Shown here piece after piece: positions 1-64,000 of a stretch of 64,000 nt of DNA; positions within the stretch are counted from its first letter, which is position 1, and every line of letters starts with the position of its first letter. Location: the NCBI GenBank assembly GCA_031426555.1, contig JANPLN010000015.1, forward strand, positions 96,001-160,000. The letters are read 5' to 3'. Under the pieces are notes generated by a model, which worked only from the letters and a program-made list of their open reading frames with translations, did no database searches and had not been told where the DNA came from. The position numbers and the translations under genes are program-made. Origin of the DNA: Bdellovibrionales bacterium (lineage in GTDB: Bacteria > Bdellovibrionota > Bdellovibrionia > Bdellovibrionales > JAGQZY01).

Positions 1-207
1 CAAATCACTGGCAGAATCCGATCTGATGGCTTAGGTATTGCAATAATACCCTCTGAAGTTACTAAATAATCCGAGTCCATATAGGTAAATTGGCGCCGGA
101 CATTTTTAACCCCAAAATTAGACTTTACGAGGAAATAAAGGAGGGATTCCAAACGAGAATTGCGAAGAATTTAACCGCAGCAGAGCGCTGCAACAAGAGG
201 AGCTTTT

Positions 208-663
208 ATGGAAACAAAAACGGAAAATCGCGATGTACAACAATTCACGTCATCTGCAAGCACAGTTCTTAAAGATTCGAAAGCATTGAGCAGTTTTTCA
301 GTCGATGACATTGATCAGGCGAAATTTTTTTATGGCACAATACTTGGCCTCCCTGTTTCTGATGTCGATGAGATGGGCACTTTAAAGCTACAATTGTCAG
401 GCGGCAGTGAAGTCATGATTTATCCAAAAGAGAATCACTCTCCTGCAAGCTTCACGATACTCAATTTCCCAGTCTACGATATCGAACACACTGTGGAGGA
501 GCTTAAAAAAAGCGGTGTTCGTTTTGAGCAGTATAACGGCGAGCTCCAAACTGACAAAAATGGAATTTCTCGCGGAGACGGACCGGTGATCGCATGGTTT
601 AAAGACCCTGCTGGAAATATTATCTCGGTTTTAGAGATAAAACAGAACTCCAAAATGCACTGA
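208..663 (+). CDS. VOC/glyoxalase (bleomycin-resistance-like) family protein
   Basis: Typical VOC motifs [26 protein letters not shown]...GV.F and AWFKDPAGN. Confidence 0.85.
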
Positions 664-747
664 ATTGATTTTAGCCACAGTAAGTAGTATTCGGTACAAA
701 ATGCAGATTCTGTAGTATGCTTCCGTTTGGGTCTAAGCGGGGGACAA

Positions 748-1812
748 ATGGACAAAAGAGCATGGAACGAAACTCTAAAACCATTTATGGTAAAGTCCAA
801 CCTCATCGCCACTCGGCAACTGCTGGTGACACTAAGTCTTTTTGTGGGCGTTTGGTACTTCTACATCAAAACAATCCAAGTCTCTGCACTCCTGGCAATT
901 CCCTTTGCACTGATCATGGCGTGTTTTGTTTTACGATTTTTTGTGTTGATGCATGATTGTGGACATGGGGCTTTATTTTCTTCGCCGCGTGCCAATCAGT
1001 TTTTTGGGTATGTGCTCGGCGTGATCACGGGGATGCCACAATTTGTTTGGTCAAAAAGCCATTCGTACCATCATTCCACCAATGGAGATTGGGAAAAGTT
1101 TCGTGGAGCTTTAAATATTTTAACCACAAAAGAGTACGCGCAATTGAATCCAGCGCAACAGCGGATGTACCGCTTTATTCGCCATCCACTCACTTTGCTT
1201 ATTTTAGGTGGGTTCTTTTACGTATTTTTTAACCCACGATTCAATTGGCTGGTGGGAATAATCAAGTTAACTAAAGATTTTTTTTCCACAGCTATTTTTA
1301 GTTCCCTGAAGGACGCTAAAAAATTGTTAGTAGACTGCCCCTCCAAAAAATGGAAGTCTGCCAAAGAATTCCGCCATATGACCTACAACAATCTAACCCT
1401 GTTAATCATTTGGATTGTCATGTGTCGATCCATCGGCACCTACAACTTTTTTATTGTGTACGCCTCAGCTTTATCTTTAGCGGGGGGATTGGGAATCATA
1501 TTTTTTACAGCCCAGCATAATTTCGAAAACTCCTATGCGGAAAACACCTTGCACGCCGATTATACCCGCGCGGCCATCGAAGGTACGAGCTATCTGAAGC
1601 TTCCTGGAATTCTCAACTGGTTTACAGCCGATATCGGCTACCACCACATACACCATCTTTCCACAGCGGTTCCCAACTACCGTCTTGCCGCCTGTCACTA
1701 CGCACTGGAAGGGCACTTCGTGGATGTTAAACGGATCCACTGGCGAGAAATTCATTTCTCCATCAAACACTTATTGTGGGACACAGATACAAAAAAAATC
1801 GTTCTTATTTGA
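748..1812 (+). CDS. Membrane fatty acid desaturase (Bacillus Des-like)
   Basis: Three His boxes HDCGH, HSYHH, HHIHH plus TM segments; ATG at 748 after GGGGG chosen over TTG at 727. Confidence 0.88.
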   Translation: MDKRAWNETLKPFMVKSNLIATRQLLVTLSLFVGVWYFYIKTIQVSALLAIPFALIMACFVLRFFVLMHDCGHGALFSSPRANQFFGYVLGVITGMPQFVWSKSHSYHHSTNGDWEKFRGALNILTTKEYAQLNPAQQRMYRFIRHPLTLLILGGFFYVFFNPRFNWLVGIIKLTKDFFSTAIFSSLKDAKKLLVDCPSKKWKSAKEFRHMTYNNLTLLIIWIVMCRSIGTYNFFIVYASALSLAGGLGIIFFTAQHNFENSYAENTLHADYTRAAIEGTSYLKLPGILNWFTADIGYHHIHHLSTAVPNYRLAACHYALEGHFVDVKRIHWREIHFSIKHLLWDTDTKKIVLI

Positions 1813-1843
1813 GATTCGGTATTCGCTAGTTTAAGCGTTTAAG

Positions 1844-2716
1844 TTATTTTTCCAAAAGCTTCTTTAGCAACGCATTAGGAAATCGGCGTCGCTGCACGAT
1901 CGCATAAAAACTCTCTTTGATCTCAGGAATTCGATAATGTTCGACAAGAATTCCGGAATCAAGTTCGTCTTTGACTGCTATGGGGGGAACAAGTGCTAAA
2001 AATTGGCTTTCTTTAGCGAGAACTCGCAACATGGCAATGTCGTCTACTTCGGCTGCCAGCAGCGGAGTGATGCCAGCAAGCTCCATGGCGCGATCAAACG
2101 AATTGCGAATATCGCTTTCGAGGCTCGGCACGAGGATATGCTGTGTTGCAAGATCTTTTGGGTACTGAAAGCGTTTCGCTTTTTTGTTTTTGCGACCCAC
2201 AATGCTGACGGATTGTTGCTTCAATAGATAGCTATGAGTTGATGTGTGCAGGTCTGCTTTAGGCATGGTATTCGCCAGCACCACATCCAGCTGCAGCGAC
2301 TCAAGTTGTAGAAGGAGTTCGCGCATGCTGCCCGAGCGAATGACAAGTTCCACGTCCGTACGGCCAATTAACGGTTTTAAAAACTCAATTTGGAAATTCC
2401 GCGACAGGGTGGTGATAGAGCCGACTCTCAGCACCTGCTTGCTAGTTTTTGGTTTGCCCTCCAGAGTATTTATCAGCTCGTTGCCAGCTTTAAAAATTGT
2501 GTTCGCATAGTCGAGAGCTATTTTTCCGGCCTCGGTAATAATTAATTTTTTCCCTGCTCTTTCAAACAGTGGGTGCCCTAAGTGATCTTCAAGTTTTTTA
2601 AGTTGCGAGGACACTGCCGACTGGGAAATATGCAAGCGTTCGGCGGCGCGATTGAGGGCGCCTTCGTTGGCGATGGCCCAGAACAAATGTAAATGGTGAT
2701 AGTTTAAAGTCGACAT
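1844..2716 (-). CDS. LysR-family transcriptional regulator (NhaR-like), divergent from dabBA
   Basis: LNYHHL..F..IA.EG...RAAERL..SQSAVS.Q.K.LE..LG..LF.R HTH followed by a LysR substrate-binding domain. Confidence 0.92.
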   Translation of the reverse strand: MSTLNYHHLHLFWAIANEGALNRAAERLHISQSAVSSQLKKLEDHLGHPLFERAGKKLIITEAGKIALDYANTIFKAGNELINTLEGKPKTSKQVLRVGSITTLSRNFQIEFLKPLIGRTDVELVIRSGSMRELLLQLESLQLDVVLANTMPKADLHTSTHSYLLKQQSVSIVGRKNKKAKRFQYPKDLATQHILVPSLESDIRNSFDRAMELAGITPLLAAEVDDIAMLRVLAKESQFLALVPPIAVKDELDSGILVEHYRIPEIKESFYAIVQRRRFPNALLKKLLEK

Positions 2717-2723
2717 CTAGTTA

Positions 2724-2738
2724 TTCTATTAAATAGAA
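2724..2738. promoter_or_regulatory. Candidate LysR recognition box, palindrome TTCTATT-A-AATAGAA
   Basis: Perfect 7-bp inverted arms containing T-N11-A, just upstream of the LysR start and in the divergent intergenic region. Confidence 0.6.
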
Positions 2739-2813
2739 CGAAATATTACAATATATCTATTTTTATAATACCCTGCTGTCCCCTATACTGCGAGTCAATA
2801 AAGGAGAAAACCT

Positions 2814-4451
2814 ATGACTTCCAACTTGCTGTGGCTTGTGGCGCTGGGGCCCGTTGCACTGCTTAGCGCATGTTTAATCCCAACTACGGTAGCTGACCTA
2901 TATCCTCGGCCGTTAAATAGATTTGCACAAATATTGTCTTTCTTGTCTTTCGTGGGCGCTCTTGCGACTGTTTGCTTAGTAACACTTCACTCGTCGCTTT
3001 ACACACCGCTTGCGGGAAGTCGGGGAATCGGTTTTTCGCTTTATCTCGATGCAATTAGCGCCACGATGTTCGTGTTGGTTTCATTCATTGGAATGGTCGT
3101 CGTCGCTTTTAGTCAGAATTACTTGGCTGGTGATCCAGGCCACGGACGATTTATGAAAATGATTTCAATTGCCTTAGGATCAGTTTTACTGCTCATCGTC
3201 GCAGGCAATTTTTTTCAGTTTCTTGCAGCTTGGGTTTCTTCAAGTCTTGCTCTTCATCAACTCCTCACATTTTACTCCGAGCGCCCATCGGCAATACTCG
3301 CGGCAAGAAAGAAATGGGTGGTCAGTCGCTTAGGAGATTTATGCATTCTGAGTGCGATTGCGTTGCTTTATTCCCAGCTGGGAAGTCTTGACTACGCTAT
3401 CATCTTTAAAGCAGCCCACGAAATGCAAACCCCAAGTCTCATCTCCTCGCCATTTTTTTTAGCAGCCCCACTCCTTGCGCTAGCAGCCCTGTTAAAGTCA
3501 GCGCAGTTTCCAATTCACGGATGGTTGCTTGAGGTGATGGAAACACCAACTCCGGTTTCTGCTTTGCTGCATGCGGGAATTATTAATGCCGGAGGGTTTT
3601 TGATTCTTCGCTTCTCGTCCTTGATAAGTCTCTCGCCATTCGCCATGAACATGCTACTCATTGTTGGAGCGGTGACCGCCATCTTTGGCTCGCTAGTAAT
3701 GCTTACCCAAACTTCTGTTAAAGTTTCTTTAGCCTACTCCACGGTCGCGCAAATGGGATTTATGATGCTTGAGTTCGGCCTTGGAATGTTTTCGGCGGCG
3801 ATGCTGCACATTATCGCTCACTCACTTTACAAGGCTTATGCTTTTTTATCGTCGGGTGAAACTGTAGCGCGAGCACCGTCAGCAAAAAATCATCCAAAGT
3901 CAGTCTCTTTAAAGGGGGCACTTCTTACGTCCTCACTTGCAGTGTTTACGGCTTTATTCACGGTCACCATGGTCGGCGTCGCCTTCGATTCAACGTTATT
4001 CAGCAAACCAGGAAGTGCGACTCTCAGCTATATTTTCGTTTTGGGTTTGGTCACGCTGACTTCAACTCTGTTTGATGGACGTCTAGGCTCGATGCTCCTC
4101 GTGCGTTTTGTAGCTCGCCTCGTAGGCATCACAATTCTATTTTTTAGTGTACAGTATTTTTCTGAGGCTCTATTTGGCGGCCATCTTGCTCGCGAGTCCA
4201 ATCAGTTCAACCTAATTGATATTTTCGTGCGCGTTTGCATTATATTCGGTTTTAGTGCGATCACTATTCTTCAGAGCGTTCTCTCGCGCACACACGGAAG
4301 AGAGCTTTGGATCAAACTTTACGTTCACCTTGCAAACGGATTCTACATAAACACCATTGGGAATAGTTTTGCGATTCGGTTTTGGCCAAGTGCCGCACCG
4401 AGATCCACCGTGCCGGAGTATATACCCTATAAAAGACGAGGAGATTCATGA
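2814..4451 (+). CDS. dabB: Inorganic carbon transporter membrane subunit DabB (NuoL/MrpA-like proton-conducting subunit)
   Basis: KSAQFP.HGWL.EVMETPTPVSALLHAG, STVAQMGFM and HSLYKA motifs; overlaps the dabA start by 4 bp. Confidence 0.85.
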   Translation: MTSNLLWLVALGPVALLSACLIPTTVADLYPRPLNRFAQILSFLSFVGALATVCLVTLHSSLYTPLAGSRGIGFSLYLDAISATMFVLVSFIGMVVVAFSQNYLAGDPGHGRFMKMISIALGSVLLLIVAGNFFQFLAAWVSSSLALHQLLTFYSERPSAILAARKKWVVSRLGDLCILSAIALLYSQLGSLDYAIIFKAAHEMQTPSLISSPFFLAAPLLALAALLKSAQFPIHGWLLEVMETPTPVSALLHAGIINAGGFLILRFSSLISLSPFAMNMLLIVGAVTAIFGSLVMLTQTSVKVSLAYSTVAQMGFMMLEFGLGMFSAAMLHIIAHSLYKAYAFLSSGETVARAPSAKNHPKSVSLKGALLTSSLAVFTALFTVTMVGVAFDSTLFSKPGSATLSYIFVLGLVTLTSTLFDGRLGSMLLVRFVARLVGITILFFSVQYFSEALFGGHLARESNQFNLIDIFVRVCIIFGFSAITILQSVLSRTHGRELWIKLYVHLANGFYINTIGNSFAIRFWPSAAPRSTVPEYIPYKRRGDS

Positions 4452-6853
4452 TTGCCGAGGTCAAAATATCACAAGCCATTCAGCGTGCGTGCAATAAAAT
4501 AGCACCCCTTTGGTCGTTAAAAAATTTTGTTGCTGTGAATCCATTCGTTGGTTTTAGCGATATCTCGTTTTATCAAACTTGCGCCCAGTTTAGGCGTGTG
4601 AACCGCGCCGATGTGCTAATGCCACGAGGGTTTTATAAGGATGCCTTGAGCTCCGGTTTCATCCAAGATCAGGATTTGGAATCGGCCCTCTCATTGGTCT
4701 CAAACTTAGCAGGGGCTTCCAGATCTATAGAGTCCTTAAAAGAAAGTCTTAGTAAAAGTGCAGTTCCACAGAAACCGAAAGCCGTGGTTGCCACCATCTC
4801 CGAAGTCTTAGATAAGTTGTCACATGGGAATCGTCAGTTATCGAGGACCGCTTTTATGGTCGACGAAATCGCAAAATTTTGTGCGGGCTACTACGACGAG
4901 GGGCAAGCGCTTTTATCCTTTCCCTTAAAAGAACAATCCCTTTACTCGGCGTGGCTCACTTTGCAAAAATTTGACAGAAATCCCGAGTTCATGGGAATCA
5001 GCCACTATCGCGAGTCGATTGCCAGGGCTCCAACGACGCCGACCGAAGCCATCGAGTTTGTGGTCGAAGCCCTTGGCATTCCTCCGCGTGCTGTAGAGGA
5101 TTACCTCTATCGTGCCCTTTTCGATATCAACGGATGGGCCTCCTATGTTCGACACCTAGTTTGGAAGAGTGAACTCAATGGCGAAAAAAACGATTCTCTC
5201 GTACAACTTTTAGCGATTCGTGTAGTTTGGGGATATGCGCTTTTTCTCGAGCGCACCGACGAAACTTTTAAGCGAGAGTGGAAGCTCGCTATGCAGGAGG
5301 CGACTCAGCTTCCACTGGATCACGATCTCAGTGGTGATAAAGATTTGGCCATCGATATCGTTCTTCAAGAAGCTTACGAATTGGCTTATCAGCGGCGCCT
5401 TTTTAAATCGATAAACGAGGTCGCTGGCCCACAGATTCCATCAGCAGCACAGCGCCCAGCCCTGCAAGCGGCATTTTGCATCGACGTGCGATCCGAGGTA
5501 TTTCGCCGAGCGCTGGAGAAGGTGTGCGCAGGTGCAGAAACCATTGGCTTTGCAGGATTCTTCGGAATTCCTCTGGAGTTTACCCCCAACGGTGCCGAAC
5601 AGGTGAGGGACCAGTGTCCTGTTCTTCTAAAACCTGCATACAAAGCCACCGAATCAGGAAACTTTCGAAAACGAGTTTCCGACTCGTGGAGGCGATTCAA
5701 ACTATCCGCTGTTTCTTGCTTTGCCTATGTTGAGACGTTTGGTGTGTTTGCAGTTTTTGATCTTATCAGTAAAACGTTTTGTCTTTCCAAGACCGCGCCA
5801 CCCTCGGTTGGAAAAATTCATATTCAAAGAGTCAGCGAGTATGACAATCATTTTTCTGACACCCAAAAGATTCAACTTGCGAAGACGATTCTTCACGCCA
5901 TGTCGCTAACAAAAGATTTTGCGCCTGTTGTATTGTTGGTGGGGCACGGAAGTTCCACTACAAATAACCCCCACGCCTCGGGATTAAACTGTGGAGCCTG
6001 TGGTGGTCACTCAGGCGAAGTGAATGCTGTTGTCCTGGCAAATATTCTCAACGAACCATCGGTGAGGGAAGGGCTTCGCCTGGAAGGCCAAATTATTCCC
6101 AACGACACTTGGTTTTTAGGTGGCCTGCATAACACCACCACCGACGAAGTCGCCGTTTTAGGAATTGAGCAGGCTCCGAGTGCTTCTAAGGATAAAATCA
6201 AAGAGTTGCAAGGCTGGCTCGCCCAAGCGGCGGGATTGAGTCGCAACGAGCGTCTACCTGCATTGGTTCCTCATAAGAAAAACGGCGCCAAGGCTGAAGT
6301 GTTTGCGCGCAGTCTGGACTGGTCACAGGTACGACCGGAATGGGGATTGGCAGGTAACACAGCTTTTATCGTGGGACCTCGCTCGCTCACTAAAAAAATC
6401 GATCTTGGCGGTCGCGCCTTTCTACATAGTTACGACTGGAAATCAGATGAAGATTTTTCTGTGCTAGAGCTCATAATGACCGCACCCATGGTTGTCGCCA
6501 GCTGGATTAATCTTCAATACTTTGCGTCGACCACAAATAATCAGGTATTTGGTGCAGGCAATAAAGTTCTGCATAATGTGACTGGTACGATTGGGGTCAT
6601 CGAAGGAAATAGTGGTGACTTGCGTGTAGGATTGCCGTGGCAATCTGTGCATAATGGATGTCAATTTGTGCATCAGCCCCTACGCCTTAACGTGATCATT
6701 ACAGCGCCAACGGAGGCCATTAGTCGCGTTATCGAAAAACATCCCAGCGTGCAAAATTTAGTGGATAACAAATGGATTCATCTTTACGCCACGACTGATG
6801 GGGGAAAGATATCAGAACGTTATCTGGGAAATCTTAAGTGGAGTGCACTTTGA
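4448..6853 (+). CDS. dabA: Inorganic carbon transporter subunit DabA (DUF2309/UPF0753, beta-carbonic-anhydrase-like)
   Basis: IAPLW.L..FVAVNP, FCIDVRSE, GHGS...NNPH.S.L.CGACGG, DWSQVRPEWGLA and FLHSYDW; Zn ligands C, D, H, C present. Confidence 0.92.
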   Translation: MIAEVKISQAIQRACNKIAPLWSLKNFVAVNPFVGFSDISFYQTCAQFRRVNRADVLMPRGFYKDALSSGFIQDQDLESALSLVSNLAGASRSIESLKESLSKSAVPQKPKAVVATISEVLDKLSHGNRQLSRTAFMVDEIAKFCAGYYDEGQALLSFPLKEQSLYSAWLTLQKFDRNPEFMGISHYRESIARAPTTPTEAIEFVVEALGIPPRAVEDYLYRALFDINGWASYVRHLVWKSELNGEKNDSLVQLLAIRVVWGYALFLERTDETFKREWKLAMQEATQLPLDHDLSGDKDLAIDIVLQEAYELAYQRRLFKSINEVAGPQIPSAAQRPALQAAFCIDVRSEVFRRALEKVCAGAETIGFAGFFGIPLEFTPNGAEQVRDQCPVLLKPAYKATESGNFRKRVSDSWRRFKLSAVSCFAYVETFGVFAVFDLISKTFCLSKTAPPSVGKIHIQRVSEYDNHFSDTQKIQLAKTILHAMSLTKDFAPVVLLVGHGSSTTNNPHASGLNCGACGGHSGEVNAVVLANILNEPSVREGLRLEGQIIPNDTWFLGGLHNTTTDEVAVLGIEQAPSASKDKIKELQGWLAQAAGLSRNERLPALVPHKKNGAKAEVFARSLDWSQVRPEWGLAGNTAFIVGPRSLTKKIDLGGRAFLHSYDWKSDEDFSVLELIMTAPMVVASWINLQYFASTTNNQVFGAGNKVLHNVTGTIGVIEGNSGDLRVGLPWQSVHNGCQFVHQPLRLNVIITAPTEAISRVIEKHPSVQNLVDNKWIHLYATTDGGKISERYLGNLKWSAL

Positions 6854-6936
6854 GACGCGTGAGGAGGGGCAACTGGTCTGTGAATTTCTGGTAAAGCTAG
6901 CCAATCAGAAAATTTGCCTGCATGATCAGCTGACAT

Positions 6937-8061
6937 ATGCACGACGTTAGGCAGCTCAAGGTCCTTACAGGTTTTCGTTTTTTTGCGGCTCTCCACGTCG
7001 TTTGCTTCCATAATTTTTATTTATTCGGCAATTTGCAGAGTCTACCACCGTTTTTCCTCAAATTTATTCAAACCGGGGAAGCGGCAGTTTCCTTCTTTTT
7101 TATTCTTTCGGGCTTTATTCTAACTCACGTCTATCAACACAAACTAGTCACTGCCGATCAAAAAACAAACTATTTCATTTCTCGATTGGCCAAACTGTAC
7201 CCTTTGTATTTTCTGGGAATGCTATTGGATTTTCCGAGGGTGATCAATTATTTTTTTGCGACCAACGAACCAGGCATTGCTGTTTTAAAAGCTAGCGTCA
7301 GTGGAACCGCCTATTTTTTGATGCTTCAATCGTGGTTTCCGCCGGTCACCACCGCCTGGAACCCACCTGCCTGGTCGCTATCCTGCGAAATGTTTTTTTA
7401 CATCGCGTTTCTATTTTTGCTAAAACCAATTCTTAAATTTAAAAATAACCTACAAGCAATCCTGGTCAGCTATCTAATTCCATTGATCCTATTTGCAATC
7501 TTATCCCAGGTATTCGACACTGAGAGTCCTACTTTCACCTTAGGCTGGATTGCCTTTCCTTTGATTCGAATTTTTGAATTCTTTATTGGTATATTTTTAT
7601 ACGGCTTCGTTGGAAACCAGAATCCCATGTCGCAGTGGATTCAAAAACATTCCTCCTTGGTGTTTTGGTCGGCACTCGCTGTGTCACTGAGTTTAACTCA
7701 GTTTTTCGAAAATCCCATCGACGGAAAAATTTTTTCGCATCTTTTACTGGTGCCATTATTTTCTTTGATTATTCTCAGCGCCAGCTACGATGACGTCGCT
7801 TGCAAAAGAGTTTTTACCCATCCGGTAGTAAATTATTTAGGCATGGCCAGTTATGCCATTTACATTCTTCATCAGCCGTTAAAGAACTATTGCTTACCGT
7901 TCATGGAACCATCGCTTTTTCTCGGTAGTATTTACTTTGGAACACTTCTTGTTCTGTGCTGTTTGGCTCATCAATTTGTGGAAATTCCCTTGCAACAAAA
8001 GATCGGCAAACGCCTGCGCGTCTTACTGCGGAGCTCCGCCAGTTTGCCAAATTCGCACTAG
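6937..8061 (+). CDS. Acyltransferase family 3 (OafA/YrhL-like membrane O-acyltransferase)
   Basis: LTGFRFFAA..V..H, V.FFF.LSGF, WSLSCE..FY and G..SY..Y..H motifs. Confidence 0.88.
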   Translation: MHDVRQLKVLTGFRFFAALHVVCFHNFYLFGNLQSLPPFFLKFIQTGEAAVSFFFILSGFILTHVYQHKLVTADQKTNYFISRLAKLYPLYFLGMLLDFPRVINYFFATNEPGIAVLKASVSGTAYFLMLQSWFPPVTTAWNPPAWSLSCEMFFYIAFLFLLKPILKFKNNLQAILVSYLIPLILFAILSQVFDTESPTFTLGWIAFPLIRIFEFFIGIFLYGFVGNQNPMSQWIQKHSSLVFWSALAVSLSLTQFFENPIDGKIFSHLLLVPLFSLIILSASYDDVACKRVFTHPVVNYLGMASYAIYILHQPLKNYCLPFMEPSLFLGSIYFGTLLVLCCLAHQFVEIPLQQKIGKRLRVLLRSSASLPNSH

Positions 8062-9216
8062 GTCGCGATCGCGCTCCGAAAGCATGCCGGTAGGAGGCAT
8101 GGGATTGAGGGAGTCGTTCATGCGATCTACCATTAAGGCCGCAGCATTTCGGGCACTTGTGTAGTTTGAAAGATTCAATCCAGCTCGCGGATTTGCTCCG
8201 CTATGGCACGACACGCAGGCGCGGTTTAAGACGTTCAAATTCACGTTGGTAGAGATCAACTGAGTGTGGGTGACAGTTGTGGGAAGTGGTGGTTCGGTTC
8301 CGCCCGTTGTTGCACCCCCAGTTGTGCCGCCGCCACCAACGCTGCCCGATTCTGTTTGCAGGCGGCCAAAAGCAATGGCGAAGGAGTCTCTAGCAGCGAC
8401 GGGTGAGTGTACGGCGAGTGCATTGGCGGCGTTTGGCGCCAGGTTAAAGTCAGTCATCGAAACAATCAACGCGCTCAGCTGGCTAAAAGTGGTCACGTCG
8501 TAAAGGTTACTTTCGTTGATACTAAAAAGTATTTTATTAATTCTGTAAGGAGTGGTCGCATTGTCCTTCAGGCGAACTGTTGGATTACGAAATTCATAAC
8601 CGCGATTTACAGGTCCCGAAACAGCAACTCGTACTTCGATTGAAAAAATCATTAAATACTTGCCACGATCTCCACTCGATTTCATTTCATTGGCCAAATC
8701 CCATTCGAGCTTCACCCAAGGATTCCCGGTGCGAGCGTTTTGCATAATTCTGGCATCGCTTTTATGCAGGGTGAGCATTTCTAACCCTGGGATTACATCT
8801 TCGCCAGAGTCCTTTGCGCATTTCGCAAATGACTCATCAGCCTTGGTCCAAGCGGCCCGGTAGCGATCAACGAGAGGTTGATTCATAGCTCCGGTGACGG
8901 TGGCTTGGTGGGCCGGGTTTAAAAAGTTTCTTTCCACACGGGTCCGTCCCAAACTGTTAAAGGCATTGTAAGCCGTTTGGAAATCGCTGTTGGCAAACGA
9001 GCCCAAGCCCGGACCATTTTGGTGGCAAGTGGCGCATTTGGCTTTAAAGGTTTGGTAGTAGGTGGAGCCAAAGGTGTTCATCAAAGGAGCTTCGCAACTT
9101 CCTGAAAATTGTGTAAAGCTCGCCGTAACTCCGTCGTGGATGGGAGCTCCGCAGTTTTGAAATAACAAAACTGAAATTAAAGCGGCGATCAATAAAACAA
9201 AAGCATTCTTATGCAA
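8023..9216 (-). CDS. Lipoprotein, di-heme c-type cytochrome of unknown function
   Basis: FQNC lipobox; two CxxCH motifs (CATCH, CVSCH); C-terminal MPP distal ligand motif; Gly/Thr-rich linker. Confidence 0.75.
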   Translation of the reverse strand: MHKNAFVLLIAALISVLLFQNCGAPIHDGVTASFTQFSGSCEAPLMNTFGSTYYQTFKAKCATCHQNGPGLGSFANSDFQTAYNAFNSLGRTRVERNFLNPAHQATVTGAMNQPLVDRYRAAWTKADESFAKCAKDSGEDVIPGLEMLTLHKSDARIMQNARTGNPWVKLEWDLANEMKSSGDRGKYLMIFSIEVRVAVSGPVNRGYEFRNPTVRLKDNATTPYRINKILFSINESNLYDVTTFSQLSALIVSMTDFNLAPNAANALAVHSPVAARDSFAIAFGRLQTESGSVGGGGTTGGATTGGTEPPLPTTVTHTQLISTNVNLNVLNRACVSCHSGANPRAGLNLSNYTSARNAAALMVDRMNDSLNPMPPTGMLSERDRDLVRIWQTGGAPQ

Positions 9217-10642
9217 CTTTAATCACCTGACTGAGAACCGACGCATCGAGCGCGTTTCGCCCCACTACTCTGCTAAAATCACCGATTCTTTTGTTAAATT
9301 GTAAATAGTTGGCAAAGACAGCTTGCGCGGCACGAGAAGGGTCATTCCCTATTGGAAACTTATCATCCGCAACCTGCGCATCGGTAAAATGACCAATTTG
9401 GTTTGCACTGACGGCCGGACGCCGTGTGGGTGTGTACATGAAAATATACGACGCTCCCGCACTTCCACGATCACTGGTCCATGGAGCGGTTCGCGAGTCA
9501 GACTCTGGTGAATTCACAGCCCCATCGCTCGTGACGTAAAGAAAAACCGGTTTCTGTAGGGCTTTAGCGGTTTGTAAAATGCGACCAATTGTAACTCCCG
9601 CATTGCGATCACGAGTGTTGCCCGTGTTGCGTGAGTTGTCGTGGTAGTCGTAGCCACCCATTTCGAGGCCCGTTGCTCCGGCAAAGCCTTGTAAAGCATT
9701 ATAAACCATGGAACCAAAGACGTAATCGTTGGACCCCTGATTAGAATTATTATTGATCTGCCAAATGGTGCCTACGGCGGCGTTGAGCACTGGGTTTACC
9801 GCGCCGGTTCCCTCTTCGACCAGAGCTTTATTTTTGATGCCAGCACACTCTACAAGTTTTTGCAGTTGATCGCCAGCGCCAAGAGACGCAAGCTTTCGCG
9901 ACTGTTGCTGGCTGAGACCAGAAACAAGATTGGCGAGTTTAATTTTTTGTGCTTCGTTCAGTTGTGTTCCAATCGCCGCAGAATATCCTAAAGAGTTGGT
10001 AATATCACGAAAGCTTCTCACAACAAGAGGAGTGGGCGGCAATAACACCGAGGGCATATCACTCACACCTGTACTCGAAGAGCGTGTTCCAAGATTTGGA
10101 AGGTGTGTTCCATTCAAGCCGGCTTTCACAACCAAACCAGAAATATTGGAAGCGTTTTCGCTGGAGTCATCGCGGGAGCGAACGCAAACACCGATAAAAG
10201 ATGTGCGCGAAATTGTATCCGCATCGGCGGCACTGCGGATTCCCTCGAGCATTTTACTGAGTAGTGCACCGTTTTCAGTGCCAGCAAAAGTTCCGCCACC
10301 AAACTCACGTTCGATGGGCAACTGGTTGTTTCCAAGTCCCATTTTATTGTACGAAGCCAGAGGAGCGCCCGAAGCATTCATGGGTACGAAATTGCTGGAC
10401 ATGGCAGCCCCACCCGAAAGATTTAAATGGATGAAAGGAGCAAATGACGAAATGCTGGTCGCACACTTTGCCGCAGATTGTGCTGACGCTGTGGAAGAAA
10501 GTAGCAGTTGCATCATTTGCGGTGCAAACAAAGTTCCTGCAAAAGGAATGATCCCGTGAGCGAGCAGCTCTCTGCGAGTCACAGGTTTACTGTGACCGGT
10601 TTTTGCCCAACTTGGTATTTCTTGTGGTTTATTTCTTTTCAT
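9209..10642 (-). CDS. Tat-exported protein of unknown function (DUF1501/DUF1552-like)
   Basis: H.KPVTRRELL twin-arginine signal; L.GG near the N terminus; GGYDYHD and TSDG motifs resembling DUF1501 GG.D.H. Confidence 0.6.
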   Translation of the reverse strand: MKRNKPQEIPSWAKTGHSKPVTRRELLAHGIIPFAGTLFAPQMMQLLLSSTASAQSAAKCATSISSFAPFIHLNLSGGAAMSSNFVPMNASGAPLASYNKMGLGNNQLPIEREFGGGTFAGTENGALLSKMLEGIRSAADADTISRTSFIGVCVRSRDDSSENASNISGLVVKAGLNGTHLPNLGTRSSSTGVSDMPSVLLPPTPLVVRSFRDITNSLGYSAAIGTQLNEAQKIKLANLVSGLSQQQSRKLASLGAGDQLQKLVECAGIKNKALVEEGTGAVNPVLNAAVGTIWQINNNSNQGSNDYVFGSMVYNALQGFAGATGLEMGGYDYHDNSRNTGNTRDRNAGVTIGRILQTAKALQKPVFLYVTSDGAVNSPESDSRTAPWTSDRGSAGASYIFMYTPTRRPAVSANQIGHFTDAQVADDKFPIGNDPSRAAQAVFANYLQFNKRIGDFSRVVGRNALDASVLSQVIKVA

Positions 10643-10653
10643 AATTACGTCCT

Positions 10654-11304
10654 TTAAAAAATGAGCGCATCAAAACTCGATAAAAAAGCAGAACAGACTG
10701 ACATATAGAATGCGGAGGTTTTTGCAGTTTGCCCCTGCTCCGCCGGCGTTAACGTGGCCAAATACTCAGTGCGGTAGTCCACAAATAGTTTCGTCTCGTT
10801 TTCGCTTAAGTCACGCGCCCAAACCTTTTGCGAAAACTTATCGAGCACAGTTTCATAGGATCCAACTGTGATTGTTGATGGACCGGTGTTAAAGTTGACG
10901 CCCGTAAAGAAGTTGCGGGCGGCTCCGGCCGTTCTTTCAGTGGTGACAAGACTGTTGCAGACTTCGCCAGCCAACGAGGTGGCCGATAAAAGCATAGGCG
11001 CATTCATCGACGACAGATAACTGTTAACTGCGAAGGCCGAGTTACGAATATTAAATTCGTTTCGTACGGCGGTGCTTGAAACGGTCTGACCGGTCACATT
11101 CAACATCGACGAAAGAGCTTGATCAGCGTTTAAAAGAGCATACGGCAAGTCTTCTGATTTAGACACGGAGCTTGATTCGTTGGAAGAACTCCCCAAAGAA
11201 TACATTTTGCTTGGAGAACAGTTAAATCCCAAAACGGAGAGCAGGCTACCTATGATGATGAGAATTGAAAATTGCATCATGAGTCGTTTATTTTTCGTAA
11301 TCAC
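10654..11304 (-). CDS. Lipoprotein of unknown function
   Basis: Hydrophobic signal ending GFNC; Ser-rich linker; two further Cys (EVCN, SVCS); co-directional and tightly packed in the operon. Confidence 0.65.
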   Translation of the reverse strand: MITKNKRLMMQFSILIIIGSLLSVLGFNCSPSKMYSLGSSSNESSSVSKSEDLPYALLNADQALSSMLNVTGQTVSSTAVRNEFNIRNSAFAVNSYLSSMNAPMLLSATSLAGEVCNSLVTTERTAGAARNFFTGVNFNTGPSTITVGSYETVLDKFSQKVWARDLSENETKLFVDYRTEYLATLTPAEQGQTAKTSAFYMSVCSAFLSSFDALIF

Positions 11305-12551
11305 AAAGCCTCCTTATAGCGGCATTGTGGATTTGTCGCGACAAGTTCGAATAATTTTTTAAAACGATAATTCTGGGATTCCCACTGGGTTCCAAGTTGG
11401 GTAAACAGTAGTTTTTGATTTTCTTCCGCCAGGTCTCTACGGCAGATGGCATTGAAAACACGTTTTGCCATGCACTGACTAAAGCGCTGCGTGCCAGCGA
11501 TGGCTGCGCCAAATCCAGCTACCCCAGTACCCGCTGTAGACGCAGGTGAGCGCCAGCCGATCGACAAGGCGTTGGCTCCGCGATTGGCGTGATTGACCCA
11601 GCTGTCGTCGCGAGTGACGTAACCGCCAACGTACACATTTCCGTTTTTGTTGAGCTTGTTCATCACACCGCTTGCGTCGTTGTCGGCATCGCGGCCTTCG
11701 ATACCGTTCACCGAAGAGTGGATAGCAGCACCGTTATTAAAATCCCACTTCGCAAACGCGCCCCGGAAGCCATCCATGACTGTATGACAGCCCTTACAGG
11801 TGGTTTGAAATTTTGTGTGGTCGCCACCTGGAAAGCGGTCGATATCTCGACCGATGCGAATGTCTGGCGCCGACGTATCAGCCACTTGGTCGATGGTGGC
11901 ACACATAAATTCGCGAAAGGCGAATTCAACCAAGCGACGGTTGGTGCCCGCAGTGGCATGGGCCTCGATATAAGCGCGTGAGGTGAGAACTCCCGCAGGA
12001 TCGGGGTTGGGCGCGGTGGTGTTGGCGTTGTTGATCGTTAAAAGCTGGCCATCGCGTTTTTCCAACACATCACCCAGATTGAGACTATTGCTCTCGAGGG
12101 CGGCATAGTGTCGGTTAGAGGCAATGATATCGGCTCCGATCGCGACGGGAATGGTTGTACCAGCGGGAATTCGAGCATCTGCAGCTGCATAATAATAATT
12201 TCCAGTTAAAAGCTCGCGTCCGTCCAGATCATCCCGGGTGATTCCAATAAATGCTGCGGCAAAATCATTAAACGGAGTGCGAATTGTCTCTTCGCGGGTG
12301 GACATTTGCAAAGCCAATTGTTTAACAGTGATGTTGTAAAATTGCGGCTGCATCATCGCCAGTTGCACAGCGCCCGCGGAGTTCTTCGAAGAAATCAAGG
12401 TGCTCATTTGTTGAAGAACAGCGGCGTCGCTTGGCCAGCGGACACCAGTGATTCTTTCAAGAATCCACTTTGCCTCTCTGTCGGCATCGGACTGGGCGTA
12501 GACGTTCGCTCCAGTAATTAGTATAAGAAACCCTAGTAATAATCTTTTCAC
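11301..12551 (-). CDS. Secreted mono-heme protein (DUF1588/DUF1585-like)
   Basis: Signal peptide; AGVLTSR..GTNRR motif; CKGCH heme-c site followed by MD; C-terminal F..CMAKRVF..IC.R; GTG start after GGGGGG. Confidence 0.65.
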   Translation of the reverse strand: MKRLLLGFLILITGANVYAQSDADREAKWILERITGVRWPSDAAVLQQMSTLISSKNSAGAVQLAMMQPQFYNITVKQLALQMSTREETIRTPFNDFAAAFIGITRDDLDGRELLTGNYYYAAADARIPAGTTIPVAIGADIIASNRHYAALESNSLNLGDVLEKRDGQLLTINNANTTAPNPDPAGVLTSRAYIEAHATAGTNRRLVEFAFREFMCATIDQVADTSAPDIRIGRDIDRFPGGDHTKFQTTCKGCHTVMDGFRGAFAKWDFNNGAAIHSSVNGIEGRDADNDASGVMNKLNKNGNVYVGGYVTRDDSWVNHANRGANALSIGWRSPASTAGTGVAGFGAAIAGTQRFSQCMAKRVFNAICRRDLAEENQKLLFTQLGTQWESQNYRFKKLFELVATNPQCRYKEAL

Positions 12552-12744
12552 TTTTCCCCCCGGACGTGCCCAGATTATGTTAAAACCGCTCGTGTAAGCT
12601 CTGTCAGGATAGTGGACATTTGTCTAGAGAGCGAACAAATTGTGAATGTGTTTTAGATTGAGACGAGATCTGATTGCTTTTGAGACACAATCTAGACGAA
12701 GCGATAATTGACTACAAAATTGGATACCTTAACATGGAGACACT

Positions 12745-13287
12745 ATGAAAAAAATAATCTCAAATTCAAAAATCGGTTGCCTGAGTCTTTTTATAATTTT
12801 TGGAATCCCAATTTCCTGTTCCAGTGCAAAATCCCAGCGCTCAGTTTCGCAAGTGAAAGAGGTCAGCGCTGTCGCTCCCACTCCCGCGAATAATGACGTC
12901 GCTCCATTTAAAAAAGCCATGGGGCTTATCGACGGTGAATATGAGGCCACAAATGATCCGCAGGGAGTTTGTCCCGTGGGTCCATTGGTCGTTCGCGCCG
13001 TAGATGATGAGTTCGTGATTATGATTGGTGCAGAACTCATAATTTCGAAAGCAAAAATAGGTCGCAATCAAGCGAGCTATTCAGAAAGCGGCTGCCAGAT
13101 TGTGATGAATGTAAATCAAGATGCCGGAAAGATTACCAGCAAAAAAACCCAAGTTTGCCGAAAGCAGGTTTATATATTTTCAACAACTTTCGAGGTAAAG
13201 AATGAAGATATATTTTATTCTGTTGAAAATTCGCAAAACGGAAAAGAAAATTTAAAAGTTGCCTGTCGTCTTGAAAGGCAAAAATGA
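12745..13287 (+). CDS. Hypothetical lipoprotein, Cys-containing
   Basis: GGAG SD, hydrophobic N terminus with PISC lipobox-like motif; overlaps the next gene. Confidence 0.6.
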   Translation: MKKIISNSKIGCLSLFIIFGIPISCSSAKSQRSVSQVKEVSAVAPTPANNDVAPFKKAMGLIDGEYEATNDPQGVCPVGPLVVRAVDDEFVIMIGAELIISKAKIGRNQASYSESGCQIVMNVNQDAGKITSKKTQVCRKQVYIFSTTFEVKNEDIFYSVENSQNGKENLKVACRLERQK

Positions 13288-13919
13288 AAACGATTCTGAT
13301 AAGTTTTCTATTTCTAGTTACGACCATGAGCCGCGCTGAGCTAACAAGACCCAATTCTCTATCTGCCACTGGGGGCATTACCGCAGCGCCCATGTCTCGA
13401 TTTGCTGGAGCATGCACTAAGTTTATGTCTGCAGACGGAACTTTTGGGCCATGGGGTGTCGCTTTGATGTCTGCTTTTGAAAGGGTGGGAACAGACTGTA
13501 TTTATCAATCGGATTGGTCTGCGATCTGCCCTGGATTTGTTAATTTTTCGAACCCTCAGAAAAGGCAATTGATGGTATTCGCATTTGCCGCTGTGGCAGA
13601 TGCAGAGTCGACATGCAGACCGAAGGCTCAGGCCCAGGGGACCAACGATTTGGCTGTGGGATTATTTCAATTAGAAAACTCGCGGCGCCAGCGAAGCGCA
13701 GCCGACCGCCACGACCTCTGCAGTCCAGACGCCGCTGTCAGCAAACCAAAAGACATTACTTTTCAAATGCAATGCGCAGCGGGAACATTCTACGATTACC
13801 ACTGCAATCGCTCCGACGATCGATACGTTCGAGTCGGTCGCGGCGGGTATTGGCAAAAGTGGAAACGATCCAATCGTGCCATCAGCGTAGATATCAGTAA
13901 TTTTCCAGGCTGCAAGTAA
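13284..13919 (+). CDS. Secreted lysozyme-like/lytic transglycosylase-fold protein
   Basis: Signal peptide; A.AES.C catalytic-Glu motif followed by GLFQL; eight Cys. Confidence 0.6.
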   Translation: MKTILISFLFLVTTMSRAELTRPNSLSATGGITAAPMSRFAGACTKFMSADGTFGPWGVALMSAFERVGTDCIYQSDWSAICPGFVNFSNPQKRQLMVFAFAAVADAESTCRPKAQAQGTNDLAVGLFQLENSRRQRSAADRHDLCSPDAAVSKPKDITFQMQCAAGTFYDYHCNRSDDRYVRVGRGGYWQKWKRSNRAISVDISNFPGCK

Positions 13920-13991
13920 TCGTTTAAGGAACAGACACAACAAAAAATCTTAGACAAATTTCCAAGCTATAAAGAATTTACGGGTTCAAGC

Positions 13992-14009
13992 CCGGCTAAG
14001 AAATTGCAT
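13992..14009 (+). promoter_or_regulatory. Candidate sigma54 (-24/-12) promoter CCGGCTAAGAAATTGCAT
   Basis: GG(13994-95)-N10-GC(14006-07) with TTGC; ATG at 14022 directly downstream. Confidence 0.45.
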
Positions 14010-14021
14010 TTCAATATTCCT

Positions 14022-14320
14022 ATGACAACATACTTCCTTTTACTAGGTATAAGCTTTGGTTTTTCCTCCCCCGAAATTATCGTTGTTTGACGGATGCCGA
14101 TGGAGAGTATTCACGCGAGATGGAACATCTGCTCTCAGCTCTTCAGAAATCCAACATCGAGCCCGAAGCCTTCGAAAAACAACGCCAAGAACTCTATGTG
14201 AATCTCGAGCAAGGGCAAGAACAATGTGCCCGTTTGCTCACGGTTGATTCCCTTGAAGAAAACCGACGGATTCCGGCAAGTATTCCGGCGAGTATTCCAG
14301 AGACCCAGGTTGCCGAATAG
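14022..14320 (+). pseudogene. Small secreted protein split by a 1-bp frameshift, probably at a C5 run (or a sequencing error)
   Basis: MTTYFLLLGISFGFSSP stops at 14090; one extra C in the run at 14068-14072 joins it to the 14087..14320 ORF. Confidence 0.55.
14270..14298 (+). repeat. 12-bp tandem repeat ATTCCGGCRAGT x2.4, encoding IPAS-IPAS-IP
   Basis: Read directly from the sequence. Confidence 0.85.
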
Positions 14321-14360
14321 CTCGTCCTAGGATATGACGTGGGTCTATTCAGGAGAGACC

Positions 14361-15524
14361 ATGCTCATCAAAAAAATAATGCTTTTAGGCTCTGGAGAAC
14401 TCGGAAAAGAGTTTGTGATCTCTGCGAAACGTTTAGGCTTGCAAGTGGTGGCCGTGGATCGCTATGCCGGCGCCCCCGCGATGGCTCTGGCCGATGCCTT
14501 CGAGGTGATCGATATGCTGGATGCCGATCAGCTTGGAGCCGTGGTGAATAAACATAAGCCTGATATCATTGTTCCCGAAATCGAAGCCATACGTACGGAA
14601 AAACTTCAGGAGTTTGAGGACCGCGGGATTCAAGTGGTGCCCACCGCGCGGGCCACACATTTAACAATGAACCGCGATGCCATTCGCGATCGCGCGCGCC
14701 AGCACCTCAAATTAAAAACTGCCAATTATGCTTACGCGGAGTCGCTGCAAGAATTGAAAGAAAAATGTCAGAACATAGGGTTTCCAAACGTTGTAAAGCC
14801 CGTGATGTCGTCTTCCGGAAAAGGGCAGTCGGTTTTAAAAACAGCAGAGGATGTGGAAACTGCGTGGGCCTATGCCGTTGAGGGCATGCGCGGGGACAAA
14901 CGAAAAGTGATTGTTGAGGAGTTTATAAAATTTGATTTTGAAATTACCCTTCTGACAGTAAAACAAAAAAAAGGAAAAACTGTTTTTGTAAAACCCATCG
15001 GCCATCGCCAAGAGCGGGGCGATTACCAAGAATCTTGGCTGCCGGCTAAAATGAGCCCACAGCAGCTTCTTAAAGCGCAGAAGATGGCTAAAAAAGTCAC
15101 TGATGATTTGGGTGGGAGTGGCTTGTTTGGTGTGGAATTCTTCGTCACAAAAAAAGATGTTTATTTTTCCGAACTCTCACCGCGACCCCACGACACTGGA
15201 ATGGTGACCTTAATTTCACAGGATTTGTCGGAATTTGATCTGCATCTGCGAGCTATTTTAGGTTTTCCCATTGGGGAGATCAATTATTACGGACCTAGCG
15301 CATCGGCAGTGGTTCTCGCCGAGCGGGATTCAGAAAAGTTTGTTGTTGAGGGTGTAGATAAAGCCTTATCGGCTCAGGATGTGGATGTTCGCATCTTTGG
15401 AAAACCCTCAACACGCAAATACCGCCGCATGGGCGTGAGCTTGGCGCGGGCAAAAACGACAGAGCTTGCCCGTAAAAAAGCGAAGAAAGCCGCAAGCCAC
15501 ATAAAAATCGTTTCCGAGGATTGA
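14361..15524 (+). CDS. purT: Formate-dependent phosphoribosylglycinamide formyltransferase
   Basis: LLGSGELGKE, PEIEAI, KPVMSSSGKGQS, SELSPRPHDTG and RRMGV motifs; AGGAG SD before ATG 14361. Confidence 0.96.
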   Translation: MLIKKIMLLGSGELGKEFVISAKRLGLQVVAVDRYAGAPAMALADAFEVIDMLDADQLGAVVNKHKPDIIVPEIEAIRTEKLQEFEDRGIQVVPTARATHLTMNRDAIRDRARQHLKLKTANYAYAESLQELKEKCQNIGFPNVVKPVMSSSGKGQSVLKTAEDVETAWAYAVEGMRGDKRKVIVEEFIKFDFEITLLTVKQKKGKTVFVKPIGHRQERGDYQESWLPAKMSPQQLLKAQKMAKKVTDDLGGSGLFGVEFFVTKKDVYFSELSPRPHDTGMVTLISQDLSEFDLHLRAILGFPIGEINYYGPSASAVVLAERDSEKFVVEGVDKALSAQDVDVRIFGKPSTRKYRRMGVSLARAKTTELARKKAKKAASHIKIVSED

Positions 15525-16399
15525 GATTGCAAGAGCAGACATTTAAGAAAGTTTATATTGAAATCAGCAACATTTGTAATTTGCAGTGTACATTCTGTCC
15601 TGTGGTGGATCGCGATAAAAAAGTGATGTCGGTGGATTTTTTGCGGCAAACATTGCGACAAGTAAAACCCTTTGCGGAGCGTGTTTGCTATCACGTCATG
15701 GGAGAGCCCCTGAATCACCCGCATTTTTCAGAGGCGGTGCAAATCGCCGAGCAGGAAGGCGTGACTCTCGAAATCACCACCAATGGAACACTACTCACCG
15801 AGCAGTTACAGAAAGTTTTACTTTCACCTGCAATCGCCCAGGTTAATTTTTCGTTGCAAAGCTTTGTAGATAATTTTCCAAAGTCAGATCCAAAAACCTA
15901 TTTTGCGAAAATCTTGCAATTTTGCGCACTGGCCGAAGAACAGCGACCAGATCTTTACATCAACTTTCGTTTTTGGAATTTACAACCCAACGAATCCCAC
16001 AACGATATCAACGAGTTTTTTTTAACAACCCTTGAAAAAATCTATGCCGTGCAAATCAACCGCAAAGTGGACCCAGCTTTTAATAAGTCAAAAAAAGTGA
16101 AGGGGCGCCTGTATTTGCATTTTGATTCAAGATTCGAATGGCCTAGCAAAACGGGTGACGTTTTGCAAACCCAGGGCACCTGCTGGGGCGCCCGCTCCCA
16201 GCTTGCGATCCATGCCGACGGGCAAGTGGTGCCCTGCTGTTTAGACAAAGAAGCTGATATTCCTTTGGGAGATCTGAACGCAGAGACTTTTCATCAGGTC
16301 TTGCAAGGCAACGCGTACCTATCGGTGAAAGAGGGATTTGAAAACAACGAGCTTCGCGCCGATCTCTGTCGTCGGTGCAGCTTTCGCCAACGCTTTTAG
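15521..16399 (+). CDS. Radical SAM/SPASM domain protein
   Basis: CNLQCTFC, GEPL and a SPASM-like C...DG.VVPCC...CRRC. Confidence 0.88.
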   Translation: MRLQEQTFKKVYIEISNICNLQCTFCPVVDRDKKVMSVDFLRQTLRQVKPFAERVCYHVMGEPLNHPHFSEAVQIAEQEGVTLEITTNGTLLTEQLQKVLLSPAIAQVNFSLQSFVDNFPKSDPKTYFAKILQFCALAEEQRPDLYINFRFWNLQPNESHNDINEFFLTTLEKIYAVQINRKVDPAFNKSKKVKGRLYLHFDSRFEWPSKTGDVLQTQGTCWGARSQLAIHADGQVVPCCLDKEADIPLGDLNAETFHQVLQGNAYLSVKEGFENNELRADLCRRCSFRQRF

Positions 16400-16424
16400 G
16401 TCGCGTTAGCCGTTCATTGATGCG

Positions 16425-17066
16425 TCAGTTTTGAGTGTCCACCACATATGGGTGCAGCTTGTGAAGTTTGTTGGAATTTTGATGCCCGTGGGACACCAAA
16501 ATCACATGAATTCCAAGAGCCTTTCCCACTTCTAGATCATGATCCGTATCGCCGATGAGAACAGTATTTTTTTTATCCACTTTGACCACAGCTAAAAGTT
16601 CTTGGCCCCGATACAATTTGCTCGCTGCAAACTTGTCGGCAATTCCGTAAACGTGATCCACATGCTCAAACAGCGAAAAGTGTTTGATCATACGATCTAA
16701 ACTTTCTTGATCAGAGGCAGAGAGAATCGATTGTATTTTGCCACTCGCTTTAACGGATTTTAACAAGTCGTAGGCGCCCGGCACAAGGGGACAGTCGAGG
16801 ACTCCTTGCATAAAATGGCCCACGAATTCTTCACACAGTTCTTCGAAGGACTCTTGCTTTAAATCAAAGCCTAGGCGTTCGTAATAGGAGCGAATAGGAA
16901 AGTGAAAGTTTTCTTTATAGGAGTCCACTGTAAGAAGAGGTAAACGTCGTTTCAGTAGAAGTCGATTGACCGTTTTGACGGCGTGCTCGATGTCGTTGAG
17001 CAGAGTGCCATTCCAGTCCCAGATAACATGCTCGTAATTGGCGAGTTGGGTGAACAGTTGTTGCAT
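16425..17066 (-). CDS. HAD-family hydrolase (phosphoglycolate-phosphatase-like)
   Basis: WDWNGTL motif I, LSAS motif II, IGDT.HD motif IV. Confidence 0.85.
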   Translation of the reverse strand: MQQLFTQLANYEHVIWDWNGTLLNDIEHAVKTVNRLLLKRRLPLLTVDSYKENFHFPIRSYYERLGFDLKQESFEELCEEFVGHFMQGVLDCPLVPGAYDLLKSVKASGKIQSILSASDQESLDRMIKHFSLFEHVDHVYGIADKFAASKLYRGQELLAVVKVDKKNTVLIGDTDHDLEVGKALGIHVILVSHGHQNSNKLHKLHPYVVDTQN

Positions 17067-17121
17067 ATGCTTTTACTATCGAAAGACTTGCATTTAATCA
17101 ACGAGAAGATAAAACAAGCGA

Positions 17122-17889
17122 GTGGGGTTTAGAATCATTATCAGCATCTTATTTTTATCGCTCAATGCCATTGCTAGTCCCCATGGTGTCTCTGCACAAC
17201 GCCCCGCGGGAGTCTCTTGGGAAACCTTGGCCAGGGAGCGACAGCCTGATTCCTTTAAAAATTTCCGCACGTCGGCCATTGGCTCCTCCGTTCCTCTCCC
17301 AGAGGTGGATCTTAACCAAGTTCCACAACTCTACGATTATTTGGAACTCGAAAGAGCGTTTCTGTACCTACGAGATGTTCGCTTTTTAGAGGATCCAGAA
17401 TTTACGGGACTCCAGCGAAGATCGAGTTGGATATTTCCCGATGACGGGTGTTATGCGCGCGCCTCGCTCGCTATTGAGAATTTGCAAAACCACAGCTCGC
17501 TCCGTCCGTTGAAAATTTTTGCCTATGGCAATCTCGTGGCAAAAACCACTAACACTTTCGAGGGCACCGTGACGTGGTGGTACCATGTGGCTCCCATCCT
17601 TGGGGCACAGGGAAATTACTACGTAGTTGATCCTGCTTTGGAACCAAAACGCCCCTTGCTTCTGAATGAGTGGGCTTCGCGACTCGGTCAAAGCCAGTAT
17701 ATCTCGTACAATATTTGTCAGCCACAGACCTACATGCCCTATAGTTCTTGCGACAACCCTGCCAGCAACGAAGACGAAAACGCCGCTTCAGACCAGTTGG
17801 GTTTTTTGCCACTGGAACGTGAAAGAATTTTAGAGCTCCACAGAAATCCCGTTGAAGAACTTGGCGAACATCCGCCATGGGTGCTATAG
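17122..17889 (+). CDS. Secreted protein-glutamine glutaminase (protein deamidase) family protein
   Basis: Signal peptide; DGCYARA (Cys), W.YHVAP (His) and VVDP (Asp) triad motifs. Confidence 0.8.
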   Translation: MGFRIIISILFLSLNAIASPHGVSAQRPAGVSWETLARERQPDSFKNFRTSAIGSSVPLPEVDLNQVPQLYDYLELERAFLYLRDVRFLEDPEFTGLQRRSSWIFPDDGCYARASLAIENLQNHSSLRPLKIFAYGNLVAKTTNTFEGTVTWWYHVAPILGAQGNYYVVDPALEPKRPLLLNEWASRLGQSQYISYNICQPQTYMPYSSCDNPASNEDENAASDQLGFLPLERERILELHRNPVEELGEHPPWVL

Positions 17890-17896
17890 CTCGTTT

Positions 17897-18799
17897 GTGA
17901 AAATTCAAGACGAAAATCAAAAAGCAAAAGACCTCAAGGTCGGAGTTATTTATGCGCTACTGGCCTATCTGGGCTGGGGCTTTTTTCCTATTTACTGGAA
18001 ATTTTTAAAGCATGTTCCTTCTGTGGAAATTCTTTGCCATCGTGTTTTGTGGGCTTTCGTTTTTTACACCATTCTCCTGTACATCAAAAATAAATCAATC
18101 GTTCCCTATTGGCCTAAAGAGTGGAAAAAATTTGTCAGTCTGTTGGCAGGCGCCGCAATCCTCATGGGCAACTGGTTTGTTTACATTTATGCGGTGAATT
18201 CGAATCAGATTGTAGAGAGCAGTCTTGGGTATTTTATCAATCCCTTGGTGAATATTGCCATCGGGGTTTTCTTTTTAAAGGAAACTCTCAGCCTCCCGCA
18301 GCGAATCGCCACGGGTCTGGCGACGGTGGGAGTGCTGATTATTTCCTTCGATCAAGGGCATTTGCCATGGATTGCTTTGTTTTTAGCAATTTCGTTTTCC
18401 ATCTACGGATTAATAAAAAAACTCAATCCTGTGTCGGGGCTCGAATCCAACCAGTTCGAATCGCTAGCTCTTGTTCCCTTTGCTCTAGCACTGCTTTCGG
18501 TCCAGGGTCGTTGGTTCGGGGTTGAACCTTTTCCACTCAACGACTCCACCACCACCGCAACTGCGTTGTTACTGGTTGGTGCGGGGGTGATCACCGGATT
18601 GCCGCTGATCTTTTTTGCCGAAGCTGCTCAAAGAATGCCCTTTTATTTGCTAGGATTTTTTCAGTTTATAGCTCCCAGTCTACAGTTTATGAGCGGCGTC
18701 TTTCTTTTTTCAGAAGTTATGACACCATTGAAGCTCGTTGGCTTTCTCTTTATCTGGGCGGCTGGCGGATTGATCATCGCAAAACCGAGGAGAACTTAA
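17897..18799 (+). CDS. rarD: EamA/DMT transporter RarD
   Basis: AY..WG..PIYW, NW..YIYAVN and SLGYFINPL motifs; GTG at 17897 is the likely start. Confidence 0.9.
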   Translation: MKIQDENQKAKDLKVGVIYALLAYLGWGFFPIYWKFLKHVPSVEILCHRVLWAFVFYTILLYIKNKSIVPYWPKEWKKFVSLLAGAAILMGNWFVYIYAVNSNQIVESSLGYFINPLVNIAIGVFFLKETLSLPQRIATGLATVGVLIISFDQGHLPWIALFLAISFSIYGLIKKLNPVSGLESNQFESLALVPFALALLSVQGRWFGVEPFPLNDSTTTATALLLVGAGVITGLPLIFFAEAAQRMPFYLLGFFQFIAPSLQFMSGVFLFSEVMTPLKLVGFLFIWAAGGLIIAKPRRT

Positions 18800-19123
18800 A
18801 TGACACTCACGACTCTTGAATACTTACCGGGCCATAAAGTCACTGAACACTACGGAATCGTAAGTGGAAGCACCGTCCGAGCAAAGCACATCGGAAAAGA
18901 TTTTTTTGCCGGGTTAAAAAATATCGTGGGCGGAGAGCTGCATGGTTACACGGAGCTCATGGAAGAAACTCGCGAGCAATCCCTTCAGCGTCTGAAGGCC
19001 CAGGCCACAAAAGTCGGAGCCAATGCGGTGTTGGGAATTCGCTTTGCCACGAGTGATGTGGCCCAGGGCGCCGCTGAGGTTTTTGCCTACGGAACAGCGG
19101 TGCGCGTGAGCAAAGATGTTTGA
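18800..19123 (+). CDS. YbjQ/UPF0145 family protein
   Basis: G.D..AGLKNIVGGEL.GY..L, GANAV.G.RF and YGTAV motifs. Confidence 0.92.
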   Translation: MTLTTLEYLPGHKVTEHYGIVSGSTVRAKHIGKDFFAGLKNIVGGELHGYTELMEETREQSLQRLKAQATKVGANAVLGIRFATSDVAQGAAEVFAYGTAVRVSKDV

Positions 19124-19547
19124 GTTAATACTGGGTGCGGTGTTGTTAGCGGTTGGCTATTTTGTTGGTTCGGCCCGCGAGCAGAAGCATTTTGAATCCA
19201 TAAAACTACGAGAAAAAGAGTTTCTTTACATGCCTGTTCGACCCGATAAGATTTTAGACGCACAAACGGTCGAGAAGGTGGAGCTTGTTACGGCGTCGGT
19301 GGTGATTGCCGGCGATTATTTTAAAACTGTGGCCTCTTCGCTCAAGTCGATGATCGGAGGAGCCTTGAATAGCCAAGAAACCCTCATCGATCGTGCGCGC
19401 CGCGAGGCGATCCTGCGGCTTAAAGAAAAGACTAAAAAACTGGGAGCCGATGAGATTATCGGTTTGCGTATCGAAACAATGGCCCTTGATAAAATGGGTG
19501 TTGAGGTCATGGTCTATGGCAACGCCGTTTATTCCAAAAGAAGTTGA
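19116..19547 (+). CDS. Membrane-anchored YbjQ-family protein
   Basis: N-terminal TM; DYFK......GG and DRARREA..RLK...GA motifs. Confidence 0.85.
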   Translation: MFELILGAVLLAVGYFVGSAREQKHFESIKLREKEFLYMPVRPDKILDAQTVEKVELVTASVVIAGDYFKTVASSLKSMIGGALNSQETLIDRARREAILRLKEKTKKLGADEIIGLRIETMALDKMGVEVMVYGNAVYSKRS

Positions 19548-20334
19548 TAGCGAAGTTAATGTTCAGGCCACAGAGCGAATCACAGATATGGTGGCGTTAT
19601 TTGCTGCCGCGTTGATCTTTCTTTTTTTTCTTTTGGCGGGCAGTGTTTTTATCATCCAGCTAGCGGCAACACGAGTAAGTCCTAAAACCGAAAGCACATA
19701 TTTTTCGTGGATTGCAAAAAGTATGAAGGGCCACGACATTCACGACCAGGACATGGAGCGCTTCGTAAAAAAGATAACGTCCCAACAACAAATCTACAAC
19801 ATTCAGGTGACAATTGTTTGCGACAGCACACCCAATGCCTTCGCACTCCCCGGCGGAGGGATTGTCGTTAATGAAGGCCTGTTAAAAGAAATTAAAACCG
19901 AAGAAGGAATGGCCTTTGTTCTTGCGCACGAGATGGGCCATTTAGTTCAGCGCCACCATATGCGTAGTTTGGGTATGGGCTTTCTGCAAATGGTACTTTC
20001 GTGGGTGTTCCCCATGGACACCGTGGCCGTTTGGGGACTTTTCGAAAGACTGTTTACTTCGGCCTATAGTCGCGATCAAGAAGCCTCGGCCGACCTCTAC
20101 GCGCTAAAAATTATAAAGAAGATTTACGGAAGTGTTCAGGGCTCCGAAGAGTTTTTTGAAAACATTAAAAATCATCCACAGGAAAAATTTCATCGCGCAC
20201 TTTGGCTGACAAGCAGTCATCCTGGGACCGAAGCCAGAATTCAGAACATTAAAAAGCAAAGGCAAAACGAAGTGACGAAAGAACTTTTGCAAACATCACT
20301 TTTTGCAAACCTAGCGCTAAAGACGTGTCATTAA
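19516..20334 (+). CDS. M48-family zinc metallopeptidase
   Basis: PNAFALPGG, AHEMGH, YSR.QE..AD and SHP....RI motifs; ATG 19516 is in frame. Confidence 0.9.
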   Translation: MATPFIPKEVDSEVNVQATERITDMVALFAAALIFLFFLLAGSVFIIQLAATRVSPKTESTYFSWIAKSMKGHDIHDQDMERFVKKITSQQQIYNIQVTIVCDSTPNAFALPGGGIVVNEGLLKEIKTEEGMAFVLAHEMGHLVQRHHMRSLGMGFLQMVLSWVFPMDTVAVWGLFERLFTSAYSRDQEASADLYALKIIKKIYGSVQGSEEFFENIKNHPQEKFHRALWLTSSHPGTEARIQNIKKQRQNEVTKELLQTSLFANLALKTCH

Positions 20335-20831
20335 TTTGCGAGGCCAAAAAGGCTTTGCAGTGCAAGCAATCCTTCTTTAAGGTCCTTGGATTCGAAGGTA
20401 TGTTCGTTCATCTGAAATACTTGCATGTCTTTTTGATAAATTAAAACTTGTTTATTATCTTTAAAAATTAGTTTTAAAAAAGGCGACATCGGTGTGCTTA
20501 GAATTTTTTCTCGAGGATAGGGTTGAATTTCGAGCATGCAATATTTGGCGAGCCACTTTTCAACGTCCAGATAGTCGACGACGAGTTCTTTGCCGTTTTC
20601 GTCGCTTAAAACCCATTGGCGATCTTTTTCCTGCAAAGACCATTTTTTGTTCAAACCCTCTGCCTTTAATAGGCGATCCGAACACCAGTGAAGTGTTTCG
20701 CCAGAACTCGAAAAACCAAGACTGTTTAAAAAGTCTTTAGTATGACCAGTGTTTAAAAGATACATGGAAACGACGGTGGCGCTTAAGGCAATCAACAATG
20801 TGGTTATTTTGAATAAAAGTTTCCAATTCAT
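20331..20831 (-). CDS. Hypothetical membrane-anchored protein
   Basis: 166-aa ORF with an N-terminal TM, filling the gap between genes. Confidence 0.6.
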   Translation of the reverse strand: MNWKLLFKITTLLIALSATVVSMYLLNTGHTKDFLNSLGFSSSGETLHWCSDRLLKAEGLNKKWSLQEKDRQWVLSDENGKELVVDYLDVEKWLAKYCMLEIQPYPREKILSTPMSPFLKLIFKDNKQVLIYQKDMQVFQMNEHTFESKDLKEGLLALQSLFGLAN

Positions 20832-20879
20832 CGGTTCTATTTATTGACTCTTTTTTAATCTTTTTGCAATCTCCTTTTC

Positions 20880-21527
20880 ATGAACCAAATCGAAATCTCT
20901 CTATTTCCCATTCCTGGAAGCGTTTCATTGCCTTTTAGTAAAACGTCGTTGCATGTCTTTGAACCGCGCTACCGCAAAATGATCAAAGACTCCATCGAAG
21001 CCCATCGCCGCATCGGTGTGGCCCACACCCAGCGCGTGATTGCAGAGGCTAAGACACCGCCGGGTGCGCCGCTCGAAGACGTCCTCAGTAGCAATCAGAA
21101 AACCTATTCGGCCCATCCCATTTTTTCTGCGGGCTTTGCGGAAATAAAAGAAACTTTACCGGATGGCCGATTGATGATCGAAATCACCATGGATTCTCGG
21201 TACCAGATCCTTGAAGAGGTTCAGCAAATACCCTACAAAGTTGTTTTATGCGAACCCTTTAACGATGAAAATGAAATTAGTGACGCTTCCTTGCGGAGTG
21301 AGCTTGATCAGGCGTTACTGAACATTGTCGACGAGTCTGCTCAGGAGCTAAAAACCCTTCTAAACAGTAAAGAGTGGGAAGCTCAATCATTTCTTGAATA
21401 CAGCTTTAAAATTTATACCTTCGTAGGCTGCGATCCAGATATTTTACAAAAAGTTCTGGAGATGAAATCATCCATTGCGAGAGTTCAGTTTTTAAAAGAT
21501 GTCTTAACGAGGGATCGCGTTCATTAG
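20880..21527 (+). CDS. Lon protease N-terminal (LON substrate-binding) domain protein
   Basis: LFP......P.....LHVFEPRYR.MI and L.DGR motifs; no ATPase domain. Confidence 0.85.
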   Translation: MNQIEISLFPIPGSVSLPFSKTSLHVFEPRYRKMIKDSIEAHRRIGVAHTQRVIAEAKTPPGAPLEDVLSSNQKTYSAHPIFSAGFAEIKETLPDGRLMIEITMDSRYQILEEVQQIPYKVVLCEPFNDENEISDASLRSELDQALLNIVDESAQELKTLLNSKEWEAQSFLEYSFKIYTFVGCDPDILQKVLEMKSSIARVQFLKDVLTRDRVH

Positions 21528-22712
21528 ATCGATGAGATCCTGACGAGGCGGTTGCCACGGCACATGCAAGACAGGGCAAACCGGCTTTGGCCACTTGTTG
21601 AGATCATGGGTTGTCATGTTACTTCCGTTTCGAGTAGAAAAGCGCAAATCATTCAAAACCGAATTCTCCCAAAAGGGCACTCGAGCAAACTGCAGCCACG
21701 CTTGCACATCACAACGTTCAAGGAGCGGCTGCAAGTCGGTAAGTGTTGCCTGCCAACGCTGACGAATCCACAGCTCCCCAAGTGAACTCTGTTGAGCGCT
21801 TGATGGTTGTTCCTCCTCCTTGCGAGGCCACGACTTGCACTCCCGCGAATTGCCAAACAGGGAGATCGAGCCATGCGTGACACTGTACTGAGTTTCCAAT
21901 ACCTGTGGCGCCAAAAAAAACCAGCACGTGGGGTTTGAGGGCAAGGAGAAGAGCACCAAATCCAATGTTTTTTGCGATGTATTTTTGCCGAGTTCATGCG
22001 TAATCCGTAGACGGGCCCAATGTTGACTCCCCCAGAAGATTAAAACAACAGCAAAAAATAAAAACAGGCCCATGGCTCCGCGATGCACTTTTAGTAAATA
22101 CCGTTGGAGATTGAAGGCAAAACTTGCAAACATAACGGCCGCGAGCAACACGGCCGCAGGTACAAACTCATTCCACCAGCCAAAGGAATAGGCTGCTAGC
22201 GGTGGGATTAAAAGAGCCCATCGCCACTTCCCTGGTGGCAACCAAATACTAATGAGAGCAAACCATAAAAGAGGCTCGATTATAAAAATGGAGTCCAGGT
22301 AATACCAGGTATTATTAAGTGGCGCCCAGGGATGCACACCGTAGCTGTTAAAAAAATCTAAGAGCATGTGCGCCTGTAGGCCAAAAAATAAAAGCCAAAC
22401 GATGTCTTTAAAATAAATCATAAGGTCTTGCCGCACAAACCTCAGCCACATCCATGCAACACCCATGAGCAGGATTATTTGCGGAATTGTACCGGCCACC
22501 GTGTGAGTCCATCCCCGGTGATTCAACATGTAGCCGAGTGACGAGTTATCGATGAGACCGAAAAACAGATCTAAATCTGGGCAGTTGTTTGCGAAAATAG
22601 AGAAAAAATAAAAAATATTTTTAGGCGGACGAGCAGGTGAGTGTTTAAACTTTTTTTCTACATAGACTTCCGCGATTGCGGCGCCGAACAACGAGTGTGT
22701 GAGATTGTCCAT
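21504..22712 (-). CDS. Membrane-bound metal-dependent hydrolase (YdjM/YbcI-like)
   Basis: MDNLTHSL.G, PDLD, HRGWTH and H.LLD..NSYG motifs. Confidence 0.85.
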   Translation of the reverse strand: MDNLTHSLFGAAIAEVYVEKKFKHSPARPPKNIFYFFSIFANNCPDLDLFFGLIDNSSLGYMLNHRGWTHTVAGTIPQIILLMGVAWMWLRFVRQDLMIYFKDIVWLLFFGLQAHMLLDFFNSYGVHPWAPLNNTWYYLDSIFIIEPLLWFALISIWLPPGKWRWALLIPPLAAYSFGWWNEFVPAAVLLAAVMFASFAFNLQRYLLKVHRGAMGLFLFFAVVLIFWGSQHWARLRITHELGKNTSQKTLDLVLFSLPSNPTCWFFLAPQVLETQYSVTHGSISLFGNSRECKSWPRKEEEQPSSAQQSSLGELWIRQRWQATLTDLQPLLERCDVQAWLQFARVPFWENSVLNDLRFSTRNGSNMTTHDLNKWPKPVCPVLHVPWQPPRQDLIDLMNAIPR

Positions 22713-23018
22713 AAGCTATAGACTAATCTCAAAAAATGGTTTTTTACAGTGAAAATTAGGCGGCAATACGATCTTTTACCTTTGCGTAGGCATGCTCGCG
22801 AAGAATTTGATCTCATTCTTTGTCGGAATGTTCTCATCAATCAGTCGGTCAAAAATAAAATCAAAGTTCTCAAAACTTTGATTGAAAGTCTAAGCAACGA
22901 GCGATTACTAGCTGCTTAGAATGTGTGTTTTATACAGCACAATCTTTAGTCCATGTCTTCAAGATTGAAATTTGGCCAAATGGTAATACTCAAGCAACCA
23001 TTTAGACGGAGCATACAA

Positions 23019-23363
23019 ATGAATCAAAAAAATGTGGAAGATAAAGCCGCGAGTACGCTTGCTGGTGAAAAGAACGAACCTACTGTTTGGGTGAACGGAG
23101 AAACTAACTCGATGGTTTTTCCTTTTTCTATCATTGGATCGTCCGTCGGTGTGCTTGCGGGCATAGTCGCATCTGCCTATTTGAGTATGAACTACGAATT
23201 AAATAGTCAGTTTTGGTTTATACTTTTTTTAATTCCTTTGTTTTTCGTATTTTTCGGAGCTCTTGCCGGAGCTATTGTTGGCATCGGTACTCCTAGACGA
23301 AATACTGATCCGATGCAGGGTTGGTTGGTGAGTTGGCGGCGGTTTGCATACCGAAATGGTTGA
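23019..23363 (+). CDS. Hypothetical two-TM membrane protein
   Basis: GGAG SD before ATG 23019; two Gly-rich hydrophobic helices. Confidence 0.5.
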   Translation: MNQKNVEDKAASTLAGEKNEPTVWVNGETNSMVFPFSIIGSSVGVLAGIVASAYLSMNYELNSQFWFILFLIPLFFVFFGALAGAIVGIGTPRRNTDPMQGWLVSWRRFAYRNG

Positions 23364-23374
23364 TTTAACTTTGA

Positions 23375-23467
23375 GAGAAAGGCGGATTGTCTCGGGCTCC
23401 TGCCCTCGACCCTACGGGCTTCCTTTGGTCGCTAAAAAATAGCGTCCTGCTATTTTTTTCGAACCGC
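23375..23467 (-). repeat. tRNA-Ser 3'-end-derived repeat split by a 71-bp structured insert
   Basis: GAGAAAGGCGGATT (23375-88) equals 32522-35; CGAACCGC (23460-67) equals 32536-43; the insert contains hairpin AAAAAATAGC-GTCCT-GCTATTTTTT. Confidence 0.7.
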
Positions 23468-23500
23468 GGCGTTGTGGTTTGAATCGGCCATCAATCCAAC

Positions 23501-23536
23501 AAATAAAAAAACCACCTTTCGGTGGTTGTTTTATTT
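23501..23536 (-). terminator. Intrinsic terminator, probably the original tRNA-Ser terminator displaced by the island
   Basis: Minus strand reads AACCACC-GAAA-GGTGGTT-TTTTTATTT directly after the att copy of the tRNA 3' end. Confidence 0.75.
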
Positions 23537-23549
23537 GGCGGAGAAAGGC
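23535..23549. repeat. att core copy TTGGCGGAGAAAGGC (left junction)
   Basis: Identical to 32516-32530, which covers the tRNA-Ser 3' end including CCA. Confidence 0.9.
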
Positions 23550-23676
23550 TCCTCCCATATACTGTTCATAGTCGTTCACCATTGAACATTTCTTCTTTGT
23601 ATCACCGCGAAATCACTCGAACTATTTTACAGCGATGTTTTTCTGTGCACATTATGGTTCGCCTAAATACGGCTAT

Positions 23677-23700
23677 CAAGTGTAGGTAGGGTTGTAGGTA
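23677..23700 (+). repeat. Candidate integrase arm-type sites TGTAGGTA x2 (left)
   Basis: TGTAGGTA at 23681 and 23693, 12-bp period; the same pair recurs at 32443 and 32455. Confidence 0.7.
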
Positions 23701-23721
23701 GGATGTTGGAGGAGAGATTAT

Positions 23722-24975
23722 ATGTTGAGGCAAACACGCAAGCTTAGCGCCCTGGAAGTTGCTAGAATAAAAGAGGTTGGGAAACACCCACTGGGCGAGG
23801 GTTTGTATTTGCAGGTCTCAAAGTCGGGCTCTAAATCGTGGCTCTTTCGCTATTCGATTGCGAAGAAAAGTACATGGATGGGTCTTGGCTCGTGCAGCGT
23901 CGTGTCCCTCGCCGAAGTTCGAGCTAAAACCCTCTCCCTGCGCAAAACCCTATCAGATGGTGTAAATCCTCTTGTTCAGAAGAACCAAATTGAACAAGCA
24001 CAACGGTTTGACGAGGCCAAGCTTATCACATTCGATGAGTGTGCGAGTCAGTACATCGCTGCACACAAGAGCGGTTGGAAAAATATAAAGCACATATCTC
24101 AGTGGGAAAATACGCTTACGACTTTTGTTTCCCCAGTGTTTGGTAACGTTTCGATACAAGACGTGGACACATCTCTCGTCATGAGGGTGTTAGATCCGAT
24201 TTGGACTTCAAAAAATGAAACTGCCGACCGTGTAAGAGGGAGAATTGAAAGAATCATTGGTTGGGCAACGGTTAAAAAATATAGAACAGGTGATAATCCT
24301 GCACGGTGGAGAGGGCATTTAGACAACCTTTTAGCTCAAAGAAAAAAAATAAGGAAGGTTAAGCACCACAGCGCACTCCCATTTGAAGACCTCTCGGATT
24401 TTATGTTATCGCTTCGGAAAATTGATAGCGTGTCGAGTTTGGCTCTAGAATTCACGATCTTAACAGCAACGCGAACGAGCGAGGCTTTAAACGCAAAATG
24501 GGAAGAATTCAACTTAGTGGATCGGTACTGGCTGATTCCTGCGGAGCGCATGAAAGCTGGAGAAGCCCACAAGGTGCCATTGTCAGACAGAGCTGTTGAA
24601 ATTTTACGGTATTTGGAGGCACGGGCGTTTAATGAATTCGTTTTCCCTGGCAAAAAGAAGTTCAAGCCACTATCGAACATGGCGATGCTGCAAATTATAC
24701 GGCGTTTGGGCCACAGTGTTACCACTCATGGTTTTAGGTCCACTTTTAGGGACTGGGCTGCGGAAAGAACATATTTCGCGAATGAGGTGGTGGAAAAGGC
24801 CCTTGCTCATACCATTTCGAACAAGGTGGAGGCAGCATACAGACGGGGAGATTTGTTTGATAAGCGTAGAAAACTGATGAATGCATGGTCCGCGTACTGC
24901 GCAATGCATACGACAAAATCGACTGTTTTACCAATGTACTCAGACTCAAGTTTTAACGTCCACGCTGGGTCCTAA
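23722..24975 (+). CDS. P4-like tyrosine recombinase/integrase
   Basis: N-terminal arm-binding domain (GLYLQV..SG.KSW.FRY); catalytic R (TATRTSE), K (RMK), HGFR, LAH and Y (AAYRR) all intact. Confidence 0.95.
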   Translation: MLRQTRKLSALEVARIKEVGKHPLGEGLYLQVSKSGSKSWLFRYSIAKKSTWMGLGSCSVVSLAEVRAKTLSLRKTLSDGVNPLVQKNQIEQAQRFDEAKLITFDECASQYIAAHKSGWKNIKHISQWENTLTTFVSPVFGNVSIQDVDTSLVMRVLDPIWTSKNETADRVRGRIERIIGWATVKKYRTGDNPARWRGHLDNLLAQRKKIRKVKHHSALPFEDLSDFMLSLRKIDSVSSLALEFTILTATRTSEALNAKWEEFNLVDRYWLIPAERMKAGEAHKVPLSDRAVEILRYLEARAFNEFVFPGKKKFKPLSNMAMLQIIRRLGHSVTTHGFRSTFRDWAAERTYFANEVVEKALAHTISNKVEAAYRRGDLFDKRRKLMNAWSAYCAMHTTKSTVLPMYSDSSFNVHAGS

Positions 24976-25161
24976 ACAACTATAGGATTTCTATAGTCAG
25001 TTATATATTTCATATAAATTTCATATAATCCGCAGATGAGTATTATCAACCTCGTGAACGATGGTGCGTCTAAAAGGATTACCTGAAGTAAACCTAGGTA
25101 TACCTAAGGTAATACGTAAGATCGTTCTAGTGAACAGTAATGCATCCACTAGGAGGATAAA

Positions 25162-25356
25162 ATGGAAAATCAGAATACAAACGAAAAACGTAACCTACGG
25201 GTTGATGAATTCTCGAAAATTTACGGGATTTGTCGTACCAAAACTTATCAAGAAATGAAGTCAGGAAGACTCAAATTCTTCAAATGTGGGAAAACTACGC
25301 TCATTGCAAAAGAAGCCGCAGAAGACTGGCAAGCCCTACTGTCCAAGGGGGCTTAG
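25162..25356 (+). CDS. AlpA/excisionase-like HTH protein
   Basis: V.EF...YGI.RTK.Y.E.K.GRL...K.G..TLI pattern; AGGAGG SD. Confidence 0.85.
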   Translation: MENQNTNEKRNLRVDEFSKIYGICRTKTYQEMKSGRLKFFKCGKTTLIAKEAAEDWQALLSKGA

Positions 25357-25602
25357 ATGTTTTTCAAAAACTATGTGATTTCCCGTCTGCTAAGCGGGAT
25401 CACAGTCTTATTAAAACTCCTTACATTCGACGAAGAACAAAGCCAACTCAGGTTCATGATTGCAAAAATCAACGGAGACATCACTGAGGTAAATGGCACC
25501 ATTTCGATGATTATAGAGGAAGAAAAAGTAAAAAGGGCCTCGGCAAAGGCCCTCTCATCAGTTCAAAAGGATATTGTTTATGGTTCAGACTACCCAAGTT
25601 AA
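25357..25602 (+). CDS. Hypothetical protein (island)
   Basis: Abuts the alpA stop and overlaps the primase start; no recognisable motif. Confidence 0.5.
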   Translation: MFFKNYVISRLLSGITVLLKLLTFDEEQSQLRFMIAKINGDITEVNGTISMIIEEEKVKRASAKALSSVQKDIVYGSDYPS

Positions 25603-26401
25603 TTCAAAAAGTAAATATTCTAGATTGGGCCAAGCCGCAAGTTTGTACGCCAACAGATTTAGATTCTCAGTTCATCCGTTAGCTATGCACGGGAAAATTC
25701 CTATCACGAGTAACGGTTGTCGAGATGCAACTAGGGATCCGATCAAAATAATCGATTGGTGGCAAAAAACACCTTACGCAAACATTGGAATCGCAACAGG
25801 CGGTGGATCTGGAATTGGCGTTCTAGACATTGATGCTAAGCCCGATGCAAACCAAATCCTATTCGAGCTTGAAACTGAGTTTGGAAAGTTACCGGAGACT
25901 CCACATGTTCTAACTGGTGGGAGGGGACTTCATTTTTATTTTAAAGTGGATGAACCGCTTCCGAACAAAGCCGGGATCAGGGCGGGGGTGGATTTCAGGG
26001 GTGAAGGCGGCTACGTCGTGGCTCCTCCATCTACGCACTCGAATGGGAATCTTTATGAATGGGAAATATGTCATCACATTAATGACATTCCTTTGGCACC
26101 GATTCCTGTTTGGTTGAAAAACCTTGTTACCGGTGGCGCGTCGGGCCAGCCGAAGACGAGGCCAAAAAGTTTTTGGTCAGCGATGCTTGAGAGCGGCGTT
26201 ACTGAAGGAAAACGCAATCAATCTGTTGCAGAGATCACGGGTCATCTCTTGAGGCGATATATAGATCCAGAGTTAGCAATCCATATAATCAAAGCAATTA
26301 ACAATGAATATGTAAAACCTCCTCTCCCGCCCAACGAGATAGAGAGAATTGTCGAATCTATAGCGGGCAAAGAGCTAAAGCGCAGGAAGGCTTCCAAATG
26401 A
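25580..26401 (+). CDS. Bifunctional primase-polymerase (Prim-Pol) with C-terminal PriCT-1-like domain
   Basis: K.P.......AT.D, NIGIATG, VLDID, T..G.G.H.YF, D.RG.GGYVVAPPS and EG.RN motifs; AAGGA SD before ATG 25580. Confidence 0.9.
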   Translation: MVQTTQVNSKSKYSRLGQAASLYANRFRFSVHPLAMHGKIPITSNGCRDATRDPIKIIDWWQKTPYANIGIATGGGSGIGVLDIDAKPDANQILFELETEFGKLPETPHVLTGGRGLHFYFKVDEPLPNKAGIRAGVDFRGEGGYVVAPPSTHSNGNLYEWEICHHINDIPLAPIPVWLKNLVTGGASGQPKTRPKSFWSAMLESGVTEGKRNQSVAEITGHLLRRYIDPELAIHIIKAINNEYVKPPLPPNEIERIVESIAGKELKRRKASK

Positions 26402-27801
26402 GTAACCTTGATGAACTAAAAGAATTTAATCCCTCAAATAACAAGGACGAGCAGCGGATTGTTTTCAACAAAGCCAAGGCGTTTCCATCTCCTATTGCCG
26501 ATGAATCGCTCATAGGCCTCACTGGTAAGTTTGTGAGCGCGTTTGAGCCATATACCGAGGCCGATCAGCACGCCCTCCTCATTCAGTTCTTAGTAGCTTT
26601 TGCTAACATTGTCGGAAGGTCGCCATATATCGCAATAGGGGCCTCTAAGCAGCATTTAAACCTCTTTACGTGCGTTGTGGGCAACTCTTCCACCGCAAGG
26701 AAGGGTACGAGCTGGGACTGCGTTGGGATGGTTTTTAAAGCCGTGGATCCTAAATGGTGGGACGAGAAGAGAGTTTTTGGTTTGGGTTCGGGAGAGGGCC
26801 TCATCGCATCCGTTAAAGATCACGAGATCACGGACATTATGAGTATAGACTATGAGACCATAAACGATAAGCGGGCGTTAGTTATAGAGTCCGAACTAGC
26901 TTCCATGATAAATTCCATGCGACGGGAAGGGAGCACGCTTTCGGCCAATTTTAGAAACGCTTGGGACTCGGGTGACCTCAGAATCACAACCAAGAAAGAC
27001 TCGATCCGTTCGACAAATGCTCACATCTCAATGATTGGACACTGCACAGGCACTGAGCTTCAGCGTTTAATCACGGACATTGATATCAATAATGGCCTGG
27101 CGAATAGATTTATCTGGGTTTGTGCGAAAAGATCAAAGTTATTGGCGCTCCCTAAAGAGCCAAATCCTGTAGAGATTGCAACATTAGTCGAATCGTTAAA
27201 ACAGGCCAAAGAGTTTGGTGCAAAACAAACTAAGCTGACGATGAATGAGGAAAGCGAACAGCTGTACACAGAATTGTATCCAGCGCTAGTGCGAGAACGC
27301 CCAGGGATTCAAGGCGTTTTGTCTGCCCGAGCCGCTCCGATAATCCTTCGGCTATCCGGCATTTACGCAATCTTAGATAAAAGCGTAGAAATAAAACCTC
27401 AACATTTGAAGGCCGCAGTCGGTGTTTGGGAATACTCCGAGAAAAGTATTCAGTACATATTTGGCGAAAAGACGGGGAATAAACTGTCTGATCGACTGTT
27501 CGTGGCGCTTCAGAATAAACCCGGCGGGTTTACTCAAACCGAAATAAGCCGAGAGGTCTTTCGCGCAAACGCTTCCTCCGAGAAAATCGCTGAGGCTATT
27601 GAGTATCTTTCAAATCAAAATATTATCCGAAGCGTTGAGGAAACATCTGACGCGGGTCGAAAGGTGATTCGTTGGAGATTAGCCTCTACGAACTACGAAA
27701 TGAACGAATTTAACGAACTCACAGAATTCGTAAATTCGTCGAATTCGTACAATTCGTACTTCGTACCGGTGAAAAACGAGGGAGAAGAGTATGTATCTTA
27801 A
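26398..27801 (+). CDS. DUF3987/YfjI-like replicative helicase (AAA+) with C-terminal winged helix
   Basis: NL...VG.S..ARKG.S Walker-A variant, SGEGL, E.E, L...WD and NG..NRF motifs; overlaps the primase stop. Confidence 0.8.
   Translation: MSNLDELKEFNPSNNKDEQRIVFNKAKAFPSPIADESLIGLTGKFVSAFEPYTEADQHALLIQFLVAFANIVGRSPYIAIGASKQHLNLFTCVVGNSSTARKGTSWDCVGMVFKAVDPKWWDEKRVFGLGSGEGLIASVKDHEITDIMSIDYETINDKRALVIESELASMINSMRREGSTLSANFRNAWDSGDLRITTKKDSIRSTNAHISMIGHCTGTELQRLITDIDINNGLANRFIWVCAKRSKLLALPKEPNPVEIATLVESLKQAKEFGAKQTKLTMNEESEQLYTELYPALVRERPGIQGVLSARAAPIILRLSGIYAILDKSVEIKPQHLKAAVGVWEYSEKSIQYIFGEKTGNKLSDRLFVALQNKPGGFTQTEISREVFRANASSEKIAEAIEYLSNQNIIRSVEETSDAGRKVIRWRLASTNYEMNEFNELTEFVNSSNSYNSYFVPVKNEGEEYVS
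27687..27766. repeat. Inverted iteron array (4x ACGAA then 5x TTCGT), candidate replication origin
   Basis: TACGAACTACGAAATGAACGAATTTAACGAA...ATTCGTAAATTCGTCGAATTCGTACAATTCGTACTTCGTAC inside the helicase 3' end. Confidence 0.7.
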
Positions 27802-28033
27802 GAAAATGTCCGAGAGCACTGACGCAAGTTTGCAGGAGGCACTCTACCAAAGAATGAGTTTGGCCATTTCTAGAGTTGCCGAGCTTGTAGACGAAAACAC
27901 CGTGAACAGTCGTGGATTTAAAGCCTTACAAACACATACCAACAAAATAGAAACCTCATGCATAGCTGGTATTTCCAAATGGGAAGCGGCTTGGATTGAA
28001 GGTTTAACTAAACTACAAAGGAACGCACAATGA
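27791..28033 (+). CDS. Hypothetical protein (island)
   Basis: GGAG SD; overlaps both neighbours. Confidence 0.55.
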   Translation: MYLKKMSESTDASLQEALYQRMSLAISRVAELVDENTVNSRGFKALQTHTNKIETSCIAGISKWEAAWIEGLTKLQRNAQ

Positions 28034-28629
28034 AAACAAAGAAAATTATTAAAGCTAAAAGCAAGGCTCCACTGATAACAGTTGATAGCCCCAATATCTC
28101 CGACGAACTGCTAAATAAAATAAAGGAAATTAAGTTCGTGCCAAAATTCGAGACGAGTGATGGCGCTCTAAATCCGAAGGGAGATCAAGCCGCTTTTGAT
28201 CGCTACGTTGGTTTATGTAAATCCACTGGTGCCGTAAGCACAGACTTACAGAATCATTTTATTCGACAGTTGTATGCACTTAAAGGTGGCTCGAGTGACA
28301 GCCACCTAAACGCAGCCTTAGCTTTTCTACACAGCATGAAGCCCACTGACGAGATGGAAACAATGCTTGCTGCTCAAATGTTTGTAGCCCACGACATGAC
28401 CATGAATACTGCAGCTAACGTGAATCGATGCGAAGACATGGAGATGAATGATCGATATGTAAACAGGTTCGCCAAGCTTACGAACGTATTTCGAGACAAT
28501 TTAGAGGCGTTGAATAAGCATAGAGGAAAAGGTCAGCAAAAAGTGACCGTCGAACATGTTCACGTGCACAGTGGCGGGCAAGCAATAGTTGGCACAGTTG
28601 AGGGGGGAGGGGTCCATGGGAAAAAGTGA
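28030..28629 (+). CDS. Phage/satellite-type hypothetical protein of the kind seen upstream of HGGxSTG genes
   Basis: P.D..E.MLA.QM...H and R.KGQQKVTVEHVHVH.GGQAIVG motifs. Confidence 0.7.
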   Translation: MKTKKIIKAKSKAPLITVDSPNISDELLNKIKEIKFVPKFETSDGALNPKGDQAAFDRYVGLCKSTGAVSTDLQNHFIRQLYALKGGSSDSHLNAALAFLHSMKPTDEMETMLAAQMFVAHDMTMNTAANVNRCEDMEMNDRYVNRFAKLTNVFRDNLEALNKHRGKGQQKVTVEHVHVHSGGQAIVGTVEGGGVHGKK

Positions 28630-28906
28630 TGAAACACCCCATGCAAGCCGAGGATGGCTTCGCAATGGTAATCCCCCGGGTGATTTGTCCAATCTCCCTA
28701 AGTGTGGTGCTAAAACGCGTTTAAAGGGCTTATGTAAGGCTCCAGCAATGAGAAATGGGCGCTGCCGTATGCATGGAGGTAAAAGCACCGGCCCTCGTAC
28801 GGAAGAGGGAAAAGATCGAATCAGCAACGCCAACTTTAAGCATGGTGAATATTCTCAAAAGACCTTGCTGATTAAAAAAACGCTTAAGAAATTTTCCAAT
28901 GTGTAG
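28616..28906 (+). CDS. HGGxSTG-domain protein (CCCH-type putative Zn-binding)
   Basis: CGAKTR....C..PAM.NGRCRMHGGKSTGPRT.EG, then KHG.YS; strong GGAGGGG SD before ATG 28616. Confidence 0.88.
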   Translation: MGKSDETPHASRGWLRNGNPPGDLSNLPKCGAKTRLKGLCKAPAMRNGRCRMHGGKSTGPRTEEGKDRISNANFKHGEYSQKTLLIKKTLKKFSNV

Positions 28907-28962
28907 TTTAAAACTTTTAATTTTTGAGACAAACAAATGTATAATAATAAAGGGGGTATTCA

Positions 28963-29940
28963 ATGGGGTTTTTAAAAAAAGTTTTAGGTAGCGGAATCAA
29001 AGTGGCATCTGGTGGATTAATTCGAGACAAGCATATCAATGGCGCAACAGATTCCATAACGGACGCAATCGGAATAACAAATCGCGCTGGCGATAAAGCA
29101 GCAGCAGCTCAAGCGCAAGCGGCACGAGATGCAAACGACACAACTTGGCGCATGTATAATCAAGGAAGACAAGATCAAGAGCCATGGAGACAAGCTGGAG
29201 CAAAGTCTCTAAGCGAGCTCTCGGGGCAGATGGGGGATTTAACTCGAAAGTTTACGTTAACAGATTTCCAGCAGGATCCTGGTTATCAGTTCCGAATCGA
29301 CGAGGGTCAAAAAGCCCTTGAGCGAAGCTCAGCTGCGCGCGGTGGACTTATGGGCGGCAGAACGCTGAAGGAACTTTCGCGCTACGGCCAAGACTTTGCT
29401 TCGAACGAATACACGAACGCCTATAATAGATTCAATAACGACCGCGATCAGAGATTTAACAAACTATCTAATCTCGCTGGCATTGGACAATCGAGTGCCG
29501 CACAGATTGCTAACCAAGGAAATCAGGCAGGGCAGCAAGTCAGTGCAAACCAGATTGGGATGGGGAACGCAGAAGCTGCAAATATTATGGGGCAGTCAAA
29601 TAGGCTTAATAGCTTTATCGGGCAAGTAGGCGGGGCTGCAATCGGGGGCATGATGGGCGGAAGTAAGCCTCCCACGATGTTTAGCGATGAGAGACTTAAA
29701 ACAGACATTGAACTCGTTTCTAAAGAGGACCTTCAAGAACTCAAGGATAAGATGCGCAGATTGAAATTAAATGGCAAAAACGAGACTCACGACGAAAGCG
29801 ATTTAATTGAAGTGATGGCACAAGAGCTTGCGCAAACTAAGCTTGGGAAATATGTAGTGAGCTATGACGCCGATGGGTACCGAATAGTTAACACGCACAA
29901 ACTTATGTCCCTCGTGCTTGCGACGTTTGCCGCGGCTTAA
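28963..29940 (+). CDS. Phage DNA-ejection/pilot protein (P22 gp7-like) with C-terminal peptidase-S74-like chaperone domain
   Basis: Gly/Ala/Gln-rich; AAAAQA.AA, PW.QAG...L and PGYQF...EG..A..RS.AARGGL..G.TLK.L..YGQ..A motifs; tail SDERLKTDI...MAQEL...DGY..V. Confidence 0.75.
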   Translation: MGFLKKVLGSGIKVASGGLIRDKHINGATDSITDAIGITNRAGDKAAAAQAQAARDANDTTWRMYNQGRQDQEPWRQAGAKSLSELSGQMGDLTRKFTLTDFQQDPGYQFRIDEGQKALERSSAARGGLMGGRTLKELSRYGQDFASNEYTNAYNRFNNDRDQRFNKLSNLAGIGQSSAAQIANQGNQAGQQVSANQIGMGNAEAANIMGQSNRLNSFIGQVGGAAIGGMMGGSKPPTMFSDERLKTDIELVSKEDLQELKDKMRRLKLNGKNETHDESDLIEVMAQELAQTKLGKYVVSYDADGYRIVNTHKLMSLVLATFAAA

Positions 29941-30022
29941 CAATTGGGATGCAACATACGGCCAGTGAGTGATTTCGCTGCTGGATCGTTGCAAATGGAT
30001 TCTCCAACATGCCTTAATCAGG

Positions 30023-30523
30023 TTAAATTGCCGCAAAAACCAATTCTCCTTTGGTCATTTTGAAAGTTAAACGTCTCATCGGCGATTCTGGTTCGTTCCG
30101 TATAAAATTAATAATTTCCTCATAATTACGGTCAGGAGCTTTTATTAATGCATGAGTTCTAATGGTTTTATCGATCGATTCTGAATGCTTTTGTTTATCA
30201 TTTTCGATCCTCGAAAGTGTTTTCGGATTCATTTTAATTATATCTGCATAGTCCTCTGTCGAATGACCTAGATATTTTCTAATAAAACGAATTTGGTCAC
30301 CAGATAGTAGCCCTGGCTGATGAATAGCCGTCAGCTCAGCAATCATCTTATGCAATGAAGAAATCTTTGGGATCTCAGTAAACGTTTCTCCACAGTCATC
30401 GCACTTGAGCTGTGGAATGTCTTTCAACGTAACAAACGGAGCTCCTCCGAAGTCATACTTAATGGTAGCTTTGATTTTTTTCAGCTTCTTTTTTGAATCG
30501 CAAGAATAACAAGTATCTGTCAT
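30023..30523 (-). CDS. MqsA/YgiT-type Zn-ribbon plus Xre-HTH antitoxin-like protein
   Basis: CYSC...CDDCGE Zn ribbon; L.G.QIRFIRK.LG.......A.......TLSR.EN HTH. Confidence 0.85.
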   Translation of the reverse strand: MTDTCYSCDSKKKLKKIKATIKYDFGGAPFVTLKDIPQLKCDDCGETFTEIPKISSLHKMIAELTAIHQPGLLSGDQIRFIRKYLGHSTEDYADIIKMNPKTLSRIENDKQKHSESIDKTIRTHALIKAPDRNYEEIINFIRNEPESPMRRLTFKMTKGELVFAAI

Positions 30524-30526
30524 AAC

Positions 30527-30835
30527 CTAATCCTTTCTCCAGCAAGTGACTATTACAATTTTAGTGCCTAAATCATTGAAAGAAACGACAACTCCAATTT
30601 TATTGGTTTCGACTTTATATCTATATGAGCCGTCTTTCTCTTCTCCTGGGTATACATATTTACTGGCGGAAAGCAGGACATTGACCAAATCAATCAGCAC
30701 TAAATTTCTTTGGGTCATCCTTTTTTTTGCATATTCGCCAATAACGAAATTAAAATCGCTGGCAGCAAGTTGGCTGATGCGTTTTATAACTTCGGCAGTA
30801 TTTAGCTTAACCTGCTTGTAGCTCGATGGTGACAT
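30527..30835 (-). CDS. DUF4258-like (RelE-fold) putative toxin
   Basis: A..RM..RN....D..NVL, YRY.V and IVIVT.W motifs; directly upstream of the MqsA-like gene; ATG at 30835. Confidence 0.7.
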   Translation of the reverse strand: MSPSSYKQVKLNTAEVIKRISQLAASDFNFVIGEYAKKRMTQRNLVLIDLVNVLLSASKYVYPGEEKDGSYRYKVETNKIGVVVSFNDLGTKIVIVTCWRKD

Positions 30836-30870
30836 TAAGTCACTATACCGTAATTTGTCACCAGCGTCAA
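30827..30870 (-). promoter_or_regulatory. Sigma70 promoter TTGACG-17-TATAGT with overlapping inverted repeat TGGTGACA/TGTCACCA
   Basis: -35 at 30870-30865, -10 at 30847-30842, ATG 7 nt downstream; IR arms at 30827-34 and 30856-63. Confidence 0.7.
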
Positions 30871-30995
30871 ATTTCCTGGACCTAGCCTCAATACGATACA
30901 TACAACCATGCTTACATTGGCCTTAAACAATTTATATTACGTGTGTGAGATTGATCATTTAGTGGCTAGTCACGTAAAGTAAGATCAGGCTTTTA

Positions 30996-31181
30996 TCATG
31001 GCCTTTCAATATATAGCTTTATAAGCTCTTCCACCACATTACTTGCTGGAACGCCATCGCAAGCATTTTGAAATTCCTTATAAAGGCTCGCGGACAAATA
31101 CAGAGTTACTTTCTTTTTATCTTTGCCTTCTTGTTTAAGTTTACCCAGTATCTCTTTTCTGCTGATTTTCTTCATGATCAT
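30996..31181 (-). CDS. Small CopG/ribbon-helix-helix-like DNA-binding protein
   Basis: KKVTLYLS..LY.EF...C....AS.VVEELI..Y pattern. Confidence 0.55.
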   Translation of the reverse strand: MIMKKISRKEILGKLKQEGKDKKKVTLYLSASLYKEFQNACDGVPASNVVEELIKLYIERP

Positions 31182-31276
31182 CCAATCGTCTAAACTTTAT
31201 ACATATAAAGATACATACTCTTATATGGCAAAGTGTATTGCAATGTGTTATGCTGCCCTAAACATAGGAGATACGT

Positions 31277-31540
31277 ATGAAAGCACTAAGTGCGAATTTT
31301 AAAGAGAACCAACTTCCCGATTTCGATGCTGCGATGGGTGTTGTGATGGATACACATGTTCGAATTAAAGCGTTGGCCACCATTTTTCAGCACATGAATA
31401 ACTCATGCCACACGCTAGATAAGCCAAGCGACTTAATGGGTATTGGAGATATTTTAAAAGATTATTCTGAGGATCTTTTGCTGGCTTACCACTCGATGGA
31501 CAATTTTGCGCGTTCGAAAAAAGATGAGAGTAAAGGATAA
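31277..31540 (+). CDS. Hypothetical protein (island cargo)
   Basis: AGGAG SD; 87-aa ORF. Confidence 0.65.
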   Translation: MKALSANFKENQLPDFDAAMGVVMDTHVRIKALATIFQHMNNSCHTLDKPSDLMGIGDILKDYSEDLLLAYHSMDNFARSKKDESKG

Positions 31541-31543
31541 GAT

Positions 31544-32017
31544 ATGAAATCAATTAACCAACTTCCCAATTATAAAGAACTACTGCGTAAAGCCACAGCC
31601 CTCACCATGAGCCTAGGGGATTTACTCACTGAGGTGGATACCTTTAAAGATCAACTCCCAGAAATTGAACGGTACTCTGACGGACTTAAAACAACCAACA
31701 TTATCGATTATCTCAACAATGTGGAAACAACTCTTCACTCTAGGATAGATGGTCGGCCCGAGCCCCTGATCGTCGGAGAGGATATGTGGGGTCTGTGCTA
31801 TGAGCCTGGCTATTGCGACAAATCCCTTCTCAGAGATCGAACGTTCAACATGGAGGAGTTAATAAGTATGCGTGACTGGTTAAACATGACGATTGAATTT
31901 CATGAAAAGCACCCTAAGTCTAAATCACAAATGCAGAGAAGAAAGAAGCAAAACGCCTTACTAGAGAAAACAAAAAGAGTCGCAAAGCCGAAAAGATTTC
32001 AAAAAATCCGACCCTAG
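31544..32017 (+). CDS. Hypothetical protein with basic C-terminal tail (island cargo)
   Basis: AAGGA SD, 3 bp after the previous stop. Confidence 0.65.
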   Translation: MKSINQLPNYKELLRKATALTMSLGDLLTEVDTFKDQLPEIERYSDGLKTTNIIDYLNNVETTLHSRIDGRPEPLIVGEDMWGLCYEPGYCDKSLLRDRTFNMEELISMRDWLNMTIEFHEKHPKSKSQMQRRKKQNALLEKTKRVAKPKRFQKIRP

Positions 32018-32367
32018 CGCCCACAGCTAATGGATACTGTGTACAAAGATTCCTTATCTTGACCGAGCCCTATGGTTGAGGAGTCGTAATGGTTTGGACT
32101 TTTTGAAGCAGCACTAAACCCGCATGTCGCATTCATGGTGACGTATGTTGCTACTGATTTGTGTATGCACATAAGATGTCTGGTTTCAGGTTTACTTTTT
32201 TTCGGGTCGATTTTGTCTAATTCACAGTTCCACTCGCCAGCTGTAAACTTATAACTGTCATCTCCAACCGTTTTTTGCACGCCCTTCAAATAAACGTCCC
32301 ATTTATATTCGGATGCGGAACTAGCAGATAGGTACATCAGAGACATAATTATGATCAGTGGTTTCAT
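32014..32367 (-). CDS. Small secreted protein with four Cys (island cargo)
   Basis: Signal peptide MKPLIIIMSLMYLSASSA; four Cys in the mature part. Confidence 0.6.
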   Translation of the reverse strand: MKPLIIIMSLMYLSASSASEYKWDVYLKGVQKTVGDDSYKFTAGEWNCELDKIDPKKSKPETRHLMCIHKSVATYVTMNATCGFSAASKSPNHYDSSTIGLGQDKESLYTVSISCGR

Positions 32368-32439
32368 AGATACATTGTTAGCGAATTGTAAAATCAGTTG
32401 AAGCGATAACGACTTGACCCGAGTAAGAACTGGTCTTCA

Positions 32440-32462
32440 GGTTGTAGGTACAAGTGTAGGTA
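32440..32462 (+). repeat. Candidate integrase arm-type sites TGTAGGTA x2 (right)
   Basis: GGTTGTAGGTACAAGTGTAGGTA, about 55 bp inside the right att. Confidence 0.7.
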
Positions 32463-32516
32463 CGTCTCAGGCCGAAACGTTAACCTGTTATTTTTACAGC
32501 TAAATAAGAATCTTAT

Positions 32517-32608
32517 TGGCGGAGAAAGGCGGATTCGAACCGCCGGAACCGGTTTCCCAGTTCGGTTGTTTAGCAAACAACTGGTTTCAGCCACTCACCC
32601 ATTTCTCC
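32517..32608 (-). tRNA. tRNA-Ser(GCT)
   Basis: GGAGAAA acceptor stem, anticodon arm GTTGT-TTGCTAA-ACAAC, long variable arm, GGTTCGAATCC, encoded CCA. Confidence 0.95.
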
Positions 32609-32653
32609 GAGATTTACGACTTCGAACAACATTGCCACAGCGGGCAGGGGCGA

Positions 32654-33253
32654 TCAATAATTTTCCGGGAAAAGACGTCGCTCGATGGTTTCGATGACCG
32701 TATGTAAAATTATCATATGGATTTCTTGGATGCGATCGCTGGTCTTGCCGGGGACGACAATAGAAAGATCACTGACAGTTTTTAAAGGGCCGCCGCCTTT
32801 GCCCAAGAGAGCCACCGTGGAAATACCTAAAGCCTTCGCTTTTTCAAAAGCGACAATGAGATTCTTAGAGTTACCACTGGTGGAAAGGCCGATCAGGATA
32901 TCCCCTTTGCGAGCCAACGCTTCGAGTTGCCGGGAAAAAATATGTTCAAAACCATAGTCGTTGGTCACGCAGGTAACGTGGCTAGCATCGCCCAAAGCTA
33001 ATGCCCCCAAGGGCCGCCGGTCTTTTTGGTAACGGCCGGTGAGTTCTTCGGCAAAATGCATGGCGTCACAATGGCTGCCGCCATTTCCGCAAATAAAGAC
33101 GCTGGCTTTGCTTTCATAGGCCTGGATAAGCACTTGGCTAAAGCTCTCCAGAAGTCCCAAGGAACCAGGCTCGTTGAGGAACTGAGTGAGTAAAAGCGAC
33201 GCCTCTTGCAGTGAATTTTGCCATACTGTTTTGGTATCTAATTGAGTTTTCAT
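32654..33253 (-). CDS. gmhA: Phosphoheptose (sedoheptulose-7-phosphate) isomerase
   Basis: CGNGGSHCDAMHFAEEL.GRY, NDYG, STSGNS and DRIQEIH motifs. Confidence 0.95.
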   Translation of the reverse strand: MKTQLDTKTVWQNSLQEASLLLTQFLNEPGSLGLLESFSQVLIQAYESKASVFICGNGGSHCDAMHFAEELTGRYQKDRRPLGALALGDASHVTCVTNDYGFEHIFSRQLEALARKGDILIGLSTSGNSKNLIVAFEKAKALGISTVALLGKGGGPLKTVSDLSIVVPGKTSDRIQEIHMIILHTVIETIERRLFPENY

Positions 33254-33346
33254 GGGCTCTTACAGTGCCAGAAAATCCTATAACTTTCCAGAGATAGCTT
33301 GATTTTGAATTTAAAAGCTTTTAAACCCAAAGCCTTGTCGATTTGT

Positions 33347-33423
33347 GCGGTCGTAGCTCAGCTGGATAGAGTACCAGACTACGAATCTGGTGGTCGCAGG
33401 TTCAACTCCTGCCGACCGCACCA
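33347..33423 (+). tRNA. tRNA-Arg(ACG)
   Basis: GCGGTCG acceptor, TAGCTCAGCTGGATAGAG D-arm, CCAGA-CTACGAA-TCTGG anticodon arm, CCA end. Confidence 0.95.
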
Positions 33424-33438
33424 TTTTTCAAAAAATTC

Positions 33439-33906
33439 TTAACTCAAAAGCGAACGCAACATCCACGCGGTTTTTTCGTGCAGTTGAATTCGCTGGGTGA
33501 GCAAATCCAACGACGCTTCATCGCCAGCCTTTTCGGCAGCGGGAAAAATCGATCGCGCCGTGCGCGCCACAGCTTCGTGACCTTCAAGCAGTTGTTGAAT
33601 CATTTCTGTGGCATTCGGAACATCTTCGGATTCAGTGAGGGATGTGAGCTTTGCGTATTTTTTATAAGAGCCAGGCGCGTACTCACCCAGCGCGCGAATA
33701 CGTTCGGCAATCAAATCCAAGGCATTCCAAAGTTCTGTGTATTGCTCCATAAACATTTGATGAAGAGTATTAAACATGAGGCCTTCCACATTCCAGTGAA
33801 AGTTATGAGTTTTTAGATAAAGTATAGAACTGTCGGCTAAAAGTTTTGCAAGTCCATCAGCTACTTTTTTGCGGTCGCCGTTAGAAATTCCAATATTAAT
33901 TTTCAT
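33439..33906 (-). CDS. dps: Dps family DNA-protecting ferritin-like protein
   Basis: [25 protein letters not shown] and HEK.AWML motifs. Confidence 0.95.
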
Positions 33907-33909
33907 AAA

Positions 33910-34191
33910 TCACTCCGGTGGGGTTAGATCCGACTGATCTTCATCCTTGATCTGATCTTCGGTGGTTTTTTCGGGATTCGCCTTTTGTGGCTCGACTTTG
34001 CGAGGAGCGCGCCATTTTTTTAATTTGGCTTTTTCCTTTTTCGACAATTTCTTTTCTTCTTTGGCAACATCAGCAGTGTACTTTGGTTTCGGCTCTTGAA
34101 TGACCTCAGTCGGTGAATTTGCCGGCGAATCGTTCTGTGCAAATGAGAGACTCGCGGTAAATAAGACAAAGCTCAGTAGAAATGAATGCAT
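33910..34191 (-). CDS. Small secreted charged low-complexity protein
   Basis: GGAGG SD; signal peptide MHSFLLSFVLFTASLSFA; Lys/Glu-rich body. Confidence 0.6.
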   Translation of the reverse strand: MHSFLLSFVLFTASLSFAQNDSPANSPTEVIQEPKPKYTADVAKEEKKLSKKEKAKLKKWRAPRKVEPQKANPEKTTEDQIKDEDQSDLTPPE

Positions 34192-34265
34192 GGGGCCTCC
34201 TAAGCTTAAATAGTCTAAAATAAAATGCCGTTGCTGTAAACCCAATTAAACGCTAGATCTAGGAG

Positions 34266-35651
34266 ATGGTACTAACTCCACGTTACGCCGATTTTCCAGA
34301 AACATTTTTCGAAAAGCTCGACGCCGTTGAGTTTTCTCAAAATCCCATTCTCCATTGGAACGAGGCCCTCGCCAAAGAGTTGGGCATGACGGATCGGTTG
34401 TTTTACAGCTCGGTGCAAGTGGCACAGGCCTATGCTGGACATCAGTTTGGTCACTTTGTGCCGCAGCTGGGAGACGGACGTGCTCGACTTGTCGGCGAGT
34501 TCCAGGATTCTCAAGGGCGATTGTTCGAAGTGCACCTCAAAGGCTCCGGACCGACAAAATTTTCGCGACGAGGTGATGGCCTTGCCACATTGGATGCTGT
34601 TTTGCGGGAACTCTTGGTCAGTGAGGATATGCACGCTCTTGGAATTCCAACCACACGAACTCTCGCAGTGCTTGGAACGGGCAAAAAAGTGATCCGCGAA
34701 AATGAGCATCCCGGTGCGATTCAGGTGCGCATCGCAAAAAGCCATGTGCGCGTTGGAACGTTTGAGTATTTTGCCTCTCGGGGAAATACAGCAGCTATAA
34801 AAATACTTGCCGATGAAATGCTCGAACGGCTGTTTCCGCAACTCACAATCGAAGCCAATGTTTATCTTGCACTGTTCGAAGCAGTTATGGAAAAACAAAT
34901 TCAGCTTGTCTGCCGCTGGCTCCAGGTTGGTTTTATTCACGGCGTGATGAACACCGATAACACTTTAATATCCGGCGAGACAATTGATTACGGACCGTGC
35001 GCTTTTATGGAGGAATACGATCCCCTCAAAGTATTTAGCTCCATCGATCATCAAGGCCGCTACGCCTACGCTCGACAACCGCAAATTATAAAATGGAATC
35101 TCACTGTTTTGGGACAGTGCTTATTGCCCTTGTTTTCCGAAAGCCAAGATGAGGCCACACAAATTTTACAGCGTACACTTGCAAATTTTGAAGATCAATT
35201 TGACGCAAAATGGCTTTCGGGCATGGGGCGAAAACTTGGTCTCGAAGAGGCGAAAAGTAGCGATGCCGTATTGATTCAAGATTTTTTATCTTTACTGCAA
35301 AAGTATGAAATGGATTTTACTTTGGGATTTCGAAATTTAAGTGAGCAAATTGAGCATAAAGAAAAAGATCTCAAGGAGTGGTCGATACGGTGGAAATCGC
35401 GCATCGGTGAAAACAAAAAAACGTTACAGCAAACACTCAACGACTTAAACTTCACAAACCCTCTATTCATTCCGCGGAATCATCTTGTGGAAGCCGCGAT
35501 CAAAGCAGCCGCGCAAAAAAACAACTTTGCGCCCGTCGAACGCTTACTAGCAGCTTTTAAGAACCCGTTTCAAAATTCCACTGATTTTGTCGATTTACAA
35601 CTTCCCGCAAAGCCCGAAGAGCGTGTTCAAGCAACGTTTTGTGGTACTTAG
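34266..35651 (+). CDS. selO: Protein adenylyltransferase SelO/YdiU
   Basis: YAGHQFG...QLGDGR, KGSG.T.FSR.GDG, HGVMNTDN and TIDYGP motifs; ends TFCGT. Confidence 0.93.
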   Translation: MVLTPRYADFPETFFEKLDAVEFSQNPILHWNEALAKELGMTDRLFYSSVQVAQAYAGHQFGHFVPQLGDGRARLVGEFQDSQGRLFEVHLKGSGPTKFSRRGDGLATLDAVLRELLVSEDMHALGIPTTRTLAVLGTGKKVIRENEHPGAIQVRIAKSHVRVGTFEYFASRGNTAAIKILADEMLERLFPQLTIEANVYLALFEAVMEKQIQLVCRWLQVGFIHGVMNTDNTLISGETIDYGPCAFMEEYDPLKVFSSIDHQGRYAYARQPQIIKWNLTVLGQCLLPLFSESQDEATQILQRTLANFEDQFDAKWLSGMGRKLGLEEAKSSDAVLIQDFLSLLQKYEMDFTLGFRNLSEQIEHKEKDLKEWSIRWKSRIGENKKTLQQTLNDLNFTNPLFIPRNHLVEAAIKAAAQKNNFAPVERLLAAFKNPFQNSTDFVDLQLPAKPEERVQATFCGT

Positions 35652-35826
35652 GCGACATTTATTACGAATAACTGATTATGTGCGTCAAGCGCGTTCACTT
35701 TTTATGCGCGTCGTTTTTGTGTTAGGAATTTTTGTTTTTCGTAGAAACTTTTCACTGAAAAATTTGCGGGTTATCTATTTTTAAAAACCTCATTAAGTTT
35801 TCACCACACGGGTTAACTTAGGGGTT

Positions 35827-36990
35827 ATGATGAAAAGGAAACTGGTTTTATTTTTTGCAAGTTTACTACTTGTGAATGTGTCGTCGGGGAATGTTGAGCA
35901 AGCCTATCTGGAAAACCAGCTTGTTTTGATTTCTGATTATGATGAAACTCTCACCGGTCGAGCCTGGAACACGCTTTGGTTTCTAAAAAAAATTCCGTCA
36001 ATTCAATCTTATTTACAAATTGCAGCGATTCCGACATTAATTCCTGATGCGACATTCGAGTCTCTACCGAATTCGGTTGCCGTAACCTCAAGAGAAGTTG
36101 GCGAAATTTTAGGGGAGCGGTTAGCAGTGGTGGAGGCGAATGGTAAAATTACGCCAAAGTCCTCGGGCCTCTACGTGCTTCCGGCCCTCCCAGGAACTCC
36201 CGAAAGATCACAACCGCAGTCGTTTATTCCTGGGCTCTATCGTGTGACCGAAGAAACCTGGGAACGCTTTCGACCGGACCCGAACAATAACTATGTTTTG
36301 GAGGACAACGAACGCGCACGGATTTTTGAACGAGCCACAGGGGAATCCCGATTTGGCCCCTCATTTCCGATGGTTCGGTTACTTACAAATTCTCGAAAGT
36401 CAGTGGACCACATCCATATCGTGACGGCGCGGCCCCAATCTGCAATCGAGTTTCAACCTTTGTTTCAAAGTTGGCAAAGAGAGGGTCTTATCAAGAACAT
36501 TCAAGGTCGAAGGTACACCTTAGACCGGCTTTACTCTCTCTTAGCCGCCATCAATATTTATGGGGTGGGTGAGGGGTTGAGCCTTCTTTACGGAGACTCC
36601 ATCACAGAGCGTAAGATTCAAGTGGTAAGAGATCAAATTATTAATCAGTACCTGCTTTTGGCAAAGCAGCAGCAGAAAAAATTCACGGTGGTGGTTGCCG
36701 AGAACGATCCGCGAACAGTGGCAAGTTATGTAAGAATGCTGCAGGAACTTATGGGAATACCAGATTATCAAAAACATTTTGATTTTATCTTTCTGCATGC
36801 GGGAACAGATTTCGAAGTCTCGCGCAGCGGCTTACCTTCGCGGTGGGTGAGAATTTTCGGAGCCTTCATTTTGCCGTTAGAACTCAACGAAGTAAAATTT
36901 TTGTCCAGTAAGACGGAGCCTGAAACTAAAAAGTTGCCAACAAATGTATCGACTTTGGGAGCTGGCGTGTCCTGCTCGGTTCTATTTTAA
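35827..36990 (+). CDS. Secreted HAD-like phosphatase of unknown substrate
   Basis: Signal peptide; LISDYDETL (DxDxT), IVTARP (motif II), K in ERK, VVAENDP (motif IV-like); C terminus SCSVLF. Confidence 0.55.
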   Translation: MMKRKLVLFFASLLLVNVSSGNVEQAYLENQLVLISDYDETLTGRAWNTLWFLKKIPSIQSYLQIAAIPTLIPDATFESLPNSVAVTSREVGEILGERLAVVEANGKITPKSSGLYVLPALPGTPERSQPQSFIPGLYRVTEETWERFRPDPNNNYVLEDNERARIFERATGESRFGPSFPMVRLLTNSRKSVDHIHIVTARPQSAIEFQPLFQSWQREGLIKNIQGRRYTLDRLYSLLAAINIYGVGEGLSLLYGDSITERKIQVVRDQIINQYLLLAKQQQKKFTVVVAENDPRTVASYVRMLQELMGIPDYQKHFDFIFLHAGTDFEVSRSGLPSRWVRIFGAFILPLELNEVKFLSSKTEPETKKLPTNVSTLGAGVSCSVLF

Positions 36991-37002
36991 GGGGGTTTAA
37001 AA

Positions 37003-39315
37003 GTGAATAAAATCGTAATTGTTATTCTTTTGGTTATATTGCAAAACACGGCCCAGGCGCGACGTTGCGACTCGGTATTTTTAAAATCGACCTTGTCGCA
37101 ATTGGAACTGTTGTCTCAACGGGAGAAGTTAGCGGCAGCAGGAGTTGATTTTTTTGCAAACTTTTTGCGGATTCCAACGAACACGGAGTTGGCAAAATAC
37201 TCTGACTTTAAGGTTAAGGCGTCGCTGGTCGATGAAGTCATTGGCGACCGGCACCTTTTTTGGGAAAATGCTTTTGCGCAGAATCCAAAAAAACTCGAAG
37301 ATGCTCGGATGCTGATGATGGTGGCCTACCATGATTTTATCAAAGGCGCCAAAAGCCAAGGAGTTACGCCACGTTCTGCGACATCCGAAGAATTCTTTGC
37401 GCAGTTAATGAATACTTACCGCTATCTCGACAAAGAAAGCAGTCGCGGTGAATTTAAATGGAAGCATGTTCAGCGTATTTTAGGCGAACGAGTGCGACAG
37501 GCCGGCGAAATTCCTTACCCAATCCTATTTGAAGGCGTGGAAGGCCTGCGCCGAGCCACACAGGAAAAGTTTCCCAATTCGTTCAAGGGGATTCGCGATG
37601 CAAGATTTGGAATCGCTTACAACAAAGAAACTTTAAAGCTCATCGTAAACAAGTACCGGGGAGTCATTGCTGTTTCGATTTTAGGCGGAGTTCCCTGGGA
37701 TATTGGGCGTTTGCAGTTTGAATCTTTAAAGTTGTTAGCAAAAGCAAGAAATCTTTTGATTGTGGTCAAAGAGGTGAATGGCGAAACAGATTTGATCCCA
37801 CGTGAAATTTTGGATTATGAACACACAAGAATACTAACCAACACTGTGGATCTGGGAGATGAACTCAGAATTTTAGGTGGATTGGTGGTGATACCCACAA
37901 ATCCAAACCCTCTTACCGGTCTACAAGATGGCAGGCAGTCGCGGGTGCGCGGTCAAACGCAAATCGTTTTTGGTACGCAAAGAACCATGAAAACCGTCGC
38001 CACCGAACTCAATCATATCTCGTCGCACGATATTTGGTCCACTGGCACGCTCAACGATCCAGAGCTTCCGTATGCAAACTACCGATCAAGTCGGGTGACT
38101 ACGCTCGCCAGTGCGCGCTTAATTAATTCAGTGGTGATCGCCGAAAAGTCCGATGCGCAATCGGGCCCTAACAACCGAGGCGCTCCTGGCCGCTGGCACG
38201 TTCGTGCTGCGGATTTTGAAAACGCTACATCGGACGCCAAGTATGGAACGTGGGACGCCGGTACGGCTGATAATTTTATGTTTTATCCAGCAGATGGTTC
38301 GCAACCCAGACCGATTCCTGCTGTGGCTGTCGTGCCTGGCGATTACCATTCTGGTTTTGAGGATCCGCGTTTTCTGCGCGCTATTAAAGAGCAAATTCTC
38401 GACGAGTCTCGCCGTGCGGGACGCCCTGTAGAATTTATGCGCTATCACGACTTCTACGATATTGGATCAGTAAGTCCTTACGACTCTCCAAGTTCTAAGG
38501 CGATTAAACATCTTATGGGTGAGCTCGATTTACAACATGAAATCAACCGAGGCCGTTCCGACTTAAATTCTCTCCTTGTGTCAGAGCCGCAAATGATCGC
38601 GATCCTTTCAGAGGCCGACAATCACCACATTTGGTTAAGCAGAATGTTTAACGACATGAACGCACTCAACGATCCTATCAATGGGCCGTTTCTTGCAAAG
38701 CTTCGCGAGATGCACCTTCAAGGATTTGGTCCTTTGGATTACCTTCTTCGGCGGCAAAAAGATTTTGATGAAGCCACGCCCGAAATGAATATGCGCATGC
38801 GTTTGCTGGGAAGAAACGTTTATGTGGAAAATCCCGATCGAGTGAGAGTTCTTCGGGAGGGAGAGTCCCTGTTTGTTGGCCCCGTGGACCGCGCAGTGAA
38901 CATCGCTCCCCATGGTCACAAAATCGCAGGCGGGGCGCGAGGCGGCGCCTCGTTAGTTCCTCATGCAAGTGCTAACTCGCGCGTGATTGTCGGGCACACT
39001 CACACAGCAGCTATTTGGGGGAATGCTTACAATGTGGCAATGTCGGTGCGGTTGCGAAGTCAGCCCTATGCTCTTGGTGGCTACAGCGCACAAAAAAATT
39101 CAGTGGCGGTGGTTTACTTAAACGGTGCGATTCAACTGTTCAACTTTGATCCGTTCATTGGTCGCTTAACGCCCGATCTCTCGGCTCCCACATTACCTGG
39201 CCGAAGTTTTTTTACGTCCGAACCGTTTGTGATACCCGATCCGAACGATCGCATTATCGACTCTGGAGCCACAGCCACCACACTTACAAATTACAACTCA
39301 AAGTCGGTGCGATAA
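37003..39315 (+). CDS. Secreted phage-T5-A1-like metallophosphoesterase (putative nuclease)
   Basis: Signal peptide; calcineurin-like motifs GDYHSG, HDFYD, DNHH, HGH, GHTH; IPT.PNPLTG, STG, WHVR and VY.NG..Q segments resembling the A1 family as I recall it. Confidence 0.65.
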   Translation: MNKIVIVILLVILQNTAQARRCDSVFLKSTLSQLELLSQREKLAAAGVDFFANFLRIPTNTELAKYSDFKVKASLVDEVIGDRHLFWENAFAQNPKKLEDARMLMMVAYHDFIKGAKSQGVTPRSATSEEFFAQLMNTYRYLDKESSRGEFKWKHVQRILGERVRQAGEIPYPILFEGVEGLRRATQEKFPNSFKGIRDARFGIAYNKETLKLIVNKYRGVIAVSILGGVPWDIGRLQFESLKLLAKARNLLIVVKEVNGETDLIPREILDYEHTRILTNTVDLGDELRILGGLVVIPTNPNPLTGLQDGRQSRVRGQTQIVFGTQRTMKTVATELNHISSHDIWSTGTLNDPELPYANYRSSRVTTLASARLINSVVIAEKSDAQSGPNNRGAPGRWHVRAADFENATSDAKYGTWDAGTADNFMFYPADGSQPRPIPAVAVVPGDYHSGFEDPRFLRAIKEQILDESRRAGRPVEFMRYHDFYDIGSVSPYDSPSSKAIKHLMGELDLQHEINRGRSDLNSLLVSEPQMIAILSEADNHHIWLSRMFNDMNALNDPINGPFLAKLREMHLQGFGPLDYLLRRQKDFDEATPEMNMRMRLLGRNVYVENPDRVRVLREGESLFVGPVDRAVNIAPHGHKIAGGARGGASLVPHASANSRVIVGHTHTAAIWGNAYNVAMSVRLRSQPYALGGYSAQKNSVAVVYLNGAIQLFNFDPFIGRLTPDLSAPTLPGRSFFTSEPFVIPDPNDRIIDSGATATTLTNYNSKSVR

Positions 39316-39408
39316 AACCACGCTGACGAACCGACGGGGTGCTTTGCACGAAAATCTCAATGGGTACATTCGATCAACGGATCGTGGTCGCGAAATTTGT
39401 TTCCATAT

Positions 39409-39438
39409 TAAGTAGTTTAGTGTATGTTAAACTACTTA
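39409..39438. promoter_or_regulatory. Perfect 11-bp inverted repeat TAAGTAGTTTA-N8-TAAACTACTTA, candidate operator
   Basis: Arms at 39409-19 and 39428-38, 20 bp upstream of the GbsR-like regulator. Confidence 0.75.
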
Positions 39439-39458
39439 TTTAAGCAAGGAGTCCCGCC

Positions 39459-40010
39459 ATGGCCAAAAAAAAGTCGCCACCTATTAAAACCGGTAAAAAG
39501 CTTCCGAAAGACCTTATCCAGCTTGAAAAAGTAATTGGTCAATTTATGGAGTACTGGGGCTTTAAAAGCATCCACGGGCGTATCTGGGCCCACCTCTACA
39601 CTTCAAAGATGCCACTGGACTCCTTAGATTTGATGGCAAGGTTGCGCGTATCAAAGGGACTGATGAGTCTCGCCATGCGTGAACTGGTTGAGTATGACGT
39701 TATAAAAGTGGATCATGTCGGCCGCCATGGAAGCGCATTTTATGTTCCAAATCCAGATATTCTAAAAGTGATCACGGGCGTTCTGCGCATTCGCGAAATG
39801 AAAATGATTGCCCAAGCGCAAGAAGCTTGCGAAGCCTTGCAAAAATTAAAAGCCCACGACCTCGAAAGCGCGGGTCTTGAGCAGCAAAAAATCCAGTCCG
39901 TTCTTGATTTAACGGTTTCGGCTAAATTTTTACTCGATGCCTTTCTCATTCAAGAAGGCGAAGGACCATCCCTCTCCATGTTTAACTCCGTCATCTCGGG
40001 CCCGCACTAA
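39459..40010 (+). CDS. GbsR/MarR-family transcriptional regulator
   Basis: G.F..YWGF..IHGRIW..LY....P and L.VSK...S...REL winged HTH. Confidence 0.8.
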   Translation: MAKKKSPPIKTGKKLPKDLIQLEKVIGQFMEYWGFKSIHGRIWAHLYTSKMPLDSLDLMARLRVSKGLMSLAMRELVEYDVIKVDHVGRHGSAFYVPNPDILKVITGVLRIREMKMIAQAQEACEALQKLKAHDLESAGLEQQKIQSVLDLTVSAKFLLDAFLIQEGEGPSLSMFNSVISGPH

Positions 40011-41285
40011 ATGGCGGAACGAAGTTTAATTTGGTTTACCAAAGATTTACGCACAATAGACAACGAGTATCTGAACTGGCTCGATAAATCGCAGAGTGCC
40101 GCCATCGCCCTGGTATTCAGCCCCCATGGCCTCTCCGTTTTCCAGCAGGAATTTTTTCGTCAATCGGTCGTCGATTTACAAAATAACCTGGCATTAAAAA
40201 ATATGAAGTTGTTTTGCATACAAGGTTCACCCGAACAGGAAATTATAAAATGGGTGCAAGAAAACTCTATCCAGTTTGTTTTCGCCAGCAGTACCTACAA
40301 CACTCGAGACCAACAGACCATCGACGCCGTGGCAACGGCACTTAAGGCAAATACAGCAGCCCACTTGAAAACCTTTGATCAAAGCACTCTGTTGCATGCA
40401 GAAGACATTCGATTTGTTTTAAATCGGCTACCGCCAACCTTTACGCCTTTTCGTAAGCTTGTTGAGGAAGCGTGGACTGTGCGCGACGCAGCGACCACCG
40501 ATCTAGCAAATCTAAAAAGTTTTGAGCCAAGCATTCCCCTAGGCACGCAGCTTGTGGATCTCACAAACATGGATGGGGCCGCAAACCTTCCATACTCTTT
40601 CGCGGGAGGAGAAACCGCTGCTTGGCAAAGACTCAAAGAGTTTTTGTGGGAGACTCGAAGTATAGATAACTACAAAGACAATCGCAATGGCATGATCGAC
40701 AAGAATGATTCCTCAAAATTTTCTCCCTGGCTTGCGAACGGCTGCATCTCTGCTCGCAGCATTTATCATGAAATCAAGGCCTACGAGGCAACCAACGCCG
40801 CGAATGATTCCACTTACTGGCTAATCTTTGAACTTCTTTGGAGAGATTTTTTTAAATTTCATTCGTTAAAAATCGGCGAGCAACTTTTTAATATCGATGG
40901 GTTTTTAAAAAGAGAAAAATTCTGGAACGATGACGAAGACGTTTTTTTGCGTTGGCAAAGAGGGCAAACCGGAGAAGATTTCGTCGATGCGAATATGCGG
41001 GAGCTAGTGCAGACAGGTTGGATGTCCAACCGCGGCCGTCAAAATGTGGCCAGTTACTTTGCAAAACAGCTAAGACTCAACTGGACAAGGGGCGCCGAGT
41101 TCTTCGAAAAACATCTTCTCGACTACGACATCGAGAGTAATTGGGGAAACTGGCAGTATCTCTCGGGAGTCGGCACAGATCCCCGGGACCGAGATTTTAA
41201 CATTCAACGGCAAGCGGAACATTATGATCCTGATTTTAGATACCGAAACAAGTGGCTAGGAACGTCGTCTGCGAGCGGTCAATGA
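40011..41285 (+). CDS. Cryptochrome DASH-like photolyase family protein
   Basis: WF..DLR..DN, GGET.A..RL, YK..RNG, S.KFSPWLA.GCIS, ELLWRDFF, MSNRGRQNVAS and GVG.DPR motifs. Confidence 0.9.
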   Translation: MAERSLIWFTKDLRTIDNEYLNWLDKSQSAAIALVFSPHGLSVFQQEFFRQSVVDLQNNLALKNMKLFCIQGSPEQEIIKWVQENSIQFVFASSTYNTRDQQTIDAVATALKANTAAHLKTFDQSTLLHAEDIRFVLNRLPPTFTPFRKLVEEAWTVRDAATTDLANLKSFEPSIPLGTQLVDLTNMDGAANLPYSFAGGETAAWQRLKEFLWETRSIDNYKDNRNGMIDKNDSSKFSPWLANGCISARSIYHEIKAYEATNAANDSTYWLIFELLWRDFFKFHSLKIGEQLFNIDGFLKREKFWNDDEDVFLRWQRGQTGEDFVDANMRELVQTGWMSNRGRQNVASYFAKQLRLNWTRGAEFFEKHLLDYDIESNWGNWQYLSGVGTDPRDRDFNIQRQAEHYDPDFRYRNKWLGTSSASGQ

Positions 41286-41665
41286 ATCAAAAATCCATAA
41301 GCCAAACCACAAAAATTTGCGAACACTGCGGGAGAGTCATCGAATACCGAAAAAAATGGGCTTTAAACTGGGAGCAGATAAAGTACTGCGGCGAAAAATG
41401 CCGGCGCTCCAAAAACAGTCCTGATTTTGAAAATGATTTACTACAACTTTTAAAAAAACGCGGGGCCGATAAAACCATTTGCCCGTCCGAAATTCTTTCC
41501 GAGGACTTAAAACAAGACAAGGCTGTGATGGAGCAGGTTCGACAAGCGGCCCGTCGCTTGGTCGCTAAAGGCGACATTGAAATCACACAAAAAGGACACG
41601 TCGTGGATCCGTCCACGGCAAAGGGTCCTATTCGATTAAAACTTAAAAGAGGAGGTTCACTATGA
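41282..41665 (+). CDS. DUF2256-DUF3253 fusion protein
   Basis: KIC..CGR...RKKW...W..IKYC...CR fused to RG..KTICPSE...VR.AARRL...G...ITQKG...GPIRL. Confidence 0.85.
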   Translation: MNQKSISQTTKICEHCGRVIEYRKKWALNWEQIKYCGEKCRRSKNSPDFENDLLQLLKKRGADKTICPSEILSEDLKQDKAVMEQVRQAARRLVAKGDIEITQKGHVVDPSTAKGPIRLKLKRGGSL

Positions 41666-42102
41666 ATCAATATCCAATGGCATTTTCTGTTAGCTCACAA
41701 AGTCCTTCGGGAATTCAAACAGCTTGGACAACCAAAGCTGAAAAATTCCCCACGCAAATTCCCATGGCCATTCCCCCAGAGTTTGAGGGCCCAGGCACGG
41801 GCTTAAGCCCCGAAGATCTTTACGCCATGGCACTGCAAAACTGTTTTATCGCCACCTTTAAAGTGTTCGCAGAAAAATCACGACTGCTGTTTAAAGACAT
41901 TCACTTGGATTCTACTCTCGAGGTAGACCGCGACGAAAAGGGACGTCCTTGGATGGCGCGGATTCATTTAAAAGTAAAACTCAGCGGAGCGGCGCAGGTG
42001 GAAAACGCACGGCGAATTTTAGACCGCACCTCCCAGAGCTGCATGATTTTAAACTCGGTGAATTCCGTGAAGACTTTTGAGTTCGATGTTACAGAGGGAT
42101 AG
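41662..42102 (+). CDS. OsmC/Ohr family protein
   Basis: PPEF.G.G...SPEDL......C and C.I.NS redox Cys pair. Confidence 0.88.
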   Translation: MNQYPMAFSVSSQSPSGIQTAWTTKAEKFPTQIPMAIPPEFEGPGTGLSPEDLYAMALQNCFIATFKVFAEKSRLLFKDIHLDSTLEVDRDEKGRPWMARIHLKVKLSGAAQVENARRILDRTSQSCMILNSVNSVKTFEFDVTEG

Positions 42103-43027
42103 GGATTGCTTCGGCCGAGCTGACGGCTCCGCGAAGACTTGCACCACCAAAGGCATCACCCAATAAAAAGATATTTTTCGAAGGCCCCACGACCGTGTAG
42201 GGTGTTGAGTGGTGCGTGATAGGGTGACTAAAACGCCATTTTTTAATCTGTTGCTTTTTGATGGTAAACGAAGAGTCGATTGTTTTTAAATGGCCTGAAA
42301 ACGCATCGGCGATTTTTTGTAAATTCTCAACGTCTGTGTCTGCGAAATGTTTTTGGCTCCAGGCTGGTTGCATGGCCACGGTGTAAGCCAGACAAAGCGA
42401 AACGTTTTTCGACAACTGATTGCTGATCGAAAAAATATCCCCATTTATATTTTGCAGATATTTTATTTTTTCCAGCAACCCCGAAGTGCTCGTGACTTCA
42501 AAAAGTCCAACCAGAGCGCTAGCGTAATTAATGGATTCTAACTCCTTTGGGTACTGAATTTGTGAGGCACGAAGGATGTCTAAAGTCTGCGGCAGTGGAG
42601 AGCTGACAAAGATGTGCTTACTTTTGAAAATTCGGCCCGACTCGCAACGCACTTCATTTGTTTTCGAGATAGAAATCACCTTTTGCTCTAAAACGATATT
42701 TAGATTTTGAGCCAGGTGTTTTGCCAAACGAGTCATCCCGCCATCTGCGCATTTAAAAATCGAGTTCTCAACTTGAAACCAGGTTTTGGCAAGTTTTTCC
42801 CGACTCCAGATATGGTCGATCTCCCAGGCGGCTTGATTTGAGACTTTGTAAAATTGAGCCCCGTGATCATAGGTGGCAGAGCCGTCTCTGCGGGTGGCAA
42901 TCCTTCCACCAACGCCTTTGGACTTTTCTAAGATCAATACGGTCAAGCCCGCGGATTCCAGTCGGCGAGCTAAAACCAGGCCAGAAATTCCGGCTCCTAC
43001 AATCAGACAATCTACTTCGCGTTCCAT
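42089..43027 (-). CDS. Renalase-like NAD(P)/FAD-dependent oxidoreductase
   Basis: IVGAGISGL, EKS.GVGGR.ATRR, DHGAQF, W.FS.P and GD motifs. Confidence 0.88.
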   Translation of the reverse strand: MEREVDCLIVGAGISGLVLARRLESAGLTVLILEKSKGVGGRIATRRDGSATYDHGAQFYKVSNQAAWEIDHIWSREKLAKTWFQVENSIFKCADGGMTRLAKHLAQNLNIVLEQKVISISKTNEVRCESGRIFKSKHIFVSSPLPQTLDILRASQIQYPKELESINYASALVGLFEVTSTSGLLEKIKYLQNINGDIFSISNQLSKNVSLCLAYTVAMQPAWSQKHFADTDVENLQKIADAFSGHLKTIDSSFTIKKQQIKKWRFSHPITHHSTPYTVVGPSKNIFLLGDAFGGASLRGAVSSAEAIPIPL

Positions 43028-43042
43028 AATCTCCACTATTCA

Positions 43043-43840
43043 ATGAGTTTAATAGATGGTAATCTTTTAAGCAAGATGGATCCAATAAAGCAAAAATCCT
43101 TGTTTCGCAAAATCGCCCTCACTCTCTGGAATAAGCACGGAGATCCGTCGGTCTACAGTTTAGTAGAGCTCGATGTGACTCATTTAAAAAGCAAAGCACA
43201 GTTGCTTTCCATGGTGGTGAAATCTCTCGGCGAGACTATGAGCAGAAACAAAGAGCTTTCATCCATTATCAAGTGGGGCGGGATCGTTCAACGTCCCGAT
43301 AAAACAATTTCGGTAATGGTGAATATTCCAGGCCTCAAAATGGACGATTTATCGGCTCTTAATATCGAAGACACTCATTTAGTCTCCCTTGAACAACTGC
43401 AAAGTAAAATTGAAAGCAAAGCGATTTCCGTGCGAGAATACCGAGACCCGCATCTCGGACCCATGTTGAATCTCGTTCGCTATATACCGAGAATACTTTT
43501 AAAGTTTTTTTTAAAACTTTATGAGTTCTCGATCTACGAACTGGGCTTTCGCTTCGGTTTAAGATTTCTGCCCTTTAAACCCTTTGGCTCCATCATCGTC
43601 TCCAATGTGGGATCTTTAGGAATCAAAAATGCACTTTTACCGTTAGTGCCCATGGCGCGGGCTGTTTTGATGGTGTCGGTTGGTAAAATTTCAAAAGAAC
43701 CTCGCGTCGTGGACGACACTGTTTGTGTTCGCGAGGTGGTGCAAATCGGTGTCACCTTTGATCACAGATTTTTCGATGGCTCCCATGCTGCTAAAATGCT
43801 GGGCGATTTCGAAACCTGTTTCTATTCACTGGCCAAATAA
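43043..43840 (+). CDS. Stand-alone 2-oxo-acid dehydrogenase E2 acyltransferase catalytic domain protein
   Basis: VSNVGSLG and TFDHRFFDG motifs; no lipoyl domain; start may be 43076. Confidence 0.8.
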   Translation: MSLIDGNLLSKMDPIKQKSLFRKIALTLWNKHGDPSVYSLVELDVTHLKSKAQLLSMVVKSLGETMSRNKELSSIIKWGGIVQRPDKTISVMVNIPGLKMDDLSALNIEDTHLVSLEQLQSKIESKAISVREYRDPHLGPMLNLVRYIPRILLKFFLKLYEFSIYELGFRFGLRFLPFKPFGSIIVSNVGSLGIKNALLPLVPMARAVLMVSVGKISKEPRVVDDTVCVREVVQIGVTFDHRFFDGSHAAKMLGDFETCFYSLAK

Positions 43841-43843
43841 ATT

Positions 43844-45340
43844 TTAAGCATTTTCGGTGATGCGCTTTTTAAGCTCTTTAGCAGCCGCATAGATTTTCTT
43901 TTTTCGATCCGCGGGCATTTTTTCGACGGTTCTTGCCATCATGGAGAGGCGGGGATTTTTTAAGAAAAACGTTTTGTGCTTTTCGATAAAGCCCCAATAC
44001 AAACCATCCACGGCGTCTTGCCAGTCCCCGGTTTTGTAGCCACCCATTTTGCGATAGTAGTTAGAGCCGCAAAAATAAGGCTTCGTGGCAAAAATCCCAC
44101 CGTCGCTAAATAGGGCCATGCCATAGACATTGGGGCCCATCACCCAGTCCGAAGAATCAATAAACATTTCCATAAACCAACGATGAGCTTCGTGCGGGTG
44201 AATTTCGAGCAGAAGCATCAATGAGCCCACTACCATGAGGCGTTCAATGTGGTGAGCGTAGCCCAGACGAACTGTTTTTTTAATCACATGATCCAGTGGG
44301 GGAATTCCGGTTTCGCCGTTATACCAGTGCGGAGTTAGCTTTTGCGTATGATTCCAAAAGTTTGCGGCGTCCTGCTGCTCGCTAAAGTTTTGATAAATTC
44401 CACGGATAAATTCTCGCCAACCCACCACTTGGCGGATAAAACCCTCCGCAGAGTTGAGCGGAATTTTTTCGGCACTGATTGCTTTGATCGCCTCGTTCAC
44501 CACTTCGCGAGGAGTGAGCAAGCCCGTATTCAGGTAGGGTGTTAGAACGGAGTGATTTACAAAATCAAATTTTTCGGTCATGGCGTCCTCAAAGGGACCA
44601 AAATCTTTAAAGCGCTCTTTGATAAACTTTTTAAGCCAAACCTTAGCGTCGCTGCGCCCAGTGGGAAGCCAGTAGTTTTTCGACGAACCCGGGTGTTTAG
44701 CAAAAGTTTTCTCCACCAGCGCCATGACCTCTTTTTCGATGGCATCGGCTGTGTACTCAACAAGGGGACTTTCGGTGTAAGTTTTTGGCAGCGGCTTTCG
44801 ATTGTCTTCGTCGAAACTCCATTTGCCACCCACAGGAGTGCCATCTTGGTTAAGCAAAATCTTAAATTTTTTGCGCTGACCTTCGTAAAACGACTTCATA
44901 AAAGGCCGTTTGGTTTTTGCGAGGTAGGCTTCGAAATCGGCGCGCGAAGTTAAAAACATCAACGAAGGCAAGGCATTCGCTTCGACGCCCACGTCTTTAC
45001 AAATTTTAAAAATACGTTTTTCAAAAAATTTATCTTCGATTTCGTAAAAACTGAGCTGCTTGATTTTATTTTTTTGCAAAAAATGGGTCAAGGACTCATC
45101 AAAATTTTTAAATTTTGTAGTACCCAACTTTTCGTAATGAACTTTTAGGCTCAGATCTGTGACTTCTTCAGCATACTTTCGCATCGCCGCCAAAAAAAAT
45201 ATAATTTTATGTTTGTGATAGGTAAAATGTGTGCACAGTTCATTATCTTCGCGCATGTACACAAATGCTTTTTTATCCAGATGGGAAAGGGCCGTTTTTG
45301 GCTCAAAGAGCTGGTTGCCTAAAACAAGTTGCGCTTTCAT
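43844..45340 (-). CDS. Bacterial (6-4) photolyase-like protein (PhrB/CryB family), lacking Fe-S cysteines
   Basis: LGNQLF, HK.K......AMR, P.GGKWSFD..NRK, FGPFEDAM, EGFIRQ..GWREF, YAHHIERLM, PNVYGM..F.DGG...TKPY. Confidence 0.88.
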   Translation of the reverse strand: MKAQLVLGNQLFEPKTALSHLDKKAFVYMREDNELCTHFTYHKHKIIFFLAAMRKYAEEVTDLSLKVHYEKLGTTKFKNFDESLTHFLQKNKIKQLSFYEIEDKFFEKRIFKICKDVGVEANALPSLMFLTSRADFEAYLAKTKRPFMKSFYEGQRKKFKILLNQDGTPVGGKWSFDEDNRKPLPKTYTESPLVEYTADAIEKEVMALVEKTFAKHPGSSKNYWLPTGRSDAKVWLKKFIKERFKDFGPFEDAMTEKFDFVNHSVLTPYLNTGLLTPREVVNEAIKAISAEKIPLNSAEGFIRQVVGWREFIRGIYQNFSEQQDAANFWNHTQKLTPHWYNGETGIPPLDHVIKKTVRLGYAHHIERLMVVGSLMLLLEIHPHEAHRWFMEMFIDSSDWVMGPNVYGMALFSDGGIFATKPYFCGSNYYRKMGGYKTGDWQDAVDGLYWGFIEKHKTFFLKNPRLSMMARTVEKMPADRKKKIYAAAKELKKRITENA

Positions 45341-45765
45341 GCGCGGCATCCGACCACAAGCCAATAACTTGTGAGGCCTACTTTTGCGGTCCACAAAATA
45401 GTTCTCGGCCAATTTGTTGTTACGAGCTTTTGGATCGCCACGGGATTAAATCCAGCCGCCAGCTGATTGTGCAAAGGCACGCTTACAAAAAATGTAAAAA
45501 ACCAAAGCAGCGCAATGATTCCCAGGTTGAGCAAACTAAAGTCGGTTATTTTATTGTTCACCAGCCATAATCCAGCGAGCAGCTCCAAGACCATGGCAGG
45601 TCCGGCAATCAAACCCATCAATGAGGAGTGGCGCTGGTGAGCTTCGACGAACTGCGCGGGATTTATATAGGCAAAACTTGGGTAGTGAATCAATTGGATC
45701 ACCCAAATCACTCCGCACATATAGGTCGCGCAAATTTGACTCAAGATGAGCGGCCATGAATTCAT
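45337..45765 (-). CDS. Four-TM hypothetical membrane protein
   Basis: G.IW..Q..HYP.F, SVPLH..L and NW.RT..W pattern. Confidence 0.7.
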   Translation of the reverse strand: MNSWPLILSQICATYMCGVIWVIQLIHYPSFAYINPAQFVEAHQRHSSLMGLIAGPAMVLELLAGLWLVNNKITDFSLLNLGIIALLWFFTFFVSVPLHNQLAAGFNPVAIQKLVTTNWPRTILWTAKVGLTSYWLVVGCRA

Positions 45766-46154
45766 TTTTTTTCCTTAATTTCGCAGAACGGGCTGGTTTC
45801 ACAGGACCGCCGAGGAAGATACGGACGGATTTTGACAAACAAAGCATAGTTGAGCTGGAGAAATTTGTTAACCACGCTGTTTTTAGCTAAACGCGACAGC
45901 CAATTGAGTTTATCGAGGCGCGACCAAATCAGTATAAACGCATCCACGCCAATGTGTAATTTGCCGTCGCTGTCTTTGGCGTGCAGTTCGATGTTCACTT
46001 TTACCGGATCTAACTTTTCTTTTTTGGCATCAAAGTCTGCGCCAGCAATGTCGACAAAGTTAATATTTTCACTTCCACGCATTTTTTTGTACTGATTGAT
46101 CTCGGCTGAGCAAACAACGCAGAGTCCGTCGAAATAAAGAGTAATGGGTTTCAT
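45762..46154 (-). CDS. DUF393/DCC-family thiol-disulfide oxidoreductase
   Basis: YFDGLCVVC (DxxCxxC) and G.DAF...W motifs. Confidence 0.88.
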   Translation of the reverse strand: MKPITLYFDGLCVVCSAEINQYKKMRGSENINFVDIAGADFDAKKEKLDPVKVNIELHAKDSDGKLHIGVDAFILIWSRLDKLNWLSRLAKNSVVNKFLQLNYALFVKIRPYLPRRSCETSPFCEIKEKK

Positions 46155-46208
46155 TTTGGCCTGCTTCCGTTATTGTTTACAATACAGTAAACTTTTACAA
46201 AAAGCAAA

Positions 46209-46568
46209 TTGACTGCTTCTAGCAGATTTAAGATCACAGTTTCTGGCAAGGAAAAAGAACTGCTACTTACATGGGGCATGTTTTGGAAAAATTTTAAAAT
46301 AAATATTGGTGGCGAATTAGTTGGTGGATTTGAAAGCCAAAAGGAGCTTAGACTTGGTAAAGATTTTAAATTAATAGATGGGTCCACGCTTTCGATTAAA
46401 TTGGCTCAAAACGGCATCGCGCCCGAATTGCAGATTCTTAAAGATGGTCAAGCTTTGGAGGGAAGCGCTACTGCTCCCGAAACCCGCTTGAAAACTGCAT
46501 ATGGAATTGTTTTATTTCTGGGTGGACTTAACTTAGTAATGGCTGTCATAGCGTATAAGAAGAAGTGA
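46209..46568 (+). CDS. Hypothetical membrane protein, possibly 3'-truncated
   Basis: Protein-like 119-aa ORF with TTG start, ending right after one TM and just before a tRNA-linked repeat. Confidence 0.45.
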   Translation: MTASSRFKITVSGKEKELLLTWGMFWKNFKINIGGELVGGFESQKELRLGKDFKLIDGSTLSIKLAQNGIAPELQILKDGQALEGSATAPETRLKTAYGIVLFLGGLNLVMAVIAYKKK

Positions 46569-46660
46569 TTGCGTTTGGAGGGATTGACCTCGGGCTCAAT
46601 CCGTCCTGTATCCCGGATACTGTTAACCGTATCCTGGATTCTGAATTTGAGTATTTAAAT

Positions 46661-46735
46661 TGGCTCAGGAGGAGGGACTCGAACCCCCGACCAAGCGGTT
46701 AACAGCCGCTTGCTCTACCACTGAGCTACTCCTGA
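46661..46735 (-). tRNA. tRNA-Asn(GTT)
   Basis: TCAGGAG acceptor, AGCGG-CTGTTAA-CCGCT anticodon arm, GGTTCGAGTCC, CCA end. Confidence 0.95.
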
Positions 46736-46809
46736 ACGATGCTCATAGAACAAAGATTTATAGCAGGTCCTCAAATCGCAAGTAAATCACTTTTAAACTC
46801 TAACGCGCC

Positions 46810-47493
46810 CTACAAGTTTTGCAGGTGCTGCTTATAGAGTGAGTGATTATCGGGATTTCTGTCGAGTTTGATACAGTCCTTAAAGCACACATCGGCTTTG
46901 GCAAAGTTTCGCACTTTTTTATAAGCATGGGCCAAACCCAAACGAGCCGCTAAAAACCGTGGACGAAGCTGCAAAGAATGCTCAAACCATAAGATCGCCT
47001 CATTTTCTGGACCGTTTTTCCACAGAAGATGCTGAGCCAGCACGTACGAGGCGTAAGGGTTTAAAGGCTGTAGCGCAAGCAGATCACGCAATGCCTTCTC
47101 GCCGTCGGCGTACAAGCCATCCTGCAGGAGGGACTGGCTCTTTAGCACGGCATCAAACTCCAAGGCAGACGTGTTGATCGGATCTATGAGGAGTGCCTGT
47201 GTGACCGCGGCCTCGGCTTTTTTCCGAGCCCCGCCCAATTCGTTTGGCATCTCGAAAAGAATTTTTGCCTGCAGCACAAAAAAATCGGCGTTGCGGATTA
47301 AAATATGTTCTGCATTGATGATATGTTCGCAGAGTGCCTGTGCCTCGAAGTTTTGCCCCGAATGGGCCAAGCCCTCGATTTGTTGCAAAAGGTGCTCTGG
47401 ACTTGTGTGGTTTTTAATAAATAGCGAAACCGTACTCGCGGTCTCGCTCTCGCCCAATACCAATAAATGACGAGCTGAACGACGCGTGTTCAT
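46810..47493 (-). CDS. Tetratricopeptide-repeat protein
   Basis: Repeated A....P.N...helical TPR pattern (ALLIDPIN, LQPLNPYA, LRPRFLAA). Confidence 0.7.
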   Translation of the reverse strand: MNTRRSARHLLVLGESETASTVSLFIKNHTSPEHLLQQIEGLAHSGQNFEAQALCEHIINAEHILIRNADFFVLQAKILFEMPNELGGARKKAEAAVTQALLIDPINTSALEFDAVLKSQSLLQDGLYADGEKALRDLLALQPLNPYASYVLAQHLLWKNGPENEAILWFEHSLQLRPRFLAARLGLAHAYKKVRNFAKADVCFKDCIKLDRNPDNHSLYKQHLQNL

Positions 47494-47777
47494 CTCTTCT
47501 CCCCCCCAATATCTTTACCCCAGTGCTTCGCTTTGAAGCTTGTTATCAGTTTTTTACACTTCCCCAAAAAAAGAAAGACCAATTTTTTAATAGCAGCTAT
47601 TACGCGAAGATGAATCGTTGTGAAATCGGTGACCAGCTGCTGCGCATTGGCGCAATGATAGTTCTAGTCATTTCAGGGTTTTAGGGTTAGCACCACGAAA
47701 AGCATTTGGCCGGAAAGCGGCTCCAAAGTAGAATCACACCGTGTATTTTTTATACAGGTCCTTGTAACGGAGTATTT

Positions 47778-48920
47778 ATGGAATTCATAATTGGCGCCAT
47801 CCTTCTCGTGCTTGTCTGCATGGTTGCAATTTATTTTTATCATCGCAAAATTTCGCAGCAGATGCGCGACACATTTCAGGCTCTTGCATCGCAAACTTTG
47901 CAGTCACAAACTCGGCAGTTTTTAGAGCTCGCCGAGCAGTCCTTGGGAAAACAAAACGAAAGCGCCCGCGGAGAATTGGAAAAACGGCAAACCTCCATCG
48001 AGAACGCCATTTCGCCTCTGCAAAAAGCTCTGGAGTCTGTGCAACGGCAAACGCAGGAGTTGGAAATAGAACGGCAAAAATCCTACGCGCTCATCGAAAA
48101 CGAACTCAAGCGCGTGGTGGAGGGCAGTGTGGCGCTGTCCAGCGAAACCCGCGCTCTTAAAAATGCCCTTAAAAAACCCCATGTCCGCGGGCGGTGGGGC
48201 GAAGTTCAATTAAAAAATTGCGTGGAGCTTGCTGGAATGTCTGAGTATGCGGATGTGCAGTTTCAAGACGTCAACACCGACGACGACGGCCAACGATTGA
48301 TTCCAGACATGACGGTAAAAATGCCCGGTGGACGCTTGGTGATTGTGGATGCGAAGACGCCCATCGACGCCTTCATCGCATCGCTGGAGGCGCCCACCGA
48401 GGACGAAAAAAATATCGAAATGCGCCGCCATGGCATGCAGGTGAAAGAGCACATCAAAAAACTCGCGCTCAAAGCCTACAGTGACCATCTGAAGGACAGC
48501 GCCGATTTCACGGTGATGTTTTTGCCCAACGAATCCTTTTTATATGCCGCTCTCGAAACGCAACCTGATTTAGTAGAGTTTGCCATCGAGAAAAAAATTC
48601 TCATCGCCACGCCACCAACTTTCATCGGTTTAATGAAGGTGATTCGCTACGGCTGGAACGAGGAGCGTCTTGCAGCCAACGCCGAAAAAATTCGCGATGT
48701 GGGAAAAGAACTCCATAAGCGCGCCGCCGAGTTTGTCGAAACTTATATCGCAGTTGGAAAGTATTTGGGCTTAGCTTCTGACAAATATGAAGATGGCTTA
48801 AAAAGACTCAATCAGAGACTGTTACCTCAAGGGCGAAAAATGGAAGAGCTCGGTGCCAAGAGCATCAAAGATCTTCCGGAACCCATGGGGTTCGAAGTTC
48901 CCGGCGATTTAGAGGCTTGA
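47778..48920 (+). CDS. rmuC: DNA recombination protein RmuC
   Basis: N-terminal TM, coiled coil, RG.WGE..L, PD..V.MPG....VDAK.P, F.VMFLP.E and TP.T motifs. Confidence 0.92.
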   Translation: MEFIIGAILLVLVCMVAIYFYHRKISQQMRDTFQALASQTLQSQTRQFLELAEQSLGKQNESARGELEKRQTSIENAISPLQKALESVQRQTQELEIERQKSYALIENELKRVVEGSVALSSETRALKNALKKPHVRGRWGEVQLKNCVELAGMSEYADVQFQDVNTDDDGQRLIPDMTVKMPGGRLVIVDAKTPIDAFIASLEAPTEDEKNIEMRRHGMQVKEHIKKLALKAYSDHLKDSADFTVMFLPNESFLYAALETQPDLVEFAIEKKILIATPPTFIGLMKVIRYGWNEERLAANAEKIRDVGKELHKRAAEFVETYIAVGKYLGLASDKYEDGLKRLNQRLLPQGRKMEELGAKSIKDLPEPMGFEVPGDLEA

Positions 48921-49784
48921 GCGCTTTTTAAATTTTGCGCGCAACCATTCGTTTAACCACTCAACGACTCGCGCGCCGTGGTTTTTTTTCCACGCATGAT
49001 CGCCTTCATTTGCAAATACAGCCTGCTGCGGAATTTTATTTTCTCGCAGCCGCGATTGATACATTTCCACAGAGTTAAAGGGCACGATGGAGTCATCTTT
49101 ATTGGCGACTAATAAAGTCGGAGGATGATAGGCAGGGAGGTGGGCGGGAATGTGGCACTGCCAAGGTGAACACTCCCCATAGGAGGCAGAGTGCACAACA
49201 ATGCCGCGAATGAGTTGAGCGATGGGTGCCTCTTGCGCCAGTCGACTCGCCATGTAGCCACCGCTGGAAAACCCGGAAAGAAAAATATGATCGCGATCAA
49301 TGGGGGTGTCGGATAAATCTTCGAGGTTTTTTAAAAGGTATTCAGTGAGCTGATAATCGCGGCCGCGTTTGAAATGAGACGAATAGGGTGAAACGTTTGC
49401 TTCCCAGGCCAGCACCGAAGGACCCACATAAAAAGGCACAATTCTGTTTGCTGTGGGTGCGATAACAACAAAACCCGCGTCGGTCAGCGCCTGGATATAA
49501 GCATTTTCGTGGGCGAGTCCATAGGCGGCATTCAGGGGACGTGAGAGCTCGACGGGAAAGTTTGTTCCATGGAAGTAAATCATCACCGGTGCGGGCGAAG
49601 ACGTCGCTTGAGTGGGCCGGAAGATCAAGAGCTCCCTTTGCGTGTCCGCCACAGAGACCAAATGGTAGGTGCCATTGGTGAGGTCCACCGATTTTTTAAT
49701 AAAAGTGTCCGCACAGGCCATTTTGCCTTGAGCCCGCAACGAAACTGCTAAAAATGTAAGAAAAAGGAACCCCTTAAAACCCAT
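48909..49784 (-). CDS. Secreted alpha/beta-hydrolase (PHB-depolymerase-like esterase)
   Basis: Signal peptide; FHG, GFSSGG nucleophile elbow, D..VP and H.W triad. Confidence 0.8.
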   Translation of the reverse strand: MGFKGFLFLTFLAVSLRAQGKMACADTFIKKSVDLTNGTYHLVSVADTQRELLIFRPTQATSSPAPVMIYFHGTNFPVELSRPLNAAYGLAHENAYIQALTDAGFVVIAPTANRIVPFYVGPSVLAWEANVSPYSSHFKRGRDYQLTEYLLKNLEDLSDTPIDRDHIFLSGFSSGGYMASRLAQEAPIAQLIRGIVVHSASYGECSPWQCHIPAHLPAYHPPTLLVANKDDSIVPFNSVEMYQSRLRENKIPQQAVFANEGDHAWKKNHGARVVEWLNEWLRAKFKKRSSL

Positions 49785-49876
49785 CGGGCTTGAATAGCAG
49801 ATTTTTACAGCTTCTGCTTGAGAAAATAAGGGAAATCGCTATATTAGCCGCTTTTGCTAGGGAAAATGCCAGGAAA

Positions 49877-50902
49877 ATGACTGACGCTGAACTTGTTCTT
49901 CATCTTAAAAAAAATCCATTTGTGCTGGCGCCCATGGCGGGCATTACGGACATGCCTTTTCGGCTCTTCATGAAAGAGCTCGGAGCCGGCATTGTTATTA
50001 GCGAGCTTGTTTCCGCCAACGGAATTAAATATGCCGGCGAAAAAACCCTGCAGCTTTTGGCCTTCAACGAAAAAGAGCGCCCAGTGGGGTTACAACTCTT
50101 TGGTGAAGATCTCGAGGCGTTGGCTCTAGCGGCGAAAAAAGTGGAAGCTCTCGGAGCTGACTTCGTAGATCTTAATTTTGGCTGTCCTGTAAAAAAAGTT
50201 GTTTCAAAAGGCGCGGGATCGGCGCTTTTAAAAGACCTCAATCAACTGCGTTTGGTTTTAAAAACCGTTCGCGCTGCCGTTAAAATTCCTGTGACTATTA
50301 AAATTCGAACAGGCTGGGAGCCCTCGCAGCGCAATGCCGTTGAAGTGGCAAAAATCGCTCACGAAGAGGGCATTGCCTGGGTCGCCATTCATGGACGAAC
50401 CCGCAGCCAAGGCTATTCGGGGCAGGCGGACTGGGAGTACATCACTTCGGTCAAAGCCGTCAGCCCGTTACCAATTATCGGAAATGGTGATATTTTAAGC
50501 GCCGAGCAAGCAGAAAACCGTTTGCGACTTTCGGGCTGCGACGGAGTGATGATTGGTCGCGGTTGCCTAAAAAATCCGTGGATTTTTAAAGAAGCGGCAA
50601 ATTTGCTCGCGGGAAAAAGCTCTGAAAGTGGCATCGATTACAATTACTTACCGCTTTTTGCACGACTCAAAGATTTGTTGACGCAAACCCACGATGAGCG
50701 CGCAGCGATGATTCAATTGCGCAAGTTTTCGATGTGGTATTCGGCGGGATTTCCCGAATCGTCAGCCTTTCGTAAAGAGATATTTTCCACTCGCACAGTT
50801 CAGGATACCTATGATAGGATCGCTGACTACTATTCACAAATCGATCTCGGCCACAAACAAGACACAAGTCATGAGGAATTCCTCATGGGAGGACACGGAT
50901 AA
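49877..50902 (+). CDS. dusB: tRNA-dihydrouridine synthase B
   Basis: LAPMAGITD, DLNFGCP, KIRTGW, HGRTR, GNGDI and MIGRG motifs. Confidence 0.9.
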   Translation: MTDAELVLHLKKNPFVLAPMAGITDMPFRLFMKELGAGIVISELVSANGIKYAGEKTLQLLAFNEKERPVGLQLFGEDLEALALAAKKVEALGADFVDLNFGCPVKKVVSKGAGSALLKDLNQLRLVLKTVRAAVKIPVTIKIRTGWEPSQRNAVEVAKIAHEEGIAWVAIHGRTRSQGYSGQADWEYITSVKAVSPLPIIGNGDILSAEQAENRLRLSGCDGVMIGRGCLKNPWIFKEAANLLAGKSSESGIDYNYLPLFARLKDLLTQTHDERAAMIQLRKFSMWYSAGFPESSAFRKEIFSTRTVQDTYDRIADYYSQIDLGHKQDTSHEEFLMGGHG

Positions 50903-52707
50903 TGAGCGACTTGCAAAGAAGTCCCGATAAAATCAGAAACATTGCGATCATAGCACACGTGGATCACGGGAAAACCACGCTTGTCGATCATTTACTACGT
51001 CAAAGCGGTATGTACCGCGACAACGAACGCATGGATGAAAGAGTCATGGATTCCATGGATCTCGAAAAAGAACGCGGGATCACGATTGCTGCGAAAAACA
51101 CGAGCATTCTCTACAAAGACTACAAGATCAATATCGTCGATACGCCCGGGCACTCGGATTTCGGTGGTGAGGTTGAGCGAATTTTAGATATGGTGGATGG
51201 AGCGATTCTTTTGGTGGATGCCTCCGAAGGTCCACTTCCGCAAACACGCTTCGTGCTTTCAAAGGCCTTAGCTAAAAACATCAAGGTGTTTGTTTGTATT
51301 AATAAAATTGATAGAAAAGATGCGCGAATTCAAGAAGTGCAAAACGAAATTTTCGATCTGTTCATCGATCTCGAGGCTCCCGAAGAGCAAGCTGAATACG
51401 ATTGCATCTACGCCATTGCCCGCGAAGGCTTAGTCACTCTGGATCCAGAAGTGATTCCAGAGAAGAAAAGTCTTGAGATGATGTACGACTGGATTATCGA
51501 AAAACTTCCACCGCCAGTTGCAAAATTAGAAGGCTCCCTACAGATCATGATTTCGAACATCGGCTATAATAACTTTGTTGGACGCTTGGCCATTGGCCGC
51601 GTTCGCCAAGGCGCGATCAAGATGGGCGAAGAAGTCACACTTTCTGCGGAAAATGGCTTTAAGAAATTTAAAGTTACAGCCCTCTATTTGTACGATGGAC
51701 TTAAACAAGTTGCAGTGAACGAAATCTCAGCTGGGGACATCGCGGTTGTAGCGGGGTTTGAAGATTTTGGTATCGGCGACACCATCACGTCTTCGGCGAA
51801 TCCACAGCCACTTCCACGTTTGAAGGTTGATGAGCCCACTGTGGAAATCACAATTTCTGTCAACGACAGTCCGTTTGCGGGTAAAGATGGAAAGCACATC
51901 ACATCTCGTAAAATTTTAGAGCGTCTTGAAAAAGAGCTCCTTACGAATGTGGCCATTCGCATGATCCCTACCGATCGCCCCGAAGTTTGGCGCTTGCTCG
52001 GTCGCGGTGAATTGCAACTATCGGTTCTTGCCGAGCAAATGCGCCGTGAAGGATACGAGTTTATTTTAGGTAAGCCGCAAGTTATTTTGAAGAAAGATGG
52101 CGACAAAGTTCTTGAACCTATGGAAAAAATCTTTGTGGATGTACCTGAGCAATACACAGGGATTGTTTCTGAGAAACTTGGGCCTCGTAAAGGTGTGATG
52201 ATGAACATGACACCGATGCACGGTGGACGTATGCGTTTGGAATTTATGATTCCATCGCGCGGTTTGATTGGTTATCGTTCTGAATTTTTAACGGACACCA
52301 AAGGGATGGGCTTACTCAACCGGGAATTCGCAGGTTTTGAAGTTTTTAAAGGTGATATTGCAACACGAATGAACGGTGCGCTTATTTCGGATCGCACAGG
52401 TAAAACAACTCAGTATGCGATTTTCCATCTGGAAGACCGCGGCCGATTTTTTATCAACGCGAGCACCGAAGTTTATGAAGGTATGATCGTTGGTGAAAAC
52501 GCAAAAGAGAATAATATGTATGTGAACGCCGTTCGTGAGAAAAAACTGACCAACGTTCGCGCGTCGGGCTCTGATGAAGCGATTCGTTTAACTCCTGTGA
52601 AGCCGTTTACCATCGAACAAGCCATGGAGTGGATTAAAGACGACGAGTTGATCGAGATCACGCCAAACTTTGTCCGCATGCGTACAAAACATCTTAAACA
52701 GACTTAG
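50902..52707 (+). CDS. typA: Translational GTPase TypA/BipA
   Basis: [38 protein letters not shown] and K.LTN.R.SG.DE motifs. Confidence 0.97.
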
Positions 52708-52749
52708 TAGCCTGTCGGCTACTGAAACTTAAGATGTCCTAAAAAACAG

Positions 52750-52783
52750 AAAAAGCCTTCTGGATCCAGGAGGCTTTTTTTTG
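52750..52783. terminator. Bidirectional intrinsic terminator between typA and the mtgA-like gene
   Basis: AAAAAGCCTTCTGG-AT-CCAGGAGGCTTTTTTT hairpin with A and T tails. Confidence 0.8.
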
Positions 52784-52801
52784 TCTGGAAAATCCTCAGA
52801 T

Positions 52802-53743
52802 TTAAAAATTACTACTGCTGTCGATATCAGATTCCATAGAAGGTGCCTCAGAGGGCGCGTCTGTCGCTGAATCAGATTCGTCAGACGAGTCAGTCTGCGG
52901 GTTGGTCGGCGAGTTGGCGGACGAATCCCGTCGTATTTCCTCAATACCCACCGCACTGGGCTCTGTTTCATCATCGTAATTTGGTGCCGGGCTCCATAAG
53001 CCGTAATCAACGCGTGCTGATTCCGCATCGTGGTCCTCTTGGGAAATTTTCCCCTGCAACAACAACAAACTCAAGGTGCGATTGACCCGGCTTTTGTTGT
53101 AGCGGCTGAGCTCTTTGTTCGCGTGAAAAGAGTTGGAGTATTTCACTGGGCTTGGCAAAAGCGAAATCAAATAAGCCCCTTCGGCGGGAGAGAGTTCGCT
53201 GGGAGATTTTTGAAAGTAATGCTGAGAGGCTTTGCGAATTCCGTAAATGTTTTTTCCAAACTCCACCACGTTAAAATACTTTTCGATGATTTGCGTTTTA
53301 GTTAATTTTTTTTCGATCTCTTGCGAGACAAAAAACTCTTTCATTTTGCGGATTAAACTTTTTTCTTTGCTCAGGTACAAATTTTTAGCCAGCTGCTGCG
53401 TAATTGTGGAACCCCCACGCACCCAGCGGCCGGCATCCATGCTTTTTTCTAAACTGTCTTTGATTTCGTCCCAGTCGAAACCTTGATGAAAATAAAAACT
53501 CGCATCTTCCGAGGCGATGAGCGAAGACACTAGATGTTTCGGCAACTGGTTGTAGCGCACGTAGGTTGATTTTTTTGGACAAAGCTCCACCTGAAACATA
53601 GAGGTGGTAAAACAATCGTTGATATTTGCGGTGGAGGGAATGCTTCGATAAGCAACCACGGCAAAAGCACCCATCACCAGAGTGAAAATGAGTAGAAAAA
53701 TTAAAAATGTATAAAGAAAAGATTTTTTACGAGAGGTAGCCAT
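52802..53743 (-). CDS. mtgA: Monofunctional peptidoglycan transglycosylase (GT51) with acidic tail
   Basis: ASED..FY.H.G.D, RGGSTITQQLAKNL, RK..E and Y.N motifs; no transpeptidase domain. Confidence 0.85.
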   Translation of the reverse strand: MATSRKKSFLYTFLIFLLIFTLVMGAFAVVAYRSIPSTANINDCFTTSMFQVELCPKKSTYVRYNQLPKHLVSSLIASEDASFYFHQGFDWDEIKDSLEKSMDAGRWVRGGSTITQQLAKNLYLSKEKSLIRKMKEFFVSQEIEKKLTKTQIIEKYFNVVEFGKNIYGIRKASQHYFQKSPSELSPAEGAYLISLLPSPVKYSNSFHANKELSRYNKSRVNRTLSLLLLQGKISQEDHDAESARVDYGLWSPAPNYDDETEPSAVGIEEIRRDSSANSPTNPQTDSSDESDSATDAPSEAPSMESDIDSSSNF

Positions 53744-54713
53744 TTTTTATCATCCACTCCACGCTGTCCTGGATAGCCAGTTTAGCAGGAGTGACTTTAA
53801 GGCCAAGTTCTTTTTGTGCTTTTTCGCTAGAAAACCAATGATACATGGACGAGGTCCAGGCGGTTTCGCGGCTCAACGGACCTTTCAGGCCAAGGGGAGT
53901 TAAAACGTTATCACCCAGCGCACCCAAAGTGTGCAGCGCCCAGCGGGGCAACAGCAAACCAGGGGCCTTCACTCCCGCAACAGCGGCGATCATGGCAAAC
54001 ACGTCTTTGAGCAAGAGGTTTTCACCCGCCACAATGTAGCGCTCGCCCACACGACCTTTTTGCGCGACAACCTTTAAACAGTAAACAACATCGTTGATAT
54101 GAACCACATTGACGCCACCTGGGGTATAAAAGGGAAATTTTCCCATGGCCACCTTGCGCTGAACATTGCGACTGCCCTTGGTGGCATCGCCCGCGCCGTA
54201 CACCGTGGAGGGATTAAGTATATAGGCGTTAAGACCATTGTGCTGAACCGCTGTCTTCACAAGCTCTTCGGCGGCGTGCTTGGTTTCGAAATAGCCTAAC
54301 TGTAAATGTTTAATATTGTAGGGAGCCGTTTCTGTAAGAGACGAGGGCTTAAAACTTGCGCCGATGGCCACCACAGAGCTCATGTAAACCAACGCTGGAG
54401 TTTTTTGCGTGACACAGGCATCAACCACTTTTTGAGTGCCACCCACGTTTACTTTTTCCATCTCTTTGCGCTCGGAGGGCTTGTAGGCAATTTTGCCCGC
54501 TAAATGATAAACGATGTCTTGGTTTTCGGTGGCCGTAAGCAACGAGTGAAAATCGGTGACGTCGCCGAGGGCGGCGCGAACCGGGAGACCTTTGAGTTCT
54601 GTGTCTTTGAGGGGTCTACGAACTAAAACGGTCACATCGTGACCGTCTTTTATGAGTTGATTTACGAGATGCTGTCCGATGAAGCCAGTGGCTCCAGTGA
54701 CTAAAGCTTTCAT
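53727..54713 (-). CDS. NAD-dependent epimerase/dehydratase (extended SDR, DFR/HpnA-like)
   Basis: VTGATGFIG, HLAG, SS and YFETK (YxxxK) motifs. Confidence 0.9.
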   Translation of the reverse strand: MKALVTGATGFIGQHLVNQLIKDGHDVTVLVRRPLKDTELKGLPVRAALGDVTDFHSLLTATENQDIVYHLAGKIAYKPSERKEMEKVNVGGTQKVVDACVTQKTPALVYMSSVVAIGASFKPSSLTETAPYNIKHLQLGYFETKHAAEELVKTAVQHNGLNAYILNPSTVYGAGDATKGSRNVQRKVAMGKFPFYTPGGVNVVHINDVVYCLKVVAQKGRVGERYIVAGENLLLKDVFAMIAAVAGVKAPGLLLPRWALHTLGALGDNVLTPLGLKGPLSRETAWTSSMYHWFSSEKAQKELGLKVTPAKLAIQDSVEWMIKNGYLS

Positions 54714-54727
54714 TGGGCTTTCACAAT

Positions 54728-55324
54728 TTAGAAGCAGTCTTTAAGATCTTTAATTGTGCGGCCATTGCCGAGTTTTGCATTGATTTCGTTGATCTTAACC
54801 AACAACACGCCCTCGTTACCAAGATCGCTACGTGAAGACACGCTTTCGATCATTGTTGCAACATCATTGATCTTTACAAGATCAACTGTTCCAGCGGTGT
54901 CGTTCGAAATAGTTTCAACAACAGACGTTGCCATTTTAGAAGCGGCTTCTAAAACCAGCTTCCCGTTTTCACCAAGAGCCGTAACCGCTTTTGCGTTGAC
55001 CACGGTGTTCGTCATTTTTCCAAGGAGTGCACTAACAGATGCTTTTGCTTCTGGGCTTCTGTCTTTTAAATTACGAATAGTTTCAGCTTTCATTTCTGGT
55101 AATCCAGCGCGAACATAACCATCCACCAAGCGTTCAGCTTCTTTGCTATCTTTAGCAATACCTGAATTGACGAGATCTGTTTTCATTGTTGTTTGAGCGG
55201 CACGAGAGATTCGGCCTTCTGAGCGAACTTCTGCAGCTCCTGCGGGTTTACCACCGGTCGGACCGGCAAATGCAGTGCTTGTTAGAAGAGAAAGAGTAAT
55301 AAAAATTTTTGCAGTTAAACGCAT
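54728..55324 (-). CDS. Secreted hypothetical helical protein
   Basis: AAGGAG SD; signal peptide ending AFA; C terminus KDCF. Confidence 0.7.
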   Translation of the reverse strand: MRLTAKIFITLSLLTSTAFAGPTGGKPAGAAEVRSEGRISRAAQTTMKTDLVNSGIAKDSKEAERLVDGYVRAGLPEMKAETIRNLKDRSPEAKASVSALLGKMTNTVVNAKAVTALGENGKLVLEAASKMATSVVETISNDTAGTVDLVKINDVATMIESVSSRSDLGNEGVLLVKINEINAKLGNGRTIKDLKDCF

Positions 55325-55354
55325 AGGGTCTCCTTTTATGCTTTTGTGAGGTTA

Positions 55355-58336
55355 TTATTCCTTGGTTAAATTAAATAATCCAGCTAAAAATATATACGAA
55401 TCATAGTAGTTGTTAGTTTCCTCTAAAAGCAGCCTAATGTGTTTTACAATCTGCAAGACTGTGTATTTTTTATATTCCGCGGGGGTCATTTGGCTCACTT
55501 GCTGGGCCGTAAAAGTAATTTCCGTGGCGATATTATCGATATCGTCGAAATTTAAACCTACGAGATCGGCGCTCAATTCGCCACTGAGATCCATCAACTG
55601 ACCCATGCGTTGGGTTTTTTCCTCAAAAGAATTTCCAAATAAAGTGCGCGATACATCCTGGGTGAACAAGAAAGGATTGGGGCTAGTAATATTCTCGAGG
55701 GGAATATCGTTGATCGAGGCCGCATCATTCGCATGCCGTATATGGCGCGTATGTTCGGCAAAAAGCAGTAAAAAGTGATCTAATTTTTGTTTGAGTGCAA
55801 CTCTTCGCTGATTGGGACCTGGGTAAAAACCACCTGTCACTTTTTCGAGGGCTTTAGTGTAAATTTGCATCTGGCCAATCAATGACATATTGACGCTTTC
55901 GCGATTTAAAACTTTATGGTGAACGTTGCTTTCGTTGGTCGGCGTTGCCGCGCTTCGTGGTCCACGATAGACACTGTTGTTTGCCACAAGCAAGGAAGGG
56001 CTTTCGTAACTGACAAACGAAATTAAGTTGTCGTCCACCATTTGTTTATAGCTTGCGACAAACTTTTTATAAAAAGACATAACTTCGAACGTCATGAGTG
56101 AGTTCCACCATCTACGTGCATCATCAGCTGTGGCTCCAGTTGTTAAACGCATTCGAGTGTCAGTGAGTACGGAGAGTGGATCAATGTATTTAGAAAAGTT
56201 TGTTAACCAAACGGCGCCGGGTTTGATATCAGAAAACTCCGCGCTTTCGTCCATATCCTTCGCCAAGAACAAAGGATTGATGCGTGCGAAATTACAGCTT
56301 TCTGAGTAAAAAGCGTCGTTTGAAAGAGCGACCAAGCGTGGCAGTTCGAGCGTCGCTGGAAGACCATCCATCTTCGCATTGGATTTGAAAATGAAGTCGT
56401 TGGAACACAGTACCTGGCGGAGTGTATTTTCGATGGGAAGTGTGTCAGTTAAAAGGTGTGTCCACTCGACGTTGTAAGATACAAAAGAATTTCTGTTTTG
56501 AGAGAAGAAGAGGTCTTTGCTCGCGGGGATAAATCGCAAAATCTTCATTGCACGGCAAAAAGAGGGATCACGATCGAAGCCGCCACAAATGCGCTCAGAG
56601 TTCCAAGGCTGTTGAGCAGTTATTTTTTGTTTAAATCCGACCAGAAGAGTTGCGAGTTGAGTTTCGAGAGTGCTGCGATTGCTGACCGAAGCATCTTTAA
56701 ATGAATCTTTGTACGCGGTGAAAGCGGCTTCGAGCTGAGCCATATCCTTCTGCAAAAAGATTTGATGAGACTGCACGAGGGGTGCGGTTGAGGCGCGAAA
56801 GTACTCTTCCCATGTGGTTTTTACGGCAAAAGCGGTATCATAAAGAGAAAGTAATGTGGGCGGTTTCTCGCTTCGCTGCGTGTAGATTTCTTGCAATAAA
56901 AATTTAGCGGAAAAGAATGAAGAGACATATTTTTCCCACTTCATCATGTAGTCCGGAAAAGAACGTGTGAGGCGAGCCAGCGTTACACGCTCACGGTACC
57001 GACGAGAAAAGAAATCCAGATCTTTAAGAGATTGTGCTAAATAATCCACCGATTTACATCTTTGAATAGATCCACCGCGGGTTCTCTGCATGGTGCAAGA
57101 GACGTCCACACTTTCCGGCGACAAACCCTGAGCTCTTTCGATGGCGGACGCCGTTGCTAAAAGCTGTTGGGTATTGCGACGGACATCAGGTGCATCGTAC
57201 AGGTACCACACCATTTGCATGGTTGGTATTTCGAGAACTTTGGTCCACGCCAGAAAAATAACAAGCTCTCCAACCATAATAAACACGCCACCAACACCGG
57301 AGCTACCAGCGCCAACGCGCACAACTCTGAGGGCGGTTTTTGCAACCCGCAAGGTGCGAGTTTGGTTCATGTAGCGCAGGAGGGCGCTTTGAGAAGCGCG
57401 AGCTTGCGCGGGAGCGTTAAAGAATTTGCCGTTATTGAGAAGCCACTGAAAGAACTTCTGCGAACCCGCGGACATCATGGCACCGCCGATGAGAGATGGA
57501 ATGCCGGCACCGAAATCGAGCCAGAATTTTTCGGCAGATAAAAAGTGATTGAGTGCAGATTTGCAAAATGTGCTAGAAAAATCTATTTTCGCAAGATCAC
57601 GGAAGCATTCTTTAAAAGTTGGAATGGTAAGAAGATGCGAAACTACCTGTTGAGCCGCCATACCAAAAGACATCCCAGCATATCCAATAAGAGGGCGCCA
57701 CTTGCGCATCACTTTTTCCGTGATGGGCTTACCGCGAAGTTCGGAGGCAAAAATGACGGCGTTATTAATATTTGATGAAGCAATACGGTTTCCTAAAACA
57801 AAGCTAAAAAAGCCAATGTTACCTTCGAGCGTGGTCATGGCCTTGAGAAGATGTTCCGCACAAAGAGGTGTGTTGGAGTTGGTTGTTGGGGCCCATGTCC
57901 ACTCATTAAAAAGAGAGCCGTTTCCTATGCCATAACAGCCCACAAGCTCCATCACGATCATGGCCGCATTGAATTTTCCATACTCTGCGGGAAATCCACG
58001 GACGGCACCGGTAAAGTTTCTGCGAAAGTTTCCGTCCTGTTTCAGTGCCGCATTTAAATCTCGGGCGGTGGCAATATCGATGGGAATTAATTGTCGGCCG
58101 TTTTCAGTTTCGGCAACGGTATAAAAAACTTCGGTGAGCCTTCCCGTCATGGGATCAAGGCTTCTTTGGATATACATGTTGGGTGTGGTGGGATGCGGAA
58201 CTAAATTTGCGGGATGGGAGCCGTCGACAGTTGTTAGACTGCTAACATCCACGCGAGATTCGTCTGCGGGGCTGGCGAAGCTGAAAAGCGGGAACGTAGC
58301 CAAACATATAAATAGATAAAAACTTCTTATCGACAT
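55355..58336 (-). CDS. Large secreted hypothetical protein with Gly-rich hydrophobic segments
   Basis: 993-aa ORF; signal peptide ending SFA; paired Cys; no recognisable domain. Confidence 0.75.
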   Translation of the reverse strand: MSIRSFYLFICLATFPLFSFASPADESRVDVSSLTTVDGSHPANLVPHPTTPNMYIQRSLDPMTGRLTEVFYTVAETENGRQLIPIDIATARDLNAALKQDGNFRRNFTGAVRGFPAEYGKFNAAMIVMELVGCYGIGNGSLFNEWTWAPTTNSNTPLCAEHLLKAMTTLEGNIGFFSFVLGNRIASSNINNAVIFASELRGKPITEKVMRKWRPLIGYAGMSFGMAAQQVVSHLLTIPTFKECFRDLAKIDFSSTFCKSALNHFLSAEKFWLDFGAGIPSLIGGAMMSAGSQKFFQWLLNNGKFFNAPAQARASQSALLRYMNQTRTLRVAKTALRVVRVGAGSSGVGGVFIMVGELVIFLAWTKVLEIPTMQMVWYLYDAPDVRRNTQQLLATASAIERAQGLSPESVDVSCTMQRTRGGSIQRCKSVDYLAQSLKDLDFFSRRYRERVTLARLTRSFPDYMMKWEKYVSSFFSAKFLLQEIYTQRSEKPPTLLSLYDTAFAVKTTWEEYFRASTAPLVQSHQIFLQKDMAQLEAAFTAYKDSFKDASVSNRSTLETQLATLLVGFKQKITAQQPWNSERICGGFDRDPSFCRAMKILRFIPASKDLFFSQNRNSFVSYNVEWTHLLTDTLPIENTLRQVLCSNDFIFKSNAKMDGLPATLELPRLVALSNDAFYSESCNFARINPLFLAKDMDESAEFSDIKPGAVWLTNFSKYIDPLSVLTDTRMRLTTGATADDARRWWNSLMTFEVMSFYKKFVASYKQMVDDNLISFVSYESPSLLVANNSVYRGPRSAATPTNESNVHHKVLNRESVNMSLIGQMQIYTKALEKVTGGFYPGPNQRRVALKQKLDHFLLLFAEHTRHIRHANDAASINDIPLENITSPNPFLFTQDVSRTLFGNSFEEKTQRMGQLMDLSGELSADLVGLNFDDIDNIATEITFTAQQVSQMTPAEYKKYTVLQIVKHIRLLLEETNNYYDSYIFLAGLFNLTKE

Positions 58337-58348
58337 AGCAATATCCTG

Positions 58349-58364
58349 AGCAAAGATTGGACCA
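58349..58364 (-). promoter_or_regulatory. Candidate sigma54 promoter TGGTCCAATCTTTGCT
   Basis: GG-N10-GC with TGG and TTGCT on the minus strand, 12 bp before ATG 58336. Confidence 0.55.
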
Positions 58365-58497
58365 CTTTTAAAATCATAAACGGGCTTTAAGCTCTCCTTT
58401 AATACGAGATAGGCTCAAAATTGCAAGGAGAGTGTATTAAAATTAGACACTACTGAGCATTAGTTTCAATCAGGCGTATTTGGAGGCGGACGCTTGG

Positions 58498-58513
58498 TGG
58501 CACTCAAATTGCT
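58498..58513 (+). promoter_or_regulatory. Sigma54 promoter TGGCACTCAAATTGCT
   Basis: Near-consensus TGGCAC-N5-TTGCW, 34 bp before ATG 58548. Confidence 0.75.
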
Positions 58514-58547
58514 CAATAGGAGGTTGGACAGATGACTTGGGGTAAAT

Positions 58548-59207
58548 ATGACATTGAATTTAAAGCTAAAGATACTAATTCTGTTTGTAGTGGGTTGCGG
58601 TTTTACGGCCTGTGCAGACAAATCTTTTGAATCGGCATCGCCATCGGTTAATGATGACGATATTTTTCAGCCGCCAACACCCACCGATGATGATGACGAT
58701 ATCATTGTAAATCCAGACCCTATTGTAAATCCAGATCCCATTGTTTGTCCTCGCTACGATCTCATCGTGGACTCCGTGGACCAACAAACCGCACATCGCA
58801 ACTTCCGCTTTAATTTTAATTCCGAAATGAAAATGAATAGCACTCAAGGTGATATTGATATTGTATTTCAGCGGGACAGCTCTTCAGTTCGCTACACACG
58901 TTGCTCTGGATCTTTTTTGAACACCGCAATGATGCCTGGGCTTAAACCGTTAGATATTACTCAAGAACTCACCAAGCAGATTCTGATCAGTCATGGCAAG
59001 GTTTGCGCATCGGTGATGCCGGAACGCTACTCAACCATTCGCGTGATCGATTCTGCCACTGGACGCACACTGTTCGATGAGCAAGTTTTTCGTCAGCAAA
59101 ATGGAGCCTGTGAGTTTGGTTATTCCACATCGGGCCAGGAATTGCGCCGCCAGTTGATCGACTTCTCGCGCGCCATCGTAGACATCAAAGCCGCATCCTG
59201 CATCTAA
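58548..59207 (+). CDS. Hypothetical lipoprotein with acidic Pro-rich linker
   Basis: FTAC lipobox; DDDDD linker; IVNPDP repeat; Cys-containing globular part. Confidence 0.7.
   Translation: MTLNLKLKILILFVVGCGFTACADKSFESASPSVNDDDIFQPPTPTDDDDDIIVNPDPIVNPDPIVCPRYDLIVDSVDQQTAHRNFRFNFNSEMKMNSTQGDIDIVFQRDSSSVRYTRCSGSFLNTAMMPGLKPLDITQELTKQILISHGKVCASVMPERYSTIRVIDSATGRTLFDEQVFRQQNGACEFGYSTSGQELRRQLIDFSRAIVDIKAASCI
58704..58744 (+). repeat. 18-bp tandem repeat ATTGTAAATCCAGAYCCY x2.3 (IVNPDP)
   Basis: Read directly from the sequence. Confidence 0.85.
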
Positions 59208-59224
59208 AAGGATCGGCGTACGCT

Positions 59225-60628
59225 CTAGGTATCCGCGTAGTTTTCGACGTCGAACTCTAAGCTTAATTCATGCGGGAGTGGGCGTCGAATCGCGCGGTAA
59301 TACGTTCGCGGCGACATCGACAACAAATCTGTGAGTATAGGCATGTAGATGTCGGCAAAGCGATCCACTTGATACGCAAAATAACTTTCTTCGTTTCCGG
59401 CACGCATGGTTTGTCCCCAGTAGGGATTAAAAATCGCTTGGATCTCTTCGATCAGTTTACTGATCTGCTGATCAATGCGGGTGGTTTCATCCTGAATTTT
59501 CTTAAGCTCTTCCGTATGCGTTTTTCCAGTTTCGATCTCTTCGGACGCCAGGCGAACCGCTTCGTGTTCGAGGGGCGATTTTTTCTGCATCAACTGTTGG
59601 ATTTGCAGTTGGCAAGGATTGGCTTTTCGTAAACTTTCGATTTCGCTCTCAAGCTCATCGATAACAACAGCTGTGCGCCATTTGCTATCTTTTTTTAAGC
59701 GAACAATATCACCGTAGATATGATCGCCCACATAAAGAATATCTTCGCCCTTCACGTCCAGGCTTTCTTCAAACAAAGGAGCACAGCCCCCTTGGTAGAT
59801 GCCGGGAACGAGTTTAGCGTCGTAATTCGTGAGCGAGCCATCTGTCGGATTCACTTTAAGAAAATTTTGGTTATCGTAAAAAAATCTCGGCTTGCGAGCG
59901 CTTGTGATCACATATTCAAAAAGATCCGTCCAAGATTTGTGTTCTTTTAAATATGGGGTCACTGCAAAATCGAGCAGGGCCTTTGAGTAGTGGTAGTCGG
60001 AGTTGGTAACGATAAAGAGTCTCTTGCCATGTTTTTTGTAGCGCTCGAGGCCTTCAACAAGTTTGGGATCGGCAATGATATATTTTGCGAGATCCTTGCG
60101 AACAATACTTTTTAGCGAATCATCTCTGTGTGCCATATCCATAGCTTCGATGATGTCGCTTAAGAGCTTGGGATACTCGGGCATCTTGTGCTCAGGCGTG
60201 GTGTCTTTAACATCCACCAACTGGCCAAACAGGATGGCAACGGAAAGCGAGAAAGCGGTGTCCACCGCTACAAAATTTTTATCGCTTAAGTCAACATAGG
60301 TGCCATGATAATCTTTTTGTTGCTGGCGGTAATCGATACGTTTTGTTCCATGGTGACTTACGCGAATGGCGCCATGCCGACTCACTTTGAGGATATTACC
60401 TTTGGCAGAATCGATCACCAGTCCGCGAATGACGGAGGTAAACTCAAAAGGTAATTTTAATATTTTTTCAGGGTAGCCTTGAACTTGTACAAGCTTTTTT
60501 AAAAGGTGTTGGTGAGCCAAAGCTTCGAAAGTATGGCTGTAGTAGCGCACCAACGTGTGATCCATATCAAAGCCAATATGCTTAATTTTTCTGAGATTGA
60601 GAGTTCTGTTTGTGAAGACGTTGGCCAT
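59225..60628 (-). CDS. HAD-IG 5'-nucleotidase (cN-II-like)
   Basis: GFDMDHTL, RGL..D...GN..K, TNS, A.KP.FF and YVGDHIYGD motifs. Confidence 0.92.
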   Translation of the reverse strand: MANVFTNRTLNLRKIKHIGFDMDHTLVRYYSHTFEALAHQHLLKKLVQVQGYPEKILKLPFEFTSVIRGLVIDSAKGNILKVSRHGAIRVSHHGTKRIDYRQQQKDYHGTYVDLSDKNFVAVDTAFSLSVAILFGQLVDVKDTTPEHKMPEYPKLLSDIIEAMDMAHRDDSLKSIVRKDLAKYIIADPKLVEGLERYKKHGKRLFIVTNSDYHYSKALLDFAVTPYLKEHKSWTDLFEYVITSARKPRFFYDNQNFLKVNPTDGSLTNYDAKLVPGIYQGGCAPLFEESLDVKGEDILYVGDHIYGDIVRLKKDSKWRTAVVIDELESEIESLRKANPCQLQIQQLMQKKSPLEHEAVRLASEEIETGKTHTEELKKIQDETTRIDQQISKLIEEIQAIFNPYWGQTMRAGNEESYFAYQVDRFADIYMPILTDLLSMSPRTYYRAIRRPLPHELSLEFDVENYADT

Positions 60629-60651
60629 AGGTAAGTCAGCTTTCCTTATTA

Positions 60652-61002
60652 TTATTTTTCGATTTTGAGACCGTACTCATTCCAAAGTAACATGCCACCG
60701 CGCATATTATAAACTTCGCTAAAGCCACTTTCGAGAGCAAAGCTTGTGGCCTGCGCGGAGCGACCGCCACTCCGACAAACAAAAACGATGGCTTTATCCT
60801 TTGGAAGGGAGTCGATTTTGGCCGGGAGTTGGTGGAGAGTGAGAAGAGTTGCGCCGGGAATGTGCCCCAGTTCGCCAACGAATTCGTCGGGTCGACGAAC
60901 ATCAATCAAGGTGAGCTCGGCGGTTTTGCTTTGGATCTCTTTTGGGTCTAAATCCCACACTTCAGGGAAATGGGGGTTTTCACTTTTCGAAGTAAATTCC
61001 AT
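60652..61002 (-). CDS. Single-domain rhodanese/sulfurtransferase
   Basis: IDVR...EF....GHIPGA, CRSGGRS and GGM..W motifs; GGAGG SD before ATG 61002. Confidence 0.9.
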   Translation of the reverse strand: MEFTSKSENPHFPEVWDLDPKEIQSKTAELTLIDVRRPDEFVGELGHIPGATLLTLHQLPAKIDSLPKDKAIVFVCRSGGRSAQATSFALESGFSEVYNMRGGMLLWNEYGLKIEK

Positions 61003-61151
61003 GACTTCCTCCAGAGGACGATTATGGTCGTTAAGAGGGAAGTCGCCTACCAAAATCTTAAAAATGATATGCTGCGCACAACAAGTGCGCACTGTGATAG
61101 ACGCAAATGCAAAGATGTGTCATCCATTCAACTGGTTGCCGAGGAGGACTT

Positions 61152-62183
61152 ATGGAACTTAATCCCGTTGGATTGAACGGTATGGATTTTATCGAATACT
61201 GTGGCCCGAAAGCCCGTGAACTAGAAGCACTTTTTGTGCGACTGGGAATGACTGCGGTGGCCCAGCATAAGAGCAAAAAAATCAAACTTTTCAAGCAAGG
61301 CGATATACAGTTTTTCCTTAACGAAGACGCTACCGGCTTTGCAGCGGACTTTGGCAAGGCCCATGGACCAAGTATTTGCTCTACGGGATTTCGTGTAGAA
61401 AATGCGGACAAAGCCTTCAGAGCGGCAGTGGACCGCGGCGGAAAACCATTTGGTCAAGATGCACAAAAATCCTTCGCTGCTCCTGCGATCTACGGTATCG
61501 GTGACTCGTTGATATATTTTATCGACGAAACTGCAAAACAAAAAATCTACCAAAGCGAATTTAATTTCAATCCCAACAGCATGGAGCCCAAAGGTAAAGG
61601 TTTGTATCTGATCGATCACTTAACAAACAATGTTCCTGTTGGCGAAATGCAAAAGTGGTGTGATTTTTATGAAAATGTATTTAATTTTAAAGAGCGTCGC
61701 TTTTTTGATATCAAAGGTGCAAAAACGGGTTTGATCTCCAAAGTGATGCGCTCACCCTGCGGAAAAATCACCATTCCCATCAACGAGCCCACTGATCAGA
61801 AATCACAGATTCAAGAATACCTGGAAGAGTATGATGGCTCTGGGATTCAACACGTGGCTTTATCCACTGAGGATATTTGTTTGTCCATTTCGCAGCTTCG
61901 CAAAGATGGAATTCCGGTATTGGATATTCCAGGCACGTACTACGAAATGATTCCGCAGCGTCTGCCCCAAGTGACCGAGGACCTCGAGGAATTGAAGGAG
62001 TTGCAAATTCTGGTGGATGGTGACCCCGAGGGATATTTATTGCAGCTGTTCACTAAAAATTTAATCGGTCCTATTTTCTTTGAATTTATTCAGCGAAAAA
62101 ATCATTTTGGTTTTGGCGAGGGAAATTTTCAAGCTCTGTTTGAAGCCATCGAACGCGACCAAGCGCAACGGGGAGTATTGTAA
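61152..62183 (+). CDS. hppD: 4-hydroxyphenylpyruvate dioxygenase
   Basis: IDHLT.NV, IPINE, SQI.EYL....G.GIQH.AL, LLQ.FT and FFEFIQRK...GFGEGNF motifs. Confidence 0.95.
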   Translation: MELNPVGLNGMDFIEYCGPKARELEALFVRLGMTAVAQHKSKKIKLFKQGDIQFFLNEDATGFAADFGKAHGPSICSTGFRVENADKAFRAAVDRGGKPFGQDAQKSFAAPAIYGIGDSLIYFIDETAKQKIYQSEFNFNPNSMEPKGKGLYLIDHLTNNVPVGEMQKWCDFYENVFNFKERRFFDIKGAKTGLISKVMRSPCGKITIPINEPTDQKSQIQEYLEEYDGSGIQHVALSTEDICLSISQLRKDGIPVLDIPGTYYEMIPQRLPQVTEDLEELKELQILVDGDPEGYLLQLFTKNLIGPIFFEFIQRKNHFGFGEGNFQALFEAIERDQAQRGVL

Positions 62184-62185
62184 AG

Positions 62186-63220
62186 GTGCCCGCTAAGGGC
62201 GACGTCCTCTCAGCGCAGCAAGCCCAAGATTTAGCTCTTAGCGAGGCGAGCAAAGGGGCTGGTTGGGTTTCTCCCAATCCTCTGGTGGGTTGTGTTGTTG
62301 TGGACCAACACCAGCGGTTTTTGGCTTCGGGCTTCCACGGTTACTACGGCGGGCCCCATGCGGAAAGAGATGCTTTTGCGAAACTCGAACCGGGAGCGCT
62401 GCAGGGGACGACGGTGTACGTCACGCTGGAGCCCTGCTCGCACCAAGGTAAAACTCCACCATGTACGGATGTTTTCGTAAATCAAGGTATCAAAAAAGTT
62501 GTGGTGGGACAAACGGATCCCAATCCACTTGTGGCAGGGCGCGGGCTGGCGCGCCTGAAGCGAGAAAATATCGAAATCGCCACCGACGAAGAGTTTTCGA
62601 AAAAATCAACCCGACTCGCAGAGATATTTTTATGGCACATGCAAAATAAAAAACCCTATGTGACGTTGAAGGTGGCACTTTCCGCGGACGGAAAGATTGC
62701 AGGCCCACTAGGGTCAGATCCCGCCATTACTTCGGAAGCTGCGCGCTTTCGCGCTCGCGAGCTGCGCGCAACGTATGATGCCACTATGATCGGCGCCGAA
62801 ACGTTTTTGCGCGACAACCCTCTGCTCGATTTTCGTGACACCCAGTGGGCGGGAAAAAAGCCACCGAAGGTGGTCATTTTAGATCCTCGGGGGCGAGCTC
62901 AAACGTTCTTTGCTCAATCACGGTTGGCACAAACTGTAAAAAGTGAAAACGTTTTCTTTGTCCCCACGCTGGACGAAGCCATGCTTCGCGATCTCTATCT
63001 CAAAGGCATTTATTCGTTATACGTGGAAGGCGGGGCGAAAACCCACCAGCTGTTTATTGAGAAGAAGTGCTATCAGAAATTAATTTGCTTTGTATCGCCA
63101 AAAAAGCGCGAAGCGGGTGTTTCATGGCTTTGGACACCCGAAGAGATTGCGATACACGCAGACCTCCTGGAGGCATTTTCTGTTGGGGAAGACCAGGTGC
63201 GAGAATATGCTCCTTTTTGA
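62186..63220 (+). CDS. ribD: Bifunctional riboflavin deaminase/reductase
   Basis: PNPLVGCV, HAE, TLEPC.H.GKTPPC, S.DG.IA and VEGG motifs. Confidence 0.92.
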   Translation: MPAKGDVLSAQQAQDLALSEASKGAGWVSPNPLVGCVVVDQHQRFLASGFHGYYGGPHAERDAFAKLEPGALQGTTVYVTLEPCSHQGKTPPCTDVFVNQGIKKVVVGQTDPNPLVAGRGLARLKRENIEIATDEEFSKKSTRLAEIFLWHMQNKKPYVTLKVALSADGKIAGPLGSDPAITSEAARFRARELRATYDATMIGAETFLRDNPLLDFRDTQWAGKKPPKVVILDPRGRAQTFFAQSRLAQTVKSENVFFVPTLDEAMLRDLYLKGIYSLYVEGGAKTHQLFIEKKCYQKLICFVSPKKREAGVSWLWTPEEIAIHADLLEAFSVGEDQVREYAPF

Positions 63221-63287
63221 GGGGCATATTCGTAAATAACGCCTCGCAGGCATTGCTCTGAAACGGGGCATGAATTATAGCTTACGC

Positions 63288-64000
63288 ATGTCAAAATATG
63301 TCGCACAAAAATATACCGTCGAACACGCTCTGACGCTTTATCGAAAACCGCTATTTGATTTAATTTATCACGCCCACTCTCTGCATAAGGAATTTCAACC
63401 TGAAAACCAAATTCAGAAGTGCAGTTTGTTATCCATCAAAACCGGTGGCTGCCCTGAGGACTGCTCTTACTGTCCGCAATCAGCTCACTACAAAACGGGT
63501 CTCGATAAACAGGGCCTTATGGATTTGGGCGAAGTAAAATTGGCGGTGGATGATGCCAAGGCTCAAGGGGCTGAGCGCTTTTGCATGGGCGCCGCTTGGA
63601 GAGAAGTGAAGGACGGCGCGCAGTTTGAACAGGTGCTCGAAATGGTTCGCATGGTTAAATCTGCGGGGATGGAAGCGTGTGTGACTTTAGGTATGTTGAA
63701 CGAACAGCAAGCACAGCGTCTTAAGGAGGCTGGTTTGGATGCTTACAATCACAACCTGGACACTTCGCGCGAATTTTACGACAAAATTATTTCTACACGC
63801 ACTTACGACGACCGCTTAAAAACTCTAAGCAACGTGAGACAAGCTGGAATTACAATTTGCAGCGGCGGAATTATTGGCATGGGCGAAACCGACACAGACC
63901 GTTGTGCCATGCTTGTGGAGCTCGCGAATTTACAGCCACAGCCCGAGTCCGTGCCCATCAATCTTTTGATTCCCGTCGAAGGCACGCCGCTGGCTCAACA
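63288..64000 (+). CDS. bioB: Biotin synthase (5' part; runs off the window; absent from the ORF track)
   Basis: Own translation: MSKYVAQK...SIKTGGCPEDCSYCPQSAHY...RFCMGAAWR...YNHNLDTS...CSGGIIGMGE...PESVPIN; alternative in-frame ATG at 63270. Confidence 0.95.
   Translation, partial: MSKYVAQKYTVEHALTLYRKPLFDLIYHAHSLHKEFQPENQIQKCSLLSIKTGGCPEDCSYCPQSAHYKTGLDKQGLMDLGEVKLAVDDAKAQGAERFCMGAAWREVKDGAQFEQVLEMVRMVKSAGMEACVTLGMLNEQQAQRLKEAGLDAYNHNLDTSREFYDKIISTRTYDDRLKTLSNVRQAGITICSGGIIGMGETDTDRCAMLVELANLQPQPESVPINLLIPVEGTPLAQ

Follow-up and report, generated by a model that had tools for sequence, protein, structure and literature searches.

A predicted exported pair of a T5 A1-family protein and a HAD phosphatase in Bdellovibrionota, and its possible role in the degradation of prey DNA

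The A1 protein of phage T5 has so far been treated as a cytoplasmic phage protein of host takeover, and its chemistry is still unproven. To our knowledge, how Bdellovibrio-like predators bring enzymes into their prey is an open question. Expression of T5 A1 alone suffices for chromosome degradation in E. coli; purified A1 has not yet been assayed, and the protein might rather activate a host nuclease (bioRxiv 10.64898/2026.04.02.716235). As for predators, the bdelloplast formed by B. bacteriovorus receives secreted DNases that carry signal peptides: Bd0934 and Bd3507 enter the prey compartment, and Bd1244 and Bd1934 are further secreted DNases (PMC7925074).

We analysed a window, i.e. a whole stretch of 64,000 nucleotides, from a Bdellovibrionales bacterium, which is probably predatory judging from relatives titled Bdellovibrionales. 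A first-pass annotation of this DNA had proposed two co-directional genes, and the list of open reading frames (ORFs) bears this out: a gene for a predicted exported HAD-fold phosphatase of 387 aa (35827..36990, + strand), recognised by its motifs, is followed 12 bp further on the same strand by a gene with a GTG start for a predicted exported T5 A1-family metallophosphoesterase of 770 aa (37003..39315, + strand). The start codon of each gene is preceded by an AGGGG-type stretch, as read from the sequence.

The 770-aa protein matched phrog_1745 with an E-value of 1e-28 across residues 277-716 in a PHROG profile search, in which T5 A1 itself matches at 8.5e-244, and a profile of 46 family members aligned to T5 A1 with hhalign over 438 columns covering T5 residues 92-556 (probability 99.93%, E 3.5e-36). 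Thus, the proposal that the likeness to A1 extends past the generic metallophosphoesterase core was correct. Moreover, the best phage tblastn matches carry the annotation 'T5 A1-like', an ESM Atlas neighbour is a 'T5 A1 family protein', and the first-ranked match in a viral structure library was a 608-aa protein (E 5.7e-20) that, by its equal length, is probably an Ochrobactrum phage A1-like protein. Pfam and NCBIfam contained no family for either the 770-aa or the 387-aa protein, and PDB sequence searches with the two returned nothing meaningful. Judged by sequence, we conclude that the 770-aa protein is a true homologue of T5 A1, with a likeness far beyond chance.

The core that aligns to T5 A1 92-556 comprises residues 215-724 (37645..39174, + strand) and combines an A1-specific region with a predicted calcineurin-like binuclear metal site. 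Every metallophosphoesterase motif cited in the first-pass annotation was found (GDYH 446-449, HDFYD 482-486, NHH 540-542, HGH 637-639 and GHTH 664-667), as was every A1-type segment (IPTNPNPLTG 297-306, STG 346-348, WHVR 398-401 and VYLNGAIQ 704-711). The metal-site residues are D447, H449, D483, N540, H541, H637, H665 and H667; all except H665, which is kept in 42/44 exported rows, are invariant in the alignment (44/44 exported, 28/28 phage and 4/4 signal-less rows), and at 10/10 checked positions of the ligand pattern D-x-H, H-D, N-H, H, H-x-H the protein is identical to T5 A1. Upstream of the core lies an all-helical N-terminal region (37081..37644, + strand; model pLDDT mostly 70-90) with candidate DNA-binding HTH repeats; a Sigma70_r3 HTH match was present in 10/46 family members, none of them the 770-aa protein itself, and the region likely consists of HTH repeats that bind DNA. 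Downstream, a tail typical of the exported clade (39175..39312, + strand; low model confidence) often ends in D-Q-aromatic and has diverged in the 770-aa protein; among 150 A1 representatives, 99 have both signal and tail, 37 have neither and 14 have just one of the two. In a PDB fold search, the model of the 770-aa protein, which was built from only 11 sequences and has a pLDDT of 65, gave no match at E <= 0.001; the weak rows were generic metallophosphoesterases, e.g. Vps29 and lambda phosphatase, with SbcCD at rank 42 and PolD at rank 46 (E about 0.27).

In the 387-aa protein, the proposed HAD motifs DYDET (37-41), TAR (200-202) and END (292-294) were all found, together with K263, and we assign D37-x-D39 to motif I, T200 to motif II, K263 to motif III and E292-N-D294 to motif IV. 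The motif I Asp, the motif III Lys and a C-terminal Cys are invariant in 33/33 aligned members, and the second Asp of motif I is present in at least 90% of them; in an alignment that includes fragments, the Thr is found in 31/40 rows and the Glu in 28/40. The structure model (pLDDT 85) matched HAD domains best (Z up to 8.4), headed by Pnkp1 (Z 8.4) and the T4 Pnkp 3'-phosphatase (Z 8.3), and one of its neighbours in the ESM Atlas is a phage cluster named as HAD (0.91); no curated Pfam cut-off was met. The wider family has matches in 222/401 genomes of the phylum, and the source genome also encodes a signal-less paralogue. Comparison with T5 Dmp gave a BLASTP E-value of 2.4 and 12.8% over 16 columns in hhalign, and 0/33 members match any PHROG at E 0.05. 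Accordingly, orthology to Dmp is ruled out, since outside motif I neither sequence nor profile comparison gave significant similarity, and the HAD partner belongs to a PNKP-3'-phosphatase-like family. The idea that it is the counterpart of Dmp therefore stands at most as functional analogy within a related phosphatase class and fails as homology, and the likeness of the pair to T5 A1 plus Dmp is convergent.

Signal peptides were called by a heuristic of hydrophobicity and cleavage site, supplemented by conservation; the heuristic is loose and flags 843/2635 ORFs. It predicts a Sec signal peptide with an uncertain cleavage site for the HAD protein (35827..35886, + strand) and a Sec/SPI signal peptide ending in A-Q-A for the A1-like protein (37003..37059, + strand). 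Across the families, the same heuristic supports the signal peptides proposed for both proteins: the N terminus is hydrophobic in 42/42 partner-type A1 loci (lipobox-like in 0, Tat-like in 1) and in 32/33 intact HADs (none with a Tat motif). On inspection, none of 28 phage A1 rows has a signal peptide; the hydrophobic score of two of them stems in one case from an ORF start set too far upstream and in the other from the first strand of the core.

A small mobile island lies 3 to 6 kb upstream of the pair and ends near a tRNA-Ser (32517-32608); the pair is outside it. The GC contents of the two genes (0.485 and 0.457) are genome-like (0.465 +/- 0.030), synonymous versus non-synonymous codon differences to the G370 orthologues were 349 versus 86 and 148 versus 109, such that both genes look to be under purifying selection, and the loci are stable and flanked by housekeeping genes, with no defence island. 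These observations agree with the chromosomal, non-prophage setting claimed at the outset.

A1 homologues with a predicted signal peptide were present in 43/401 sampled genomes of the phylum, a count that leaves out two weak short matches (G166 and G399). The neighbourhood survey corroborated the co-occurrence of the two genes in relatives: a predicted exported HAD gene lies directly upstream of the exported A1 gene in 39 of the 43 genomes and beside a signal-less A1 gene in 0/4. The gap was within -10 to +18 bp in 31/38 measured pairs (-4 in 16), and distances among the HADs track those among the A1s (Spearman 0.77, 0/2000 permutations, 31 pairs, in which kin are not independent). Coupling is not obligatory, because the HAD gene has been lost in place at four exported-A1 loci and predicted exported HADs of the wider family also occur without A1; at two loci, the HAD gene is split into two ORFs. 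In a family of 53 genomes (f2), only two A1 matches were found, both signal-less; the pair is missing from 1/4 genomes of its own genus and from 6/6 of the sister genus. This patchiness across the phylum implies that the pair has no core predation function. In a tree with the phage A1 homologues, as the first-pass annotation had suggested building, the exported A1s form a single clade (UFBoot 96, SH-aLRT 89); the careful tree omits the long branch L077 and one duplicate, and both trees omit three partial sequences. No exported A1 was found in IMG/VR contigs with a close-relative alignment as query. Of 348 ORFs near the A1 loci of 28 viral sequences, none matched a HAD profile significantly (the best E-value was 0.24), and capture of the two genes as a phage unit is therefore unsupported.

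Each protein carries exactly one Cys. The first-pass annotation had noticed neither the shared cysteine tag nor the spread of the family through the phylum. In the HAD protein the Cys lies in a C-terminal C-x-x-L-F (36973..36987, + strand), supported as a tag by conservation and genome-wide enrichment, and in the A1-like protein in C22-x-x-V-F just after the signal peptide (37066..37080, + strand). A Cys within 32 residues of the end is present in 33/33 intact HADs, and a Cys after the signal peptide is present at 42/42 A1 loci and in 102/104 signal-bearing A1 representatives versus 11/46 without a signal. Distant A1 members at 18-26% identity still keep signal and Cys. In the source genome, C-x-x-[LIV]-F is found on 34/726 predicted exported proteins with ~1 expected, N-terminally on 20 (0.7 expected) and C-terminally on 14 (0.3 expected). 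The tag occurs on a 5'-nucleotidase, a nucleoside hydrolase, a DUF559 endonuclease-like protein and an EEP nuclease/phosphatase, and also on ordinary enzymes that could work in a periplasm (S9 peptidase, trypsin-like and GH2). AAA, helicase and amidoligase/ATP-grasp proteins, which depend on ATP, carry it as well, and this hints that it marks proteins for the prey cytoplasm. A disulfide specific to the pair is weakened as an explanation by the many unpaired proteins that bear the tag. A VirB4-like gene on contig C23 was not adopted as an export route; its surroundings appear, by eye, conjugation-like and integrase-like. The review passages on Bdellovibrio-like predators available to us name no such tag-based delivery route, and a literature search, mainly of open-access texts, found no paper on the HAD/A1 pair, the tag or A1-like proteins in Bdellovibrio.

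We consider it likely, with moderate confidence, that the pair is an exported module for degrading prey DNA in which A1 and HAD cooperate and the products are dephosphorylated. An ancestor would have acquired a phage A1 gene once and added a signal peptide. Both chains would pass the inner membrane unfolded via Sec and, for that reason, the nuclease would never be active near the predator's own chromosome. The lone-cysteine tag would then direct both proteins from predator to prey, where the helical N-terminal repeats may grip double-stranded DNA and the two-metal site may cut it, as proposed for T5 A1; meanwhile, prey transcription and defences would collapse. HAD would strip terminal or mononucleotide phosphate to give nucleosides and phosphate for uptake. 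Counting against this reading are the patchy distribution, the loose coupling of the two genes, the periplasm-compatible enzymes among the tagged proteins and the purF of the source genome, with which prey nucleotides are not required. More tentatively, a terminal C-x-x-[LIV]-F might mark Sec-exported proteins of the Bdellovibrionota for a second transport step that ends in the prey cytoplasm, a two-step route not described so far; a domesticated A1, with its dedicated phosphatase, could be among the effectors of this route and erase the prey chromosome in minutes.

It is unlikely, but deserves weight, that the pair never reaches prey and acts in the periplasm of the producing cell or in the surrounding medium, where it would either salvage nucleotides and DNA from outside the cell or attack phage and plasmid DNA on its way through the envelope. 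Sec-type signals by themselves lead no further than the periplasm, the patchy distribution is defence-like, and the tagged 5'-nucleotidase, S9 peptidase and GH2 protein work outside the cytoplasm. However, the periplasm is without ATP, which the tagged AAA, helicase and ATP-grasp proteins need, and housekeeping neighbours at stable loci do not resemble a defence island. Somewhat less probable is that the A1-like protein reaches the prey but is no DNase, attacking instead another phosphoester (signalling nucleotides, RNA ends or phosphoproteins) or triggering a prey nuclease, while HAD repairs or removes 3'-phosphate ends. The generic and weak fold matches would allow this, as would the PNKP 3'-phosphatases that head the HAD matches, the position of A1-like genes of other phages amid replication or structural genes, and the unproven nuclease activity of T5 A1 itself (bioRxiv 10.64898/2026.04.02.716235). 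By contrast, the sufficiency of A1 for DNA loss in vivo (same source), the HTH-like repeats in the family and the retention of the A1-specific region together with the metal site point toward DNA.

We regard as improbable that HAD, instead of being a second catabolic enzyme, is exported along with A1 and binds it as an immunity protein or chaperone, possibly via a disulfide between the two lone Cys. Gene order, tight spacing, co-inheritance and the single Cys per protein fit such a role, and periplasmic immunity proteins guard Bdellovibrio against its own secreted enzymes (PMC13689555); yet the HAD catalytic residues are conserved, each of the two predicted exported proteins is found without the other (A1 without HAD at the four loci noted above), and the tag is widespread on unpaired proteins. 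Finally, a decaying prophage remnant, or signal peptides that arose by chance, is largely refuted and has next to no credence: the nearby mobile island and the two split HAD genes speak for decay, whereas GC content, purifying selection, retention of signal and Cys in the distant members and the signal-free phage A1s speak against it.

The preferred reading, an exported module acting on prey DNA, would, if the proteins are active on that DNA, mean that a phage weapon has been domesticated for bacterial predation. The cellular exported A1 clade offers more than 100 divergent representatives as natural variants for probing A1 chemistry and, being exported, these may express more easily than the toxic T5 protein. 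Moreover, a tag that the pair shares with ATP-dependent enzymes provides a concrete handle on how predator enzymes enter prey.

Compared with described systems, the secreted DNases of B. bacteriovorus (PMC7925074) are signal-peptide nucleases, as the A1-like protein is proposed to be. The PNKP 3'-phosphatases (T4 Pnkp 5uj0/1ltq and Pnkp1 4xrp) match the HAD model over 131-137 residues (Z 8.3-8.4, barely over the common-fold level; rmsd 3.2-4.0), but the HAD partner is only 10% identical, lacks the kinase domain, has a large insertion and is predicted to be exported. T5 Dmp (YP_006829.1; phrog_415) is also of the HAD superfamily, with DxD, T-A-R and an acidic motif IV, and is encoded near A1, whereas the HAD partner is from another HAD family, is predicted to be exported and is encoded upstream of A1. 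In Vibrio phage Thalassa, dmp lies 19 bp downstream of A1, making A1 plus a HAD phosphatase a recurring pairing. T5 A1 (T5.004, YP_006832.1) is homologous over its residues 92-556, has the same metal ligands and also has a helical N-terminal region; unlike it, the 770-aa protein (~22% identity) has a predicted signal peptide, a lone-Cys tag, a longer N-terminal region and a C-terminal tail, and is encoded by a chromosomal, non-prophage gene with an upstream predicted exported HAD as partner. No A2 gene was found among the conserved neighbours of the A1-like locus, while the T5 pre-early proteins A1, A2 and Dmp are phage-encoded and cytoplasmic, from a first-step-transfer region that includes A2, and the pair described here is chromosomal and signal-bearing. 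This difference in setting lowers the case that the pair is the T5 system but not the case that it works like the T5 system.

The HAD gene (35827-36990, + strand, 387 aa) and the A1-like gene (37003-39315, + strand, 770 aa) are co-directional with a 12-bp gap, as the first-pass annotation had described, and every motif that it cited for the two proteins was found in these ORFs. Neither protein has a family in Pfam or NCBIfam. Upstream, the pair is flanked by selO and further up by a ferritin-like (Dps-type) gene and a SIS-domain gene; downstream, it is followed by an HTH-like gene and a photolyase-family gene. The proposed chromosomal, non-prophage setting was borne out: the GC content of both genes is genome-like, and synonymous changes dominate relative to G370, a genome with orthologues of both genes (codon differences: 349 synonymous and 86 non-synonymous in the A1-like gene, 148 and 109 in the HAD gene). 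A small mobile island (27791-32608) with one end close to tRNA-Ser lies 5.9 kb upstream of the pair, past tRNA-Ser and tRNA-Arg; it carries a phage 'DNA ejection' family gene (28963-29940; phrog_598, E 2e-47) as well as a zinc-finger/HTH gene and its partner gene (30023-30901), which we take to resemble an MqsA-type toxin-antitoxin. Elsewhere in the studied genome, G000, an integrated conjugative-type element that carries a VirB4-like gene adjoins a heavy-metal efflux cluster (G000:C23:29349-48484).

The 770-aa protein matches phrog_1745, the PHROG of T5 A1, at 1e-28 (T5 A1 itself at 8.5e-244), and tblastn gave 121 matching phage records, of which the top one carries the annotation 'T5 A1-like' (23% identity). 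A profile of 46 family members matched T5 A1 over residues 92-556 with 99.93% probability; this alignment covers the A1-specific part that precedes the metal site, and the likeness to T5 A1 therefore extends beyond the metallophosphoesterase core, as had been claimed. Moreover, seven metal-ligand positions are invariant throughout the 76-row tree alignment. With a structure model of moderate quality (pLDDT 65), the top viral matches were full-length proteins (E 5.7e-20 and 2.8e-16), those below were generic metallophosphoesterases, and a fold search against the PDB yielded no match with E <= 0.001. Helices make up the N-terminal region; 10 of the 46 family members, the 770-aa protein not among them, have a Sigma70_r3 HTH match. 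In a 1174-aa exported-type A1 (L072:4840-8361), the helical N-terminal region is duplicated, giving a second profile match. We conclude that the 770-aa protein is a T5 A1 homologue.

A phrog_1745 profile search gave matches in 48 of the 401 genomes sampled from the phylum Bdellovibrionota and in 0 of 14 controls. We examined the loci of 46 genomes, i.e. G000 and 45 of the 47 other matching genomes, leaving out two weak short matches. The A1 homologue has a hydrophobic N-terminus in 42 and is signal-less in four; the HAD family is encoded directly upstream in 38/42 signal-bearing loci (split into two ORFs in two, cut by a contig end in three) and in 0/4 signal-less loci. A family-profile search added one genome with the pair (47/401), so that HAD lies beside exported-type A1 in 39 of 43 genomes, and the anticipated co-occurrence in relatives was borne out by this survey of 401 genomes. 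Among 38 pairs whose spacing was measured, 16 have a gap of -4 bp, and HAD distances correlate with A1 distances, with nearest neighbours agreeing in only 12/31. A1 and HAD form a conserved unit. One flanking context is common to all four exported-type A1 genes without HAD; because relatives with the same context retain HAD, it was probably lost in place at these loci. In family f21, the unit occupies a fixed site (L034, L035, L036, L039, L042, L049, L053, L069; HAD missing in 4/8) between a murein-ligase-like and a small outer-membrane-like gene on one side and a squalene-hopene-cyclase-like gene on the other (names read by eye). The spread of exported-type A1 is patchy (own genus 3/4, sister genus 0/6), and no copy was found in the 53 genomes of family f2. 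In a cluster library without taxonomy, 2994 representatives matched the A1 family (E <= 0.001), and 104 among the 150 listed have a signal-like start. The signal-less homologues without HAD (L047, L052, L054, L055; four genomes) have long branches, are placed close to the exported clade and are possibly prophage copies. Our searches of open-licence literature turned up no publication that deals with cellular or exported A1 proteins or with the cysteine motif described below. In total, the pair is real and conserved, and the exported, HAD-coupled form of the A1 family is new.

In a tree of the A1 core (445 columns), a single branch sets the exported-type A1s apart (SH-aLRT 94; 44 exported-type rows); in a second tree, from which one long branch and one duplicate were dropped, this branch, then with 43 such rows, had UFBoot 96 / SH-aLRT 89, the bootstrap being not fully settled. 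With the root assumed on T5-like phages, they fall among phage and signal-less A1s, close to Ochrobactrum phage OC and two IMG/VR proteins. Under this assumed root, the simplest reading would be a single capture of A1 from a phage.

Signal peptides, which the first-pass annotation had reported for both proteins, were also predicted by our heuristic. The A1-like protein has a single cysteine directly past the signal peptide, as at 42/42 loci, never in a lipobox, and the HAD protein a single cysteine close to the C-terminus, as in 33/33 members. A lone-cysteine motif, C-x-x-[LIV]-F (the tag), occurs at the mature N-terminus of 20/726 predicted exported ORFs of G000 versus 0.7 expected and at the C-terminus of 14/726 versus 0.3 expected, the expectation coming from interior windows, the signal heuristic over-calling and a few tag matches being false. 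Distant A1 members retain only the Cys and the hydrophobic +4 residue. Among the tag proteins scanned (35 of 67 motif matches, picked by eye as signal-bearing), 16 have a Pfam match at E <= 0.01. They include an EEP enzyme, DUF559, a nucleoside hydrolase and a 5'-nucleotidase (a ParB-like nuclease match fell below the cut-off), an S9 peptidase, a trypsin-like domain, GH2 and a thioredoxin-like domain, and also ATP-dependent proteins, i.e. a double AAA ATPase, an SF2 helicase and two amidoligases, one with ATP-grasp. Tagged signal-bearing proteins with ATP-dependent domains are encoded, for example, at L105 (C25:125362-127905), L110 (C65:16456-20862), L107 and L112. The periplasm is without ATP; therefore, it makes most sense to infer that these proteins are destined for another cell's cytoplasm, and they are candidate effectors for the prey cytoplasm. 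A delivery route guided by the tag is a tentative proposal.

G000 encodes four secretins and an HMG-CoA reductase, and has a Flp-like pilin match below the cut-off; together with its Bdellovibrionales relatives (L115-L117), these features suggest a predatory lifestyle. PMC7925074 describes the release of signal-peptide DNases by B. bacteriovorus into the bdelloplast. The most likely reading of the pair, which we favour with some reserve, is that both proteins act on prey. Both chains would leave unfolded through Sec, which would keep the nuclease apart from the predator's own chromosome; on arrival at the prey, A1 would cleave prey DNA and HAD would take phosphate off DNA ends or mononucleotides. 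The patchy spread of the pair, the loss of HAD at four loci and the intact purF in the genome speak against this reading.

Action of the pair in the cell's own periplasm or extracellularly, in scavenging or defence, is a less probable alternative. According to a 2026 preprint (10.64898/2026.04.02.716235), T5 A1 is necessary and sufficient for E. coli chromosome degradation and its direct nuclease activity still awaits testing; that the substrate of A1 is not DNA, or that A1 activates a prey nuclease, we regard as rather unlikely. It is improbable that HAD is an immunity protein or chaperone. That the pair is a remnant is very hard to credit.

The 387-aa partner of A1 is a HAD phosphatase by motifs and model, but it is not Dmp, the T5 deoxynucleoside-5'-monophosphatase. 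The motif I Asp, the motif III Lys and the C-terminal Cys are invariant in all 33 members. Its model is confident (pLDDT 85), with PNKP 3'-phosphatase domains as best matches (Z 8.3-8.4, a modest margin). The HAD motifs named in the first-pass annotation stood, but by sequence the partner is no homologue of Dmp: T5 Dmp, assigned to a PHROG named 'polynucleotide kinase', has only motif I in common with it. A signal-less paralogue in G000 (98% probability; L144, G000:C40:21506-22375), without Pfam or PHROG family, has matches in 222/401 genomes, roughly half of those sampled, as well as in five records of uncultured jumbo phages. ESM Atlas neighbours of HAD are mostly viral clusters, one named HAD. 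Nine of 10 intermediate HAD matches fetched have no A1 alongside, and six of these nine begin with a hydrophobic stretch. ORFs of ~940-985 aa containing the HAD domain occur in G228, G083, G094 and G189 and at L153:2451-5258 (-), the last with a signal-like start, a C-terminal cysteine and no A1 adjoining.

In Vibrio phage Thalassa, dmp adjoins A1. Because the HAD partner is not Dmp and its own family stands beside exported A1, we conclude that A1 and a HAD phosphatase became coupled on two occasions, once in T5-like phages and once in the Bdellovibrionota unit; the pair studied here would work like T5 A1 and Dmp at most by analogy.
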